Source: an uncultured Methanoregulaceae archaeon (GTDB taxonomy: Archaea > Halobacteriota > Methanomicrobia > Methanomicrobiales > Methanospirillaceae). Taken from it: 64,000 nt of DNA. The notes beneath the pieces were generated by a model. The model did not search any database, was not told the origin of the DNA, and saw only the letters and a program-made list of their open reading frames with translations. The position numbers and the translations under genes were made by a program. The DNA lies in NCBI GenBank assembly GCA_963815065.1, contig CAWFFE010000006.1:41110-105109 (forward strand), given 5' to 3'. Positions 1 to 64,000 of this stretch are shown piece by piece (positions within the stretch are counted from its first letter, which is position 1; every line of letters begins with the position of its first letter).

Positions 1-1
1 C

Positions 2-1678
2 ATCAAGGCAGAACACAAGGAACGCGACCCGGTCCTTGTCAGGGTTCGCCAGATCCGCCCGAACGGGAATATTGATCTGGAAGAAGTGCAGGTCCCGGTT
101 TACCATGTCCAGACTGTCGACCGCAAGTCAACGACGGTAAACATCGCCGATCTGGCCAATAAAGTGGGAAGAACCGTTGCGATTGAAGGCGAGATCGCCC
201 AGATCAAACAGACGAGCGGCCCCACAATTTTTACCATCGTTGATGAGACCGGGACCCAGAACGCGGCTGCGTTTGTCGAAGCCGGTGTCCGGGCATACCC
301 GGAAGCCGAGCTTGATGATATCGTCAAAGTTGTCGGCGAAGTGATGATGCGCAATAACCAGTTGCAGATTGAAGTCGATTCGCTCTCGATCCTCAGGGAC
401 GATGATGCAGCAGCGGTGAAAATACGAATAGAAAAGGCGCTGGATGCACGTTCCGAGCCGGAGAACATCCCCCTGCTCGTGCAGAGCGAGGTCATGGAAA
501 AACTCCGCCCTGAGATGAAGAAGGTCGCAAAAATTATCAGGAAAGCGATTTTCACCTCACAACCGATCATACTTCGCCACCATGCCGATGCCGACGGGAT
601 CTGTTCTGCCGTGGCGATTGAACAGGCAGTTGTCTCCCTTATCAGGGAGAGCGGTGGTGACTTTGACGCGGATTATTACCTTTTCAAACGTGCCCCGTCA
701 AAGGCCCCGTTCTACGAGATTGAAGATATTACCCGAGATCTCGATTTCTCGTTAAAGGATCACGCCAGGTATGGTCAGAAAATGCCGCTGGTCCTGCTGA
801 CTGACAACGGATCGACGGAGGAAGATGAGCCCGCCTACAAGATAGCCAGCGTCTACGACATTCCCTTTGTCGTGATCGATCATCACCACCCCGACGCGAC
901 GATTGACAAATATCTCAGGGCACATGTCAATCCCTACCATGTCGGTGGAGACTTCGGTATCACTGCCGGGATGCTCGGTACTGAAGTTGCCCGGCTGATC
1001 AATCCTAAAATTGAACCTCTCATCCGGCACCTCCCGGCCGTGGCCGGCGTCGGTGACCGGTCGGAAGCTCCTGAACGAAGTCTCTTCCTCGCCCTTGTCT
1101 GCGACCAGTATCCCGAACAGGCATGCAAGGATATCGCACTTGCTCTCGATTACGAGCAGTTCTGGCTACGGTTCAATGACGGCAGGGAGATCGTCAAGGA
1201 TATCTTAAACCTGACCGGGAATCCGGAACGGTACCGGAAACTTGTCGCCCTGCTCGTCGAAGGGGCCAACACCATGATCGAAGACCAGATGAGTGCCTGC
1301 ATGCCTCATGTGGTCCCCCGAGTGCTCGGGAACGATGCACATCTCTTCCTTATCGATGTCGAGATTCATGCACACAAGTTCACCTTCCCCCCTCCCGGTA
1401 AGACTTCCGGCGAAGTGCATGATCGGCTCTGTAAACAAAACGCGGGAAAACCCGTGGTAACCATCGGGTTTGGTCCGGATTTTGCGGTGCTTCGGTCGCG
1501 GGGTGTCCTGATGAACATCCCCCGGATGGTACGGGAACTCAGAAATGAGATACCCGGGGGTGGCATCAGTGGCGGCGGGCACCTCGTTGTGGGCAGCATC
1601 AAATTTGTAGAGGGTATGCGTGAGGTGGTGCTTGAAGCCCTCATCAGTAAAATTGGGGAAGCACAGGTACAAAAATAA
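2..1678 (+). CDS. Archaeal RecJ-like DHH-family phosphoesterase/exonuclease with OB-fold (5' end outside window)
   Basis: Frame is open from base 2. OB-fold segment (GEIAQIKQTSGPTIFTIVDETG), DHH motifs HHADADG, TDNG, IDHHH, and C-terminal GGGH (DHHA1). Confidence 0.88.
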   Translation: MKAEHKERDPVLVRVRQIRPNGNIDLEEVQVPVYHVQTVDRKSTTVNIADLANKVGRTVAIEGEIAQIKQTSGPTIFTIVDETGTQNAAAFVEAGVRAYPEAELDDIVKVVGEVMMRNNQLQIEVDSLSILRDDDAAAVKIRIEKALDARSEPENIPLLVQSEVMEKLRPEMKKVAKIIRKAIFTSQPIILRHHADADGICSAVAIEQAVVSLIRESGGDFDADYYLFKRAPSKAPFYEIEDITRDLDFSLKDHARYGQKMPLVLLTDNGSTEEDEPAYKIASVYDIPFVVIDHHHPDATIDKYLRAHVNPYHVGGDFGITAGMLGTEVARLINPKIEPLIRHLPAVAGVGDRSEAPERSLFLALVCDQYPEQACKDIALALDYEQFWLRFNDGREIVKDILNLTGNPERYRKLVALLVEGANTMIEDQMSACMPHVVPRVLGNDAHLFLIDVEIHAHKFTFPPPGKTSGEVHDRLCKQNAGKPVVTIGFGPDFAVLRSRGVLMNIPRMVRELRNEIPGGGISGGGHLVVGSIKFVEGMREVVLEALISKIGEAQVQK

Positions 1679-1900
1679 GAAATCAGTCTCATTTTTAAAA
1701 AGCCTGTGAATATGACTGCAATATGCCCGGAATATACAATAACCGGGTCTCCGGTGATCAGGCTCATCTGCAGGACTGGTACATTCTTTCCTGTCAGAAT
1801 ATGCGTTCAGCTGAACAAAAATGACCTGTCTATAACCTGAAGAATCAGATATATATAAATATACATTGATCTAAATGAGTTTTAAATGCTGAGGCACAAG

Positions 1901-2152
1901 ATGTCAACAACCAAAAAATTACGTGAAACGTATAACGAGACCCAGCACAAAATTGTTCTCTACCTCAATTCCGGTATAACCAAAGGAAAGCACTACTTCA
2001 AATCAAAATATATTGCAAAGGAGCTTGGCTTATCCCCCAAAGAGGTCGGAACAAATATGGCGATCCTTGCAGATATCTGCAAGGAACTCGACATAATTCG
2101 TTGGAGCTATTCGAACAGTACGACGTGGATGGTCACGCCGAGGGCTATCTGA
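1901..2152 (+). CDS. Small basic winged-helix-like archaeal protein (DUF7123-like)
   Basis: YFKSKYIAKELGLSPKEVG HTH-like pattern and IIRWSYSNSTTW wing. AT-rich TATA-like tract at ~1849-1862 upstream. Confidence 0.65.
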   Translation: MSTTKKLRETYNETQHKIVLYLNSGITKGKHYFKSKYIAKELGLSPKEVGTNMAILADICKELDIIRWSYSNSTTWMVTPRAI

Positions 2153-2170
2153 GCCCACTATCTTTTTTCC

Positions 2171-2359
2171 ATGGCAAAACTTCTGGAATTTGAATCCGAG
2201 ATCGAATTTATCGCGGATATCAATGACTACAAAGACTGCCTGATGTCCCAGGACCCGACTCAGGATAACCCGAAATCCTTGTGGTTTAATATCGATATCC
2301 CGAAAGGTCATGTCCTGAAGGCCGGGGATCGTGTCCGGGTCACGGTAGAAAAGATCTAA
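2171..2359 (+). CDS. Small hypothetical protein (62 aa)
   Basis: ATG ORF 18 bp after the previous gene, AbrB-like ending (LKAGDRVRVTVEKI), followed by a T-tract. Confidence 0.6.
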   Translation: MAKLLEFESEIEFIADINDYKDCLMSQDPTQDNPKSLWFNIDIPKGHVLKAGDRVRVTVEKI

Positions 2360-3084
2360 ATCCCCTGAAGGAATCCTTTTTTTCACAACCAGCCGCCCGG
2401 AGAGTATCGTTTTTTTTCGGTCGGAGCTTACACGAATACTATAGTCTTTCTCAAACAGAACTCTCCCTGAAATCCCGGGAGGTACGAGATTCACCCAAGG
2501 GCCTTTCCCGGGCAGGGGTGGGGCGGGATTGTTGAGAGAACTCCGGTTCGAAGATTGCTGAAAATGTTCTGAGCTCTTCAGGATATCTCCGGAATGCAAC
2601 GGAAACCCAGAATATTGACAAGAAGTTCAGGAGAACATCTTCGCGGCATCCTGTGAATTTCAGCCTGGTGAAAAATATTTTTGGAACGAATGCGGGTGGA
2701 GAGTCGCCCGGTTAGTCGCGAATCAATCCGATACCGTCCTCCCGGTGAGTGATGTGTGGCGTCAAAGGATTTCTTTCCCCGGATTGCTTCCCCACGTGGG
2801 GAGAGTCAGACTTTTTAATAGATCTATTGAAAAAAAATGAATCACTTCAGGGTTTCGGCAAAGCTGGTTTTCAGGCAGGATAGAATGAAACCCACTGTCT
2901 CTGCGGCTGTTTTTTTTCTTCTGTAAGGTGCGAACGGGACGGACCAACAGCAAACATTTACGAGAAATGTCCTTAACACTTCTCATTATCTTATTCATGA
3001 AGACAACCGGGTTCTACGGGGCAGGAGAGTTCCTTTATACCGGTCATACCAAAGTTTAAATCCCGGTGAATTTACATTTGATCA

Positions 3085-3441
3085 ATGGTCGCATCTGTCA
3101 GGATACCTGCCTGTATCGGAGTGCTCCTGATCTTTTTTATGGTTCTCAGTGGCTGTGTATCCACGAGTATTGGTGAGGTTGGCTATGCAGGTGACGGGAT
3201 TACGGCAAAGATCGATAATCCGGATGGCCCTTCTGATGCATTTGTCCAGGTCACGATATACCAGGTGACCGGCCTGACCCAGCAGGAATATTCTGTCGTG
3301 ATGGCACCGGCAAAACTGCTGACCGGTACCAATACGGTCCTTATCCCGGTCGCTCTCGGACCCGGGACCTACAAACTCAAAATGTATCTTATCCAGGATG
3401 GAGAACGTAAAACCGCGGTTATCCGGGATATTGTGGTTTAA
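3085..3441 (+). CDS. Hypothetical lipoprotein
   Basis: Hydrophobic N-terminus ending in lipobox-like LSGC, beta-rich body, abuts the adenine deaminase start. Confidence 0.65.
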   Translation: MVASVRIPACIGVLLIFFMVLSGCVSTSIGEVGYAGDGITAKIDNPDGPSDAFVQVTIYQVTGLTQQEYSVVMAPAKLLTGTNTVLIPVALGPGTYKLKMYLIQDGERKTAVIRDIVV

Positions 3442-5113
3442 GTGCAGGAAACCCGCATCAGGAACCTGCTGGAAGCAGCCCAGGGGCTGGCTCCGGCCGA
3501 CACGGTATTCAGAAATGCCCGGATATTCAATCCTTTTGCCTGTCAGCTGGGAACAGGGCAACCTCGGCGTTAAAAACGGGGTGATATTGGGTGTCGGTGA
3601 TTATGAGGGAACGAAGGAATATGATCTCAAAGGGTCGTATATCATTCCCGGACTGATAGACGCTCACGTTCATATCGAGTCCTCTCTCCTCACCCCACGG
3701 GAGTATGCCAGCCTGGTCGCCCGCCACGGCACAACCACGGTCTTTGCAGATCCCCATGAACTGGCGAACGTCGCCGGTACCCGGGGAATCGATTTCATGC
3801 TTTCCCAGCGGGAAGGGGCGATCATCGATATTCAGTACCTCCTCCCCTCCTGCGTGCCTGCAACGCCGGCCGACGTTGGTGGTGCTGTACTCACCGCTTC
3901 GGACCTCAGGACCTATGCCGGCCGATCCGGGATCCTTGGGCTCGGCGAGATGATGAATGTCTCCGGTGTCCTCGCCGCCGATCCCGCTGTCCTGGAAAAG
4001 ATCCATCTCTGTTCCATCCGCGACGGTCATGCCCCCCTGCTCTCCGGAAACAATCTCAACGCATATATTCTCGCCGGCTTGCAGAGCGATCACGAATGTA
4101 CCCGGCTGGAGGAGGCGGAGGAGAAACTCCGGCGCGGGATGTATATCTTCATCCGTGAAGGTTCAACGGAACGAAATATTGCCGATCTCATCGGTGTGGT
4201 AACACCGGAGACCGTCTCCCGTTGTTGTTTTGCCACGGACGACTGCCACGCGGATTTGATCGCTGGCAGTGGACATATTGACCGGTGCGTGCGGCGGGCC
4301 ATTGAATGCGGGCTCAGACCTGAGCTTGCCCTGCGGATGGCGACGCTCTCGGCCGCAGAGCGGTTCGGGCTGTCAGATCGTGGAGCACTGACGCCAGGAC
4401 GTCGTGCGGATCTCTGTATCGTTGACGATCTGAACCCCCTCAAAATAACGAGAGTCTTTGTAACAGGTGATGAGATCGGTGAGCCGGTGCGGGATCAACC
4501 CTCCCCTTTCTTCTCCCCGTTTCCCAATAATGTTCCCTCCCGCGAGGATATCTGTATCAGCAGAACCGGCATCGCCCGTGTCATCGGACTTGTCCCGAAC
4601 CAGATAATCACCACCTCCCTGAGATATCCGGTCGCCGCAGGGGACCTGCCCGATGTTGAGCGCGATATCCTGAAAGTGGTGGTCTGCAGCCGGTACCATG
4701 ATGCGGCTTGCGGTATCGGACTTGTCCACGGTTTCTCGCTGAAAAGTGGAGCAATTGCGTCCAGCATCTCTCATGATGCTCATAATATCATCGCCGTCGG
4801 CACAAACGATGGAGAGATCCTGTCGGCGATCCAGGAAGTTATCCAATCCCGGGGTGCGATGGTTGCCGTCAGGGGAGTATCGAAAACGATACTGCCGCTC
4901 GATTGCGGCGGACTAATGTCGACGCTGCCATACCAAAAGGTGGTGGCACGATTACAGGACCTCCGCGAAGCGACAGAAAAGATGGAAAGCATCAGTGATC
5001 CCTTCATGTATCTCTCGTTCCTTGCGCTCACGGTTGTTCCCGCGTTGAGGATTACTGTCCGGGGATTGTTTGATGTCGGGCAATTCCGTGATGTCCCGCT
5101 ATTTGAAGAGTAA
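3442..5113 (+). CDS. ade: Adenine deaminase (one apparent frameshift near 3545)
   Basis: PGLIDAHVHIESS, DPHE, LGEMMN, DGHAP, SDHEC, REGS, TDD and SHDAHN motifs. A natural N-terminus (GTG at 3442: MQETRIRNLLEAAQGLAPADTVFRNARIFNPF) lies in another frame and joins if one base near 3545 is removed. Confidence 0.9.
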
Positions 5114-5295
5114 GTTCCGTAAAAAGTCCTTTTCACCCCGTGCTTTGTGCTCCTCAGTGCGTTTTTGTTGTGCGACGTGTTTTATCGATCCTTCACCGGA
5201 CGGTTTCATTTGCGGAGTCCGTGACACAGCTGATCTCTGTTCTGGTTAACTGGTTGACTGGTCCTGTTCCTGGCGTATTCCTGGCGGATGGCAAT

Positions 5296-6037
5296 TCAGA
5301 TCAAGGGTATTTTGAAAACGGTGGTGAGCAGGAGAATGATGATCGGCTGGTGGATCAGGTAAATAACCAGGGAATGTCTCCCCAGGAATGCAAGCGGCTG
5401 GATAACAAACCGGGGGATTGACGGGAGAGTGAACCTTCTTACGCCCCCCGGATACAGGGTACTCACCGAATCCGATGCCTGCCAGAACCATGCCTGTCCA
5501 GGGAAAAAGCGGTTCGTAATCAACCGACCAGAAGCCCGGCGGGTGAATGCCAAGAGGGAGGAGCCAGACCGGCCCGCTGATCGTTGCGAGGAAGTAACCG
5601 ATCCCGATGAAGAGAAGGCCAAGGACAATGTTTCCGGTTTTAAACCGGAAGAAGAGCGGTGAGATTATTATTGAGATACCAATCAGGTGGAGGATACCAA
5701 AAACGATGAAACCTTCCCCCAGATACCACCAGGTGCCAGCCGTGACGAGGAGGCCGAGAAGGAAGATGCCGGCACCCCGGTAAACAAATTTGAGTGCCAG
5801 GCGATGGCCGGAGTATTTTGACTGCGCCCTTGCCCGGCTGATGGTGAGCGACACCCCGACAATGAGGAGAAATAATGAGGCAGTAGCATAGGCAAAAAAA
5901 TGCCAGAACCCGCTATAAATTTCCAGGGACAGGATCCGGAAATAATTGAGATCAAAAAGCGAATGAAAGAGTATCATCATAAGAATCGCGATACCGCGGA
6001 CCATATCAATCTCATGGTACCGTGATGCTTCAACCAT
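5296..6037 (-). CDS. DUF1624 / HGSNAT-like membrane acyltransferase (frameshift near 5460)
   Basis: RYHEIDMVRGIAILMMILFH, FGILHLIG, SVDYEPLFPW, and in the second frame LGRHSLVIYLIHQP. Confidence 0.8.
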
Positions 6038-6174
6038 ATACAGAAGTCGTCGTTGTTTTCTCATATCTGTTTGGACAGTTCGGAACCTTCGCTCCCGCGT
6101 TGCCGGTTTGCAATATTCCTTAAACGGAGAATGCAAAACTACATCCGGATAGCGTATTCAAAGGATTGATGGCA

Positions 6175-7035
6175 ATGGTACGAAGTAGTGATGAACACGT
6201 CATTGAGGCGATCGGGAAGAGCCGCGTCGTTATCAGGGATGGCAGGGTTGTTGAGGTCGGAGAGCCGCTGATCTCTGACTGCCCTTTGGCGAAACGATTC
6301 GCTTTCCCGATTCCTGAAATAACAAAAGACGCGATTAAAGCCAACATCGAACACCGGATAGAGGCATTTGGTATGTGCACGCCTTGCCGGGAAGTTTGCG
6401 ATACCCGTGAATTTGTCGGGTTCGGGGCATCGGAACTGCTGAGTTTTGGACTTCGTTCTGGTCTGATCGATGCTGCCGTGCTGGCCTGCGACGGTGCCGG
6501 AACAGTGATTGTCACCAGGCCGGAGATGGCCCAGGGAATCGGGGGAAGGATGTCCGGTCTGGTCAGGACCTCTCCGCACAGAGCGGTCATCAACAGGATT
6601 GAACAGGGCGGGGGGATCGTACTTGACCGGGAACAAGCCCGGATCGATCAGCTGGCCGGGGTAGCCCTTGCTGTTTCTGAAGGCTACCAGAACATCGCCG
6701 TCACCATAGCGAGTCCCGGGATCGCGGAGAGCATTCGGAGGATTCATCCTGATACCTTCATCTTTGCTGTCCACGTGACGGGGCTCTCCGATGAGGAAGC
6801 AGAAATGCTCGCATCCGTATCGGATCTGGTGACTTCCTGTGCATCCGCGTCGATCCGGGAGATCGCCGGTGCCGGGGCACTTCTCCAGGCCGGCATTACC
6901 GTCCCGATATTCGCCATGACGCACAAAGGAAAATATCTGATACTTGAAAAGATACGGCAGTCAGACGAGCAGGTTCTGGTCAAACCCACCCGGCTTCCTG
7001 CTCTGGGCGACAAACAGCCATATCCTCTCGTATAA
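6175..7035 (+). CDS. Methanogenesis marker protein 8 (DUF2099)
   Basis: DEHVIEAIGKSRVVI, CPL, FGMCT, FGASE, ACDGAGTV, QGIGGRMSGLV and IDQ motifs. Confidence 0.85.
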   Translation: MVRSSDEHVIEAIGKSRVVIRDGRVVEVGEPLISDCPLAKRFAFPIPEITKDAIKANIEHRIEAFGMCTPCREVCDTREFVGFGASELLSFGLRSGLIDAAVLACDGAGTVIVTRPEMAQGIGGRMSGLVRTSPHRAVINRIEQGGGIVLDREQARIDQLAGVALAVSEGYQNIAVTIASPGIAESIRRIHPDTFIFAVHVTGLSDEEAEMLASVSDLVTSCASASIREIAGAGALLQAGITVPIFAMTHKGKYLILEKIRQSDEQVLVKPTRLPALGDKQPYPLV

Positions 7036-7467
7036 TACCTCTTTTTCCGGACGTTTCAGGATATTCCTTTTTAGCGATGAGTACTTTCATAAAGGCCGCG
7101 AAGGAAGAATCTGGAGCGGTAGATCTCTTTACCTGACAAATTAAAGAAAATTTACCCGCGAAATTTGTCAGGGCAGTTTAAATCAGGGGGCGATGGATCC
7201 TGATCCTGGTGATTCCCTGTGCAGGATCGTTTCCTTAAAAACCCCTTTTTCAGAAAATATTCTGACGCCTTTGTGGCGAGGTTGATTGCTGGCTATCCTC
7301 CGCCGCAACGTACCGGTCTCTTATCTCCCATCCATGACTTTTTCATTTGTTGGGGCAATTGTCACCGGAACGTCTTAATTGACCAGAAATGCTATAATTG
7401 TGTATATAAGAACATATAAACAAGTATATAATTTCTTGAGGTTTTAATCGATTAAGGGAGATTTGCG

Positions 7468-10400
7468 ATGAACGAGCCACCAATGGACAGAACCGAAAAT
7501 GTCATTGATATTTTCGTTTTAAGTACCAGTGAATTATTAGCCCCGCAGCTTACGGAGCATCTGGAAGATAAGGGATACCGGGTTACCGTTTTTCCCGAAA
7601 GCAAACGACTCTTTGAGACGCTCGGAGAAGGAAAACCCAATCTCCTCATCTGCGACACAACGACGGTGGAAGACGGGTTCGAAGTCTGTCGCCAGATTAA
7701 GGCGGACAGCGATCTCTGGGTTATCCCGGTTCTGATCTTTACCGCCGCATCCACGCTTGCGGATTTTCTGAATGTTCTGGACTGCAATGCGGACAACTTC
7801 CTCGCGTATCCCTCTGATCTTCCCTACCGCCTCTCTCTTATTGAAAGCATGCTCACCACTCCCGTTGAGCGGCAGACTCCCGATCTCATCAAAACGCAGT
7901 TCAAGATCAATCACGAAGACCGGATCTATGTGGTTGCCGCGAGCCGGCGAAAGATCCTCGAACTGCTCCTCTCCTCGTTCGAGATTGCGGTCAACAAATC
8001 CTCAGACCTGTCTGAATTGAAAATCGAAATCCAGAGACTGACCGAATCGGCAGAAACGCTCGAAGAAAGTGTAACCGAACATACCTGTGTCATCGATCTC
8101 CTCAATGCGTCCATCAAGCAGAAGGAACTAAAGATTGCCGCCCTGACCCGTGAAGGAACAGAGAAGGCTCGTGCCATTGCTCAAAAAACGGAAGAGATCT
8201 CCCGGCTCGCAGCGGAATTCGACGCGGAAAAAGGTCTTGTTGCTTCAGGTAACGAGAAGATCCGATCGATGATTCGGGAGAAAGAGGAGATCGAATTGTT
8301 TCACCATTCGGAGATCGATGCTCTCCGTCAACAGGTCTCCGGCCTGTCAGCCCAGATAGAGACCGCACAAACAAGTCTCACTGCCGTCCAGGGTGAATTC
8401 GAGGAGGAAAAGACCCACAGCCTCTCCCTTGAAGAGACCCTTCGGGAGATCACCGCGCAGAAAGACCGGGCCGAAACGGCACTCAATGCGTTGGAACCTG
8501 AACACGAACAACTGAAATCTGCGTTCGAACAGGCAAAGAGCCAACGGACTGCCCTTGGAAGAGACCCTTCGGGAGATCACCGCGCAGAAAGACCGGGCCG
8601 AAACGGCACTCAATGCGTTGGAACCTGAACACGAACAACTGAAATCTGCGTTCGAACAGGCAAAGAGCCAACGGACTGCCCTGGAAGAGACCCTTCGGGA
8701 GATCACCGCGCAGAAAGACGAGGCCGAAACGGCACTCACTGCGTTGGAACCTGAACACGAACAACTGAAATCTGCGTTCGAACAGGCAAAGAGCCAACGG
8801 ACTGCCCTGGAAGAGACCCTTCGGGAGATCACCGCGCAGAAAGACGAGGCCGAAATGGCACTCACTGCGTTGGAACCTGAACATGAACAACTGAAATCTG
8901 CGTTCGAACAGGCAAAGAGCCAACGGACTGCCCTGGAAGAGACCCTTCGGGAGATCACCGCGCAGAAAGACCGGGCCGAAACGGCACTCACTGCGTTGGA
9001 ACCTGAACACGAACAACTGAAATCTGCGTTTGAGGCCGAGAAGAACCGGTCGATCTCTGCAGAGAAGGAGTATCAGGCCCTGACGCAGGTTAAAGCGCAG
9101 ACCGAAGAAGATCTCACCCGGAAAATCACCGCTCTCGACGAGGTATTACTCCAGCGGGAGGCCGACCTGAACCTGCTCAAAGAAGAACTCGAAACTGAAA
9201 AAAGGGAGCGGACCTCGGGAGAAGAACTGGTAAGATCCCTTGCCCGGGATAGAGATCAATCGGAATTATCCCTGCAATCTGCAATCGGTGAGCTCAGGGA
9301 ACAACTTGCCGCGCTCCAGGAGCAAAACAGGTCCGCAGCAGCCGCGCTCGAGAATAAGGAATCCACAATACAATCCCTGGAAAAGAACCTCGCAGAATCT
9401 GTTGCTGATAAAGAAAAAGCCGGGGAAGTTGCCCGGGCAAACCAGGTTTTGTACGATGCCACACTCACTCAGCTGAACCAGGATCTCGCCGAGGCGAACG
9501 GAATCCGCTCTGTGCTTGAATCGGATCTTGCCGGGATAAAGCAACAGAATCTGGAGTATACCGAAGGGGTTGCTCAGGCTACCCGCGATAAAGAACAGGC
9601 CGGGCAACAGGTGCAGTCTCTCACCGCCGAACTGGAACGGCTAAAAGAAGCGCACAGTTCATCTGAGGGCCTGATCTCCTCACTCCGGATAGATCTTGCC
9701 GATGCAATTCTTGAAAAGGAGAATACCGAGGCGAGGGTCAGAACAGATCTGGAGTCGTACAAAACGACCTTCGTACGCCTGAAACGGGATCTCGATGAAA
9801 CGCTCGTAAGCCGACGGACCCTTGAAAAAGACCTCGCTGCAGCAAAAACGCAGAGTATGGAGTACGCAGAGGAACTGGCAGTGGCAAACCGGAATAAGGA
9901 ACAGTCCGGACAGAAGATTCACCAGTTGGCCGGTGAACTCGAACGGGTGAAAGCAGACCTTGGTGTCGAGCGGAAACTGCACCAGGCTACCGACGAGAAT
10001 CGTGAAGCAATCGAGCTTGCACGCCAGCGCTTCGAACAGGATCTCCGGCTCTCGGCAGATGAGCAGAAATCCCTCACGGTACAACTTGAAAACGAGCGGA
10101 AGCTGCGGTTGATCGCCGAAGATAAGGTAAATTCATCAGTTCTCGAAGAACAACGTCTCAAAGAAGAGCTCCGTGCGGTCACTGAAGAACACGGACACCA
10201 GGAACAGGATCGGGCACAGAAGATCCAGACTCTCAAAAAAGATCTTGAAACCGTCTGCGATCTACAAAAATCCCTTGAAGAAGAGGTAAGTATCCTCAAC
10301 GAGGAAAAATTAAAGGCAGAGAAGAATGTCCAGGCTCTCACTTCCGAACTTGAACAGGCACGCGTCGCTCTTGCTGACGAATGGGAAAACCATATGACCA

Positions 10401-11107
10401 GCGACGAGCAGCTTGCCGCTGCCGTTCTTGAGCGGGAGCGGCTGCGACAGTCCCTCCTGCAACCGGATCAGCCGGATGCACGAATCGAGGGTGTTCAGGG
10501 AATTATTGCAAAAGAACCGGATCTGCCGGTAATTGTTGACTCTTCATCCCATGCACTTGAACTGGTGACAAGCCCGGTGGCATCTCCTGTTTCTGATGAG
10601 AAGGGGGGCTCTCAGGAGCCATCATCCGAACCGGCCATGGAGATTCCGGAGATGGGCACGAAAAGCGTGAATTTCTCTGGAATTGAGGACCTCTTTGAAG
10701 AAAATGAAGATTTATCCCGGCCCGGCATAGATTCCGAAGTAACCGAAGGCGGAAACGAAGAAGAACTCCCACCCGGACCTGCAGCTCCTGATGCAGGGGA
10801 GGAAGAGCCGGAAGATGAAGATGCCGGATATGACGAGACCGAACCGGAGGAGCCAGGCCCGGAGTTCATGGTTCCGGGTGATTTCAGCAGACCGTCCATC
10901 GGCCCGGCATTCTCAGTCAACCGGAGGCAGTGGCTGGGTCTTATCAAGTGGGCACATCATTCTGAAGCGCTCTCCCGTGACCAGCGGTCCCAGATCCTCC
11001 GGATGGGGCGGCTCCTCCGGAAAAACCAGAGGCTGACACAGGAGCAGGAAGACCAGGTAAGGGAGATGATAACCTTAGCCCAGGCCCTTGGCTACCGGCC
11101 TGTCTGA
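7468..11107 (+). CDS. ~1,210-aa protein: degenerate response-regulator receiver domain, long coiled coil, acidic tail (frameshift near 8554)
   Basis: REC-like N-terminus (PNLLICD, DGFEVCRQIK, IPVLIFT, ADNF). ORFs 7468-8628 and 8555-11107 join if the extra T in gcccttgg (other repeat copies read gccctgg) is removed. E/Q/K/L/A-rich heptads follow. Confidence 0.8.
8428..9030 (+). repeat. Intragenic tandem repeat, 126-bp unit (42 aa), ~4.8 near-identical copies
   Basis: gaagagacccttcgggagatcaccgcgcagaaagac starts at 8431, 8558, 8684, 8810 and 8936. Unit LEETLREITAQKD(R/E)AETAL(N/T)ALEPEHEQLKSAFEQAKSQRTA. Confidence 0.97.
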
Positions 11108-11419
11108 ATAATGCATAAAACGTTTTCTTCTTTTTTAGCCGTTATAATGGACATTAATCATCATTCTATTTTTGCTGGCCTGTAATAGTAATTGACCTCG
11201 AGAGTTCTGTCCTGGTGATTGTTTACCCCCCACACACCCATTAGTTATCAGCAATTTAATTTCAGATACAAATGTGCGGTAAAATTGCTGTCTGGAGATC
11301 CCCTGTTGTTGCGATAATTCCGATCCTTTTAAAAGACCGAATGAAATCCGGAGGGGATTCCCCTATCCGGTGTCGTCTTATCGGCCTTCAGGCCAAAGGG
11401 CCTGCACCTTATCCTGAAC

Positions 11420-11509
11420 TTATTTCTTTACGGACGCATCCCGCCCAGAGAGATACTTGAGATACTCCACCTTCTTCGGCGAGAGTTCCAGACCATTCGT
11501 CATCTCCAT
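11420..11509 (-). pseudogene. Possible truncated 5' remnant of a DtxR/MntR-like metal-dependent regulator
   Basis: MTNGLELSPKKVEYLKYL resembles the first helix of DtxR-family regulators. The frame stops after ~29 codons with no continuation found. Confidence 0.4.
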
Positions 11510-11752
11510 GCATTCCCTGTAGGATATTCCAGGGGAAATAAGATTTGGTATGATACCAAATTTTTTCATGAAGGGAAAACCGGGACATTCTTTCAATGAC
11601 CCCACGGAGACAGCTCATCGAGCTCTTTTCTCCTGAACAATATCGGGAAAGAACCGTGTGGCCGGAATTGGCTTTTACATCAGCATCGCTCCTTTAGAGC
11701 AGGATACAATGAGGCTCGCTGAAAGGAGATCCTGGGTGGATGTGATAAAATT

Positions 11753-12031
11753 TCAGATCCGATCCGTCTTACGGAGCCAGAAGCCAATCGCCAGATACCC
11801 AAAAAATGCGATCAGCAGGGCAATCGTCACGGCAATAATCACCCCGAAATCCCCGGCCACAAAGGAACTGTACATCAGCCGGGCAACCGAGTATATCCCG
11901 AAAAGAAGAACGACCCCCGCACAACAGAGCCCGATAAGCCCCAGGGCTCCGGTAACGACCAGATCATCCATGGAGAATGGTGGGCATCTCCGGAGTATAA
12001 ACTGCTTGGGATCATCCGTATCTCTCCTCAT
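11753..12031 (-). CDS. Small two-TM membrane protein
   Basis: Two hydrophobic segments and a basic C-terminus. ATGA overlap with the glycosyltransferase stop; the real start may be the internal Met. Confidence 0.55.
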   Translation of the reverse strand: MRRDTDDPKQFILRRCPPFSMDDLVVTGALGLIGLCCAGVVLLFGIYSVARLMYSSFVAGDFGVIIAVTIALLIAFFGYLAIGFWLRKTDRI

Positions 12032-13125
12032 CGTTCGAGATACTGTGCAAATACCTGATCATAGAGCTTCCTGACATTCTCTTCGGTCTTTGTTACTTCA
12101 GGAAAGCCTGTGTAGCGCGACTGCCGTGCTATCCGGATGTCGTCAGGAAGGTTGAGACGATACTGGCTCTGTGAATGGAACCACCCCTTCTTTTCATAAT
12201 ACCCGGACAGGTCCTCCTGCTCTGTCTGACCGGGAGTCGGGATGAAAAGGGCATGGCGCTTCCCGAGCTCGGCTATCTCCATCATCGATGTGTACCCTGA
12301 ACGACAGATGATAAATTTCGCCCGGTTCATGAGGACTTCTTTACAGGCGGTTGAGGCATAGGGAATGACCCGGCAGGTGTCGGACTGTTCACGGAGGGCA
12401 TGATCTCCCGGGCTGCCAAGCAGGATGACCCGCATCCCCACAAGTCCAGGAACCTGATCCAGCAGTATTTCTTCCAGCCGTTTTCTCTGGGGCTCCGGGC
12501 CTGAAACCATGACCAGGTAATCAAGATCTTCTTCGCCTTCACATCTACGGGTGCTGGTGAGGATCCCGGAGAAATATACCCGTTTCTTTGTCGCGTCGGT
12601 TCCCGGACGGGACAGTTTGCCGGCAAGTGCTGTCCGGGACGGAGGATTATCCGGTACGATGATATGGCGGTATTTCCCGTGATGGAACCCGTTCAATGCG
12701 ACGGCAACGAGTTCTGCCGGCCAGAGGACGAGCGGGAGATGGTAATGGAGCTGGTGGGTGATGAAGACGGAAGGAATTTCCGATGAATAGACCCCCAGAC
12801 GGTTGTCGCTGATGATCAGGTCATAGGAGTCATGGGCAAGAATGCGTTCCAGGCTCTTTCGTTCATCTGAGATCGCTTTTAAGATGAACGGCAGGGAAGC
12901 AACAAATTTCGGGAGAAAAAACCTGCTCGAGCTGTACGGGACAGGATAATCGGGAAATTCGATACACCGGCAGTCTGGAAACTCCTGCTCCAGGACGGCG
13001 AGTGCATTTCCGCAGGCAGCGATGGTCACCTCGTGGTTGTGGTGGAGCAGGTTTTTAATGACGGGTATATCCCGGGTTGCATGCCCCAGCCCCCAGTTCA
13101 GCGGCGAAACCAGCACGTGTGACAT
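12028..13125 (-). CDS. GT-B glycosyltransferase (GT28 C-terminal / MJ1255-like)
   Basis: SPLNWGLGHATR, IISDNR, ITHQ, ICRSGYTSMME and IPTPGQTEQ. Confidence 0.85.
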   Translation of the reverse strand: MSHVLVSPLNWGLGHATRDIPVIKNLLHHNHEVTIAACGNALAVLEQEFPDCRCIEFPDYPVPYSSSRFFLPKFVASLPFILKAISDERKSLERILAHDSYDLIISDNRLGVYSSEIPSVFITHQLHYHLPLVLWPAELVAVALNGFHHGKYRHIIVPDNPPSRTALAGKLSRPGTDATKKRVYFSGILTSTRRCEGEEDLDYLVMVSGPEPQRKRLEEILLDQVPGLVGMRVILLGSPGDHALREQSDTCRVIPYASTACKEVLMNRAKFIICRSGYTSMMEIAELGKRHALFIPTPGQTEQEDLSGYYEKKGWFHSQSQYRLNLPDDIRIARQSRYTGFPEVTKTEENVRKLYDQVFAQYLER

Positions 13126-13277
13126 ATATCATCTCCTCGACAATGTATCAGGAGTTCATCTGCCCTGTTCTTCAAAGATTCGAACCTGATTGAGGATCGA
13201 TCATCCCGCGGGATCCTTCCCGCATGCAAGCTGCTCTGTGGTAGTGTCACATCGTTTCATCCTTACCCGTCTTTCTC

Positions 13278-14114
13278 TTATGTGACAACCGCCTTCTGGA
13301 ATCGCCACCACGCCAGTCCGAACGTGATGGCGGCAAAGACCATGAGCCCAAGATAAGCCGTGAATATATCGGATTGGGTGTACTGGTAGTGCTTCCCGAG
13401 AGCAATGAAATCCGGGCCAATGGCAAAATACCGGATGCCCGTGATCAACAGCGTCATAGGATTGTATATCGAGAGCACTTTTAAGATCTCCGGGAAAGCA
13501 TCGATCGGGTATAGTGCGTTGCTGGCAAAAAATATCGGCATCGTCAGCAGGGTGATGACCCCCTGGAGTCCTTCGGGACTCTCCATGGAAACAGCAATGG
13601 CGGCCGAGAGGAAGAGGAAACCGAGGGCAAACATCCCGACAAATGCGAGGATGCCAATTACCCCCATAACCGTCCGGACGATGCTGAACCCGCTGAAGAA
13701 TGCCGCCCCGATCAGGATTCCAAAGACCATGATGATGATCGCCTGGATAAATGACTTGGTGACCCCCGAGAGGCCGATCCCGAAGATGATGTGATTCCGG
13801 TTCATGGGGCTCGCGAGGATCTCCCGCATCAGTCCCCAGTTCTTGTCAAACAGGATCACGATCCCGCCAAAGAGACTGGTGAACAGGGTCGTCATGGCAA
13901 TGATGCCGGCACCCATGAAGGTAAGGTAGCCGATCGTCTGAACGCCGGGGGTTGCCGGTATTCCTGCGATCAGCTTATCGAAACTGCTCGACATTGCGAT
14001 GCCAAAGAAGGCCAGCCAGAGTGCCGGCTGAAGGAGGGAGGAGACCAGCAGGGTCTTGAACCTGACAAACCGGATCATGTCCCGCCAGTAGATCGTCATA
14101 AATCCATAGTGCAT
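13278..14114 (-). CDS. ABC-2 type exporter permease (DrrB-like)
   Basis: Six TM pattern, LMREILASP, PIFFASNALYP, YNPMT. Directly downstream of the ABC ATPase. Confidence 0.88.
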   Translation of the reverse strand: MHYGFMTIYWRDMIRFVRFKTLLVSSLLQPALWLAFFGIAMSSSFDKLIAGIPATPGVQTIGYLTFMGAGIIAMTTLFTSLFGGIVILFDKNWGLMREILASPMNRNHIIFGIGLSGVTKSFIQAIIIMVFGILIGAAFFSGFSIVRTVMGVIGILAFVGMFALGFLFLSAAIAVSMESPEGLQGVITLLTMPIFFASNALYPIDAFPEILKVLSIYNPMTLLITGIRYFAIGPDFIALGKHYQYTQSDIFTAYLGLMVFAAITFGLAWWRFQKAVVT

Positions 14115-14115
14115 G

Positions 14116-15119
14116 TTACCGTCCTCCTGCCCGCAGGAATGAGGCCTTCGCCGGGCTTTCGTCCCGGAACTCCCTGCCCGGTATAAAAAACAAAAACATC
14201 GTCCATTGACGGTTTCTTCAGATTAATCGTGGAGATCTCGATGCCGGCATTACGAAGAGTGTCAATAATCAGGGGGAGTGCCTTGGACCCGTCCTCATTT
14301 ACTCCCAGGACAAATCCTCTCGTTTTGACCTTTATGTCACGAATGCTGGGAAGACCTTCCAGGACACGGACCGCGGCATCGTTATTGTTTGTTTCAAGAT
14401 AAATCAGGTCACGGCCGAGCGTGTTCTTCAGTTCCCAGGGTCTTCCGGATTTGACGATCCTGCCGTGATCGATGATGCTTATACGATCCGAGAGCTGGTC
14501 AGCCTCGTCCATATAGTGAGTCGTGAGGAAGATGGTTGTTCCTTCGTTATTGACGCCCCTGATGTAATCCCACATCTTCAACCGGGTCTGCGGATCAAGT
14601 CCGATGGTTGGTTCATCAAGGAAGAGCACAAGGGGGCGGGTCATCAGCCCGCGGGCAATTTCGAGGCGCCGTTTCATCCCCCCGCTCAGGTGTTTTGTCC
14701 GCTCGTTCCGTTTACCGGACAACTCGACAAGGACCAGTAATTCTTCTATTCGTTGCCTGCGCTCTTCGACCGGCATATTGTACCAGCCGGCCATGGAACT
14801 CGAGGATCTCCCAGACGGTCATGTCGCGGTCAAGGGTGATATCCTGGAAGACGATACCGATCGATTCCCGGACTTTCTGGGGATCTCTGGTGACGTCAAA
14901 ACCGGCAACCATTGCATTCCCCTTCTGTTTTGCAAGCAGGGTGATGAGAATATTAATCGCGGTGCTCTTCCCCGCACCATTGGGGCCGAGAAATGAGAAG
15001 ATCTCGCCTTTCTTTACCGAGAAACTTATTCCGTCAACTGCCTTGAAATCCTTGTAGGAATGTTCCAGGTTTTCAACAAGAATAATGATTTCGACGTTTT
15101 TTTGCTGGGTATCCGGCAT
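14116..15119 (-). CDS. ABC exporter ATP-binding protein (DrrA-like), frameshifts near 14790 and 14178
   Basis: Walker A GPNGAGKST, signature LSGGMKRR, Walker B LFLDEPT, TTHYMDEAD and C-terminal KPSMDDVF, split over two ORFs. Confidence 0.88.
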
Positions 15120-15515
15120 GTCGTTTCACCTCCCGGAAATACTCCCCCGGCAGGATTTCCGGTACAAAAATACCGGAAATGGATGTTCCGCTTTCTGTTT
15201 CCCGGATAGGGACGTCCATGATTATACTAATCTGGACAGAGAATATATAAACGGTTTATTGATGGCATTCCTGAACTAAAAAAAAGAGAAAAACCGGCAA
15301 ATCATAAAATTCCCGATAATTCAATGCCGTGCCTCAAAAGCAGGCAGGGCGACAGAATGCAAAAAAAAATGAATCGCGTGGTAATCGTGCAAGGGAATAA
15401 TTCATATAGTATGATAAAATAAGGTATAATCCATTATTCATTAAACACATCCATTAGAGGGTGTTGAATAATCTTTTATTCTGGGATCAGAATTGAAGAG
15501 CAGGATGGTTGACCC

Positions 15516-18136
15516 ATGATACTACGATCTGAAAGATTGACAAAGCAGTCTGGATTGCCCGGTGTCCCGGGCAGCTCATGGCGGCTCATGATGATTCCGT
15601 TATTGATCTGCATGATATTCCCCGTCGGGGTCAGTGCCTTTATGTTCCATAACGACACCGCCCATAGCGGGGTGTTTAGTGACGGAGGAACAAGACCGAA
15701 TAATCTCCTTAAATGGAATTATAGTTTTGGAACTTACGGACCCGGCGGTGTGCCGGATGCCAGCGTTTATTCAAGCCCCGCAATAGTGGACGGTGTCGTC
15801 TATGTCGGGAGTCTGGGTAACAACATTATTGCCTTTAATGCGACAACAGGTGCAGTAATCTGGGATTTCGGAACGGGTGGAGATATCCATGCCAGTCCGG
15901 CAGTGGCAAACGGAAAGGTCTATATTACCAGTTACGATACCAAGGCCTACGCCATTGATGCGATTTCCGGAACAGAATCCTGGAATGCAAGCGTTGGGGG
16001 GGCCAGTCATTCAAGTCCTGCAGTGGCGAATGGTGTCGTCTACGTGGGCAGTGACAATGGCAACGTGTACGCCTTTAATGCGACGAATGGTACTTCCGTC
16101 TGGGCTGCTCCTTTCTCTACCGGAGGCATAATTCACTCGAGCCCCGCGGTAGTAAACGGTGTTGTTTATATCGGGAGTGACTCCAACGACACCTATGCTA
16201 TCGACGCGACAACCGGCGCTAAGATCTGGAACTTCACCACCGACGGTGCTGTATATTCAAGTCCGGCAGTTGCGAATGATGTCGTCTACGTCGGGGGCCA
16301 GGATGGCTTTTTGTATGCAATCAATGCATTAACAGGTGCATCCCTCTGGAACTTCACCAGCGCCGGGTCCCAGTATTTATCCAGCCCGGCGGTCGCAGAC
16401 GGTGTCATCTATATCGGGAACAGTGACCACAATTTGTATGCAATTAATTCCACTACACACGCTAAAGTCTGGAATTTCACTACCGGTGGCCGCATTTTGT
16501 CAAGCCCGGCAGTTGCAGATGGCAGAGTATATGTCGGGAGCTATGATCAGAAAGTGTATTGTATTGACACGAACGGTACAAAAATCTGGGAATACGACAC
16601 CGGGCTCTACAATGCCACCTTTGGGATATTCTCGAGTCCCGCGGTATCGAACGGGGTAGTTTACATCGGAGGTGGCGAAGGTAATACGAATATCTATGCC
16701 ATCGGGGATGAAGTTCTAATCCAGGCCCCGGTAGCCAGTTTCACGACAAACACTACGTCCGGAGCTCAACCGCTTGCGGTCCAGTTCAATGACACGTCTT
16801 CCAACACCCCGACCGCATGGAACTGGTCGTTCAGGAATGTAACCGGAAACAACACCCCGGTCTGGTGGAGCACGGCACAGAACCCCACCCAGACGTTTGG
16901 CGTTGGTAATTTCTTGATCGCATTGAACGCGAGCAACAGTGCAGGCAGTAATATCTCAACCCAGGTTACCTTCATCAACGTAACCCCGGCCACCCAGGCC
17001 CCGGTAGCCAGTTTCACGACAAACGCTACGTCCGGAACTCAACCGCGTGCGGTCCAGTTCAATGACACGTCTTCCAACACCCCGACCGCATGGAACTGGT
17101 CGTTCAGGAATGTAACCGGAAACAACACCCCGGTCTGGTGGAGCACGGCACAGAACCCCACCCAGACGTTTGGCGTTGGTAATTTCTTGATCGTATTGAA
17201 CGCGAGCAACAGTGCAGGCAGTAATATCTCAACCCAGGTTACCTTCATCAACGTTACGAACCTAGCAGCAAATCTCACAAGCAAGATCGGCGTTTACCAG
17301 AACGGTCAATGGATCCTCGACTATGATGGTGATGGCATATTCACCACGGGTATTGACAAGATCTACGGGTTCGGCGGAACCGGTTATACATCCGTAGTAG
17401 GAGACTGGAACGGAAACAACACCGATAAGATCGGCGTTTACCAGAACGGTCAATGGATCCTCGACTATGACGGTGATGGCATGTACACCGCCGGTGTTGA
17501 CAAGATCTATGGGTTCGGCGGAACCGGTTATACATCCGTAGTAGGAGACTGGAACGGAAACAACACCGATAAGATCGGCGTTTACCAGAACGGTCAATGG
17601 ATCCTCGACTATGACGGTGATGGCATATTCACCACGGGTATTGACAAGATCTATGGGTTCGGTGGACCCGGCTACACCTCAATAATAGGAGACTGGAACG
17701 GAAACAACACCGATAAGATCGGCGTTTACGAGAATGGTACGTGGGTCCTCGACTATGACGGTGATGGCATGTACACAGCCGGGCATTGACAAGATCTATG
17801 GGTTTGGCGGACCGGGCTACACCTCAATAGTAGGCGACTGGAACGCTGACGGCCGATCCAAGATCGGAGTGTTCCAGAACGGTCAATGGATCCTCGACTA
17901 TGACGGTGATGGCATATACACCGCCGGCGTTGACAAGATCTATGGGTTCGGCGGACCGGGCTACACCTCAATAGTAGGCGACTGGAACGGCGACGGCCGA
18001 TCCAAGATTGGAGTGTACCAGAACGGTCAAATGGATCCTCGATTATGACGGTGATGGCATATACACCGCCGGCATTGACAAAATCTATGGGTTCGGCGGA
18101 ACCGGCTTTACATTTCTTGTTGGCTCCTGGAGTTAA
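15516..18136 (+). CDS. Secreted surface protein: 8-blade PQQ-like beta-propeller, 2 PKD domains, 6 FG-GAP/VCBS-like repeats (frameshifts near 17781 and 18030)
   Basis: Signal peptide (..IFPVGVSA), eight SSPAV..G.VY.G blades, PKD cores (PVASFT..VQFNDTS..WNWSF), 48-aa repeats with DYDGDG/DWNG, many N-x-S/T sequons. The last repeat ends at TAA 18134-18136. Confidence 0.85.
16721..17253 (+). repeat. Near-identical duplicated PKD module (273-bp period)
   Basis: ccaggccccggtagccagtttcacgacaaac at 16721 and 16994, with only a few substitutions across the unit. Confidence 0.95.
17283..18130 (+). repeat. Six 144-bp (48-aa) tandem repeats
   Basis: aagat(c/t)gg(c/a)gt unit starts at ~17283, 17427, 17571, 17715, 17860 and 18004. 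Confidence 0.95.
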
Positions 18137-18400
18137 TCAACTTCCAATTTTTTTATTATTTTATGGTCTTCATCTTTACTCGTGGTATTACCATTTCTCG
18201 TAAAAATCACAGCATTGATTATTGGTGGTATTAACACTGTTTTTACTGCTGGTTCAACCGGAGTCGGACAGTTTCACTGACAGTACTCGTATTTCGTCCG
18301 AATCTGGCAAAATCCACCGCAATCTTCTCAATATGACAATCTCCATGCGCAGATCTACCAATAAGGTTAATCGGACAAAAATACAAAGAGACTGCTGACA

Positions 18401-18793
18401 ATGCCAAAATCCTCCGAAGGAAAGACCCTGGCTAAGCCCGAACCCGATTTCCGTTACAAACAGTGTCTCATCATCCGTAATGATGTGAAAATGTCATGCG
18501 GCAAGCGGTGTGCACAGGCTGCGCATGCATCGATCGGCGCATATAATAATGCTGAAAAATCCCTCCAGAAGTCCTGGCTCTCTGAAGGGCAGAAGAAAGT
18601 AGTCCTCAAGGCGAATGACGAACGGACTCTCTATGAGCTCAAGGTTATTGCCGAACGATCCGGGATCTCATCATCCCTGATCCAGGATGCCGGCATGACC
18701 GAGATCCCGCCCGGAACTATCACCGCACTTGGGCTGGGCCCGGCAAAGAGCGAGGATCTGGATAAAATCACCGGCACGCTTTCCCTGCTATGA
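18401..18793 (+). CDS. pth2: Peptidyl-tRNA hydrolase 2
   Basis: KQCLIIRNDVKMSCGKRCAQAAHA, GQKKVVLK, IQDAGMTEIPPGTITALGLGP. Confidence 0.95.
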   Translation: MPKSSEGKTLAKPEPDFRYKQCLIIRNDVKMSCGKRCAQAAHASIGAYNNAEKSLQKSWLSEGQKKVVLKANDERTLYELKVIAERSGISSSLIQDAGMTEIPPGTITALGLGPAKSEDLDKITGTLSLL

Positions 18794-18883
18794 AATGGCG
18801 AACCGTTTTATGTCTGACCAGATCCACAAAGACCGGAAATAAGAGAATTTTATAAAATAGCATCTGAACGGTTGCGCAATACT

Positions 18884-20157
18884 ATGAAACAGAGTCCCTA
18901 CCCCCTCGAACTCCTGCTTGGCATGAAATATTACGCGAGCGACACCGAGGGTATCGGAGGAAAGCTCCGCACGGACCCGGCAGATTTTATCGTCGAAGAG
19001 ATCCCGGTTGAAAAAAAAGGCGGCAACGCCGGTCCTTTCCTCATCTGCCGGCTCACGAAAACAAACTGGGAACTGCAGCATGCGATAAAGGAGATCGCAA
19101 AACGTCTCGGGATCAGTCACCGGCGTATCGGCTGGGCGGGCACGAAGGACCGGAACGCGGTTACCCGGCAGTTCATCTCGCTCTATAATATCACCACCGA
19201 TCAGGTCGCTGAAGTCCGGCTGAAAGACATTATCCTTGAGCCGGTCGGCCTGTCGAATGAAGGTCTCTCGCTCGGCGATCTGCTGGGCAACCGCTTCGAG
19301 ATCACGATCCGGGACTGCCATCCCGCGGACCTTGAACAACGGGTCCATGCAGTCAGCGGGACGGTTTGCCATGCGGTACCCAACTACTTCGGCCTCCAGC
19401 GTTTCGGCGCGACACGCCCGGTGACCCACCGTGTTGGGGAATGGATCCTGCGGGGGAATTATGAGAACGCTGTTCTTGCCTATGTGGGCCAGGCATTTCC
19501 CGGAGAGCCAGAGAGGGTCAGAGAGATCCGCACAGCATTTTGGGAGACCCGTGACATACCGTCGGCACTGTCCGATCTTCCCCCCCAGATGTCCTACGAA
19601 CGGGCGATGCTCCATTATCTTTACTCGAACCCGGGTGACTACGGGGGAGCCCTCCGGGAGTTACCGCCAAAACTCCTGTCAATGTTTGTCTCGGCATACC
19701 AGTCGTTCCTCTTCAACTGTGCCCTGACCGGCGGATTGACGACGGTCATACCCTCACCGATCCACGTGCCGGTGACCGGCTCCTGTTCTTAAACGGGCGC
19801 ACCGATACCGTCACGGAAACCAATATCAACGCGGTCTCCCTCCACATCCGGCGCGGCCGCTGCAGCATTGCGCTGTTCATGCCGGGCAAAGGCCTGTTTG
19901 ACACAGCCGGTGAAGGAGAGCGTGTGACAGAGGCCCTCCTCGCAGAGGCTGGCATAACAGCGCAGGACTTTGAACGAGCATCGGCATTCGTCAGGACAAA
20001 ATTTGATGGTGCGTGGCGATCGATCGCATTAAGGACCGATATCGAGGCAATGGTAACGAAGAATGATGTGCGTCTGAAATTTTCGCTCCCGCCCGGACAT
20101 TATGCGACCACGGTCTGCCGGGAATTCATGAAGGCAGACCCGGTCTATATGGTTTAA
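18884..20157 (+). CDS. truD: tRNA pseudouridine(13) synthase (frameshift near 19730)
   Basis: DFIVEE, WAGTKDRNAVTRQ, GNRF, PNYFGLQRFG, SAYQSFLFN, and in the second frame FSLPPGHYATTVCREFMK. Confidence 0.92.
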
Positions 20158-20949
20158 GATCGGGAGGCAGGCTATCTTTTTTGCGCCATCGATCGCGTCC
20201 GGTAAATTTCCCAGCTCATCGACAATATTCAGCCCGACGGCATCGGCGCCGCGGATTACCCGCCCGTCATCGATCGCCGATCGCGCTATCGTCCGGTGGG
20301 CGAGAACATCGCCGATAAAGTTCTCGAAACTCTCGTTGACTATCTTCTGCGCATAGGCCTCCTCATCTGCCGAGAGCGGGCGTGAGGTTGAACCCATGTC
20401 TTTTTTGCTGCCCGATTTGACGATACTGATATTATAGCCTTCTTTTTCGTTAAAGCGGCTGATATCCGAGAACGTCCAGATAACACCCACCCCGGCAGTA
20501 AATGTGTCCGGGCTGGCATAAATCCTGTCAGCGTGAACACTCACGTAGTATGCAGCCGAGGTAGCCAGGTCTCCCATGGAGACAACCACCGGCTTTTTTG
20601 CCCGGGCGTAATCCATATCCCGGATAATCTCCTGTGCAGCTGCCGGGGTGCCCCCCGGGCTGTTTACCCGCAGGACAATTGCCTCGATCAAGGGGTCATC
20701 TGCAGCAGCGCGGAGCTCGCCACCCACCACTTCGCTTCCTATCGTATTCTCATCTGATGCAAGCCCTGTCACCAGGGTTCCCTCCATCCGGATAACACTG
20801 ACCCCGGTCCGTGCCGAATGCGAGAGATAATAGGCGGTAATGATCAGACCGGTCACGAAAATGAGCCCGAAGAGGATGAGCAGAAACCACTTCGTTGCCC
20901 GGCCCGGTTTTGGGTGAACCGTCCCGGAAGGTTCCATGGTGCTGGTCAT
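20154..20949 (-). CDS. sppA: Signal peptide peptidase SppA (S49), apparent frameshift at the extreme 3' end
   Basis: N-terminal TM, LRVNSPGG, KPVVVSMGDLATSAAYY, KSGSKKD, GLNIVDELG. Removing one base near 20172 gives a stop at 20154. Confidence 0.88.
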
Positions 20950-20951
20950 CG

Positions 20952-21638
20952 TTATACCTCAGGGTAAAGAATGTCAAATTCTGAGACGAGGTTGCTTCCG
21001 CACATGTAAAAGTTCTTCAGGTTGAGACGGATCATTTCATCTTCCGTATTGATATGCATTCCCCCCACCAGCGAAGGGGTATCGGACCCCCCTACAATGA
21101 ACGGCAGGTGGATAAGCCGGATCTCGTCGACGAGTTTATCGTGGAGCATATGCCAGTTCAGGGTAGGGCCCCCTTCGATCATCAGCTTGTTGACCCCGAA
21201 TTTTTCTTTGAGGATCGTTAAGAGGAGCGGAAGCTCGACGTGGGTCTTCCCGGCGACGATAACATGGGCACCTTTCTTACGGATCGCCTCAACGCGGTCC
21301 TTCGGAGCCGCTTCGCAGACAGCGATTGCAGTTGGTGCGTCGGGACCAAGCACGTTTGCATCAAGCGGGAGGTCAGCCATGCTGCTGGGAATTACCCGCA
21401 GCGGGCTTTTGCCCGGAACCAACCGCACGGTAAGATAGGAATTATCAATACGGATGGTGTTGGCCCCGACCATGATAGCATCGTATCCTGCCCGCGTTGT
21501 ATGCAGGAGTACCTCGGTTTCCGGTGCCATATATTTCATCAGAATCTTTGAAGAAGCTCCTTTCTTCAGGGTGAGTTTGCCGTCAGCAGTGATCTCCGAC
21601 ATCATCAGCACATGCGGACGGTCCTTCTTATCGGTCAT
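20952..21638 (-). CDS. RibD C-terminal / dihydrofolate-reductase-fold pyrimidine reductase family protein
   Basis: RPHVLMMSEITADGK, DAIMVGANTIRIDN, LMIEGGPTLN, LVDEI. Confidence 0.85.
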   Translation of the reverse strand: MTDKKDRPHVLMMSEITADGKLTLKKGASSKILMKYMAPETEVLLHTTRAGYDAIMVGANTIRIDNSYLTVRLVPGKSPLRVIPSSMADLPLDANVLGPDAPTAIAVCEAAPKDRVEAIRKKGAHVIVAGKTHVELPLLLTILKEKFGVNKLMIEGGPTLNWHMLHDKLVDEIRLIHLPFIVGGSDTPSLVGGMHINTEDEMIRLNLKNFYMCGSNLVSEFDILYPEV

Positions 21639-21807
21639 CGCCACTCTCTTTGTCTCCGGATACATGTTAGCGGGGGATATAAAGAATCTGACGATGGCAC
21701 TACCGCAAAAGATCGGAAATTCCTGAGGAGCCGGCGATCTGCACGGGCCTCATTTATACGACGTAAAACAACAACTATTAATGGCTCGCATACGCATGAA
21801 TTAGTTT

Positions 21808-22440
21808 ATGAATATTACTGCACTCCGTCCAAGATTTATCAGGTATCTTGAACCGGTCGCAGATATTTTTGTCAGGCTCCACATCACCCCTAACCAGATC
21901 TCCCTGTTAGCACTTGTCGCCGGCTTTGCCTGTGCCGTTCTTTTCTTCCAGCGACACTTTCTCTGGGGGACGCTGGCACTCATCCTTTCGGCGATCTTCG
22001 ATCTTGTGGACGGAAGTGTTGCCCGAAAGACCAATGCGCATTCAAACTTTGGTGCAGTTTTTGACTGGATCGTCGATAAATATGTAGATGCCATTGTCCT
22101 GTTGGGTGTCGGTTTATCCGGCATCGCGATTATCAGCCGGTATTTTGCCGTACCGCCATTTACCGATTTTGCTTTTGTGGCCTTCGCCATCATAGGATCC
22201 CTGATGAACACGTTCATCAAGCCGGTGGTCTACGCAGAGATCGGCTACCGGGAGAAAGTGGAAGGGAAGATCGATGACCCGCTCGAAGGAATAGGCTTTT
22301 TCGGGCGACCGGAGACCTTCGTTGTCCTGATCCTTGGCGGCATAACCGGGTTCATTGGGATATCCGTGATCATTATCGCGGTATGCACGAACCTGTCAGC
22401 AATCCAGCGGATTATTTACCTTTACCGAACGCTCGCCTGA
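21808..22440 (+). CDS. CDP-alcohol phosphatidyltransferase (archaeal phospholipid synthase family)
   Basis: TPNQIS and the signature DLVDGSVARK..SNFGAVFDWIVD. Confidence 0.9.
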   Translation: MNITALRPRFIRYLEPVADIFVRLHITPNQISLLALVAGFACAVLFFQRHFLWGTLALILSAIFDLVDGSVARKTNAHSNFGAVFDWIVDKYVDAIVLLGVGLSGIAIISRYFAVPPFTDFAFVAFAIIGSLMNTFIKPVVYAEIGYREKVEGKIDDPLEGIGFFGRPETFVVLILGGITGFIGISVIIIAVCTNLSAIQRIIYLYRTLA

Positions 22441-23260
22441 TCTCCCCGGAATAAATCCGGTAGATGTCATCGGCAAAGGATCCCAGTTTTGGAATGATGG
22501 TGAAAAGACCGTAGGCAATTACCACGAGGCAGACGAGCGCGAGCAGTTCGGCGATTACATTGTGTGCCCAGAAGAAACTCTCATAGCCGAATTCGCCGTT
22601 ACTGGCGATGGACGGGTAGTAGGGGAACCATTGTTCGGTATAGGCAATAATGACAAAGACATTGCGCAGCAGGTTCAGGATATAGATGGTCGGGACGATC
22701 AGGAGGAAGGCCAGGATCTTCTGGCGGATTGTTGTCGGTACCGCTGCTGCCACCCCGAGCATGATCGCGATGCTCTGGATACCGGTGCATGCGAGGATAA
22801 TTTCAACACGGAACGAATTCCGGGAGATGATGTTCCAGTCAGCAAGCGTTACAGAGAACTTGAGAGCATCGAGAATTCCGGTAACCTGCCCGACCACAAC
22901 ACCGATGAGCCAGTCGCCCGGCGCCGGCCAGCTGCCTATCGCCGGGATATATTCAAAGGGTGCATAGATCAGGAATGCTACCGCAGCTGCCCGGGTGAGA
23001 TGCATGACACGGTCATCTTCGGCCATGAGATACTTCGAAGTAATGAACAGGAAAGGCACCGACAGGACCGCCATAATCGGATACAGGAAATTATTGAGCG
23101 AGAAGTAGTAAGGGAGCTCGACGAACAGGAACAGGACAATGAACGTCCACCCGATAATTGCCGCATATTTCCGGTGACGTCCGGGAACGAGGAATGCGAG
23201 GAATCCGATGCAGGAGATCAATACAAAATAATACTCGATCTGCACCAGGTCCTCAAACAT
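22412..23260 (-). CDS. artA: Archaeosortase A
   Basis: Multi-TM protein with catalytic triad motifs IILACTGIQS, LNLLRN and FFWAHN. Confidence 0.9.
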   Translation of the reverse strand: MFEDLVQIEYYFVLISCIGFLAFLVPGRHRKYAAIIGWTFIVLFLFVELPYYFSLNNFLYPIMAVLSVPFLFITSKYLMAEDDRVMHLTRAAAVAFLIYAPFEYIPAIGSWPAPGDWLIGVVVGQVTGILDALKFSVTLADWNIISRNSFRVEIILACTGIQSIAIMLGVAAAVPTTIRQKILAFLLIVPTIYILNLLRNVFVIIAYTEQWFPYYPSIASNGEFGYESFFWAHNVIAELLALVCLVVIAYGLFTIIPKLGSFADDIYRIYSGEIRRAFGKGK

Positions 23261-23428
23261 TATAGGATTATTCATACCCGAAACCAAAAAAAGGATTCTG
23301 AAGGAACCCAGAAACATCAGACCTTATTGAGTGGCAGACAGGCCGGATCTTCTCAGACCGTAATGGCTTTTTTTTTGGATTCTCACGATAAAAGGGTTAA
23401 TCTTCTCTGCTCACGCATTGTTATACCG

Positions 23429-23740
23429 ATGTTCTGTCCTGAATGCAAGAGCATGCTTATTTCGTCGGGGGGCCAGTTGAAATGCCGGAAATGTGGCTAT
23501 ATCCGGAAGATTGATGACACCGATCAGATGAAGCGCAGCGTTGCGCGCAGCGAAAATGAGATCGTGATCGTTGAGGAGGAAGGTCAGGCAAAGACCATGC
23601 CCACCATCCAGATAAAATGCCCCAAATGCGAGAACAATCTTGCAATCTGGTGGCTTCGTCAGCTCCGGGCAGCCGACGAGAGCGAAGTACGGTTCTTCCG
23701 CTGTACCAAGTGCGACCATACCTGGCGGCAATACGACTGA
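23429..23740 (+). CDS. tfs: Transcription elongation/cleavage factor TFS
   Basis: MFCPECKSML..CRKCG N-terminal ribbon, CPKC..QLRAADE..RFFRCTKC C-terminal ribbon. Confidence 0.95.
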   Translation: MFCPECKSMLISSGGQLKCRKCGYIRKIDDTDQMKRSVARSENEIVIVEEEGQAKTMPTIQIKCPKCENNLAIWWLRQLRAADESEVRFFRCTKCDHTWRQYD

Positions 23741-23749
23741 TTTCAACGG

Positions 23750-23758
23750 TTTTTTTTT
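23750..23758 (+). terminator. Archaeal U-tract terminator after tfs
   Basis: Run of 9 T about 10 bp after the stop codon. Confidence 0.5.
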
Positions 23759-24181
23759 AAATCCCGATATGATGCGCTAAACTCTCTCGATCAAAGTACT
23801 CTCTGCCGCATCGTTTCGCATTGCGCCAGCGCCTTGCAAGCTATTATTATTCCCCGCATCCGCCTATGAATGGGGAAGACCTCCAGACCACCTCATCAGA
23901 ATAAGACACCCGGGAGGTCTTCTGCCTTTTTTCCGTTTTTCGTGGCAGTCGGAAGTTTCCGGTGATTTCAATAATAGTGGAATTTTTCACGAATACATTT
24001 CTTCAACTGCTCACCCGTATCGAATCTCATCCTTATCCGGATTTTCATCTCAATTTCTGGCAAACTGTACGTGATAAGCGAGTTCACCTGTGGCAATGAA
24101 GACCCCTGGAATCCCGTTTGTGATGAGGGGGCTTCTCACTCATAATCATGATGGACGTCACATTATTAAACCCAATAATTT

Positions 24182-24404
24182 TGCTCTGTAGAAATGCTTT
24201 TTCAGATACCATGATCGCCCCCCCTGCGCCAGCCCTGCCCCCGGGGGGGCGGGGGCGCTTACGATGCCCCGGTATTACCTGTACGTATAATCTCCCGCGG
24301 TTTCTATACAGGTAATACGGAATTATCGCAACTGGGGGGGTGCCACAGCGGCAGGGGCGAAGCCCCCGAGAGCGTCTGAAAGTTTTGAGGATTTCAACAG
24401 AGCA
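24182..24404. mobile_element. MITE-like non-autonomous element (223 bp) with 14-bp TIRs and 8-bp TSD
   Basis: Left end TGCTCTGTAGAAAT and right end ATTTCAACAGAGCA (1 mismatch). AATAATTT directly repeated at 24174-24181 and 24405-24412. Internal GC-rich hairpins. Related copy at ~43.7-43.9 kb. Confidence 0.85.
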
Positions 24405-24603
24405 AATAATTTCAAAGAAACTCTGGTTTAAACTCGTTTACCTTATTGATAAGAATCCCCTTTGGGAATGTTCGTTTCCTTGAGAAAAATGGATACCCGT
24501 TTTTCCTACGGGGGATCTTTACCTTCGTTCGGTCGTCGTTGTTGAAAATGGTAACATTTTAGTACGGATAATCATCATTAATAATGTAAAATTGGGGTTT
24601 TTC

Positions 24604-26496
24604 ATGGCAGAAAATTTTGATGTAAAACTCTCTGAAAAGTTCTATATGCCGGATCCCTCTGTTAAGCCGAACAGCTGGCTGGGGGATTACCAGAAGGCAT
24701 ACGATGACTTCCTGCAGGATCCCGAAGGGTTCTGGGATCGTGTAGCGCATGAACTCCACTGGTTTTCTCCTTATTCGAAAATAAAGGAGTGGAACTACCC
24801 GTATGCCCGCTGGTTTACCGGCGGTAAAATGAATATTACCTACAACTGTCTTGATCGCCACGTAATAAATTCGCGCCGGAACAAGGTGGCTCTGATCTGG
24901 AAAGGGGAGGACGACACTGAACGTATCTTCACGTACCGTCAGCTGTACCGGAGCGTTATGCAGGTGGCAAACGGGTTGAAGAAGCTCGGAATCACCCGGG
25001 GTGACCGGGTATGTATTTATATGCCGATGGTGCCCGAGCAGATCATCGCTATGCTCGCGTGTGCACGCATCGGGGCGGTTCACAGCGTCGTATTCGGGGG
25101 TTTCGGTGCTGCTGCCCTGAACAGCAGGATAAACGGTGCTGAAGCGAAGCTTGTTATCACTGCTGACGTTACCTTCCGGCGTGGCAAATCGATCCCTCTC
25201 AAACATATTATCGAGGAGGCGATCATCAATGCGCCAAGCGTTGAACATGTTGTGGTCCTGCGGCGGGAACTCACCCAGCCGGTTGAGATCCACCGCGAGA
25301 TGGAAGTCGACTACTATGACCTTATCAAAGATGTCAGCCGTGAGTGCGAACCTGCCGTGATGGATGCCGAGGACCCGCTCTTCATTCTCTATACGAGCGG
25401 TTCGACCGGGGCCCCTAAGGGGATCGTTCACACCTGCGGAGGCTACATGGTGGGAACCTATTATACCACAAAACATGTCTTTGATATCAAGGAAAATGAT
25501 GTCTACTGGTGCACGGCAGATCCCGGCTGGATCACCGGGCACTCGTACGTGGTGTACGGCCCGCTCGCGATGGGGGCGACCATCGTCATCACGGAAGGTA
25601 CGCCGGATTTTCCGGATCCGTCTGTCTGGTGGAGGATGGTGGAGGAGTTCGGGGTGTCCATCCTTTACACAGCGCCAACAGCGATCCGCATGTTCATGAA
25701 GCTTGGCGAGGAATGGCCGGATAAATGCAACCTGAGTTCGTTACGTATTCTCGGATCGGTCGGCGAACCTCTCAACCCCGAGGCCTTTGAATGGTATTAC
25801 CGGGTCATCGGAAAAGGGCGCTGCCCGATCGTGGATACGTGGTGGCAGACGGAAACCGGGATGCACATGGTAACGACCATGCCGGGAGAACCAATGCTCC
25901 CCGGGTTTGCCGGGAAGGGGATCCCCGGTGTAATTGCAGACGTGGTTAACAAAGACGGAAAACCGGTCCCGCCGGGTACCGGTGGCTTTCTCGTGATCCG
26001 GGAACCGTGGCCTTCCATGATGCGAACGGTCCACAACGACGATGAGCGTTACCGGAAATACTGGAATACCATCCCCGGCTGCTATGCCGTCGGAGATCTT
26101 GCGGTGAAAAATGCGGCGGGATACATCATGGTTCTCGGGCGGGCGGACGACCTGATAGTTGTCGCAGGGCACAATATCGGTACCGCCGAAGTTGAGAGCG
26201 CGCTGGTCTCCCATAAGGCGGTGGCCGAGGCTGCCGTGATCGGAAAGCCCGACGCCATGAAAGGTAACATTATCAAGGCATTCGTCATTCTTCGTCTCAC
26301 CCACGAACCGAGCGAGCGGTTGAAAAATGAACTTACGTACCATGTCAGGATCACCCTCGGCCCGATCGCCATGCCATCGGAGATAGAGTTCGTCCAGTCC
26401 CTGCCAAAGACACGGAGCGGAAAGATCATGCGACGGGTTCTCAAGGCCAAGGAACTCGGGATGGACCCCGGGGACATATCGACTCTTGAAGAATAA
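24604..26496 (+). CDS. acs: AMP-forming acetyl-CoA synthetase
   Basis: YTSGSTGAPKG, WCTADPGWITGHSY, SVGEPLNP, DTWWQTETG, PKTRSGKIMRR. Confidence 0.95.
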   Translation: MAENFDVKLSEKFYMPDPSVKPNSWLGDYQKAYDDFLQDPEGFWDRVAHELHWFSPYSKIKEWNYPYARWFTGGKMNITYNCLDRHVINSRRNKVALIWKGEDDTERIFTYRQLYRSVMQVANGLKKLGITRGDRVCIYMPMVPEQIIAMLACARIGAVHSVVFGGFGAAALNSRINGAEAKLVITADVTFRRGKSIPLKHIIEEAIINAPSVEHVVVLRRELTQPVEIHREMEVDYYDLIKDVSRECEPAVMDAEDPLFILYTSGSTGAPKGIVHTCGGYMVGTYYTTKHVFDIKENDVYWCTADPGWITGHSYVVYGPLAMGATIVITEGTPDFPDPSVWWRMVEEFGVSILYTAPTAIRMFMKLGEEWPDKCNLSSLRILGSVGEPLNPEAFEWYYRVIGKGRCPIVDTWWQTETGMHMVTTMPGEPMLPGFAGKGIPGVIADVVNKDGKPVPPGTGGFLVIREPWPSMMRTVHNDDERYRKYWNTIPGCYAVGDLAVKNAAGYIMVLGRADDLIVVAGHNIGTAEVESALVSHKAVAEAAVIGKPDAMKGNIIKAFVILRLTHEPSERLKNELTYHVRITLGPIAMPSEIEFVQSLPKTRSGKIMRRVLKAKELGMDPGDISTLEE

Positions 26497-26518
26497 ACCG
26501 CGATAAACATTACCCAAC

Positions 26519-26528
26519 TTTTTAAATA
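26519..26528 (+). promoter_or_regulatory. Putative TATA box of tbp
   Basis: TTTTTAAATA about 23 bp upstream of the ATG at 26551. Confidence 0.45.
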
Positions 26529-26550
26529 CTGTTTTGTGGCATTTATAAAT

Positions 26551-27111
26551 ATGAAGGTCAGACCAGAGGACTCCCTCAAGATCGAAAACATTGTGGCCTC
26601 CGCAAAGGTGACTGATTATCTGGACCTGCCCGAGATCGCCTCGAAGATCACGGGAGCCGAATATAATAAGAAGAGATTCCCCGGGGTTGTGCTCCGCATG
26701 CAGGATCCCAAGATTGCCGCGCTCGTTTTTGGGTCAGGAAAAGTCGTGCTCACCGGTGCCAAGAGTATCGATAGTCTGAGCAAGGGTCTCAACATTCTTG
26801 GCGACAAGCTGCGGGACCTTGGCATCGATATCCCGAAGAAACTCGAGTACAAGATCCAGAATATCGTGACGTCCGCTGATCTGGCAACGCCCATCAACCT
26901 GAACAAGATCGCCGTTGGTTTCAACCTGGATAAGATCGAGTACGAACCGGAACAGTTCCCGGGGCTCGTCTATCGCCTCGACACCCCGAAGGTGGTCGTG
27001 CTCCTGTTCGGATCCGGCAAACTGATCATCACCGGAGGCAAGGAACCTGATGATGCCAAAAAAGCCGTGGTCAAAATTCTTTCCGATCTGCGCAGTCTGG
27101 GTTTGATCTGA
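26551..27111 (+). CDS. tbp: TATA-box binding protein
   Basis: Two TBP repeats: IENIVAS..YNKKRFPG..FGSGKVVLTGAK and IQNIVTS..YEPEQFPG..FGSGKLIITGGK. Confidence 0.97.
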   Translation: MKVRPEDSLKIENIVASAKVTDYLDLPEIASKITGAEYNKKRFPGVVLRMQDPKIAALVFGSGKVVLTGAKSIDSLSKGLNILGDKLRDLGIDIPKKLEYKIQNIVTSADLATPINLNKIAVGFNLDKIEYEPEQFPGLVYRLDTPKVVVLLFGSGKLIITGGKEPDDAKKAVVKILSDLRSLGLI

Positions 27112-27297
27112 TTGCCTGAAATTTTTTATCCGGTTGTTAACATGCGCCTATTTTTATAATAGTATTTTCTTATTTAATGACGTTTCTTATTATTAGAAAT
27201 ATATATATCCTTTCCTCATTGCGTAACAATACGAGAGCCTATATATGAAGAATTTGATATTTTGATTGTAATTATCCGTCAATACCGGATGTGATGC

Positions 27298-27672
27298 ATG
27301 AGAACCGAGAACGTGATGTATTTCACCGAGAAAGAAGAGGAATTCGCAAACCTCCTCATTGAGATTGGAACCAAGAGAAATGTCGCAAAGGTACTGGTAT
27401 TTCTGGCAAATACCCCTGAAGCTACCTCGAGGGCAATAGAACGGGGCACGGATCTCCGTCAGCCGGAGGTCAGTATTGCCATGCGGTACCTGATCGAACA
27501 GAGCTGGATCACGAGCCGGGAGAGCAAGGCCGAGAGCAAGGGACGCCCGGTCAAGATCTACGAGCTGTCCCGTCCCATCCAGGAGATTATGGACAGCATA
27601 GAGAAAGAAAAGAAGAAAGAGGCGACTACTCAACTCGCCCTTGTCCAGAAACTACGCGATTACATCCGCTGA
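27298..27672 (+). CDS. Archaeal wHTH transcriptional regulator (TrmB/ArsR-like)
   Basis: TSRAIERGTDLRQPEVSIAM helix-turn-helix and KGRPVKIY wing. Confidence 0.85.
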   Translation: MRTENVMYFTEKEEEFANLLIEIGTKRNVAKVLVFLANTPEATSRAIERGTDLRQPEVSIAMRYLIEQSWITSRESKAESKGRPVKIYELSRPIQEIMDSIEKEKKKEATTQLALVQKLRDYIR

Positions 27673-28365
27673 AGTAATTATCTTACACTTTTTTTGATTG
27701 CCGACGATAACTGTTGTCTTGCCGGCAAAGCTGCAGAAGAGCCCGCTTTCGACCGCGCCCGGGATTTCCCCGATCGCGGCCTCCAGTTCACCGGGGTTAT
27801 CCACCCTGCCAAACCCGCAGTCGACGATGAAATTACCGTTGTCCGTGATGACCGGGCCGTCCTTCCTGATGCCGTCCCGAAGCACGGGAATGCCTCCGAG
27901 GCCCTCCAGCCGGGTCATAACCGGGCGGATGGCAAACGGAAGCACTTCAACCGGCACCGGGCCGGAGAGGGTGTCAACGAGTTTCTGTTCATCGATGATA
28001 ATCACCAGGCTGGTACCGGCAGCTGCCACACACTTCTCCCGGGTCAGGGCAGCTCCGCGGCCCTTGATAAGGCGAAGGCGGCAGTCGACCTGGTCAGCGC
28101 CATCAATGACAAGATCCGGCACGGGCTCCTCATCGAGCGTGGTGAGAGGGACGCCCAATTCATACGCACGCCGTGCCGTCTGGTAGGATGTCGGTATCCC
28201 CCGTACCTGTAAGCCTTCGTGTATACGGGAGGATAAGCGTTCAAGTGCATACAGGACCGTGGAGCCGGTACCCAGCCCGAGGATCATCCCGTCTTTTGCC
28301 ATGTCTGCGGCCCGGTAACCTGCAGCACGCTTTGCTGCGGTGAGAGCCTGTGCTGTGTCGTCCAT
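27652..28365 (-). CDS. rpiA: Ribose-5-phosphate isomerase A
   Basis: LGLGTGST, IDGADQVD, IKGRGAALTREK, PVEVLP, TDNGNFIVD. Confidence 0.95.
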   Translation of the reverse strand: MDDTAQALTAAKRAAGYRAADMAKDGMILGLGTGSTVLYALERLSSRIHEGLQVRGIPTSYQTARRAYELGVPLTTLDEEPVPDLVIDGADQVDCRLRLIKGRGAALTREKCVAAAGTSLVIIIDEQKLVDTLSGPVPVEVLPFAIRPVMTRLEGLGGIPVLRDGIRKDGPVITDNGNFIVDCGFGRVDNPGELEAAIGEIPGAVESGLFCSFAGKTTVIVGNQKKCKIITSADVIA

Positions 28366-28593
28366 CTAGCTGATAGATATCGATTGACTATAATTAATAC
28401 TATGATATTCGTACCTTTTTCGGCAGAGAAACGATGACTTCATGGTACTCACGGCTGAAATACGGACACCGCCGGAAAAATAATAACGCTGCAAAAAACC
28501 ATTGACAGATGAATGCCATGATATCTGTTTTCCGTAGAGAAACAATGCTTTCCCGATGATCCCCGCTGAAGTACGGAACGCCCGGAAAAACGG

Positions 28594-29376
28594 TCACTCC
28601 AGGAATATTTTTTTTGCTTCGTCCTCTGCCGGGTAAGCAGTGCAATCCAGCGTGACCGGGGTGATCGAGACATTTCCCTCCCGGATGGCGTGCACGTCGG
28701 TCCCTTCTTCAGCATCATCAAGGAGCGGACCGTTGATCCAGAAATACGGGCGACCCCGTGGGTCAAAACGTTTCTCAACCCCTGTCCTGAACAGTTTTCT
28801 TGCCAGCCGGGTGATCTCATATCCTCCTTTGACCTCGGAGGGAATATTGACATTGATCACATCCGCATGGGGACAGAACCCCTCTGCCAGGACGCGGGAT
28901 ACCACATCCCGGACGATACTTTTTGCCGCAGCAAAGTTCTGCCCATGGTACCGGGGGTCATCGAATTTGTCGCCCTGGTCCTCAACCTGGAGGGAGAATG
29001 CGATGCTCTTTGTTCCCTGGTTGGAGGCTTCCAGTGCTGCCCCGACCGTGCCGGAGGTCATGATTGATTCAAACGAGAGGTTCTCCCCGATATTGATCCC
29101 GCTCACGACCATTACGGGGTTGAGCTTAAGGGCATACAGGCCGATGATGACCGCATCCGTGGGTTTACCGGCCACTGACCATGCCGGGGTGTCGTTCATC
29201 AGGATCTTTGTTGCCCGCAGTGGCTCGAAGATCGAGATCGATCTGCCGACCGCGCTCTGCTGGGTGGCCGGTGCGACAACGGTTACATCCGCTATCGGGG
29301 TCAGGGCTTCATACGCAGCCCAGAGGCCAACTGAACTCACGCCGTCATCATTGGTCAGCAGGATCGAGGGTTTCAT
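28594..29376 (-). CDS. surE: 5'/3'-nucleotidase SurE
   Basis: ILLTNDDG, VVAP..QSAVG, GKPTD, SGINIGEN, SGTVGAA, NVNIP. Confidence 0.95.
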   Translation of the reverse strand: MKPSILLTNDDGVSSVGLWAAYEALTPIADVTVVAPATQQSAVGRSISIFEPLRATKILMNDTPAWSVAGKPTDAVIIGLYALKLNPVMVVSGINIGENLSFESIMTSGTVGAALEASNQGTKSIAFSLQVEDQGDKFDDPRYHGQNFAAAKSIVRDVVSRVLAEGFCPHADVINVNIPSEVKGGYEITRLARKLFRTGVEKRFDPRGRPYFWINGPLLDDAEEGTDVHAIREGNVSITPVTLDCTAYPAEDEAKKIFLE

Positions 29377-29451
29377 TGCATTCACGTTTGCACCGCACCG
29401 TACAAATAGTTCACCGATCGGATAGGGTCATTTCCTTTCAGAACCAAAAAA

Positions 29452-30345
29452 ATGGTAATGAAAGTCCTGCTTGCCGAATACACCACCGTCCATGATCCCC
29501 ATCTTGCGCCCGAAGGCGCCGCCATGCTCAGCGTGCTGGAGCAGAGTTTCTGTCGCTGCGGGTATGATGTCGTCACCCCCGGTAGCGGGGATTTTGGCGA
29601 TGAGATTACACGCATCGCACCGTCATGTGATATGGGTCTGGTGATCGCTCCGGATCATCTGCTGGCCCGGTACACCCAGACTCTTGAGCAGCACACGCAT
29701 AATCTCGGTTGCGGTTTTATGGCGGCCGCTCTGTGTGCCAACAAGCTCCAGACAGAAAGGATCCTGCGCCTCCATGCAGTGCCGGTGCCTGACGTGGCAT
29801 CATCAGGGCGAAGGGTGATCAAACCGGTGAAAGGCTGCGGTGCGCTGGGGGTGAGATTATCGGAAGGCCCGGCCGGGCCCGACGAATTCTCACAACAGTA
29901 TATCGAGGGAGAACATTTCTCGGTGAGCCTCGTGGCAAGACGGGTCGTGGGTGATGCCTGCCAGTATTTCACGGGCAGGCCCCCGCTTCCGCTTGCGGTA
30001 AACCGGCAGTTCATCGATATTGATGCGGAGGGAAATTTCGGGTATTGTGGCGGTGAGACCCCGGTACACCCGGACCTGGAAGAGGAGATGCTCGGGGTTG
30101 CCAAAAAGGTCGCCATCGTGCTCGGCTGTCAGGGATACTGCGGTGTCGATATGGTTGTCGCCGATAAGATATACGTGGTCGATGTGAACGCGAGGATCAC
30201 CACCAGTCTTGTCGGTATCGCAGCCTGCATGGAAGAGGAGATCGCCGATATTTTAGTTGCAGCATCGAAAGGGGGAGGTCCGGATCTGGTTCACCTCACC
30301 GGGAGCGCCCGTTTCGATACGCAGGGAAAGGTCGTAACGGTATGA
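29452..30345 (+). CDS. mfnD: ATP-grasp ligase, probable tyramine--L-glutamate ligase (methanofuran biosynthesis)
   Basis: ATP-grasp motifs VIKP..GCGA, QQYIEGEHFSVS, GYCGVD, VDVNARITTS. Overlaps the MfnF-like gene. Confidence 0.75.
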   Translation: MVMKVLLAEYTTVHDPHLAPEGAAMLSVLEQSFCRCGYDVVTPGSGDFGDEITRIAPSCDMGLVIAPDHLLARYTQTLEQHTHNLGCGFMAAALCANKLQTERILRLHAVPVPDVASSGRRVIKPVKGCGALGVRLSEGPAGPDEFSQQYIEGEHFSVSLVARRVVGDACQYFTGRPPLPLAVNRQFIDIDAEGNFGYCGGETPVHPDLEEEMLGVAKKVAIVLGCQGYCGVDMVVADKIYVVDVNARITTSLVGIAACMEEEIADILVAASKGGGPDLVHLTGSARFDTQGKVVTV

Positions 30346-31272
30346 TCGGTATTGACGTTGGCGGAGCGAACCTCAAGATAGTTGATGGTGAGGGTGTTCA
30401 TATCCACTACTGTCCGCTCTGGGAAACGTCACCAGTCACTGAGGTGCTGAACCAGTACGCTACGGCAGAAGGTGAACCGGCAGCGGTGGTGATGAGCGGG
30501 GAACTGGCAGACTGTTTTTCCAGCAAGGCCGAGGGCATCTCCTTTATCGTGGACGCGGTGAAGAAGTCGTTTCCCGGTGCCCGTTTTTACGGTACGGACG
30601 GGCGCTTCCATACATCTGCAGTCGCAGAGCTTGCGGCAGCAAACTGGCTTGCGTCGGCAGATTTCCTGCGGGAGGAGTATCCGGAAGCGCTTCTTCTCGA
30701 TATCGGGAGTACCGACTGCAGACATTATCCCCCTTAACCGTTTTGCGTCCCTGAAAGGGCTCACGGATCTCATAAGGCTCCAGAAGGGATATCTCGTCTA
30801 CACGGGCATGCTGAGGGGCAATGTTGCGACCCTGCTGCGATCGGTGTTGCTGGACGGCGTGAGCACCCCGGTAAGTGCCGAGTTTTTCGCCTCGAGCGCA
30901 GATGCCCATCTGGTGCTGGGCCATATTGTCCCATCGCAGTATACAACCGATACACCGGATAATAAAGAAAAAACCCGGGTTGCATCGCTGCGCCGGCTGG
31001 CCCGGGTCGTCTGTGCTGATCTTAACGAGACCGGTGAAAACGGGGCTCTGCAGATCGCAGAACAGTTCTGGGAACAACAACGGGAGCTGGTGTGCAGCCA
31101 GGTGCGGCGTATTTCCGCAGAGTCCGCGGCGCAGGGACTCGTTGTCGCCGGGATTGGATCACCCCTCTTTGCCCGGGAACTGGGTGGGGTCGACCTGGCA
31201 GGCGAACTGGGATCGTTTGCCGATGCCCTGCCCGCATTTTCCGTACGTGAAGTGGCACAACGAAAGTGTTAA
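30342..31272 (+). CDS. mfnF: Hydantoinase-like methanofuran biosynthesis protein (frameshift near 30715)
   Basis: GIDVGGANLK, YCPLW, MSGELADCF, AAANW, DIGST/TADIIP, LVYTG, SAEFFA, RLARVVCAD. Confidence 0.78.
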
Positions 31273-31320
31273 TCCTGAAACCCGGACCTGCGGCGAATGG
31301 TGAACGGAGGTGATGACAGC

Positions 31321-31572
31321 ATGAAACCCTGGATCATGAGCCTTATTCTTTTGAGCGGATCACTGGCTCTGACCGCGGTATTATGGATGCTCGGCCTGCC
31401 TTTTTTCTTCGTGTTCCTCTTCATCCCGCTCATCCCCTTTCTGGGAACGCCCCGTACGGTCCGGCGCTGCCCGGTATGCGGATGGGAAACCACAGGCAGC
31501 GAGCGCTTCTGCCCCTGCGACGGGACTCCCCTCCCCTCCACTGGTGGCGAGGGAGGCAAGCGAGACCACTGA
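31321..31572 (+). CDS. Small membrane protein with C-terminal Zn ribbon
   Basis: Hydrophobic N-terminal half, CPVCG...FCPCDG. RBS-like ggaggtga upstream. Confidence 0.65.
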   Translation: MKPWIMSLILLSGSLALTAVLWMLGLPFFFVFLFIPLIPFLGTPRTVRRCPVCGWETTGSERFCPCDGTPLPSTGGEGGKRDH

Positions 31573-32016
31573 CAGGGGGAGTCGGATCCCGAAGAGGGCC
31601 GTCGTCGGAATTGCCGGGAATGTCTGGCGGGTATACTTCCGTATGGTTCCGCGATCAACGATAATTCCCATCTGTGCAAGGTACATGGAGGTACGGTGAA
31701 AAGGCATCGTTTCGGCGAGGGTCCTGCAGAGATCAACGACGAGGGATCCGCTGCGGGTGTCCGGATAGAACGGTTCATCGGCAGAGCAGAGGATCCCGCA
31801 CTCCCGGCACGTGAACCGTTTTACGAATATCTTGACAGAATACGATTTGCCCTCCCGGATCATTACCGCGAACTGTCTCGTACGGGTATCATACCCTGTC
31901 AGTAAACCGCCGCATGCGGGACAGGCATCCCTGCGATCAAAGACCATCCGGTCAAAGGCCAGGATGCTGCTCTGGACGATATCCGCAAGGAGCGGGGGGA
32001 TTCGAAGCTGTTTCAT
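31381..32016 (-). CDS. Hypothetical Zn-finger protein (transposase-N-terminus-like CxxC...CxxC plus HTH-like segment)
   Basis: CPACGG...KRFTCRECG then MGIIVDRGTIRKY. The 3' end overlaps the convergent gene, so the true end is uncertain. Confidence 0.6.
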   Translation of the reverse strand: MKQLRIPPLLADIVQSSILAFDRMVFDRRDACPACGGLLTGYDTRTRQFAVMIREGKSYSVKIFVKRFTCRECGILCSADEPFYPDTRSGSLVVDLCRTLAETMPFHRTSMYLAQMGIIVDRGTIRKYTRQTFPAIPTTALFGIRLPLSVVSLASLATSGGEGSPVAGAEALAACGFPSAYRAAPDRTGRSQKGDERDEEEHEEKRQAEHP

Positions 32017-32161
32017 GTCTGCGCGTGTCGTGAAATCCGGTTTGAAGGTATCAATCAGAACTTCTTAATTCCCGATTCATGTTAATTGCCAGATAGTGAT
32101 CAGATCCTCTACAGAATGATAGCAACCCCCATCTATTAATCATTTTTTATCGTAATTTCAC

Positions 32162-32173
32162 TATATTTAAATA
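32162..32173 (+). promoter_or_regulatory. Putative TATA box of fdhAB
   Basis: TATATTTAAATA about 40 bp upstream of the fdhA ATG, with RBS-like GAGGT at 32199-32203. Confidence 0.5.
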
Positions 32174-32211
32174 CGGTCAAACCAAATTTTTTTTGTTCGA
32201 GGTTAGAACAT

Positions 32212-34275
32212 ATGGAACTGAAATACGTACCAACCACATGCCCGTATTGCGGGACCGGGTGCGGCCTCAACCTTGTTGTCAAAGACAAGAAGGTTGTCGG
32301 AGTCTCACCGTGGCATCGCAATCCGGTAAACGAGGGCAAGCTGTGTCCGAAGGGTAACTATGCCTGGGAATTTGTCAACAGCCCTGACCGCCTGACAACA
32401 CCGCTCATCAGGAAGGACGGGAAATTTGTCGAGGCCTCATGGGACGAGGCATACAAGCTGATCGCATCCAAGTGGAAGTCATACAAGCCCGAAGAGATGG
32501 CATGCCTCTCCTCGGCCCGTGTCTCCAACGAGGAGAACTACCTGATGCAGAAGTTCGCCCGTGCAGTGTTAAAGACACCGAACGTCGACCACTGCGCCCG
32601 TCTCTGCCATGCATCGACCGTCGTCGGCCTGGCAGGCGCATTCGGCTCCGGTGCAATGACCCAGTCAATTGCAGACATTGCCGAGTCAAAGTGCCTCCTT
32701 GTCATCGGTACCAATACATTCGAACAGCACCCCCTGATCGGGCGCCGCATTATGCAGGCGAAAAAGAACGGTGCCAAGATCATCTACGCCGACCCGCGTC
32801 TTACTGCGACGGGGAAGCAGGCTGACCTGCACCTGCAGTTCTACTCAGGAACCGACGTGGCACTCCTGAACTGCTTCATGCACCAGGCCATCAAGAACGG
32901 CTGGGAGGCAAAAGACTTCATTGCCAAGCGGACCAAGGACTTCGAAAAGGTCAAGGAGATCGTGTCCAAGGACGCTTACAGCCCTGAGAACGTTGCGAAG
33001 ATCACCGGAATTCCCGCAAAAGACATCATTACAGCGGCCGAGTGGTTCTGCACGTCCGGCCAGTCCGCGATTCTCTACTCCATGGGTATCACCCAGCACA
33101 CGACCGGTGTCGACAACGTCAAGTCGGTCGCAAACCTCCAGATGCTGACCGGCAACCTCGGGAGACCAGGGACCGGCATCTGCGCACTGCGTGGCCAGAA
33201 CAACGTGCAGGGCGCCTGCGACATGGGTGCGCTTGCCAACGTGTACTCAGGATACCAGTCGGTCATCGTCCCCGACATGAAGAAGAAGATGGAGACCGCA
33301 TGGGGCTGCGATATTGCCGAGGGCAAGGTCGGCCTGACGGTAACCAAGCTGATCAACGTCCTTGCCGACGAGCCCGGAAAGGTCAAGAGCGTCTACATCA
33401 TGGGCGAGAACCCGATGATCTCCGACCCCGATCTCCACCACGTGGAGAAGGGCCTGAAGAACGTCGACTTCCTGGTCGTGCAGGATATCTTCCTGACCGA
33501 GACCGCACAACTCGCACACGTCGTCCTCCCCGGCGCATGCTTCGCGGAACGCGACGGCACACAGACATCCACCGAACGCCGCGTCCAGAAATGGAGAAAG
33601 GCGCAGGACCCGCCAGGCAAGGCAAAGGCCGACTGGCAGATCATCAGCGAGCTGGCGGCAGAGATGGGATTTGCCAAGCAGTTCCCGTACAAGAGCGCTG
33701 AAGAGATCTTCACCGAAGTAGCAAAGGTCACCCCCTCCTATGGTGGCATGGACTATGCACGTCTCGAGAAGCCGGAGGCGTTGTGCTGGCCCTGCCCGAC
33801 CAAGGAGCACCCCGGAACACCGATTCTCCACAAGGAGAAGTTCACCCACCCGGACGGGCTCGGTATCTTTACCCCGATCGAGTGGAAACCCCCGGCAGAG
33901 GTCCCGGACAAGGACTACCCGCTGATCATGACCACCGGGCGCTGCATCTGGCAGTGGCACACCGGCTCGATGACCCGCCGCTCGGAAAGCCTCGAGCGCG
34001 AGGAGCCCACGGGCTGGGTCGAGATCAATCCCGAGGATGCAAAGGCACTGAACATCAAGGACAAGGAAATGGTCAGGGCGATCTCCCGCCGGGGCGAGAT
34101 CCAGATCGGCGCAAGGGTCACCAAGGACATCAAGAAAGGCGTCGTCTTCATCCCGTTCCACTACGCGGAATGTGCGGCAAACGTCCTCACCAACAATGCA
34201 CTTGACCCGGTAGCAGCAATTCCGGAGTTCAAGGCCTGTGCTGTCAGGATAGAGAAGATCGCGGAGGCGAAGTAA
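32212..34275 (+). CDS. fdhA: Formate dehydrogenase alpha subunit (Mo/W-bis-MGD, Cys ligand)
   Basis: CPYCGTGC..LCPKG Fe-S motif, DHCARLCHAST, LRGQNNVQGACD, TGR..WHTGSMTRR, PEFK. Confidence 0.97.
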   Translation: MELKYVPTTCPYCGTGCGLNLVVKDKKVVGVSPWHRNPVNEGKLCPKGNYAWEFVNSPDRLTTPLIRKDGKFVEASWDEAYKLIASKWKSYKPEEMACLSSARVSNEENYLMQKFARAVLKTPNVDHCARLCHASTVVGLAGAFGSGAMTQSIADIAESKCLLVIGTNTFEQHPLIGRRIMQAKKNGAKIIYADPRLTATGKQADLHLQFYSGTDVALLNCFMHQAIKNGWEAKDFIAKRTKDFEKVKEIVSKDAYSPENVAKITGIPAKDIITAAEWFCTSGQSAILYSMGITQHTTGVDNVKSVANLQMLTGNLGRPGTGICALRGQNNVQGACDMGALANVYSGYQSVIVPDMKKKMETAWGCDIAEGKVGLTVTKLINVLADEPGKVKSVYIMGENPMISDPDLHHVEKGLKNVDFLVVQDIFLTETAQLAHVVLPGACFAERDGTQTSTERRVQKWRKAQDPPGKAKADWQIISELAAEMGFAKQFPYKSAEEIFTEVAKVTPSYGGMDYARLEKPEALCWPCPTKEHPGTPILHKEKFTHPDGLGIFTPIEWKPPAEVPDKDYPLIMTTGRCIWQWHTGSMTRRSESLEREEPTGWVEINPEDAKALNIKDKEMVRAISRRGEIQIGARVTKDIKKGVVFIPFHYAECAANVLTNNALDPVAAIPEFKACAVRIEKIAEAK

Positions 34276-34276
34276 C

Positions 34277-35530
34277 ATGGCAAAGAAAGGCGATATGCTC
34301 TACGCGTGGACCAACGACGCAGAGATCAAGAAGAAGGCTGAACTCGGTGGTGCGGTAACCGCTCTCTGGAAACACGCACTCGAGACCAAGATGGTCGATG
34401 CGGTCTTCGCCGTCAGGAAGGGTACCGACCTCTACGATGCCCAGCCGGTATTTATCACCGACCCGAAGGAACTTGCCCAGACGGCAGGGTCGCTCCACTG
34501 CGGAACCCTCCTGCTCCCCAAGCTGGTCAAGAAATTCATGGACGGCGCCTCCAACATGAAGATCGGAGTCACGGTCAAGGGCTGCGACATGATGGGGTTC
34601 TACGAACTCGCAAAGCGCAAGCAGATCAACCTCGATAATGTTATCATGATTGGTGTCAACTGCGGTGGATCTGTCAGCCCGATCCTTGCCCGCAAAATGA
34701 TTGCCGATAAATTCGGTGTTGATCCGGACACGGTGCACAAGGAAGAGATTGACAAGGGCCAGTTCATCATCGAGTACGAAGGCGGACACAAGGGTATTTC
34801 CATGGATGAACTTGAGGAGGCCGGGTACGGACGCAGGACCAACTGCCGGCGCTGCAAACTGAAAGTCCCGCGCCAGGCGGATCTGGCCTGTGGTAACTGG
34901 GGAGTCATCGGCGACAAGGCCGGTAAGGCAACCTTCGTGGAAGTCTGCAGCGAGAAAGGTGCGAACCTCCTCAGTGGCGCGGTGAAATCCGGTATCCTCG
35001 CAACCGAGGCGGCAAACCCCAAGGGTATTGAGATCCGGGGCAAAGTCGAAGGTGCAATGCTCAAGCTTGGCGACAAGTGGCGCAAGAAAGACTTTGAGGG
35101 ACTCGGTGACGGCAAGGAGCGCCTGAAGAAGATCATGACAGAGACATCCCGCTGCATCAAGTGCTATTCCTGTATCAGCGCCTGTCCCATCTGTTATTGC
35201 GTGGACTGCACGACCAAGAACCCGGCCTATGTCACGCCCGGGCAGCTCCCGCCCAATTTCATGTTCCACCTCATCCGCTTCGCCCATATCGCGGACTCCT
35301 GCGTGAACTGCGGCCAGTGCGAGGAACTCTGCCCTGCAGATATCCCGAACGCCCTCTTCATGCATGCCCAGCAGGTCGAACTCGAAAAGATGTTCGGCCA
35401 TGTGCCCGGCGTCAACATGGAACTCCCGCTGCTCGCGATGGTCGAGGAGAAGGAAGAGCGTGGACGCCTGCACAACACCGGCAGTGACATGATCTACGAG
35501 AACGTGTTCAATCCCTTTAAGGATCAGTAA
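34277..35530 (+). CDS. fdhB: F420-dependent formate dehydrogenase beta subunit
   Basis: GGAVT, AGSLHCG, VKGCD, GVNCGG, GRRTNCRRC, DLACGNWG and two ferredoxin CxxCxxCxxxCP motifs. Confidence 0.96.
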   Translation: MAKKGDMLYAWTNDAEIKKKAELGGAVTALWKHALETKMVDAVFAVRKGTDLYDAQPVFITDPKELAQTAGSLHCGTLLLPKLVKKFMDGASNMKIGVTVKGCDMMGFYELAKRKQINLDNVIMIGVNCGGSVSPILARKMIADKFGVDPDTVHKEEIDKGQFIIEYEGGHKGISMDELEEAGYGRRTNCRRCKLKVPRQADLACGNWGVIGDKAGKATFVEVCSEKGANLLSGAVKSGILATEAANPKGIEIRGKVEGAMLKLGDKWRKKDFEGLGDGKERLKKIMTETSRCIKCYSCISACPICYCVDCTTKNPAYVTPGQLPPNFMFHLIRFAHIADSCVNCGQCEELCPADIPNALFMHAQQVELEKMFGHVPGVNMELPLLAMVEEKEERGRLHNTGSDMIYENVFNPFKDQ

Positions 35531-35533
35531 CAC

Positions 35534-35542
35534 TTTTTTTTT
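35534..35542 (+). terminator. U-tract terminator after fdhB
   Basis: Run of 9 T immediately after the stop. Confidence 0.55.
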
Positions 35543-35894
35543 CGCTTTATCGGATATTGATCCTCTCCGGTTGTCACGTATCAATTGCTGCTGCATTCCT
35601 GCTGCCGGGAGCAGCCGAAAAACGATACGACCGCTTCCGGGACGTCGACGACAACTTCTCCGGGAAAAAGGAGAATCTGAAGGATATGACGGAGGAATGC
35701 TGCTCGTTGTGAGTCAACTCAACCGGGGGAGCAGATCCCGATCATGTTTTTCCAACATCGTTCTCATCGGTCTCTCAACTCGTTTGAAAACAAAAGTTCC
35801 GTGAGTAAAGGAAATTCAACCATCTGGACGCAGGAAAATTTTTCAATCTGCAAAGGCATTGAAGAGATTCCTTAAGCGCACAAAAATAAGCAGG

Positions 35895-36350
35895 TTATTT
35901 TTTCCACCTGAATAAAGGAAAGACCGGTTTTAAGAGATCTGGTTCTTCTTCCATGGCTGAGAGGTGCGATGAATGGGAGAACTGTCTTCCTTCTTCATTT
36001 TCATAGGTTACCATGATCTTCATCTGTTCAACCATCGTCCTGAGGGGAATTTCATAGGCAGACTCTACTTCAAGCTCGGGGATATCAGATTCGATATTGA
36101 TTGGTACCAGGGTTGCATGGATTTTCATTGCCCGTGCATTCCCCTTGTTGGTCAGGATAACTGCCTTTGCATCGGCCCTGAGCGTTGCGCCAATATCCGG
36201 TACCCCTCTGCTGTCCTGCATTATCGCAACTGACATCACGATAACGACAACGAGAATGCATACAATTCCTGCGAGATAAATATCGAAAAATACCAGGAAG
36301 ATGGTAATAAGTGCCCCGAAAATAAGCAGGATTATGATGTTTTTTTCCAT
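35895..36350 (-). CDS. Hypothetical membrane-anchored protein
   Basis: Two N-terminal TM segments and a beta-rich soluble domain. Confidence 0.7.
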   Translation of the reverse strand: MEKNIIILLIFGALITIFLVFFDIYLAGIVCILVVVIVMSVAIMQDSRGVPDIGATLRADAKAVILTNKGNARAMKIHATLVPINIESDIPELEVESAYEIPLRTMVEQMKIMVTYENEEGRQFSHSSHLSAMEEEPDLLKPVFPLFRWKK

Positions 36351-36818
36351 AGATTCATGTATCGTTTGTACCTTTTTTTGTTTACGGTTCTGTATTGTTC
36401 ATTCCGGATGACTAAAACGGGGATTGCCTCATAGCCAATACCGATCATTCGCGGGAAAACAGTCCAATCGGTAAAATAAATAAAATCTGGTAATGATTTC
36501 CTGTTTCATCTTTTTTTTGCCGTTTGTTAAAGTTGCGCGTTCCAACCAAAACATTGCAGAGGAATTACCAGAAAGCATATAATAAATAATTTTACAAAAT
36601 TTCATTTAATATATCTAGCTAAAAAACATGAGAATCAACTAAAATTGGTTAATAAAATAACTGATAATATTTTCTCTTTAATGCACAATTTTCGTCCGTT
36701 TGGCAAACAATCCGAAAATTATTAATAACCCTCACAAAAGAGTGTAAATTGACCTATACGAAAAGTGATTTAATAAGTTGCTGGTATAGGTTGAAACGTT
36801 TCAGAGGTGTTTAAGAAA

Positions 36819-37697
36819 ATGGTGTTTCATCCTCCGGTAGCAATCGTCGCTAAGGCTGCGGATGCCGGAAAATACAAAGTAGGGATCCCTGCATGGAACA
36901 TGGTCCTTCGCGGGTTCATGGCTGGCGCATATATCGCCATGGGTGGCGCTCTCGCAACAATGTGCAGTGCCGGAATTCAGGCAAGCGATGCTGCACTGCG
37001 GTATGGTACTGCAAGTGCCGGGTTTTCCCAGCTCATCACAGGGGCAGTGTTCCCCGTCGGGCTTATTATCATCGTCCTGACCGGTGCAGAGCTCTTCACT
37101 GGTGACGCAATGCTCGCCCCGATGGCAGCTTTCATCCACAAGATCAGCTGGATGCAGGTCCTGAACCTCTGGGTCTGGGTATATATCGGAAACCTCATCG
37201 GCTCGCTCTTCTATGCGTACCTGATGGCAAACGGTCCGTTTGTATCTATTAATGCTGCAGGTGTCGTAGCCTCCAACGCATTTGGTGCAAGAGCGATCGC
37301 CATTGCAGTAGGCAAGGTTTCCTATGTCAGCATGATAGGACAGTATTCAGCATTCTTAAAAGCCATCGGTTGTAACTGGCTTGTCAACCTCGCCGTCCTG
37401 CTCGGTATCTGTGCGGATGACCTTATCGGCAAGTTCTTCGGTATCTGGTTCCCGATCATGGCCTTCGTTTCCTCGGGATTCGAACACTGTGTCGCGAACA
37501 TGTACTTCATCCCGGCAGGTATATGGACTCAGGGCTATCTCGCTGACCCAACAACTATCAACGCCGGACTGAATTGGGTCACCATGTGGACAAACAACCT
37601 GATCATCGTCACTATCGGTAACATTGTTGGTGGGTTGCTCTTCGTTGGTATCATCTACTGGGTTGCGTTCCGGAAAGAGATCGCAGCACTGAAATAG
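36819..37697 (+). CDS. fdhC: Formate/nitrite transporter
   Basis: GFMAGAYI, FPVGL, GAELFTG, GNLIG, IGCNWLV, GFEHCVANM, GNIVGG. Lies near fdhAB. Confidence 0.93.
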   Translation: MVFHPPVAIVAKAADAGKYKVGIPAWNMVLRGFMAGAYIAMGGALATMCSAGIQASDAALRYGTASAGFSQLITGAVFPVGLIIIVLTGAELFTGDAMLAPMAAFIHKISWMQVLNLWVWVYIGNLIGSLFYAYLMANGPFVSINAAGVVASNAFGARAIAIAVGKVSYVSMIGQYSAFLKAIGCNWLVNLAVLLGICADDLIGKFFGIWFPIMAFVSSGFEHCVANMYFIPAGIWTQGYLADPTTINAGLNWVTMWTNNLIIVTIGNIVGGLLFVGIIYWVAFRKEIAALK

Positions 37698-37927
37698 ATA
37701 CACGCGATTCAATCTTCTGATTAAAACCAGAACCGGAATGTGAAAATCCGGGTGCCGCGATCGCGGCCTCCCGGGTCTTCTCTTTTTTTTAAAAAACAGT
37801 TTCTTTCCATGTTCTCATGTTTCATAGGCGATAAAACCGTGTCCCCTTAATAGTAGTACCATCTTACTACCTTAGGACAACCCGCCGAACATCTTCCTGG
37901 CATTACCCTGGCCTGTATCATCTGATT

Positions 37928-39722
37928 ATGTATCGATTCAAGCGACTGATCGACCCCTATCACCGTATCCTTTTCATCGCGATAGTCGTTGGGATTATTT
38001 CCGGTGTTGGCTCGCTTCTTTTTTATGAAGGACTGAAATGGGGTTCCCGTTTTTTCATGGGATACCTGCTGAATTACCGGATGCCGCTCGAAGGGGAGGG
38101 CGTTGCAGTCATTTCCCAGTGGTCGGCACCGGACAATATTTTTCTCCTGCTCCCGATCCTCTGTACAGGGGCATTGCTATCAGGTCTGCTGATCACGAAT
38201 TTTGCTCCTGAAGCGGAGGGGCACGGGACCGATGCAGCGATAAAAGCATTTCACACGGAAGGAAAGATTCGGCGGAGAGTCCCGTTTCTCAAGGCAATAA
38301 CCGCCATCCTGACCATATCGACCGGGGGAAGTGCCGGCAGGGAGGGACCCGCTGCCCAGATATCTGCCGGCTTCGGTTCGATGGTTGCGGATTATTTTCA
38401 CCTGTCCCCCCGTGAACGCAGGCTCGCGCTTACGACCGGGATCGGGGCAGGTATCGGCACGATCTTCAAGGCTCCCCTCGGAGGAGCAGTCCTGGCCGCT
38501 GAAATACTCTATATTCGCGATTTCGAGTTTGAGGCGATCATCCCCTCATTCCTGGCATCGATCATCGGGTACTCCATCTTCGGTTTGTTCGAGGGGTTTG
38601 ACCCCATATTTGCCCTGATGCCGGTTTCGTGGAATATCTGGCAGATACCCTTTTTTCTCATTCTCGGGGTCTGCTGTGCCCTGATCGGGCTCCTGTATAT
38701 TGCCGTTTTTTACGGCACGAAAGATCTCTTTTCACGCGTGTTTAAGGAAAAGAATCTCCCCCTTTATTTAAAACCGGTCAGCGGGGCTCTCATCCTTGGA
38801 CTTATCGTTATCGCGCTTTATTTTATCTCCCCGGAAACACAGATGCTCGGCCTTGCCGGGCTCGGGACAGGATACGGTTTTGTCCAGTTATCGCTGTTTG
38901 ACCTGGTACCTCTTCTCGTCCTGCTGTTATTACCGTTCATGAAAATCCTCACGACCTCCCTTACTCTCGGATCCGGGGGGAGCGGCGGAGTTTTTGCGCC
39001 GGGACTGACCATCGGTGCTGCAACCGGTGGAGCGGTCGGCATGATCTTTCATATCCTGTTCCCGGCAATTATACCGCTCCAGTCGGTCCCGGTCTTCGGC
39101 ATCGTCGGTATGATCGCACTCTTTGGTGCAATTGCCAACGCTCCCATCGCCGTCCTGATCATGGTTGTCGAGATGATGGGGAACTTCTCGCTTCTCGTAC
39201 CGGCCATGGGTGGTGTCGGAATCTCGTACCTGATCACGGCGGGGAGATCGATTTACCATGAGCAGGTGCCGACCAAGGCGCAGTCGGAAGCCCACCGGCA
39301 CGAGTACGGGAAGAGGGTGCTCGAATGGATCCAGGTCCGCGAGGCGATGATCCTAAAAGAACAGGTGATCACCTTTTCTCCTGACGACCCGGTCCAGAAG
39401 GTTCGTACAGGCCATCGACCAGACTTCCCATTCAGGCTTTCCGGTTCTCGATAACGACCGGCTTGTCGGTATCATTACCGTGTGCGATGTCCGCAGAGTC
39501 CAGAATGGCGCCGGACTGACCTCGCCTGTCCGCGATGCCATGACCCGGGAACTCATCGTAATTTCCCCTGACGACACGATGGAAAATGCGATGCGGGTGA
39601 TGATGATCCACGATATCCATCACCTTCCGGTCGCTTCACCGGACGACCCGGCACTGATGATGGGTTTTCTCACCCGGACCGATATGATGCAGATCTATTC
39701 CCGGGCCTGCCGGTTCGAGTGA
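37928..39722 (+). CDS. CLC-family chloride channel/antiporter with C-terminal CBS pair (frameshift near 39405)
   Basis: GHGTD, GGSAGREGP, FKAPLGG, GGSGGVFAP. CBS motifs (HSGFPV, VRDAMTR, IHHLPV) in the second frame. Confidence 0.9.
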
Positions 39723-39989
39723 ACATTCCGGAGGATTGTGTTATATATCCCTGACCGGTAAGTTTTCCCGGTGAAATCGGGCAGGTACTTTATCATTCTT
39801 ATTACTCCTTTTGAGACTGATCCACAAAAGGAACACGAACTCCCCTTCTGATCGGTGCGGCGGTTATCGTCTTTCATTCATCCGGAAAAACCTGAAATAG
39901 CAATGACGGGTAGATCCTGGTGACAGGATTATCTTTTAAAAAAAGGCGATCGCAGGACTGAAGTAGATTAACGGCTAACGATCACTACG

Positions 39990-40493
39990 ATGAAGATCGG
40001 AAATATCGAAGTGAAGGTCTCGATTGTCGCAATCGCGGTATTTGTGACCTTTACCATTCTCCTGCTTATTGCATCCGTCTACAGCGCTGAAGTCCGGTCC
40101 CAGCTTATCTGGCTTATCCCCATGCTGTTCCTGCTCCTCGTTATCCCGACGGCGCTCAATTACATGAGCCGAAGCCAGTATGCCGGTATTGCACCCATCT
40201 ATGAAGCACAGGCAAAGACCATACGGATCAAGCTGATTAACGCGAGTATGGTAGGTAAACCGGTGAGGGTTGAAGGGATTGTTGAAAAAGTACATTTCCA
40301 GTTCCTGAACCGGCCCCAGTATGTTGTTGCAGACCGATCCGGGTCGATATCGGTCAAGATGTTCACCAGTCCTGATGAAGATGTCAAAGTGAATGATGTC
40401 GTTGAGGTCATCGGCCAGGTAATCCAGCGGTACATTGTCACCGGAGATCCGATCATCAACTGTGTTTCCATCAGAAAAATCAAAAAAGCATAA
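39990..40493 (+). CDS. Membrane-anchored OB-fold protein
   Basis: Two TM segments then GKPVRVEGIV..YVVADRSGSISV..VEVIGQV. Confidence 0.75.
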   Translation: MKIGNIEVKVSIVAIAVFVTFTILLLIASVYSAEVRSQLIWLIPMLFLLLVIPTALNYMSRSQYAGIAPIYEAQAKTIRIKLINASMVGKPVRVEGIVEKVHFQFLNRPQYVVADRSGSISVKMFTSPDEDVKVNDVVEVIGQVIQRYIVTGDPIINCVSIRKIKKA

Positions 40494-40558
40494 AGCCCGG
40501 TGAATTCTTTGATAACGATACCATGGCATGATACAATTCCATCCGGTGGAGAACAATA

Positions 40559-41398
40559 ATGGCAGACGTTTCCTGCGAGAACACCGATCAACCCAAAAAC
40601 AGTATGCACTTCTGGCTGGAAGCCGGCGTCCCTCTCTTATCATTCGGGGGTGCGGCCCTTGCAATCCTGTTCCAGATGCAGAACATCCCCCTGGATTTCC
40701 ACATCCCCTCCTTTGGATGCGTTCTTTCTTCAGTTTTCCTTGCGTATCTTGCCTGGATACGACCAAAAAAAGATATTGTTGCCCTCTCTACACCAATTTA
40801 CTCTGTTATCTTTTTTATCGTCCCGACCGATTTCTCCGTGGGGATACTGCTCCAGCTATTGTATGCCGTGAGCCTTACCCTCCTGCTGGTGCGGCTCAGG
40901 TACCGCTTCGGCAAACCCGGTACGGCAGTATCGCTCGGCAGGGAACTGGGAGGGACGGTGAAAGCCTATATCGATCAAAACCGGGACCTCATCACCGGCG
41001 TCAGTCCCGGGACAGCGCACCGTGCCGCCCTGGTATTCGTGCGGTTTGCCGAGGGAAATTATGAGGATGCGGTCCAGTGCTCCAGAAGTGCGCTGCTTGA
41101 AGAGGAAAATCCCCTCCCGGGAAGCCCCCTGAACCGGGCATTCAGCATAGTCCGGGAACATGCACACCTGCTGGACAAAGCGCTGGATCGTCCGCTGAAC
41201 TACCTGACATTTCCGGAAAACGACGCCCCCTTTCTGGCAAAACCTGCTGGTCCCGGTGCTGACGACCATATGAAATTTTATACTGCGCTTGACAACGCCC
41301 TTCTTTTATTATACAGCACTGCCTGGAATTATTCCGAACGGGACCGCCCCCACCTGCTGCTGTGCCAGGCGTTTGCGCAGAAACTTATGACTGAATAA
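40559..41398 (+). CDS. Hypothetical membrane protein
   Basis: Four N-terminal TM segments and a helical C-terminal domain. Confidence 0.7.
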   Translation: MADVSCENTDQPKNSMHFWLEAGVPLLSFGGAALAILFQMQNIPLDFHIPSFGCVLSSVFLAYLAWIRPKKDIVALSTPIYSVIFFIVPTDFSVGILLQLLYAVSLTLLLVRLRYRFGKPGTAVSLGRELGGTVKAYIDQNRDLITGVSPGTAHRAALVFVRFAEGNYEDAVQCSRSALLEEENPLPGSPLNRAFSIVREHAHLLDKALDRPLNYLTFPENDAPFLAKPAGPGADDHMKFYTALDNALLLLYSTAWNYSERDRPHLLLCQAFAQKLMTE

Positions 41399-41603
41399 TA
41401 TCACGGCGTGATGTTTTTTTGTCGGGAGGCTGCAGCCAGGCTCCGGCGGCAGATTCGTCAGGAACCGGATGAATGACCGTAGCGGATGGACCGTCCGAGC
41501 CCTCTTCGAATTGCCGGACGTAATCCTGACATTTGTGGTTAATTTGACGGAAAAACGAAACCGGCTTTGATACCGTTGTAGATTTCCGGCAGGAAAAAAA
41601 GAA

Positions 41604-42255
41604 TTACACCGGTCCTGCACTGTCATAGACCTGGCACAGGTAGCGGGCTTCGAACAGGACGATGAAGGGGGCCAGGAAAAATGCAAGCAGACCGCCGATG
41701 ACGGGGATGGCAAAGAGAATTCCTTCCACAATCCCGACAATAACTGCCATGATGATAAGGGCAACGATGTAGTTGATCCAGCCAATCTTCCCGATGGTCC
41801 CGAGAATCGCACCGAAGTTGAAGGCCTCGCCCATGCTGCCGGTGCGGGCAAACCTGATGATCCCAATCGCCGCGATCAGTACCGATGATGATCCACACAA
41901 TCACGAAAATCACCAGTCCGATAAGGAAAACTCCGACCCCTGCCAGGATTGCTGCCGTATTCTGCCGGATGGCTGCGACGATCAGCGGGGCGATGCTGAT
42001 GATTCCGATGATGGCCAGCGGAATAAGATAGATGATGACAATCACCGCGTACTTTATTCCGTCAATAAACAGCGTCCCCCAGTCGTTTACCTCCGGAGAT
42101 GGCTTTTCCCCGCGGAGTATTTTCAGCTCATACCCGAGAAGCGGGAGCGACAGCAGGATGGTTGCAACGAGCAGCAGCAGCCATTTCATCCATTTTCCGA
42201 CAAGGCCTTCTTTGGCATATTCGAATGATTCACCGAGCATGTTTCCATAATCCAT
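41604..42255 (-). CDS. DUF4013-family membrane protein (frameshift near 41880)
   Basis: MDYGNMLGESFEY, LLGY..ILRG..P..DWGTLFIDG, and in the second frame RFARTGSMGEAFNF, ARYLCQVYD. Confidence 0.8.
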
Positions 42256-42627
42256 AGCTTTTCACCATCTCCTTTTCAGGATAGTTCTCTCTTGGGTGTT
42301 TTTGCCTTAATAAGTGTAGGGCTGAATTCTGCACAGGAAGGAGAGTATGTTCCGGCGAATGCCGGCTCATTATTCTCGAGAGATCCCGACGCTCCTCAGT
42401 CGGATTGATCTTTTTTATTGGTTGTTCTCTGCAGGATCATTGAGGATCTTTCCCCGGCTCCTCGTGGTTCTTATATCGGATCTCCTTTGAACCGGCTATA
42501 GGTATAATTGACAGGTTCTATCTTCGAACCCGCTGCGATTTGCGAATTTATCATGAGCTCTTTCACAATGCTTTGCTGAGTTGTCATGGGAATGAAATCT
42601 GACATGGTTCCACCCGGTGGTGTGGAT

Positions 42628-43453
42628 ATGAAAAGGATCATACTCATCGCGGTATGCCTGCTGGGTATTGCAGGGCCGGTATCTGCCTACCAGTCTGTAT
42701 CTCAGCTGTCCGGAATCCGTGCAGGTTGGTCTTCCGTTAAACTGTTCGGTTGACAGCAATTTGCCCACCGGGACTGCGTTTGATGTTGTATTTTACCAGT
42801 CCGTGTATATTGCACAGCCTTTCAGCCGCATGTCATTCACGATCAAGGCAGATCATCCAACGCAGTACCTGTCACTTGACACGAAAGGATTGCCCGGGGG
42901 CCAGTACAAAGTGGAAGTCAGATTTTCCGGTCCTGAAGAGGGCAAACTCTCCTCCGATTCGGTAACCATGCAGGTGCCCAGACTTATTGACCGTTCGGGA
43001 GAAATCACGATCACCTCTCCCCTGTCCCAGACGTTTGACGAAGCGCTCAGGATCGAGGGGTCAATAGCAAAACTCGGAAATAAAGGTGTCGAGATCGAGG
43101 TCAGGGGACCTGATGGTTTTGTCTTCGGGCCCCAGTACATTGACACAAAGGTTGATTACCGATCCGGGGCAGGAGTTTTTACGCGAAGGGTAGCAGTGAC
43201 CACTTCCGGGAGATATGATGTGTACTTTTCAGATGTGGATGGATATATCGGTGTCAAATCATTCAATGTCCTTGCTGCAGGAAGCCAGGTACCCACCGTT
43301 GTTCCTTCCGCGACGCTCACGGGCACACAACCCCAGGCAACAGTCCCGTCCCTCCCGGTGACGACGCCCAAATCCCCGTTGTCGCTTTTCCCGGTTGTGG
43401 CCTCTCTCTCCCTGCTGGTTCTGTTGTCAGCCGGTATCAAAAAATACCGGTGA
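42628..43453 (+). CDS. Secreted cell-surface protein with PGF-CTERM-like anchor (frameshift near 42695)
   Basis: Signal peptide MKRIILIAVCLLGIAGPVSA from ATG 42628 in another frame, Ig-like beta body, Thr/Pro linker, KSPLS, TM segment and basic tail KKYR. Confidence 0.7.
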
Positions 43454-43681
43454 AGGTATCTTCCCTTTTTACGGTCAGTATTCGGCTTTGTTAATACTAT
43501 TCTTCTTAACGCTTCTGGAGGCCACGGCAGGTCATGCTCCGCCCCGGTCGCTTTGGCATTTCCCTGAGAGATAATTCCAAAGAAGGTGCTCCAACACAAT
43601 CACACAGCTGGAGGCGGGATAGAGGGGGACTCATACAGTCCCCTACGGTACCAGGCGATTCGCAATGAGATGAAATCTTAT

Positions 43682-43909
43682 TCTCCATAGAAAAGTATTT
43701 TCGAAAATTCGAAGCCCCCCTTGCGCCATCCCTGCCCCCGTTGGGGGCGGGGGCGCTTATGATTCCTCTGTATTGTCGTGAAATCCCGATCCAGGTAATA
43801 CGGCATTATCGTGACTGGCCCGGTGGCGGGGCAAAGCCCCTGGAGCGTCATAAGGACGGAAGTTTTCTAAAGAGTTCTCTAGGACCAAATTTCAGGGCTT
43901 CAACAGAGC
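43682..43909. mobile_element. Degenerate second copy of the MITE-like element
   Basis: Shares gcccccc..gcgcca.ccctgcccccg..gggggcgggggcgctta, caggtaatacgg.attatcg, ggggc.aagcccc and terminal ttcaacagagc with 24182-24404. No clean TSD. Confidence 0.75.
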
Positions 43910-44016
43910 GCACGATTCCCAGAATCACCAGATGGGGAACACCGGCACGTTTCAAAAGTGGTTTCCTTCACCGTTCTGCCCTGTCACTTCCTGGCTTTGA
44001 AATGATCTGATAATAG

Positions 44017-45640
44017 TTACGGGAAACCGCCGTCGAGCCCGTCAGTGATCTTCGTTTTTCTCTCCTTGTTGAGCTCGTGTACGTCAGTCCTCGAACCTGT
44101 GGATCCTGGTGCTGACCGGAAAAGGGATGCCTATCGTGGAGATGAGCGCCTCGCCCCGGTCGAGGGTCTGGATCTCGATCTCCATCTTTGACAGGTCCTG
44201 TTTTGCACTGCCCATGATGATCTCACGGTCACCCTTGTCACCGAGGCCCATGACCACGAAGGTATTGATCTGGGCAAGCACCTTGGGATCCACGTTCTTC
44301 GGCTGCTGGGTGACGACGCAGAGGCCGACACCGAACTTCCGGCCTTCCATGGCACACTCACGGAAGACCTGGGTGGAGGAGCCACCCGAGGAAAGGACCC
44401 GCTGCGCCTCTTCGATGGTGATCAGGATCTGGTGGGATGATTCCTGGCGCTCGTCAATCCCGAACCCGCGGGCCTCGGAGCGGTGCTTTGCCATGATCAT
44501 CCGGGTGATGACCGAGAGGACGAAGAGCTCGCTCCGTTCGCCCATGTCCGGGATATCGACAAGGACAACATTGTTGTCATGGAGATCGGTGATAATCTCC
44601 TGCATGGAGGACCCCTGGGGACGGAAAAACGCCCTGTTTCCATTGACAAGGTTCTCGATGTGCCGCTTGATGACCCGGACCGGGCCGGCCATGGAGTTCC
44701 GGATCTGGTACATGAGGGTGTTTTCCCGCACGGACGAGGTCCCGGTATCCTTTATGGGAAAGATCTCCGGATCCACGTTTTCGAAGAAGTCAATGATCTC
44801 CTTCCCCCCCGCACGGGAGAGTGCCTCGATGATATCGTACTGGGGCTGGCTCAGGTCATGCAGGATGGAAAGGTCGCTGATCCGGAAGTCGTCATAGTCG
44901 AGGTAGAGCTTGTTCATGCCGTATTTTTTCCGGTCGGCCTCGCCCCGGATGGTGAAGATGGAAAGACCGTCCCTGCCGTTTGTGTAGTGGATCAGTCCTT
45001 TGGTGGGTTCACCGGTGGAGGACTTGCCACCGCTCACGTACTCGCCGTGGGGGTCGACGATAAGGAGCCCGAACTTCTTCTCCTTCATGCACGAGGCGCA
45101 GAAGGTCTTCATGAAATTGGACTTTCCCATGCCGGTGGTTGCAAAGACCCCCATGTGCTGGGGAAGGACCTTTGCGGGGATGCGGACAGCGACGTCTTTG
45201 ATAACGTCCTGGCCGCTCCGCATCAGGCCGACCTCGATCTCCCCCATCTGCCGGGTAAGGAACATAAAGTCATCGGCAGTCGGGTCCTCGACGGTGGAGA
45301 ACTTGGAGGGGATGGTGCGGGCCTTGTGGAATTTCCCGCCGGCATCGACAAAACCGAGCGGGACGGCATCGACCGTGATGAAGACATCCTCGCCAAGGCC
45401 GTAGAACTCCTCGCTGAACGGCCGGGTGTCCCATTTGGGGTCGGCGAAGTTACTGTCGTGCGAGAGATCCGTGATCTTGGCAAAGAAGGTCAGTCCCTTG
45501 GTCCTGTCGACGATCTTCTTGATGTCCCCGATGTAGAGCGTCTCGCTGTGCGGGGCGATGAAGCGATAGGAGAGTACGCTCCTGCCGGTCAGCCGGAATT
45601 TGGTTCGGTCCACGTTATCAATATCGTTCAAAGTCACCAT
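44017..45640 (-). CDS. herA: Bipolar DNA helicase/translocase HerA (extra base near 44085)
   Basis: N-terminal HAS-barrel-like region, HMGVFATTGMGKS, IVDPHGEY, IEEAQR, EGRKFGVGLCVVTQQP. C-terminus YVHELNKERK..DGGFP* lies in the shifted frame. Confidence 0.9.
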
Positions 45641-46647
45641 GTAAATCACCAAAAAGGTCTTCAAAGGCCCTGTGCTGTATTCCCTGTTTCGAGAGCCCTG
45701 ATTTAATGTCCTGCAGTATCTGCATCACCAGCGGTTCGTCGATGACGACCGTGCGGTGGGCGTCGAGGAGCGGGTAGGGATACCCGGGGATCCTCCCGTC
45801 ACCGGCGCACGCGGCGAGGGCCTGCATGGTTGCCGCCGCTGCACGATCGTCGGTTCCCTTGGGCAGCTCCATCTTCAGGGGCCTGCTGACCTGCGGGTGG
45901 AGTGAGGCAATATACAGTTCCCCGTGCCTTCCCGGGCTGTACCCGGCATGATCCGGGATATGGGGGTCGATCTTCGCCCACCAGGGACCGGTGATACCGA
46001 GGTGTCCTGCAAAACCCGCGATCGCCGGGAGCAGGGGGTGCCCGCCGCCCCATGTCGCACGGGTCCGTTTTGCCACGGCCGCGAGGAGGAGGTTGCGTTC
46101 CTGTGCCGTCCGGATGATATCGGACAGCACCGGTTCGTGGTTCTGGCTGGAGACCCTCAGGGCCCCGTCGAGGAGGAGGAGCGCTCCTTCCGGCAGCGTC
46201 TTTGCCGTCTGCAGGGCGACCCAGTACTCCAGCGTGTCGCGGAGGATGGCAGATGCCCGTTCGGGGTCTGCGTTGTCCAGCCCTTTGTGGGGCGGGGTGC
46301 CGAAGCATTCATGGTAGAGATCGTCAAAGTCGGTGTTGCGGTGACCCGGCCCGATGGTGACGAGTGTGAGGGGGGTGATGGATCGGCCGGAGCGGATGTT
46401 TCCGGCAAACGTTGTCCGCAGCCGCCCGGATAGCGGCGATGGCGACACTTCCCCCTTCGGCGATCATCGTGTTGCTCCCGTCGATTGCGCTCACGGTGCC
46501 GGAGGGGCCCGTATGAATCGGGTGAATATCGTCGTTGGTGATTCCGCTCTCACGGGCAAACCTTTCAACCAGATCTTCCGGGATGTGCCCGGTGATACTC
46601 CGGAGGGCCCTGTCCAGTGATTCCTCATAGGATGCAGGTGCGGTCAT
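45618..46647 (-). CDS. nurA: NurA 5'-3' nuclease (frameshift near 46425)
   Basis: AIDGS, LRDTLEY, LLLDGAL, AVAKRT, GYPYPLLDAH. Sits between rad50 and herA. Confidence 0.88.
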
Positions 46648-47003
46648 TCTCCCACTTCCCGTACCCGGCTCACCATGTCGGTGCCCATCTCGACGACGAG
46701 GGTATTGGCAAACTCCCCCTGCATCTCGGCGATGTGGGAGATGAGGATGATCTGCGGGAACCGTGATTCCTGCGTTCGCAGGCTGGTCAGGAGGCTGGTC
46801 CTCCGTTCTTCGTCCTGGCTCCCGAAGATCTCATCGAAGATCAGCAGCGTGCTCTCGCGCACGTTATGGAGTTCGGCGAGATACCGTGACAGGGCGATCC
46901 TCAGGGCAACGGCGATGTCGTCCTGCTCCCCCCCGCTGAAGCGGTCGATGGCATAGTCATCGTCGACGTCCCGCACGAGCAGGTTGAAGTCCTCGTCCCA
47001 AGC
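46644..47003 (-). pseudogene. rad50: C-terminal ~120-aa fragment of archaeal Rad50
   Basis: Signature FSGGEQ..ALRIAL, Walker B/D-loop LIFDEIFGSQD, H-loop LISH, ATGA overlap with nurA. No Walker A or coiled coil upstream; sequence turns AT-rich at ~47003. Confidence 0.85.
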
Positions 47004-47136
47004 TAATATACTGCAATCGGTCATTTTTTCTACGCTGAGTGGTTGCATTGAATCCTGTCATAAAAGGATAAATAATTCACCAGTGACGATCAATTAAAAA
47101 TTGTAGTAGATATCTCTGTGCAAATGTGTTTTTTCT

Positions 47137-48365
47137 ATGAAGATCCTCCATTCCTCCGACTGGCACCTAGGTAGCTCACTTTATGGGCATAAGAGATATG
47201 AAGAGTTTGAGGCTTTTTTAATTTGGTTGGCTCAGTCATTACAAAAGGAACAGATTGATGTGCTTATTATTGCCGGAGATATCTTTGATACAAGCACACC
47301 GAGTAACCGGGCAATGGGACTTTATTATCAATTGCTCAACATGGTTACTTCAATACCAGGTCTTCAGATTATTATAACTGCAGGCAATCACGATTCCCCC
47401 TCTCTGATTAACGCGCCGCAACAGCTCCTGAAACATCTTCATATTCACGTTATAGGATCGATTCCGGAGAATCCTGAAAATGAGATCCTCGTAATCAATG
47501 ATTACCAGGGCCAACCGTCACTTATTGTCTGTGCGGTGCCATACCTCCGAGACCGGGATATCCGACTTTCCGAACCAGGCGAAAGTATTGAGGACAAAAC
47601 ACGGAAACTTGAGAATGGTGTGCAGAACCATTATCAGCAGGTTGCCAGGATTGCCAAAGCAAAGCGGGAAGAACTTGGTGGAAATATTCCGATTATTGCT
47701 ACGGGTCATCTATTTGTTTCAGGAGGAAAAACCGTCGAAGGAGATGGCGTCCGTGAACTCTATGTTGGAAACCTTGCACGGATCCGGGCGGAAAACCTGT
47801 GTGACGGGATTGATTATCTCGCGCTCGGGCATCTCCATGTTCCACAAATAGTCTCCGGTAAAGATACAATGCGATATTGCGGATCGCCAATTGCCCTTGG
47901 ATTTGGGGACGCCGGGCAGCAAAAACAAGTCGTGATCGTTGAGTTTGGATCTGGGGAACCAGTAATTCGTATGTACTGGTGCCAAAGTTTCGGGATATTC
48001 GGACTTTAAAAGGGGATATCAGCACTGTTGAAAATGAAATTAAGGCTCTTCTTAAACTCGACCATCAGGTTTGGATTGAAGTGATCTTTTCCGGGGGGCT
48101 TTCCGCTTCAACTGTACAAACTCAACTTCGCGAGCTTACTGATGGGACAAATGTCGTGCTCATACGGACAAAGCCCCTGGATGCGGGAAATTTTGAATTC
48201 AAGCCTGATGAAGAAAGCGAATCCCTCGAAGACCTTTCCGTGATGGACGTATTCCAACGCTGCTTGGATTGCAAGAATATTCCCACGGAAGATCGGCGAG
48301 AACTGATGTATGCATTTGCGGAGATCCTTCATGGATTAGACGAAGAGGATACACTCGCTGAGTGA
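47137..48365 (+). CDS. sbcD: Bacterial-type exonuclease SbcD (Mre11 family), frameshift near 47975
   Basis: HSSDWHLG, IAGDIFD, AGNHDS, VPYLRDRD, TGHLF, DYLALGHLH, RYCGSP. SbcD C-terminal domain in ORF 47979-48365. Confidence 0.9.
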
Positions 48366-48373
48366 GGATGAAG

Positions 48374-51300
48374 ATGCGTATCCAGTCACTTCGGTTTAAA
48401 AACCTGAATTCTCTTGCTGGTGAGTGGAAGATCGATTTTACCGATCCTGAATATGTATCGTCTGGCATCTTTGCGATAACCGGGCCTACTGGAGCGGGGA
48501 AAGAGTACGATCCTTGATGCGATCTGTCTTGCATTATATGGCCACACACCCCGATTGGGGAAGATCACAAGTAAAAATGCGGGTGAACTCATGTCACGCC
48601 ATACCGGAGAATTTTTTTCTGAAGTTGAATTCGTGTCCGACAAAGGACATTTCCGGTGCATGTGGAGTCAGCGGCGGGCAGACAAAAAGCAGGATGGGAA
48701 ACTACAACTCGCGAAGCATGAGATTGTCGATGCCATAACAAGAAAGCCCGTTCAAACAGGCAAGACGGCAGTGAATCAAAAAATCATCGAAATCATCGGT
48801 CTTGATTACCAGCAGTTCACCAGGTCAATTCTCCTCGCACAGGGGGATTTCGCCACATTTCTTGATGCAAAGTCAGACGAACGCGGGACAATTCTTGAAA
48901 CGATAACTGGTACGGAAATTTATGGCGAGATCTCGATAAAAGTCCACGAGCGATTTGGACGGGAAAAAGCACTGCTCTGGACGAGTTAACAAGAGTCAAG
49001 AATATTGGGATAATGACAGCGGAACAGGCCGTTGCGTTTCGGAGAGAGAAAAAGGAGAATGAAAAAGAGATACTAAAGATCTCCGCACACTCTAAAGGTC
49101 TTGAAGAATCATTTGCATGGCTGGATTTCATAGGAGCGCTTGAATCGGAAGTATTGGGTCTGCAGCGACAACAACTTGCGCTGTCAGAAGAAAGGAAGCC
49201 AAAAAAGACCTGGATGCCCTTCACCTTGCCCGAAAAGCCCGGGACTTTGAAAGGGTCTATTCCGGGCTCTCTACAACGCGATCAACAGGAAAAGGAAATC
49301 TGCAAAAGAATGCACATGAGAATAAATCTTCAAGGGATTTTCTACTGCATACACAAATGCATTTGATGCTTTTTTGTCTGCCCAGGAACGACGGACTGCA
49401 ATTGAAGAGAAACGAAAGGATGATGACTGATCAGGCACGTCCGAGTTCTCGATACCCAAATCCGGAAACCGGGGCGAAACGGAAAGAACGCGAGAAGAAA
49501 AAGACCGGTTTGAAGAAGAGTGTGGGAAATATAGGCAGGCCATTCTGTCAGCAGAATCCCAGTTGAAAGAGATCCGGCAGGAGCCTTTCCACCGCAACAT
49601 TATATCTGAATGCACACCCTCGGGACAATAAACTGATTGAGTCTCTTTCGGGGATTGAATCCGCCGTCCAGCAGATAAATATTATCCATGAGAAAACTGA
49701 AGAGAAGAAAATTGAACTGAATGACACGGAGAAAACGCTTTCCGATGCTGAACAAAGCCTCCTGATAAGAAAAAAAGAGATGGACAATCTTTCAAATAAG
49801 GGGTGGTGTGCGATAACTGAAGCAGAACGGATCAAAAAAGCACTTGTGGATATTACCGGGGGGCAAGACATTTCGGGCACCACGGGGGCTCACGGACAAA
49901 GTGAAAGACTATCACGACCGGCTCCGGTTGTTCTCGATTCCGTCTCCCGTATTGAAGAAGAGACTTCCGAATATCAGAAACATGGCGAAAAAATAACATC
50001 TATTCTTACAGAACGGACAGGAACAGAACAGCAAGCATGGTAATGATCGCAAAAAGAAGAAGGACAAAACGCACAACTCGTAAAACTTGCCGAAGAAAAA
50101 TTATTCCTGCAGGCACGGGTAAAAACTCTCGAAAAAGAACGGGAACACCTTATGTAAGGGACTCCCTGCCCTCTTTGCGGTTCGATCGATTATCAGTGAG
50201 GTACTGGGGGCAATGCCAGTCCTGGATAACGCAGAGCAGGAACTTAATACGCACAAAAAAGCGCGTGAAATATTGCATAAAAATATTCGGCAAAGTGAAG
50301 CAAAACTCGCAGCACTCGATGCGGAGGTCCAGGGCATAGAATCTGTCCGTAAATTCTCCGGGAGAAGATAAAGATGGCAACAACAGAGTTTCAACGGGAA
50401 TGCAATGATCTTGGTCTTGTGACCACCGGGACTGATTTGAAGCCAGCGATCGCTGCTGCGTTTGATGAATACAGGGAAAGGCTTGAAAAAGCCCGGGCAG
50501 AAACCCTGAATCATGCAGAAGAGAAAGAACGGGAGATCCTGTGCGCTGAAGACCTTATTACACGGGAGAAAAGTGAGTTGAACTTGATGCCCAAAGAGAT
50601 TATGACAAGGCCATGTCCTACCGCGATACCAAAATCAGGGATATGAACCGCATAATTAATGAGATTGCTGCGACTGACGCAGAATACCGACGACAAAAAG
50701 GGGCGATTCTCAATGCTTTGCAGGAATACGATATCATTGTATTCAGTGCTCATACCATGGCTGAAGAAATCCTGACCGAGCTGAGGGAGTCGCCGTGATG
50801 GATATGCCACAAACCGGTCACAAATAAACAGGAATTGGAAGATCTCACAACAGCGCTTAAGGGACAGAAGTAGAAAGAAACATCTCACTTATTTCGGGAG
50901 CGGAAAAAAATCTCAAAAGTATATCTGAAATCCTGTCTAAGAGTTTATGAGGATTTTAAAACGTCTTCGGCTGAATGCTGAGAACTTTATGGTGAAAAGG
51001 ACCCGACTGTCGAAGTGATCTGAGCGTGACAGGAAGGTAGAAGATGCAAAAAAAAAATTGTCCGAAGCAAATGAGACAAAAAGCCTTGCTGATAAACAGA
51101 AAAGTTCCTGTGAAGACCAGATCCATACTCTTGCCGAAAAAATCACCCGTTCGTATCTCGGTGCTCCAGGAAAAAGAGCAGGAATTTTTCAGGGTTCTTG
51201 CCCTATTTGTTTTCAGCCCATGAAAATCACTTCATTTCAGCCAGGCTTCCTTCAGATAAACTTTCTGAACTGGAACAGTTTGAAACAGATCTCATGCACG

Positions 51301-52068
51301 AAGAAACCAGGATCTTGACCTGGTTCCGGTGAAAAATCCTCAAAACTTGCTGGAGAACAAAAGGCGCATGCTAACGACCACAAAGCGTGAAGATCTTTTA
51401 ACCGATATTGAGATTCAAAAAAATCGGATGACTGAACTCCAGATCGATATCGGGCGGCTAAAGACAAATCTTGAACAATACGATGCACAGGTTGCGAAAT
51501 ACCAAACCCTCAAATAAAGAGATTATTCAAACAGAAAAAAGAATGTGCAAAGTGGCAGAAACTCCACGATCTTATCGGCTCTGCTGACGGCAAAAAGTTC
51601 AAGATTTTTGCACAGGGGCTGACATTTGAGAACTGTGGTTGTGCAGGCCAACCGACACCTCCAGACTATGAGTGACCGTTATCTCCTTATACGAAATAAG
51701 GATTCCCCGCTCGATCTGGATATTATGGACAATTACCAGGCCCGGGAAATCCGTACGACAAAGAACCTGTCCGGTGGGGAGAGGTTTCTTGTAAGTCTCG
51801 CGCTTGCACTCGGTCTTTCCGGGACTGGCAAGCCGCAATGTCAGAATCGATTCTCTGTTTCTTGATGAAGGATTCGGAAACGCTTGATGAAGATACCCTT
51901 GAGACTGCACTTGAGACGCTCTCATCGCTTCACGGGAAGGAAAAATCATTGAATCCTCTCCCATGTTTCAGCAATAAAAGAGAGGATAGCGGTACAGATC
52001 CGGATTGAAAAGATTGGGGGCGGAAGGAGCCGGTGATATCGGCCCAGGATGTTCGGGCCAAAAAGTAA
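48374..52068 (+). CDS. sbcC: Bacterial-type SbcC ATPase, heavily fragmented by indels
   Basis: FKNLNSL, FAITGPTGAGK, QFTRSILLAQGDF, zinc hook PCPLCGS (~50165), LIGSADGKKF, NLSGGERFLVSLALALGL, LFLDEGFG. Spread over many short ORFs. Confidence 0.85.
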
Positions 52069-52128
52069 ATTGAAAAAACAGGAATCACATATTTAACATT
52101 CAGCGAATGCACATTTACCGTCATCTGC

Positions 52129-55100
52129 ATGAACACTCACGATATTATTTTTGGACTTCCCGGGGATAATCTGGAAACAGTAATCGACATTTTGTTTCCG
52201 CTGCAAAGGAAGATCCCTTCGCAAGTTGGCTTTTCTTCCCACTCAGCGCCTTGTCGTGAATGTAACGAACACTTTGATGGGGAATACTATCCCCTTCATA
52301 TCTTCCCGAATCTGTACACTCGATGGATTTTGTAAAGTTCTGTTCGAAGAAAACCAGACAACTGAGCGATTCATCCCGAAAGGTGAATCGAAGCTGCTGC
52401 TCACGAAAGTCCTGACGGATCTTGCAAAGGAGGTTCCGCTCTTTGTTCCATGCGATCGCCCGTCGTCAGGCACGATCGATGATCTCATGACATTCATGAA
52501 TGTCACGCTGACACGGAAGGTTCCGTTCCCTGAATGCCTCCTGGATCTTGAGAGCGAGAAAAGCCGGAGCTTGACATGATTATCACAGAATACCGCAGAC
52601 AATTGGGGGAATCGGATCTTGTGGATAGCGATACGATCCTTGAACGGACGATCGATCACCTGAATCACTCGGGCACATCCTCGCTCGGTACGGTATTTGT
52701 CTACGGTTTCCACGACCTCCTGCCTCTTGAACAGGATCTCTTCGATGCGGTACGGGACCTCACTGAAAAAGTCCATTTCTATGTTCCTGATGGTATCGAT
52801 CCGAATATTTTCAAAAGCCGGGCTGCTGAAGGAAACCAGTCCGGATCTCAGCCAGTACTAGATCCATCATCTTTACAGTCACAGATAACCGGCCTTTTCT
52901 CGGAATCTAGGATACTCAAGTCCGGAGATTTTTCAGGTACAGTCATTTCCTTCACGCTATACGGAAGTATACAGTATCGCAGCCGAGATCAGCCGGTTGA
53001 ATGGCCGCGGGATTCCTCTTTCCGATATTGCCGTTGTTTTTCCCGCTCTTCGCGATGAACTTGGACTTATAGAGGAGGTCTTTTCTGATTCGGGATACCC
53101 TGGAATGCAGCAGTCGGTCCCCGGCTTTCACCAACCGGTTGTTCAGTTTTTCCTGGAGATCGCCAACCTCGTCGCTAACGGGTATGCACGCGAAAATATT
53201 ATCCGGTTGATCAGGAACCCGTTTTTCCGGAGAGGGCAGGTTCCCGGGGGATCGACATGTCTGGATGCTGCCGAAGTTGACCTCGTTTCCCGGTATGCCG
53301 GGATTGACGGGCCCTATCCGGAGTGGAAGAAACAACTGGCCTGGCTTCATCAGGAATTAGTGGATCCTGAAAAAGGGAAGAACTTCCGGGGAATCTCACT
53401 CCATTCCGTTGAACGTGTTCAGGAAGGAATGGAAATTCTACTCAATAATCTCGATCTCCTTTCCAAAAAGAAACGACTCCGTGATCATATCAAAGATTTT
53501 CAGGGATTTCTAAACTTATGGGACATCCCGTACTTGTTCGCCGCACCGAATGAGCACCTGAAGGAACAGGAGAATCCGGATCAATAAAAAATTCCAATCC
53601 CGTTTTGAAAATCTGGCCCGGATCGCATGGATGCCGATAGATGATCCCATCACTGCACAGGATTTTTCCCGGCTTATCTCTGCGATCGCAGAAGAGCCGG
53701 ATAATGCCAGCCGGCAGGATGAGGACGGTGTTACCGTACTCGGTTTCCGTGAATGCCCTCACATGAAGTTTCCCGTGGTCTTCATTGGCGGGTTGGTTGA
53801 AGGCGTCTTTCCCAGTCTGACAACCCGGCTTCCCTTCACAAACTCTCTTGAGAATGCCCGCATGGGAACCCGTTCGCTCACCGAGATCCTCCGGGAAGAA
53901 CAATATTATTTCATTGCAGCCCTGCTCTCCGCACAGAAGATGGTGTACCTGAGTGCCCCTCTTGCCGATGGGGAAAAAATATTGCTCACCTCAGCATTTT
54001 TCGAGCGGGCCCGGATGAGGATCGGCGAATGCCCATGGCCTGTTTCGACAGAAAATTCTATTACATCCCGGCGGACTACAGCGATTGACGCGGGGAAAGG
54101 GATTCGTGATGAGAAGCTTGCACCGTCCTCAACCTCGATCCCGGATTCTCTGGGTATCAGTGATTTAATCCAACGCATCAACATGGAACGGTATTACCGG
54201 AGGGGCGAATGCGATTCACCATATGACGGAATACTTTTCGGGGATGAAACGATCGGAACCGTTCTTGCCGGGCAATATGGTCCGGATCATGTCTGGTCCC
54301 CGACAAGCCTTGAAACCTATGCAACATGTCCTTTCGCATATTTCCTGAACAGGGTTATTGGTCTTGAAGCATTGCCGGAAGTGGAGCCGAACCTCTCGGC
54401 AAGCGATCGAGGAACCGCTATTCACACTATCCTTACTATATTTTACCGGCAATGGAATGATGCCGGTAATAGAAAGGTCAGTCCCTCATCGCTTACTGAT
54501 GCAACGGAAATGATTCTCCATCTGGCAAATACCGAACTGGAGAAGTATTCCTTCCAGAGCCCGCTCTGGGATGCGACAAAGATCCTGATGCTTGGGGACC
54601 GTCATACAGGTCCCGGGTATTTTGAACGGTTCCTTGAAAATGAAACGCTGGAAGCGGACTCGCCACTTGTTCCTTCACGCTTCGAGTTCTCCTTTGGCAT
54701 GGGGGCCGAGGAGTCGGATGATCCCACATCATCACCGGAAGCGGTTGAACTCACATCACCCGATGGGACGATGCGACTGCGCATACGGGGCCGGATAGAC
54801 CGTGTAGATATCACTCCTGAGGGAAAGTTCCTCATCTATGATTACAAGTCCGGCAGGGAGCATCCCAAGGTAAAGGATATCGAGGCCGGAACTGCCCTGC
54901 AGCTGCCGCTCTACCTGCTTGCCTTCGAGCAGATGACCGGCTCGCACGGGATAGGCGGGGGGTATTATAAAATCCGGCGCGATGTGGAGCGGAATATTGT
55001 CCTTGCTGACACATCAGCCAAAGATCTTCTGGTCTCCCGGCTCCGGCCATCTACGGACTTTCCTGGTATGATCCAGCACTCACGGGAATGTGCCTTCGCA

Positions 55101-55232
55101 TACATCGACGGGATTCGAAACGGGCGGTTCCCGCTTCCCTCAGGAGAGAAATGCCCGAACGAGTATTGTGACTTCAAACGGATCTGCCGTTTCAATCCGT
55201 ACCGGGTTTTGGAGACCGGTGAGGAGACCTGA
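52129..55232 (+). CDS. addB: AddB-like subunit: inactive helicase scaffold plus PD-(D/E)XK nuclease with Fe-S staple (several frameshifts)
   Basis: SDIAVVF, VFIGGLVEGVFP, WSPTSLETYATCPF, RGTAIH, RGRIDRVD, YDYKSG, LQLPLY, CPNEYCDFKRIC. Confidence 0.8.
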
Positions 55233-55233
55233 C

Positions 55234-58200
55234 ATGGTGGCAACACCTCGACAAGGTGAGGCAATCACCAAACACGACAAGAGCATGGTGGTTACTGCTG
55301 GTGCCGGAACCGGTAAGACATACGTCCTGGTCCAGAAATACATTGATCTCCTGAAAACGAAGGGAGTGAGCGTGCCACAGATCCTTGCCCTTACGTTTAC
55401 CGACAAGGCAGCAGCGGAGATGAAGGAGAGGATCCGGGCAGAAATTCTTAAGCAGGATGGCCCACAGTGGGAGAAGGCGGCGGAGGATTTTATGATCGCG
55501 CCGGTCCAGACCTTCCATTCATTCTGCGCACAGGTGCTCCGGGAGTTCCCGATCGAGGCCTGGCTGGAACCGGGTTTTGCTGTCCTGGATGAACAGCAGG
55601 TATCGCGAATCCACAGCAAGGCATACGAGGACCTGATCCATACCCGGCAGGAAGGCCCGGTCAACGAAGCACTGGTCCACGTCCTCTCCATCACAGATCA
55701 ATTTAACTTAAAGACAATGCTCTTCGCACTCTACGGGAAGCGGGAGAGATATGCTCGGTTCTTTACGGCTCTTGGTGATGATGAGAGCCATGTGCTCGAT
55801 GTCTGGAAGACCGAGGTTGAAAAATTCCGGGATGAGGAGATTGCATCACTGAGGAAAGATCCCTCGTTCGCAACCCGGATCCATACGCTGCTCGTTCTTG
55901 CATCAGAGTATGAGGGAGTGAATGACAAGGCGGCCGTATTCCTTCAGGATATCCGGCCTTTAACTCGCTGAACTTGAAAATTCCAAAGATTCCCGAAAAT
56001 TCTGTCAGGCTGCTCTCGAACTTGCCGGGAAGAAACCGGGTAATATCGGGAGTAAGAAGGTCTGGAAGCCTTATGATCTCGATGAGTTCAAACAGTCCCG
56101 GAAAGATCTTGCAGAGATCCTCGACCGGAAACACACTCTGTTCCACATGATTTTTGACATATCCGATCCGGTCATCACCGGCTCTGTGCAGTTCTTAAAG
56201 TCGCTCTCCCTTGTCTTTTCCCGGTATACAGAACTGGTCGGTAACGGGAAGGCGGCTCTCGGCGGTCTCGACTTCTCCGACCTGATCCTCCATGCACGGA
56301 GATTATTCCTTGAACAGGGAGGACTTGTTGCAAAACACTTCATGCCCCGTTTCGGTACATCCTGGTCGATGAGTTCCAGGACACGGACCTGTCGCAGTTC
56401 GATATCATTCTCGCCATCATCGGGACGCCATCCCCGGACACGGACTGCCTCTTCATCGTCGGTGATCCCAAGCAGTCGATCTATCTCTTCCGCGATGCGG
56501 ATGTGACCCGGTTCAAAGAGGCACAGGAGATCATAACCGCTGCCTGCAAGGGACGGGTGGTGGATCTCGATATCAGCTTCCGGAGCACGAAGGAAGTGAT
56601 TGGTCTTTCGAACCTCATCTTCACCCGGTTGCTGGCATCCACCGAGAAACCGTGGGAGTTCGGGTACAAGCCCGTTGAGGTCTCCGAAAACCGTGCCGAT
56701 CATAAAGGTTCGGTTGAACTGCTCCTTCCTCCAAGAGGCAATGATGCAGCTGGCACGAAACGGAACGAGGCCGACATGGTAGCCCGGCGGATCCACAGCA
56801 TCGTCAATGCCCAGCCTCTCTCCGTGTACGAAGAACAGCCGGATCATACATTTATCGAGCATCCGGCACGGTACCGGCGATATCGCGATCCTGCTGGAAC
56901 AGCGAACCAATCTTTCATACTACCTTTCGGCCCTGGGCGAGTACGGGATATCCTTCTATGTCCACGGTGGCACCGGGTTTACCACCGGCAGGAAGTATAC
57001 GATCTTTGCAACATCCTCTCGTTCCTCGAACACCAGCATGACAATGTCAGCCTTGTCGGTATCCTGCGGTCACCGTATTTCGGTCTTCCGGACACGGAAC
57101 TGTTCCGCATTGCGCAGGAACGAGGGATTACTTTCTGGGATAAACTTGGAGTGTATGCGAAGAATATCGGACCCGGGCTGGCGGCATCCCAAGCCCGCGA
57201 TCTTCTCGGCTTGTGGCAGCAATACGCCTGCCATGTCGGGCTGGTTGCATTGATCCGCAGGATTCTCGCGGAGTCCGGGGTCTACACCGTCTATGCAGCA
57301 CTCCCGGCCAGTGAACAGATCCTTGCCAACATCGAGAAACTGGTTGCCATGGCCAGGAACCGCGAGGAAGCCGGGCTGATACCCACTCGCTGATTTCACC
57401 GCCGATCTCCGGATGGCGATGGACGAGGACGAGCGGGAGGGCGAGGCACCGCTCGATGCCCTTGCGGAGAATGCCGTCAACATCATGACCGTGCACGCGG
57501 CAAAGGGACTGGAGTTCCCCGTTGTCTTCGTGCCGGATATGGGGACGTCCTTCCGCGAAAAGTATCCCCCGATTATGATCGGCGACAATCCGCTGATGGT
57601 TGGTGTCAAGGTTCCGAACCCCGCTGCTGATTACGAGATGACCGAGAGTGCCGTTCTTTTGACTTTGCGGGAGCAGCAGCGCCAGAAGGAGCGGGCGGAG
57701 AAGAAGCGCCTGCTGTATGTTGCTTTGACCCGGGCCCGGGATCATCTGTTCATGAGCGGGATTGCGCCGAGGATGCCGGGTTATCTTTCTATCTTGGCGG
57801 GTCCCGGATCGAGTGGGTGTTTAATTCACTTGGTGTGACTGGGGATGCGATTGCGGCCGGGGGACTGGTGTTGCCGAGGATTTATCCGGATTGCGATTGT
57901 TTCGGACTCATTAGCGATTCCCGCTGCAGACCGGGCGCGTCGAACCTGCGCTGATTGTTGTGCCGGCGGAATGTGAGGGGAAGCTGGGACCTGGACGGTA
58001 CCAGAAATATTGTCGGACCTGAACGGGTCGAGGTGAAATCCGTTTCGGATATTGAGAAAGAGAAAAGGGAGAACGAACCGGTGCCGGTGTTATCGTGGCC
58101 CGGAACCGTGGATTGAGGTACCTGTCAGGTATTGAAGGGACGAATAAGGGCACAATCATTCACGAGGTATTGCGGGGACGGGATGCCGCAGTAGTCCTGA

Positions 58201-58568
58201 AGGAGTATGGCGATATTCGGAGGAGTATGTCCGGCAGTGCAAGGAGATCCCCTCTGCGTTTTTATCTTCGGATCTGATGAAACGGGTGAAACGGTCGTAT
58301 TGTGAAGTACCGTTTGTTGTGACGGATGACGGCAAGACTGTGAGGGAAGATTGACCGTTGTGTGAGACTCGATAACGGGACTTGGGTCGTGATTGATTAC
58401 AAAACGCAACCGATTAATTCTGATGAGTTTGCGTTATTGGCAAACGAATACATCACTTCCATGACAGTGTATGTCAATGCGGCGAAAATGCTTCTTAGGA
58501 TAGCGTTCGTAAAAGGAAATATATATTATTCAGATAACAAGGATTATGGGGAAATTCTTAATCATTAG
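55234..58568 (+). CDS. addA: AddA-like UvrD-family helicase-nuclease (several frameshifts)
   Basis: AGAGTGKT, LTFTDKAAAEMKERI, QTFHSF, LVDEFQDT, VGDPKQSIY, MTVHAAKGLEFP, RLLYVALTRA, KGTIIH, VIDYKT. Starts 1 bp after the addB stop. Confidence 0.85.
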
Positions 58569-58602
58569 ACGAAAAATTTTACCAATTGGATCCTGAAAGC
58601 AA

Positions 58603-60898
58603 CTATAACCCCGGCTCTAATTCCAAAGCAAATTTTGCATAGTTATTTAATTCTGTATCTATGATTTGCTGCATGGTCTGGACTTGATGTATCATGCATA
58701 TGTCCTGATGAATATACATTAAGTTCTTTTAATTTTGGCACATGAACTTTAGTCCTGAACAATGGGGATGTTGTTTGACTGGTCTCGATCATTTCAATCA
58801 TTTTTCCTAAACTATCAGCACCTTTTAGTGAATCTAAAAAACGATAACGAAGGGTAAAGCTTCAACAAGAGGTCTAATGACCCCAACAACTAAAATTTTA
58901 TCAAGACATTGCCCATTACATACATAATTTGAAATTGTCCGATAATTCTTCTTATATACCGTTTGTATACACTTTTGAGATCACAAATGGTTATAATCGA
59001 ATAATCATTATGTGAACGTTTTATTTCGATCGTCGTGCAATCTTCTTTTGAAAAAAAACTATTCTCTAAAAATGATTGCAAAAATCGCGGATCATGTGAT
59101 AAAACGATTAGCTCGTTTTCCTTTATCAGCGAGTGATTTCAGCACGATCTGCGTAGTAAATTGTCGAGATTGATCAAGACTTGACATCGGATCATCGATA
59201 ATAATTATTTTTTCCGATAGATTTGAATCGAGATTAATTTTCGTTAAAAAAAATGTGAATGCGAGTGTTCTTTTATCGCCCTCACTAATGTATTATAGAA
59301 TGTCTACCTACTTGAAGAATTTAATTTTACAGATTTATTCCGTAATTTTATCTCGTATTTTAACCGTGGGACACCTTTTTCCTTTGATGTGTCAACATTT
59401 ACAATACTAAATCCGGGATTGAATTGTGAAAGATATCCATTGATGCCTTCTTCGACATTCTCTAACAAACCATTAGTATACTCAATCAAGTTTTTTTCTA
59501 CGGTTTCTTTTTCTTTCTCTAATTGTTTCTTTCTTTCAATCAATTCCATATATTTTTGACAAGTTTCGTTATTTGGGGATTCATACCTCTCTTTTCTCAT
59601 TTTCCAATTTGAGAAGATTCCTCTCCGCTGGCTTATTGGGTAGATTTGATGTTTGTAAAGTTTGTTTATATTTTTGGATTTCTTCATTAATCCCGCGAAC
59701 GCTTTGATTGTAATTTTTCAGTTGAGTCGGAATTGTATTGATAATGGGTCAAATGGGGGTGAAATATTGGATTGATTTCGATTGGGGATAATGGATTTGA
59801 AATTTTTATTGTTATAAGTCGTTGGCTAATCTCTCTGAAACTATGTAAGATTTGTTTTACCTCTAAAACGTGTGAACTGTCTAAATCGATTGTCGTTATC
59901 TCTTTCCAATTATTGTCTAAAATCGAACTATTCATATCGATAGTATTTTGTAACTGGTTAGGTACGGAATCTGAAATTCTTTCTTGAATATCTCTTTGAG
60001 ATGCCTGAAGAGTGATTTGATATCTTAGTGTAAGTATCGTCAAAGGGACTGACGATATAATTCATAAAGTGGTTCAGAACCTTCGAAATCTTTTCCACAG
60101 AACGGGCAATTTTCTGATTTAACAAGGTTTAATCCTTTTTTTATCCATTGCTCATCCTTCTCCATCAAATGAGTCGCGATATGAGCAATTACTTTCTGTT
60201 TTGCTTCTTCTGATATTGTGGTGATCGTTGTTGCAAGCAATTCCTTTAGTTTATCAAAATCCGTGAATGAAATCACAATCTCATTTAGGCCAGGTTTTTT
60301 TACAATTGTATCAATATTTTTTAGAGATTCAACTAATGTCTCAGTTCTTTTTTTATTTTAAGATCAATTTCAGGATCTGGTTGAAGTGCGATATATGCAT
60401 CGATTGGTAGAGGATATCCGATTTTTGAAATTATTAGACCGGTTTCCCTGACATCTGTGGTGGTTTTAGAGATAGTTTGCGTTAATTTATCTACATCTTG
60501 TTTTAATCTGCCCCCATTTTCACCAAGAGTAAATTCCAATAAAGATTCCCTTTGCTCTGGTAATATAGTAAAACCGGAGTAAATATTTCTTGCAACAAAT
60601 TCTGAATCGAATATTACAATATTATCGAATACTCTATTCCATGCATCATTAACAAAGGTGAATAGAGTGTTATCAATCAAAATTTGACTTTCTTGAATGT
60701 TGGAACCCCCAATAGTTTTTTTCTTGTGATAATCACTGGAGGGTCATTATTTGATAATGAAGAAAAAATTGAACTTAATGTCGATTTACCTCGACCATTT
60801 TCTCCATATATCGTAGTAATTTTTGAAAACTTTATCGCAGAGGGTATAGCATCATGAAATAATCCGAATCCTCGGATTTTGATAATCTTATTTATCAT
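58603..60898 (-). CDS. AAA_13 / RloC-like Rad50-type ABC ATPase, fragmented
   Basis: Walker A IYGENGRGKST, zinc hook CPFCG (~60100), signature SEGDKRTLA (~59270), IIDDPMSSLD, IVLSHD, C-terminal NVYSSGHMH. Very AT-rich. Confidence 0.78.
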
Positions 60899-60989
60899 AG
60901 TGTTTAGTCATTCACTTTGCAACGATAATTCTTCTTTTTTGATTTTCAAAAATTTTTTTCAAGTAAATGCAGTAAATTTAAATTATATA

Positions 60990-62972
60990 ATAGCATGAGC
61001 ATTAATATCTTTGTCTAAAATCACATATTTGAAATGTCCATTTCTCTTCTCGTTCATGATTTTCTTCCATACTGATGGAGCAATATCATTTGTTGAAATA
61101 ATGAAAAGTGTATTATCTTCAGAGCTTTTAGCATGGCCTATGGCCACCATAAGATGAGTAAAATCAAATTGAGTTTTTGAATATCTTTTTGATTCCCCAT
61201 ATCTCTCGCAACGTATAAACTATCCTGTAAGTATTGCAATAAATTAACTAATAGAAATCTTCGAGACCCGGGCAGGGTTTTAAATATTTTGAATTAAGAA
61301 TTGTATATTCAATCCGATTAAGACGTGAATATAATTTTGATAATTCCCGGCTCCTTATTTTTATCCCCTCAATGAATTTTGGAACAAACTCATTTTCATA
61401 TTTTGAATCATCAATCGATGTAACAAAACTCTCGAATTTTTCTTTAAATTTTAGATAATCCAATGTTTCTGTGAAATCCAATGAATCAATAAACGCCCGT
61501 AAGTCTTCCGTATTTTTGAAAAAACCGTATCTAATACATATCGAAATCTTGCTTCATTAAGATTATGAATCTGACTAAGGATTTTCCTCTTATCCAAATA
61601 TAAAATTACACCTTCATTGTCTGATATTGACAAGAAAGAGGCAATAGTTGAAAAACCGTAGATATAGAGAAGGTATTTTTTTCCATCATGTTGAATCGTC
61701 CAATTATACTCGAATTTATCAAAGGTTACATTTAATTTCCCAAAAGCGTTTCGAATTTGGGTATCCAGATTACTGATAATTTTTTTACGATTAACCTCAC
61801 TTATCACGGTTCTTTTATATCGAGTTGTACTTAGCCCGCAAAAATGATTACATTTTGGACAATCAACTATTGAATTATCTTTGAATTCTTGAATGTCAAT
61901 GGGCTCTCCACATTTCTTACATCTTATGTATTCTTCTTCTTGAAGGCGAACAATCCCTTTGTGTTCATATTCTTTTAAAATCTCAAGATTGGGAACTTGA
62001 ATTTTCAAGCAGCATATCCAATTTCAAGAGGAATTTGCATTGGTATCATCCGTATTGAAGGTCTCAAAATAATCAGAAATGATTCTCTTTTTTTCTGTAT
62101 TGTATTCCTTATCAGAACATTTAATGATTACACTCTACACCCTCAATATCAAAATGCAGTTTAAATTTGTGTTCTTGAATTTGCACCGTCGCATTCAGAA
62201 GTTCTGAGTGGTTTGTGATCAAATGTAATGCATGTGATGGTGAAACTAGTTCCATAATATTCTGGTTAATTGGTTCTCGAACTCTAGATCGTTATCTCAA
62301 TGGTTGGAAAATTCGCAAGGGGTGGTATTAACCCCACGGTTATTGCAAACACTTTTACTTGGTGATTACCTTACCTCTTTTATTGCAGAGATGAAGCGAT
62401 CTAAAACCCTCATCGGGTTTTCTTGATGATGTCTTCTTTGAATACTAGTGGTTCGATTGAAAAGTTTTCCGGCAACATGTTGTACAATTTCAAGTGTTTT
62501 TATAGGTTCAAGCCCAAGAAAGGGCCGATAGTTTTGATCGTTGGTCCGTAAAAAACCAATATTTTTTGATCAGCTCGTTTTTATTGCTTCATTGCGAGCA
62601 GTTTTTTTAATGACCGTTGTTGAGTGCTTTTCTCTTCGAAAAATGATTTTGATTTTATCATTTTTCGAAAGAATACCCACATTACATGGATTTTTCTTTA
62701 TCCTTTTTTCCCCTTCTGATATAAATTAAAAGATCCTCTGGACGTTTTCCCTCGTAATCGGAGTGGGTTGCCCTTGACTAAAGCCGGAAATTGCATTAAA
62801 TGTTTTTACAGATGATTTTTTCAGTATATTATCGCAATATAAATCGAAAATAGCATCCTTCTCGACTCCGATTGAAAATGGGTAAGATTAATACTCGTGG
62901 ATTGTCTTTCGGCCAAAATATTATATCCGGAATGATCCTCGCCTAGGGTTTCCCCTTTGCTTTGTTGACAAT
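60990..62972 (-). CDS. AT-rich hypothetical protein(s) with Zn finger, fragmented; boundaries approximate
   Basis: Chain of minus-strand ORF pieces (61451-62008 with CKKC...CPKC, and 61248-61481) in protein-like AT-rich sequence. Confidence 0.5.
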
Positions 62973-63358
62973 TAATCAGTATTTCCAATGCTATCAGAAA
63001 ATTTTTTTAGGGCATATATTTGACAAAAAAACAGTTTATTCCGGTGATATTGTGTTCGAAGAAATGAAAAAAGTCCATCACCTTCTCCTCCAAAGTCTCG
63101 TAATTAATAATCTATACCAAGTTTGTTCGGATGTTTTCAAAATTTTGTAAATTCTTCTTGCATGGTTCTGATCACTGTAGGCCAAGTTCGCAAAATTCCT
63201 TTAATTGGACATTAATATCTAACCAGAATTGTTTTTCTGTTTCTGGTATGCTTATCATAATATGATCCAATATTTTTTAGGATATTAAAATCTGCGATCC
63301 AATTGTAATCATTTTGTTTAATCACTATTTCCGAATGAACCCCTAACTTTAGATGAAT

Positions 63359-64000
63359 TCAATTCGAAAGTGACATCTCCGTATCAATATACCTCTTCGC
63401 ATACTCCGCAATCTGTAAATTTTCCGGTACAAACTGATCAACTTCTCACTTGTCCGGCCCTTGAACTTCTCCGCAATCTCCTCCGGAGACGGGCAGGATG
63501 CAAGATATCGCTTTGTATTTCTCCAAAATATGGGATGGAGAGACGCCCTTAAATTTCAAAGCGATCTCCTCATCTTCCACATGAAGTCTGGCGAATTCTT
63601 TTCCTAATATGAAAAGTGTCCGGTGCTTTGCCGATCCGGTCCAGGTAAACCAGTACGTGTGAGCCCCATCGATAACAAACGGATTCTCCGCGAGTCCGGC
63701 TTCCTGTGCTGTGCATTGCGCTTCCTTGAGCATTTCCTGTGCTTTTAGATTGAGATACGCAGGAACGTAATCGGAGGTAACAATCTCGCGCATCTTCTCC
63801 CGTATTTGGGGATGGATCTCTGCCCCGCCACCGCCAAAATATCTCGGCACTTTTCCGCCTGTCGAAGGTTCGACAAAAATCTCACATCGCTTGAAATCGA
63901 TCGAAAGGATCTCCCACCGGCGTCCCGCGAGAATCAGGAACTCGCGGGTTTCCAGATCGGGAGCTGACCGGACGCTGCCGATCTTTCCACCCTTATGGAC
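63359..64000 (-). CDS. C-terminal part of an Lhr-like DEAD/DEAH helicase (5' part outside window)
   Basis: Frame open from the window edge: FLILAGRRWEILSID..IFVEP..GGKVP.YFGGGG.EIH..IREKM..YL, FTWTGS, a pattern typical of Lhr-like helicase C-termini. Frameshift near 63490. Confidence 0.65.

Follow-up and report, generated by a model that had tools for sequence, protein, structure and literature searches.

A bacterial-type sbcD-sbcC-addB-addA cluster in the position of mre11-rad50 in a Methanoregula genome

Mre11-Rad50 together with HerA-NurA is regarded as the standard machine for DNA-end resection in archaea. The corresponding bacterial genes, SbcCD and AddAB, are neighbours in Bacillus subtilis, where the order is addB-addA-sbcD-sbcC. 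In situ displacement by a xenologue or an analogue is a general concept for operons and loci, and the locus described here resembles it in that a module of foreign ancestry and analogous function sits where native genes would be expected. Reviews assign both RecBCD and AddAB to bacteria (PMC13748450), and the papers covered by our literature search contained no account of a methanogen AddAB or of Methanoregula having lost Mre11.

The DNA analyzed, referred to below as the window, is a 64-kb stretch of contig C6 from a Methanoregula metagenome-assembled genome (G000; six contigs, a long-read-type assembly, 88% complete). It was compared with the closest relative of G000, G005, which carries an intact mre11-rad50-nurA-herA operon, and with another Methanoregula genome, G019, whose sbcD-sbcC-addB-addA cluster is intact and whose proteins served as references for frameshift-aware alignment. 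AddB, Mre11, HerA and SbcD were surveyed in 80 Methanoregula genomes (81 including G000), and AddB additionally in 24 genomes of the order outside Methanoregula (six families, with Methanomicrobiales assigned by record titles) and in 126 genomes from the rest of the phylum sample. Metagenome contigs, among them L141, L143, L149 and L153, were used for comparison of the junction. Coordinates are those of the window unless the contig is named.

Remnants of the archaeal operon

To the left of the block, the locus matches the intact operons of G005 and G020 (in the latter, herA, nurA, rad50 and mre11 encode 570, 343, 812 and 380 aa) in both order and sequence, but differs from them in retaining only herA, nurA and 115 codons of rad50, with 83 codons of mre11 lying 25 kb off. 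The herA gene (44084..45664, minus strand) is an intact ORF of 526 aa with a DUF87/HerA domain (Pfam, 1.4e-24), and its product is 97% identical to HerA of G005. The adjacent nurA (~45618..46647, minus strand) is full length and carries the Pfam NurA domain, but its frame is split at ~46420 by a 1-bp insertion that is absent from both G005 and G020 in the alignment; thus, of the two genes that a sequence-only reading had taken as essentially complete, herA is so without reservation and nurA only apart from this split. A single break per 3 kb departs by no more than a few-fold from the frequency of frameshifts across the genome. The changes unique to the G000 lineage comprise 5 non-synonymous (N) and 24 synonymous (S) in herA, which indicates purifying selection on this gene, and 3 N and 18 S in nurA, with an N/S ratio of ~0.2 for the two together. 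With their Pfam domains, adjacency and constraint, the two genes represent an archaeal HerA-NurA pair.

The rad50 gene persists as a 3' stub (46644..46998, minus strand; Pfam SMC_N and SbcC_Walker_B) within an ORF spanning 46644-47048. Homology covers the last 115 codons, in good agreement with the ~120 first estimated, and corresponds to Rad50 aa 697-811, with 87% aa identity to that part of the G020 protein. Homology to G005, G020, G011 and G028 breaks off in each case at 46997-46998. The stub retains Walker B, the D-loop and the C-terminal ATPase lobe, whereas an archaeal Rad50 comprises N- and C-lobes joined by a zinc-hook coiled coil. It has accumulated 1 N and 10 S changes specific to G000, suggesting that it is not relaxed and that the truncation was recent. 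A PF13558 search of the G000 genome recovered no other Rad50, returning the stub and one sub-threshold match (C2:989234), and neither tblastn nor this search found a second mre11-rad50 copy in the 88% complete genome.

No mre11 is present within the 64-kb window, as the sequence-only reading had stated, but the search of the remaining assembly that it had proposed revealed two stubs farther along the contig. The first, a 5' stub at G000:C6:113075-113323 (~window coordinate 71966, outside the window), encodes aa 1-83 and is 88% identical to the G020 protein; it shows 4 N and 14 S changes against G005, and its motifs are intact. The second (C6:117283-117486) is older, with 13 N and 17 S changes and a mutated motif I. 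Synteny with G005 picks up again at the first stub (C6:113090), 25 kb rightward. The end of the rad50 homology and the resumption of synteny at the mre11 stub together indicate that ~25 kb replaced ~3 kb of mre11-rad50: the block (~24.97 kb, from window position 47000 to G000:C6:113074) sits where mre11 from codon 84 onward and the first ~696 codons of rad50 would be. Comparison with G005 therefore bears out the earlier proposal of an in-place replacement, although the incoming unit is the whole block and not four genes alone.

The sbcD-sbcC-addB-addA cluster and its frame breaks

Alignments to G019 and Pfam matches support the identities first assigned to the four genes of the cluster, as Pfam matches do for herA and nurA. 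The sbcD gene (47137..48365, plus strand) has 409 codons and one frameshift, a 1-bp deletion at ~47971, so that its frame is interrupted in the present assembly. Its pieces score above the cut-offs for Metallophos (58.3 bits) and SbcD_C (42.9 bits), which places the product in the SbcD family; the frame-corrected protein is 82% identical to SbcD of G019, which itself passes TIGR00619 at 189.4 bits (cut-off 77.65). No near-identical intact SbcD was found in the protein database, where the closest proteins reached 85-88% identity (88% for the best match). The sbcC gene (48374..52063, plus strand; ~1225 codons) falls into at least 15 stop-free pieces with 30 frameshifts and 5 stops relative to G019 SbcC (59% identity). 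AAA_23 was detected on its N-terminal piece and a CPLC zinc hook at ~50167, and the six-frame PF13558 search detected no Walker B for it; SbcC of G019 exceeds the Pfam cut-offs for both AAA_23 (77 bits) and SbcC_Walker_B (43 bits).

The addB gene (~52127..55232, plus strand; ~1036 codons) has ~8 frameshifts in its N half and a 533-aa open frame in its C half, which carries PDDEXK_1 (7e-44, 151 bits); in total, 10 frameshifts and no stops were counted against G019. Its nuclease motif (D...DYK) and four cysteines (C...Cx4Cx5C) are retained, and it adjoins addA (55234..58568, plus strand; ~1107 codons), in which UvrD-helicase and UvrD_C pieces were detected. The latter has 13 frameshifts and no stops, and its frame-corrected product is 81% identical to AddA of G019, whose architecture combines UvrD-helicase, UvrD_C and PDDEXK_1 with the motifs GTGKT and D...DYK.

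In domain content, the four proteins encoded in this tight cluster resemble those of bacterial SbcCD and AddAB: SbcD has Metallophos and SbcD_C, SbcC a P-loop, a zinc hook and, in the G019 protein, Walker B, AddA a UvrD-type motor and a PD-(D/E)XK nuclease, and AddB a PD-(D/E)XK nuclease and a cysteine cluster. However, the order here is sbcD-sbcC-addB-addA, and AddA, AddB and SbcC fall far under the NCBIfam equivalog cut-offs. G019 AddA scores 327.7 and 323.3 with TIGR02784 and TIGR02785 (cut-offs 860.75 and 707.65), G019 SbcC scores 341.8 with TIGR00618 (cut-off 478.5), and AddB, for which TIGR02773 and TIGR02786 were considered, scores 85.9 with the former (cut-off 903.7). Moreover, AddB here lacks Walker A, and its cysteines have Cx4Cx5C spacing; the AddB family is characterized by a helicase-like N region and a C-terminal PD-(D/E)XK nuclease with a four-Cys Fe-S staple. 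The host is an archaeon, with RadA as its recombinase.

Intergenic gaps are no longer than those of the intact G019 cluster, but the tight coupling first described does not hold cleanly in the assembly, where the genes themselves are interrupted by ~54 small frameshifts (1, 30, 10 and 13 in sbcD, sbcC, addB and addA). These were counted against orthologues in place of a map of stop-free frames; when frames of at least 200 aa were mapped, the island region was not distinguishable from the genome background. Frameshifts also occur elsewhere, with 10 of 40 conserved long genes shifting frame (~0.2 per kb). Density is uneven within the cluster: sbcD has 0.8 per kb and sbcC at least 4 per kb, a pattern that low coverage by itself explains only in part. 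An alternative genetic code was discarded as an explanation, since the breaks are frameshifts and not recoded stops.

The frame breaks might mean that the island genes are real pseudogenes, sbcDC-addBA and their neighbours having decayed by small indels after the loss of mre11-rad50, which would leave the organism with HerA-NurA alone and both other end-processing systems gone. The density in the four genes (~4.7 per kb) is ~25 times that of conserved genes elsewhere, and the majority of breaks lie outside long homopolymers. In addition, neither a full Mre11 nor AddB was found in five Methanoregula genomes of 90% completeness or more (G008, G051, G082, G084 and G098), which indicates that the genus tolerates Mre11 loss even where AddB is absent; two of them (G082 and G084) keep herA. 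Decay is nevertheless unlikely in view of the substitution pattern. No nonsense substitution was found in ~2,900 well-aligned codons, the four genes being free of in-frame stops outside the sbcC coiled coil, and non-synonymous changes are not in excess (lineage-specific N/S over the island genes is 142/278 in G000 and 178/305 in G019). All indels are of 1-4 bp, with no deletion bias, no large deletions and colinearity kept, and the catalytic motifs (Walker A, zinc hook, nuclease motifs and Cys cluster) are retained. Substitutions generally outnumber indels several-fold, and 54 neutral indels should therefore bring hundreds of unconstrained substitutions. Because stops are absent outside the coiled coil, N/S is unrelaxed, large deletions are lacking, motifs are kept, frameshifts occur genome-wide and unrelated genes of the block (the RloC-like gene and the helicase) are frame-broken too, the breaks in the four genes and in the rest of the block most likely are, in the main, errors in the long-read consensus, made where the segment was poorly covered or polymorphic. 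With so high an indel error rate, the functionality of the module is not provable from the present assembly alone.

The junction, the block and their origin

The cluster starts close to the archaeal genes on the opposite strand, as the sequence-only reading had noted, with the sbcD ATG 139 bp beyond the end of the rad50 homology. Between them (46999..47136) lie the junction, where GC shifts from 0.63 to 0.44, and an AT-rich stretch ahead of sbcD that holds a conserved element (~47062-47082), promoter-like in sequence and a putative promoter. The rad50|sbcD-upstream junction is common to G000, G019 and L141, and in all three the sbcD ATG follows after 139 bp; G019 and L141 lack 183 bp that G000 carries between two TC(C/T)TCGTCC repeats. 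No mre11 stub at all was found in the G019 genome. A mis-join had earlier been regarded as a serious alternative, but a simple mis-join appears unlikely because G019 and L141 carry the identical junction. The junction is most likely shared by descent among Methanoregula lineages and older than G000. Other left partners, namely herA stubs, abut the same sbcD upstream region in G011, L153, L143 and L149. Besides L141, nine metagenome contigs have rad50 or herA stubs adjoining sbcD. L149 keeps ~125 bp more of the upstream sequence, which argues against a discrete mobile-element terminus at ~47007 and points to nested deletions with differing end points.

Beyond addA, the block contains a gene for an RloC-like AAA_13 ATPase (58893..60907, minus strand) in a segment of 32% GC; it is broken into at least six frame pieces, with Walker A and Walker B in different frames, and has weak tblastn similarity to an AAA_13 protein located after addA in G019. 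It is followed by AT-rich coding-like pieces without a Pfam or PHROG match (60986..63400, minus strand) and by the C-terminal half of a DEAD-box helicase (63446..64000, minus strand), the first of a trio that reaches past the window to C6:110339. The trio, which is also frame-broken in its helicase, consists of the helicase, a BrxC/D-like ATPase and a TerB-N/TerB-C protein (Pfam Helicase_C, DEAD, BrxC_BrxD, TerB_N/TerB/TerB_C), and the same trio adjoins addA in G003 (78% nt identity). The block also carries a PIN gene, and a type I methylase and SocA come after it; its contents vary among species. The RloC-like ATPase, the trio and the PIN gene recall strain-variable defence islands. In contrast to such islands, the core of this block is a DNA-repair operon, and its borders are stubs of the replaced repair genes, not a tRNA gene or an integrase: no tRNA genes were found at the block, Pfam and PHROG scans of its ORFs gave no integrase or transposase, and no att repeat was found. 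Compared with the general concept of in situ displacement, moreover, the module came in as one portion of a 25-kb island with defence genes, herA and nurA survive, and Methanoregula displays a series of ever shorter remnants.

In its strict form, the replacement suggested by the sequence-only reading would be a cluster freshly imported from bacteria that displaced the archaeal genes in the G000 lineage. Outside Methanoregula-type records, the nearest SbcD proteins are indeed bacterial (~60% identity; Desulfuromonadales, Hydrogenimonas and Pseudomonadota), and the gene set is like the sbcDC/addAB neighbourhood of Bacillus subtilis. However, AddB of this type occurs in 16 of the 24 genomes sampled from the rest of the order, representing all six families, and in 20 of 80 Methanoregula genomes, against one of the 126 genomes from the remaining phylum sample; its divergence roughly follows that of the core, and the junction predates G000. 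A fresh import is thus very improbable, and addB being an old resident of the order argues for exchange within the genus. Consistently, the block shares 78% nt identity with G019, compared with 70-73% for core DNA. The identity values also suggest that AddA/AddB and SbcC/SbcD of G000 would fall within a Methanoregula and Methanomicrobiales clade.

Alternatively, the contig may be chimeric, the assembler having drawn on two coexisting Methanoregula populations, one with the intact operon and one with the stub-flanked block, joined via homologous rad50/mre11 segments, in which case HerA-NurA and SbcCD-AddAB were never in one cell. The stubs look native and unrelaxed up to the breakpoints, error density and GC switch exactly at the junction, and G000 is the sole carrier of the block in its clade, its eight closest relatives (88-94% identity in an 838-aa marker) having neither AddB nor SbcD; two fragmented genomes, G011 and G018, contain both alleles. 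Even so, the shared segments (~345 and ~250 bp) are short for a join in a six-contig long-read-type assembly, a longer shared left arm would give the block-bearing strain herA-nurA-rad50' and hence the hybrid state anyway, and the identical junction recurs in independent assemblies, all of which makes a chimera quite improbable.

We therefore consider it probable that the locus is a real chromosomal allele, in which a ~25-kb island took the place of mre11-rad50 by recent recombination within the genus and the frameshifts are mainly consensus errors. The unrelaxed, freshly cut-looking stubs and the lack of the block in the closest relatives suggest recent homologous recombination as the route, and the replacement event looks recent. 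The donor allele may have carried rad50 and mre11 stubs at its ends before it entered the recipient; recombination through these stubs would have knocked out the resident mre11-rad50, with herA-nurA left undamaged next to SbcCD-AddAB. Among the sequences compared, none combined a long rad50 stub with a right-hand mre11 stub, as such a donor would. The hybrid toolkit that was first suggested, HerA-NurA plus SbcCD-AddAB, is supported as the predicted gene set of the contig, because herA and nurA stay under purifying selection. In such a set, SbcCD would open or clean blocked DNA ends, and AddAB, a putative UvrD-type motor with two PD-(D/E)XK nucleases, would resect them to 3' tails for RadA; jointly they may substitute for Mre11-Rad50 and, in other lineages, for HerA-NurA as well.

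Alternative resection systems in Methanoregula

AddAB and Mre11/HerA are nearly mutually exclusive across the 80 Methanoregula genomes. Neither Mre11 nor HerA was found in 17 of the 20 AddB-positive genomes, which have AddAB with or without SbcCD; several of the 17 are 94-99% complete, and some appear to have AddAB only. G000 is the only contiguous genome of the 81 that joins HerA-NurA with the bacterial-type module. In other families of the order, the two systems coexist, suggesting that the exclusivity may reflect deletion-prone linkage rather than incompatibility. Remnants of the archaeal operon are graded across the genus, becoming progressively shorter.

Taking these observations together, we tentatively propose, at somewhat less than even confidence, that archaeal Mre11-Rad50-NurA-HerA and bacterial-type SbcCD-AddAB are alternative alleles of one Methanoregula locus. 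The stubs may serve as natural homology arms, so that a naive relative receiving the island would have its archaeal genes knocked out, in the manner of a natural gene-replacement cassette, and at least three or four independent deletions would have stripped the archaeal genes beside the island. If so, G000 captures the first step, with Mre11-Rad50 gone and HerA-NurA intact and constrained.

A sizeable part of one methanogen genus thus has AddAB and lacks Mre11/HerA. The locus offers a well-defined and testable example of a core repair system displaced by a non-orthologous one at the archaeal operon's own position and, if the two systems are alternative alleles, would provide evidence from nature that AddAB, alone or together with SbcCD, can replace the near-universal archaeal resection system.

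The locus and its junction

In the source genome (G000; 2.44 Mb, 6 contigs, 88% complete), in which the window corresponds to G000:C6:41110-105109, the archaeal genes lie on the minus strand. An earlier, sequence-only reading took nurA and herA to be essentially complete, which holds for herA (44084-45664; an intact 526-aa ORF, DUF87/HerA, 1.4e-24) but less strictly for nurA (~45618-46647), as one inserted base at ~46420 is absent from both the close relative G005 and the complete genome G020. As that reading had it, rad50 is a C-terminal remnant only: a 134-aa ORF (46644-47048, minus strand) encodes the Rad50 C-terminal ATPase lobe (SMC_N, SbcC_Walker_B), and nucleotide homology to rad50 of G005, G020, G011 and G028 stops at 46997-46998. 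The plus strand carries sbcD from 47137 onward (pieces with Metallophos and SbcD_C), then sbcC (AAA_23), addB (PDDEXK_1) and addA (UvrD-helicase and UvrD_C), which ends at 58568; GC content is 0.63 before the junction, 0.44 after it and 0.32 beyond addA.

No mre11 lies within the window, in line with the sequence-only reading, and a search of the rest of the assembly recovered two partial copies on C6, both 5' stubs: stub 1 (aa 1-83, C6:113075-113323) and stub 2 (aa 1-70, C6:117277-117486). An FMN-reductase-like gene beside stub 2 (L041 13561-14365, a stretch of the same contig; G000:C6:116561-117365) is split into two overlapping ORFs and followed by a type I HsdM methylase and a SocA/Panacea antitoxin-like gene. 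Comparable mre11 5' stubs of 40-105 codons, sometimes paired in tandem, are seen in many Methanoregula genomes, either upstream of mre11 or on their own (G009:C7, G046:C5, G049:C5, G067:C12, G077:C1, G095:C11, G008:C5), which suggests repeated insertion or replacement at the mre11 5' end.

A mis-join at the rad50-sbcD boundary had been considered a serious alternative. In Methanoregula sp. G019 (95% complete), however, a rad50 stub (aa 758-811) is followed by the same 139-bp spacer and then sbcD, with a herA stub (aa 519-569) further left; the metagenome contig L141 has this arrangement with seven extra rad50-like bases kept at the junction, which indicates that G000, G019 and L141 share one homologous junction. 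The 183 bp between two TC(C/T)TCGTCC repeats in G000 are missing from G019 and L141, which fits a later microhomology deletion. In other contigs sbcD is immediately preceded by a herA stub, and the end points vary on both sides: aa 459-570 in L081, L124, L138, L143 and L146, aa 465-570 in L149, which retains an extra ~125 bp upstream of sbcD, and ~aa 466-569 in G011, L121 and L153. On the simplest reading, these variants would be nested deletions that begin in the sequence upstream of sbcD and reach into the archaeal operon, with G000 having lost the least. An AT-rich element at ~47062-47082, a putative sbcD promoter, is kept in all of them. As independent assemblies show the same or related junctions, a simple mis-join appears unlikely.

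Frame breaks across the block

In the assembly the four bacterial-type genes are not cleanly the tightly coupled cluster first described, since long open frames are missing from all of them in the assembly. Frameshift-aware alignment to the intact G019 orthologues (409, 1225, 1036 and 1107 aa) gave 1 frameshift and no stops in sbcD, 30 and 5 in sbcC, 10 and none in addB, and 13 and none in addA, with amino acid identities after correction of 82, 59, 74 and 81%, respectively. Real gene decay might be invoked, given that frameshift density is ~25 times the baseline and uneven and that most breaks fall outside long homopolymers; it is nevertheless improbable, because sbcD, addB and addA retain no in-frame stop after correction, the indels are all small (1-4 bp, insertions about as common as deletions), full-length colinearity with G019 and G011 is kept, and the Walker A, zinc hook, nuclease motifs and AddB Cys cluster are all present. 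Of the five sbcC stops, which lie in or beside poorly alignable parts, four fall in the coiled coil and the fifth at the C-terminal end. Lineage-specific non-synonymous (N) and synonymous (S) changes in the four genes number 142 and 278 in G000 and 178 and 305 in G019; G000 shows no relaxation, and its branch is not the longer. Furthermore, 10 of 40 conserved G020 proteins of at least 350 aa change frame in G000 (~0.2 per kb), and unrelated block genes are broken too, with ~3 breaks per kb in the RloC-like gene and 1.6 in the helicase cluster. The breaks in the four genes are probably consensus errors, and the assembly has a general indel-error problem, by which its completeness estimate is probably lowered as well. 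Frame-changed genes elsewhere include C2:546327-548660, C2:387676-388902 and C5:163326-164249.

The RloC-like AAA_13 ATPase (58893-60907, minus strand; at least 6 frame pieces) lies within an insert of 32% GC that separates addA from a trio of DEAD helicase (split into two ORFs), BrxC/D-like ATPase and TerB-N/TerB/TerB-C protein (L041 1555-7339, G000:C6:104555-110339). The trio also adjoins addA in G003 (L034 1380-5883) and is thus conserved in two species; in G019 an intact AAA_13 gene (767 aa) comes immediately after addA, and a TerB_N protein is encoded near addA. The block also holds a PIN gene, and scans of it found no tRNA gene, integrase or transposase.

A probable replacement in place

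Synteny comparison with relatives, as earlier proposed, placed herA-nurA-rad50-mre11 where G000 bears the block, intact in G020, a complete genome, and with rad50 and mre11 frame-broken in G005, among the closest relatives of G000 (HerA 97% identical, 838-aa marker 94%, core DNA 79-84%). Because rad50 homology ends at the junction and synteny with G005 resumes at mre11 stub 1, running 2.2 kb at 94% identity, the ~24.97 kb block stands for 2,996 bp of G005-equivalent sequence, namely mre11 from codon 84 onward and the first ~696 codons of rad50. A different break is seen in G009, where an insertion of ~3.7 kb separates nurA from rad50 (L076, G009:C7, 4773-8471).

G000-specific changes in the rad50 stub are 1 N and 10 S; mre11 stub 1, with motifs I and II preserved, shows 4 N and 14 S relative to G005, stub 2 shows 13 N and 17 S and a mutated motif I, and N/S of herA and nurA is ~0.2, equal to G005. 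These patterns indicate that the cut genes behaved as functional for nearly all of the time since the G005 split, and that the disruption in G000 is recent. AddB and SbcD are absent from the eight closest marker-gene relatives (G076, G005, G046, G024, G095, G008, G094, G084), and the block matches G019 at 78% identity, versus 70-73% for core DNA. From the old junction, the fresh native stubs and the lack of the block in sister species, we infer that a donor allele already carrying rad50/mre11 stubs could have entered the G000 lineage by homologous recombination through those stubs, which fits these data; no donor allele carrying the stubs was found. Genus-wide, there are two divergent groups of HerA alleles (82-97% versus 64-70% identity to G000) whose membership is at odds with marker-gene distances: G024 and G095 reach 91-92% identity in the marker but 68-69% in HerA, which suggests that the whole archaeal operon has been exchanged between species.

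The module in the order and the genus

This AddB type occurs in 16 of 24 sampled genomes of Methanomicrobiales outside the genus, in all six families, versus 1 of 126 in the remaining phylum sample, a distribution that marks AddB as an old resident rather than a fresh import. The proposed in-place replacement leaving a hybrid toolkit is partly supported, as regards the displaced mre11-rad50 and the retained herA and nurA, but not as a fresh bacterial acquisition. SbcD is rarer (10 of 80 Methanoregula genomes, two types), and its nearest named homologues beyond Methanoregula-type records are bacterial (Desulfuromonadales, Hydrogenimonas, Pseudomonadota; ~60% identity), which supports a bacterial source. 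The label "divergent bacterial-type" is fair, as SbcD is above the TIGR00619 cut-off and SbcC, AddA and AddB have the right architecture with scores far under equivalog cut-offs. Elsewhere, an open frame of ~1035 aa (G000:C2:7125-9971) encodes a UvrD-like helicase region and, with 27% identity to AddB, a nuclease region of PD-(D/E)XK or Cas4-like type; this second helicase-nuclease could also take part in end processing, and similar genes are present in G049, G009, G058 and G059.

Among 80 Methanoregula genomes, which as relatives are not independent of one another, 20 are AddB-positive, with full Mre11 in two (G018; G062, divergent at 49%) and full HerA in two (G011 and G018, both fragmented MAGs); the 60 AddB-negative genomes include ~41 with full Mre11 and ~48 with full HerA. 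The Mre11 of G011 is partial and lies at a contig edge. Four AddB-positive genomes hold herA stubs only and 13 hold nothing, and 11 appear to have AddAB alone, since SbcD is missing there. The only contiguous genome with both full herA and AddB is G000. Repeated herA 3' stubs (last 50-80 codons) also occur downstream of full herA (L022, G014:C56, 4981-5118 and 5971-6117; G006:C120:6043-6273; G018:C189), a counterpart to the mre11 stubs at the opposite operon end.

Both systems are found together in genomes from other families of the order, as in G033, where 6 kb separates the intact operon from addBA and the two are in divergent orientation. We judge the wider pattern, of which no description in Methanoregula was found in the literature searched, to be the more interesting: graded archaeal-operon remnants lie beside a bacterial-type module, with a near-exclusive distribution in the genus that, as both systems coexist in other families, may reflect deletion-prone linkage rather than incompatibility.
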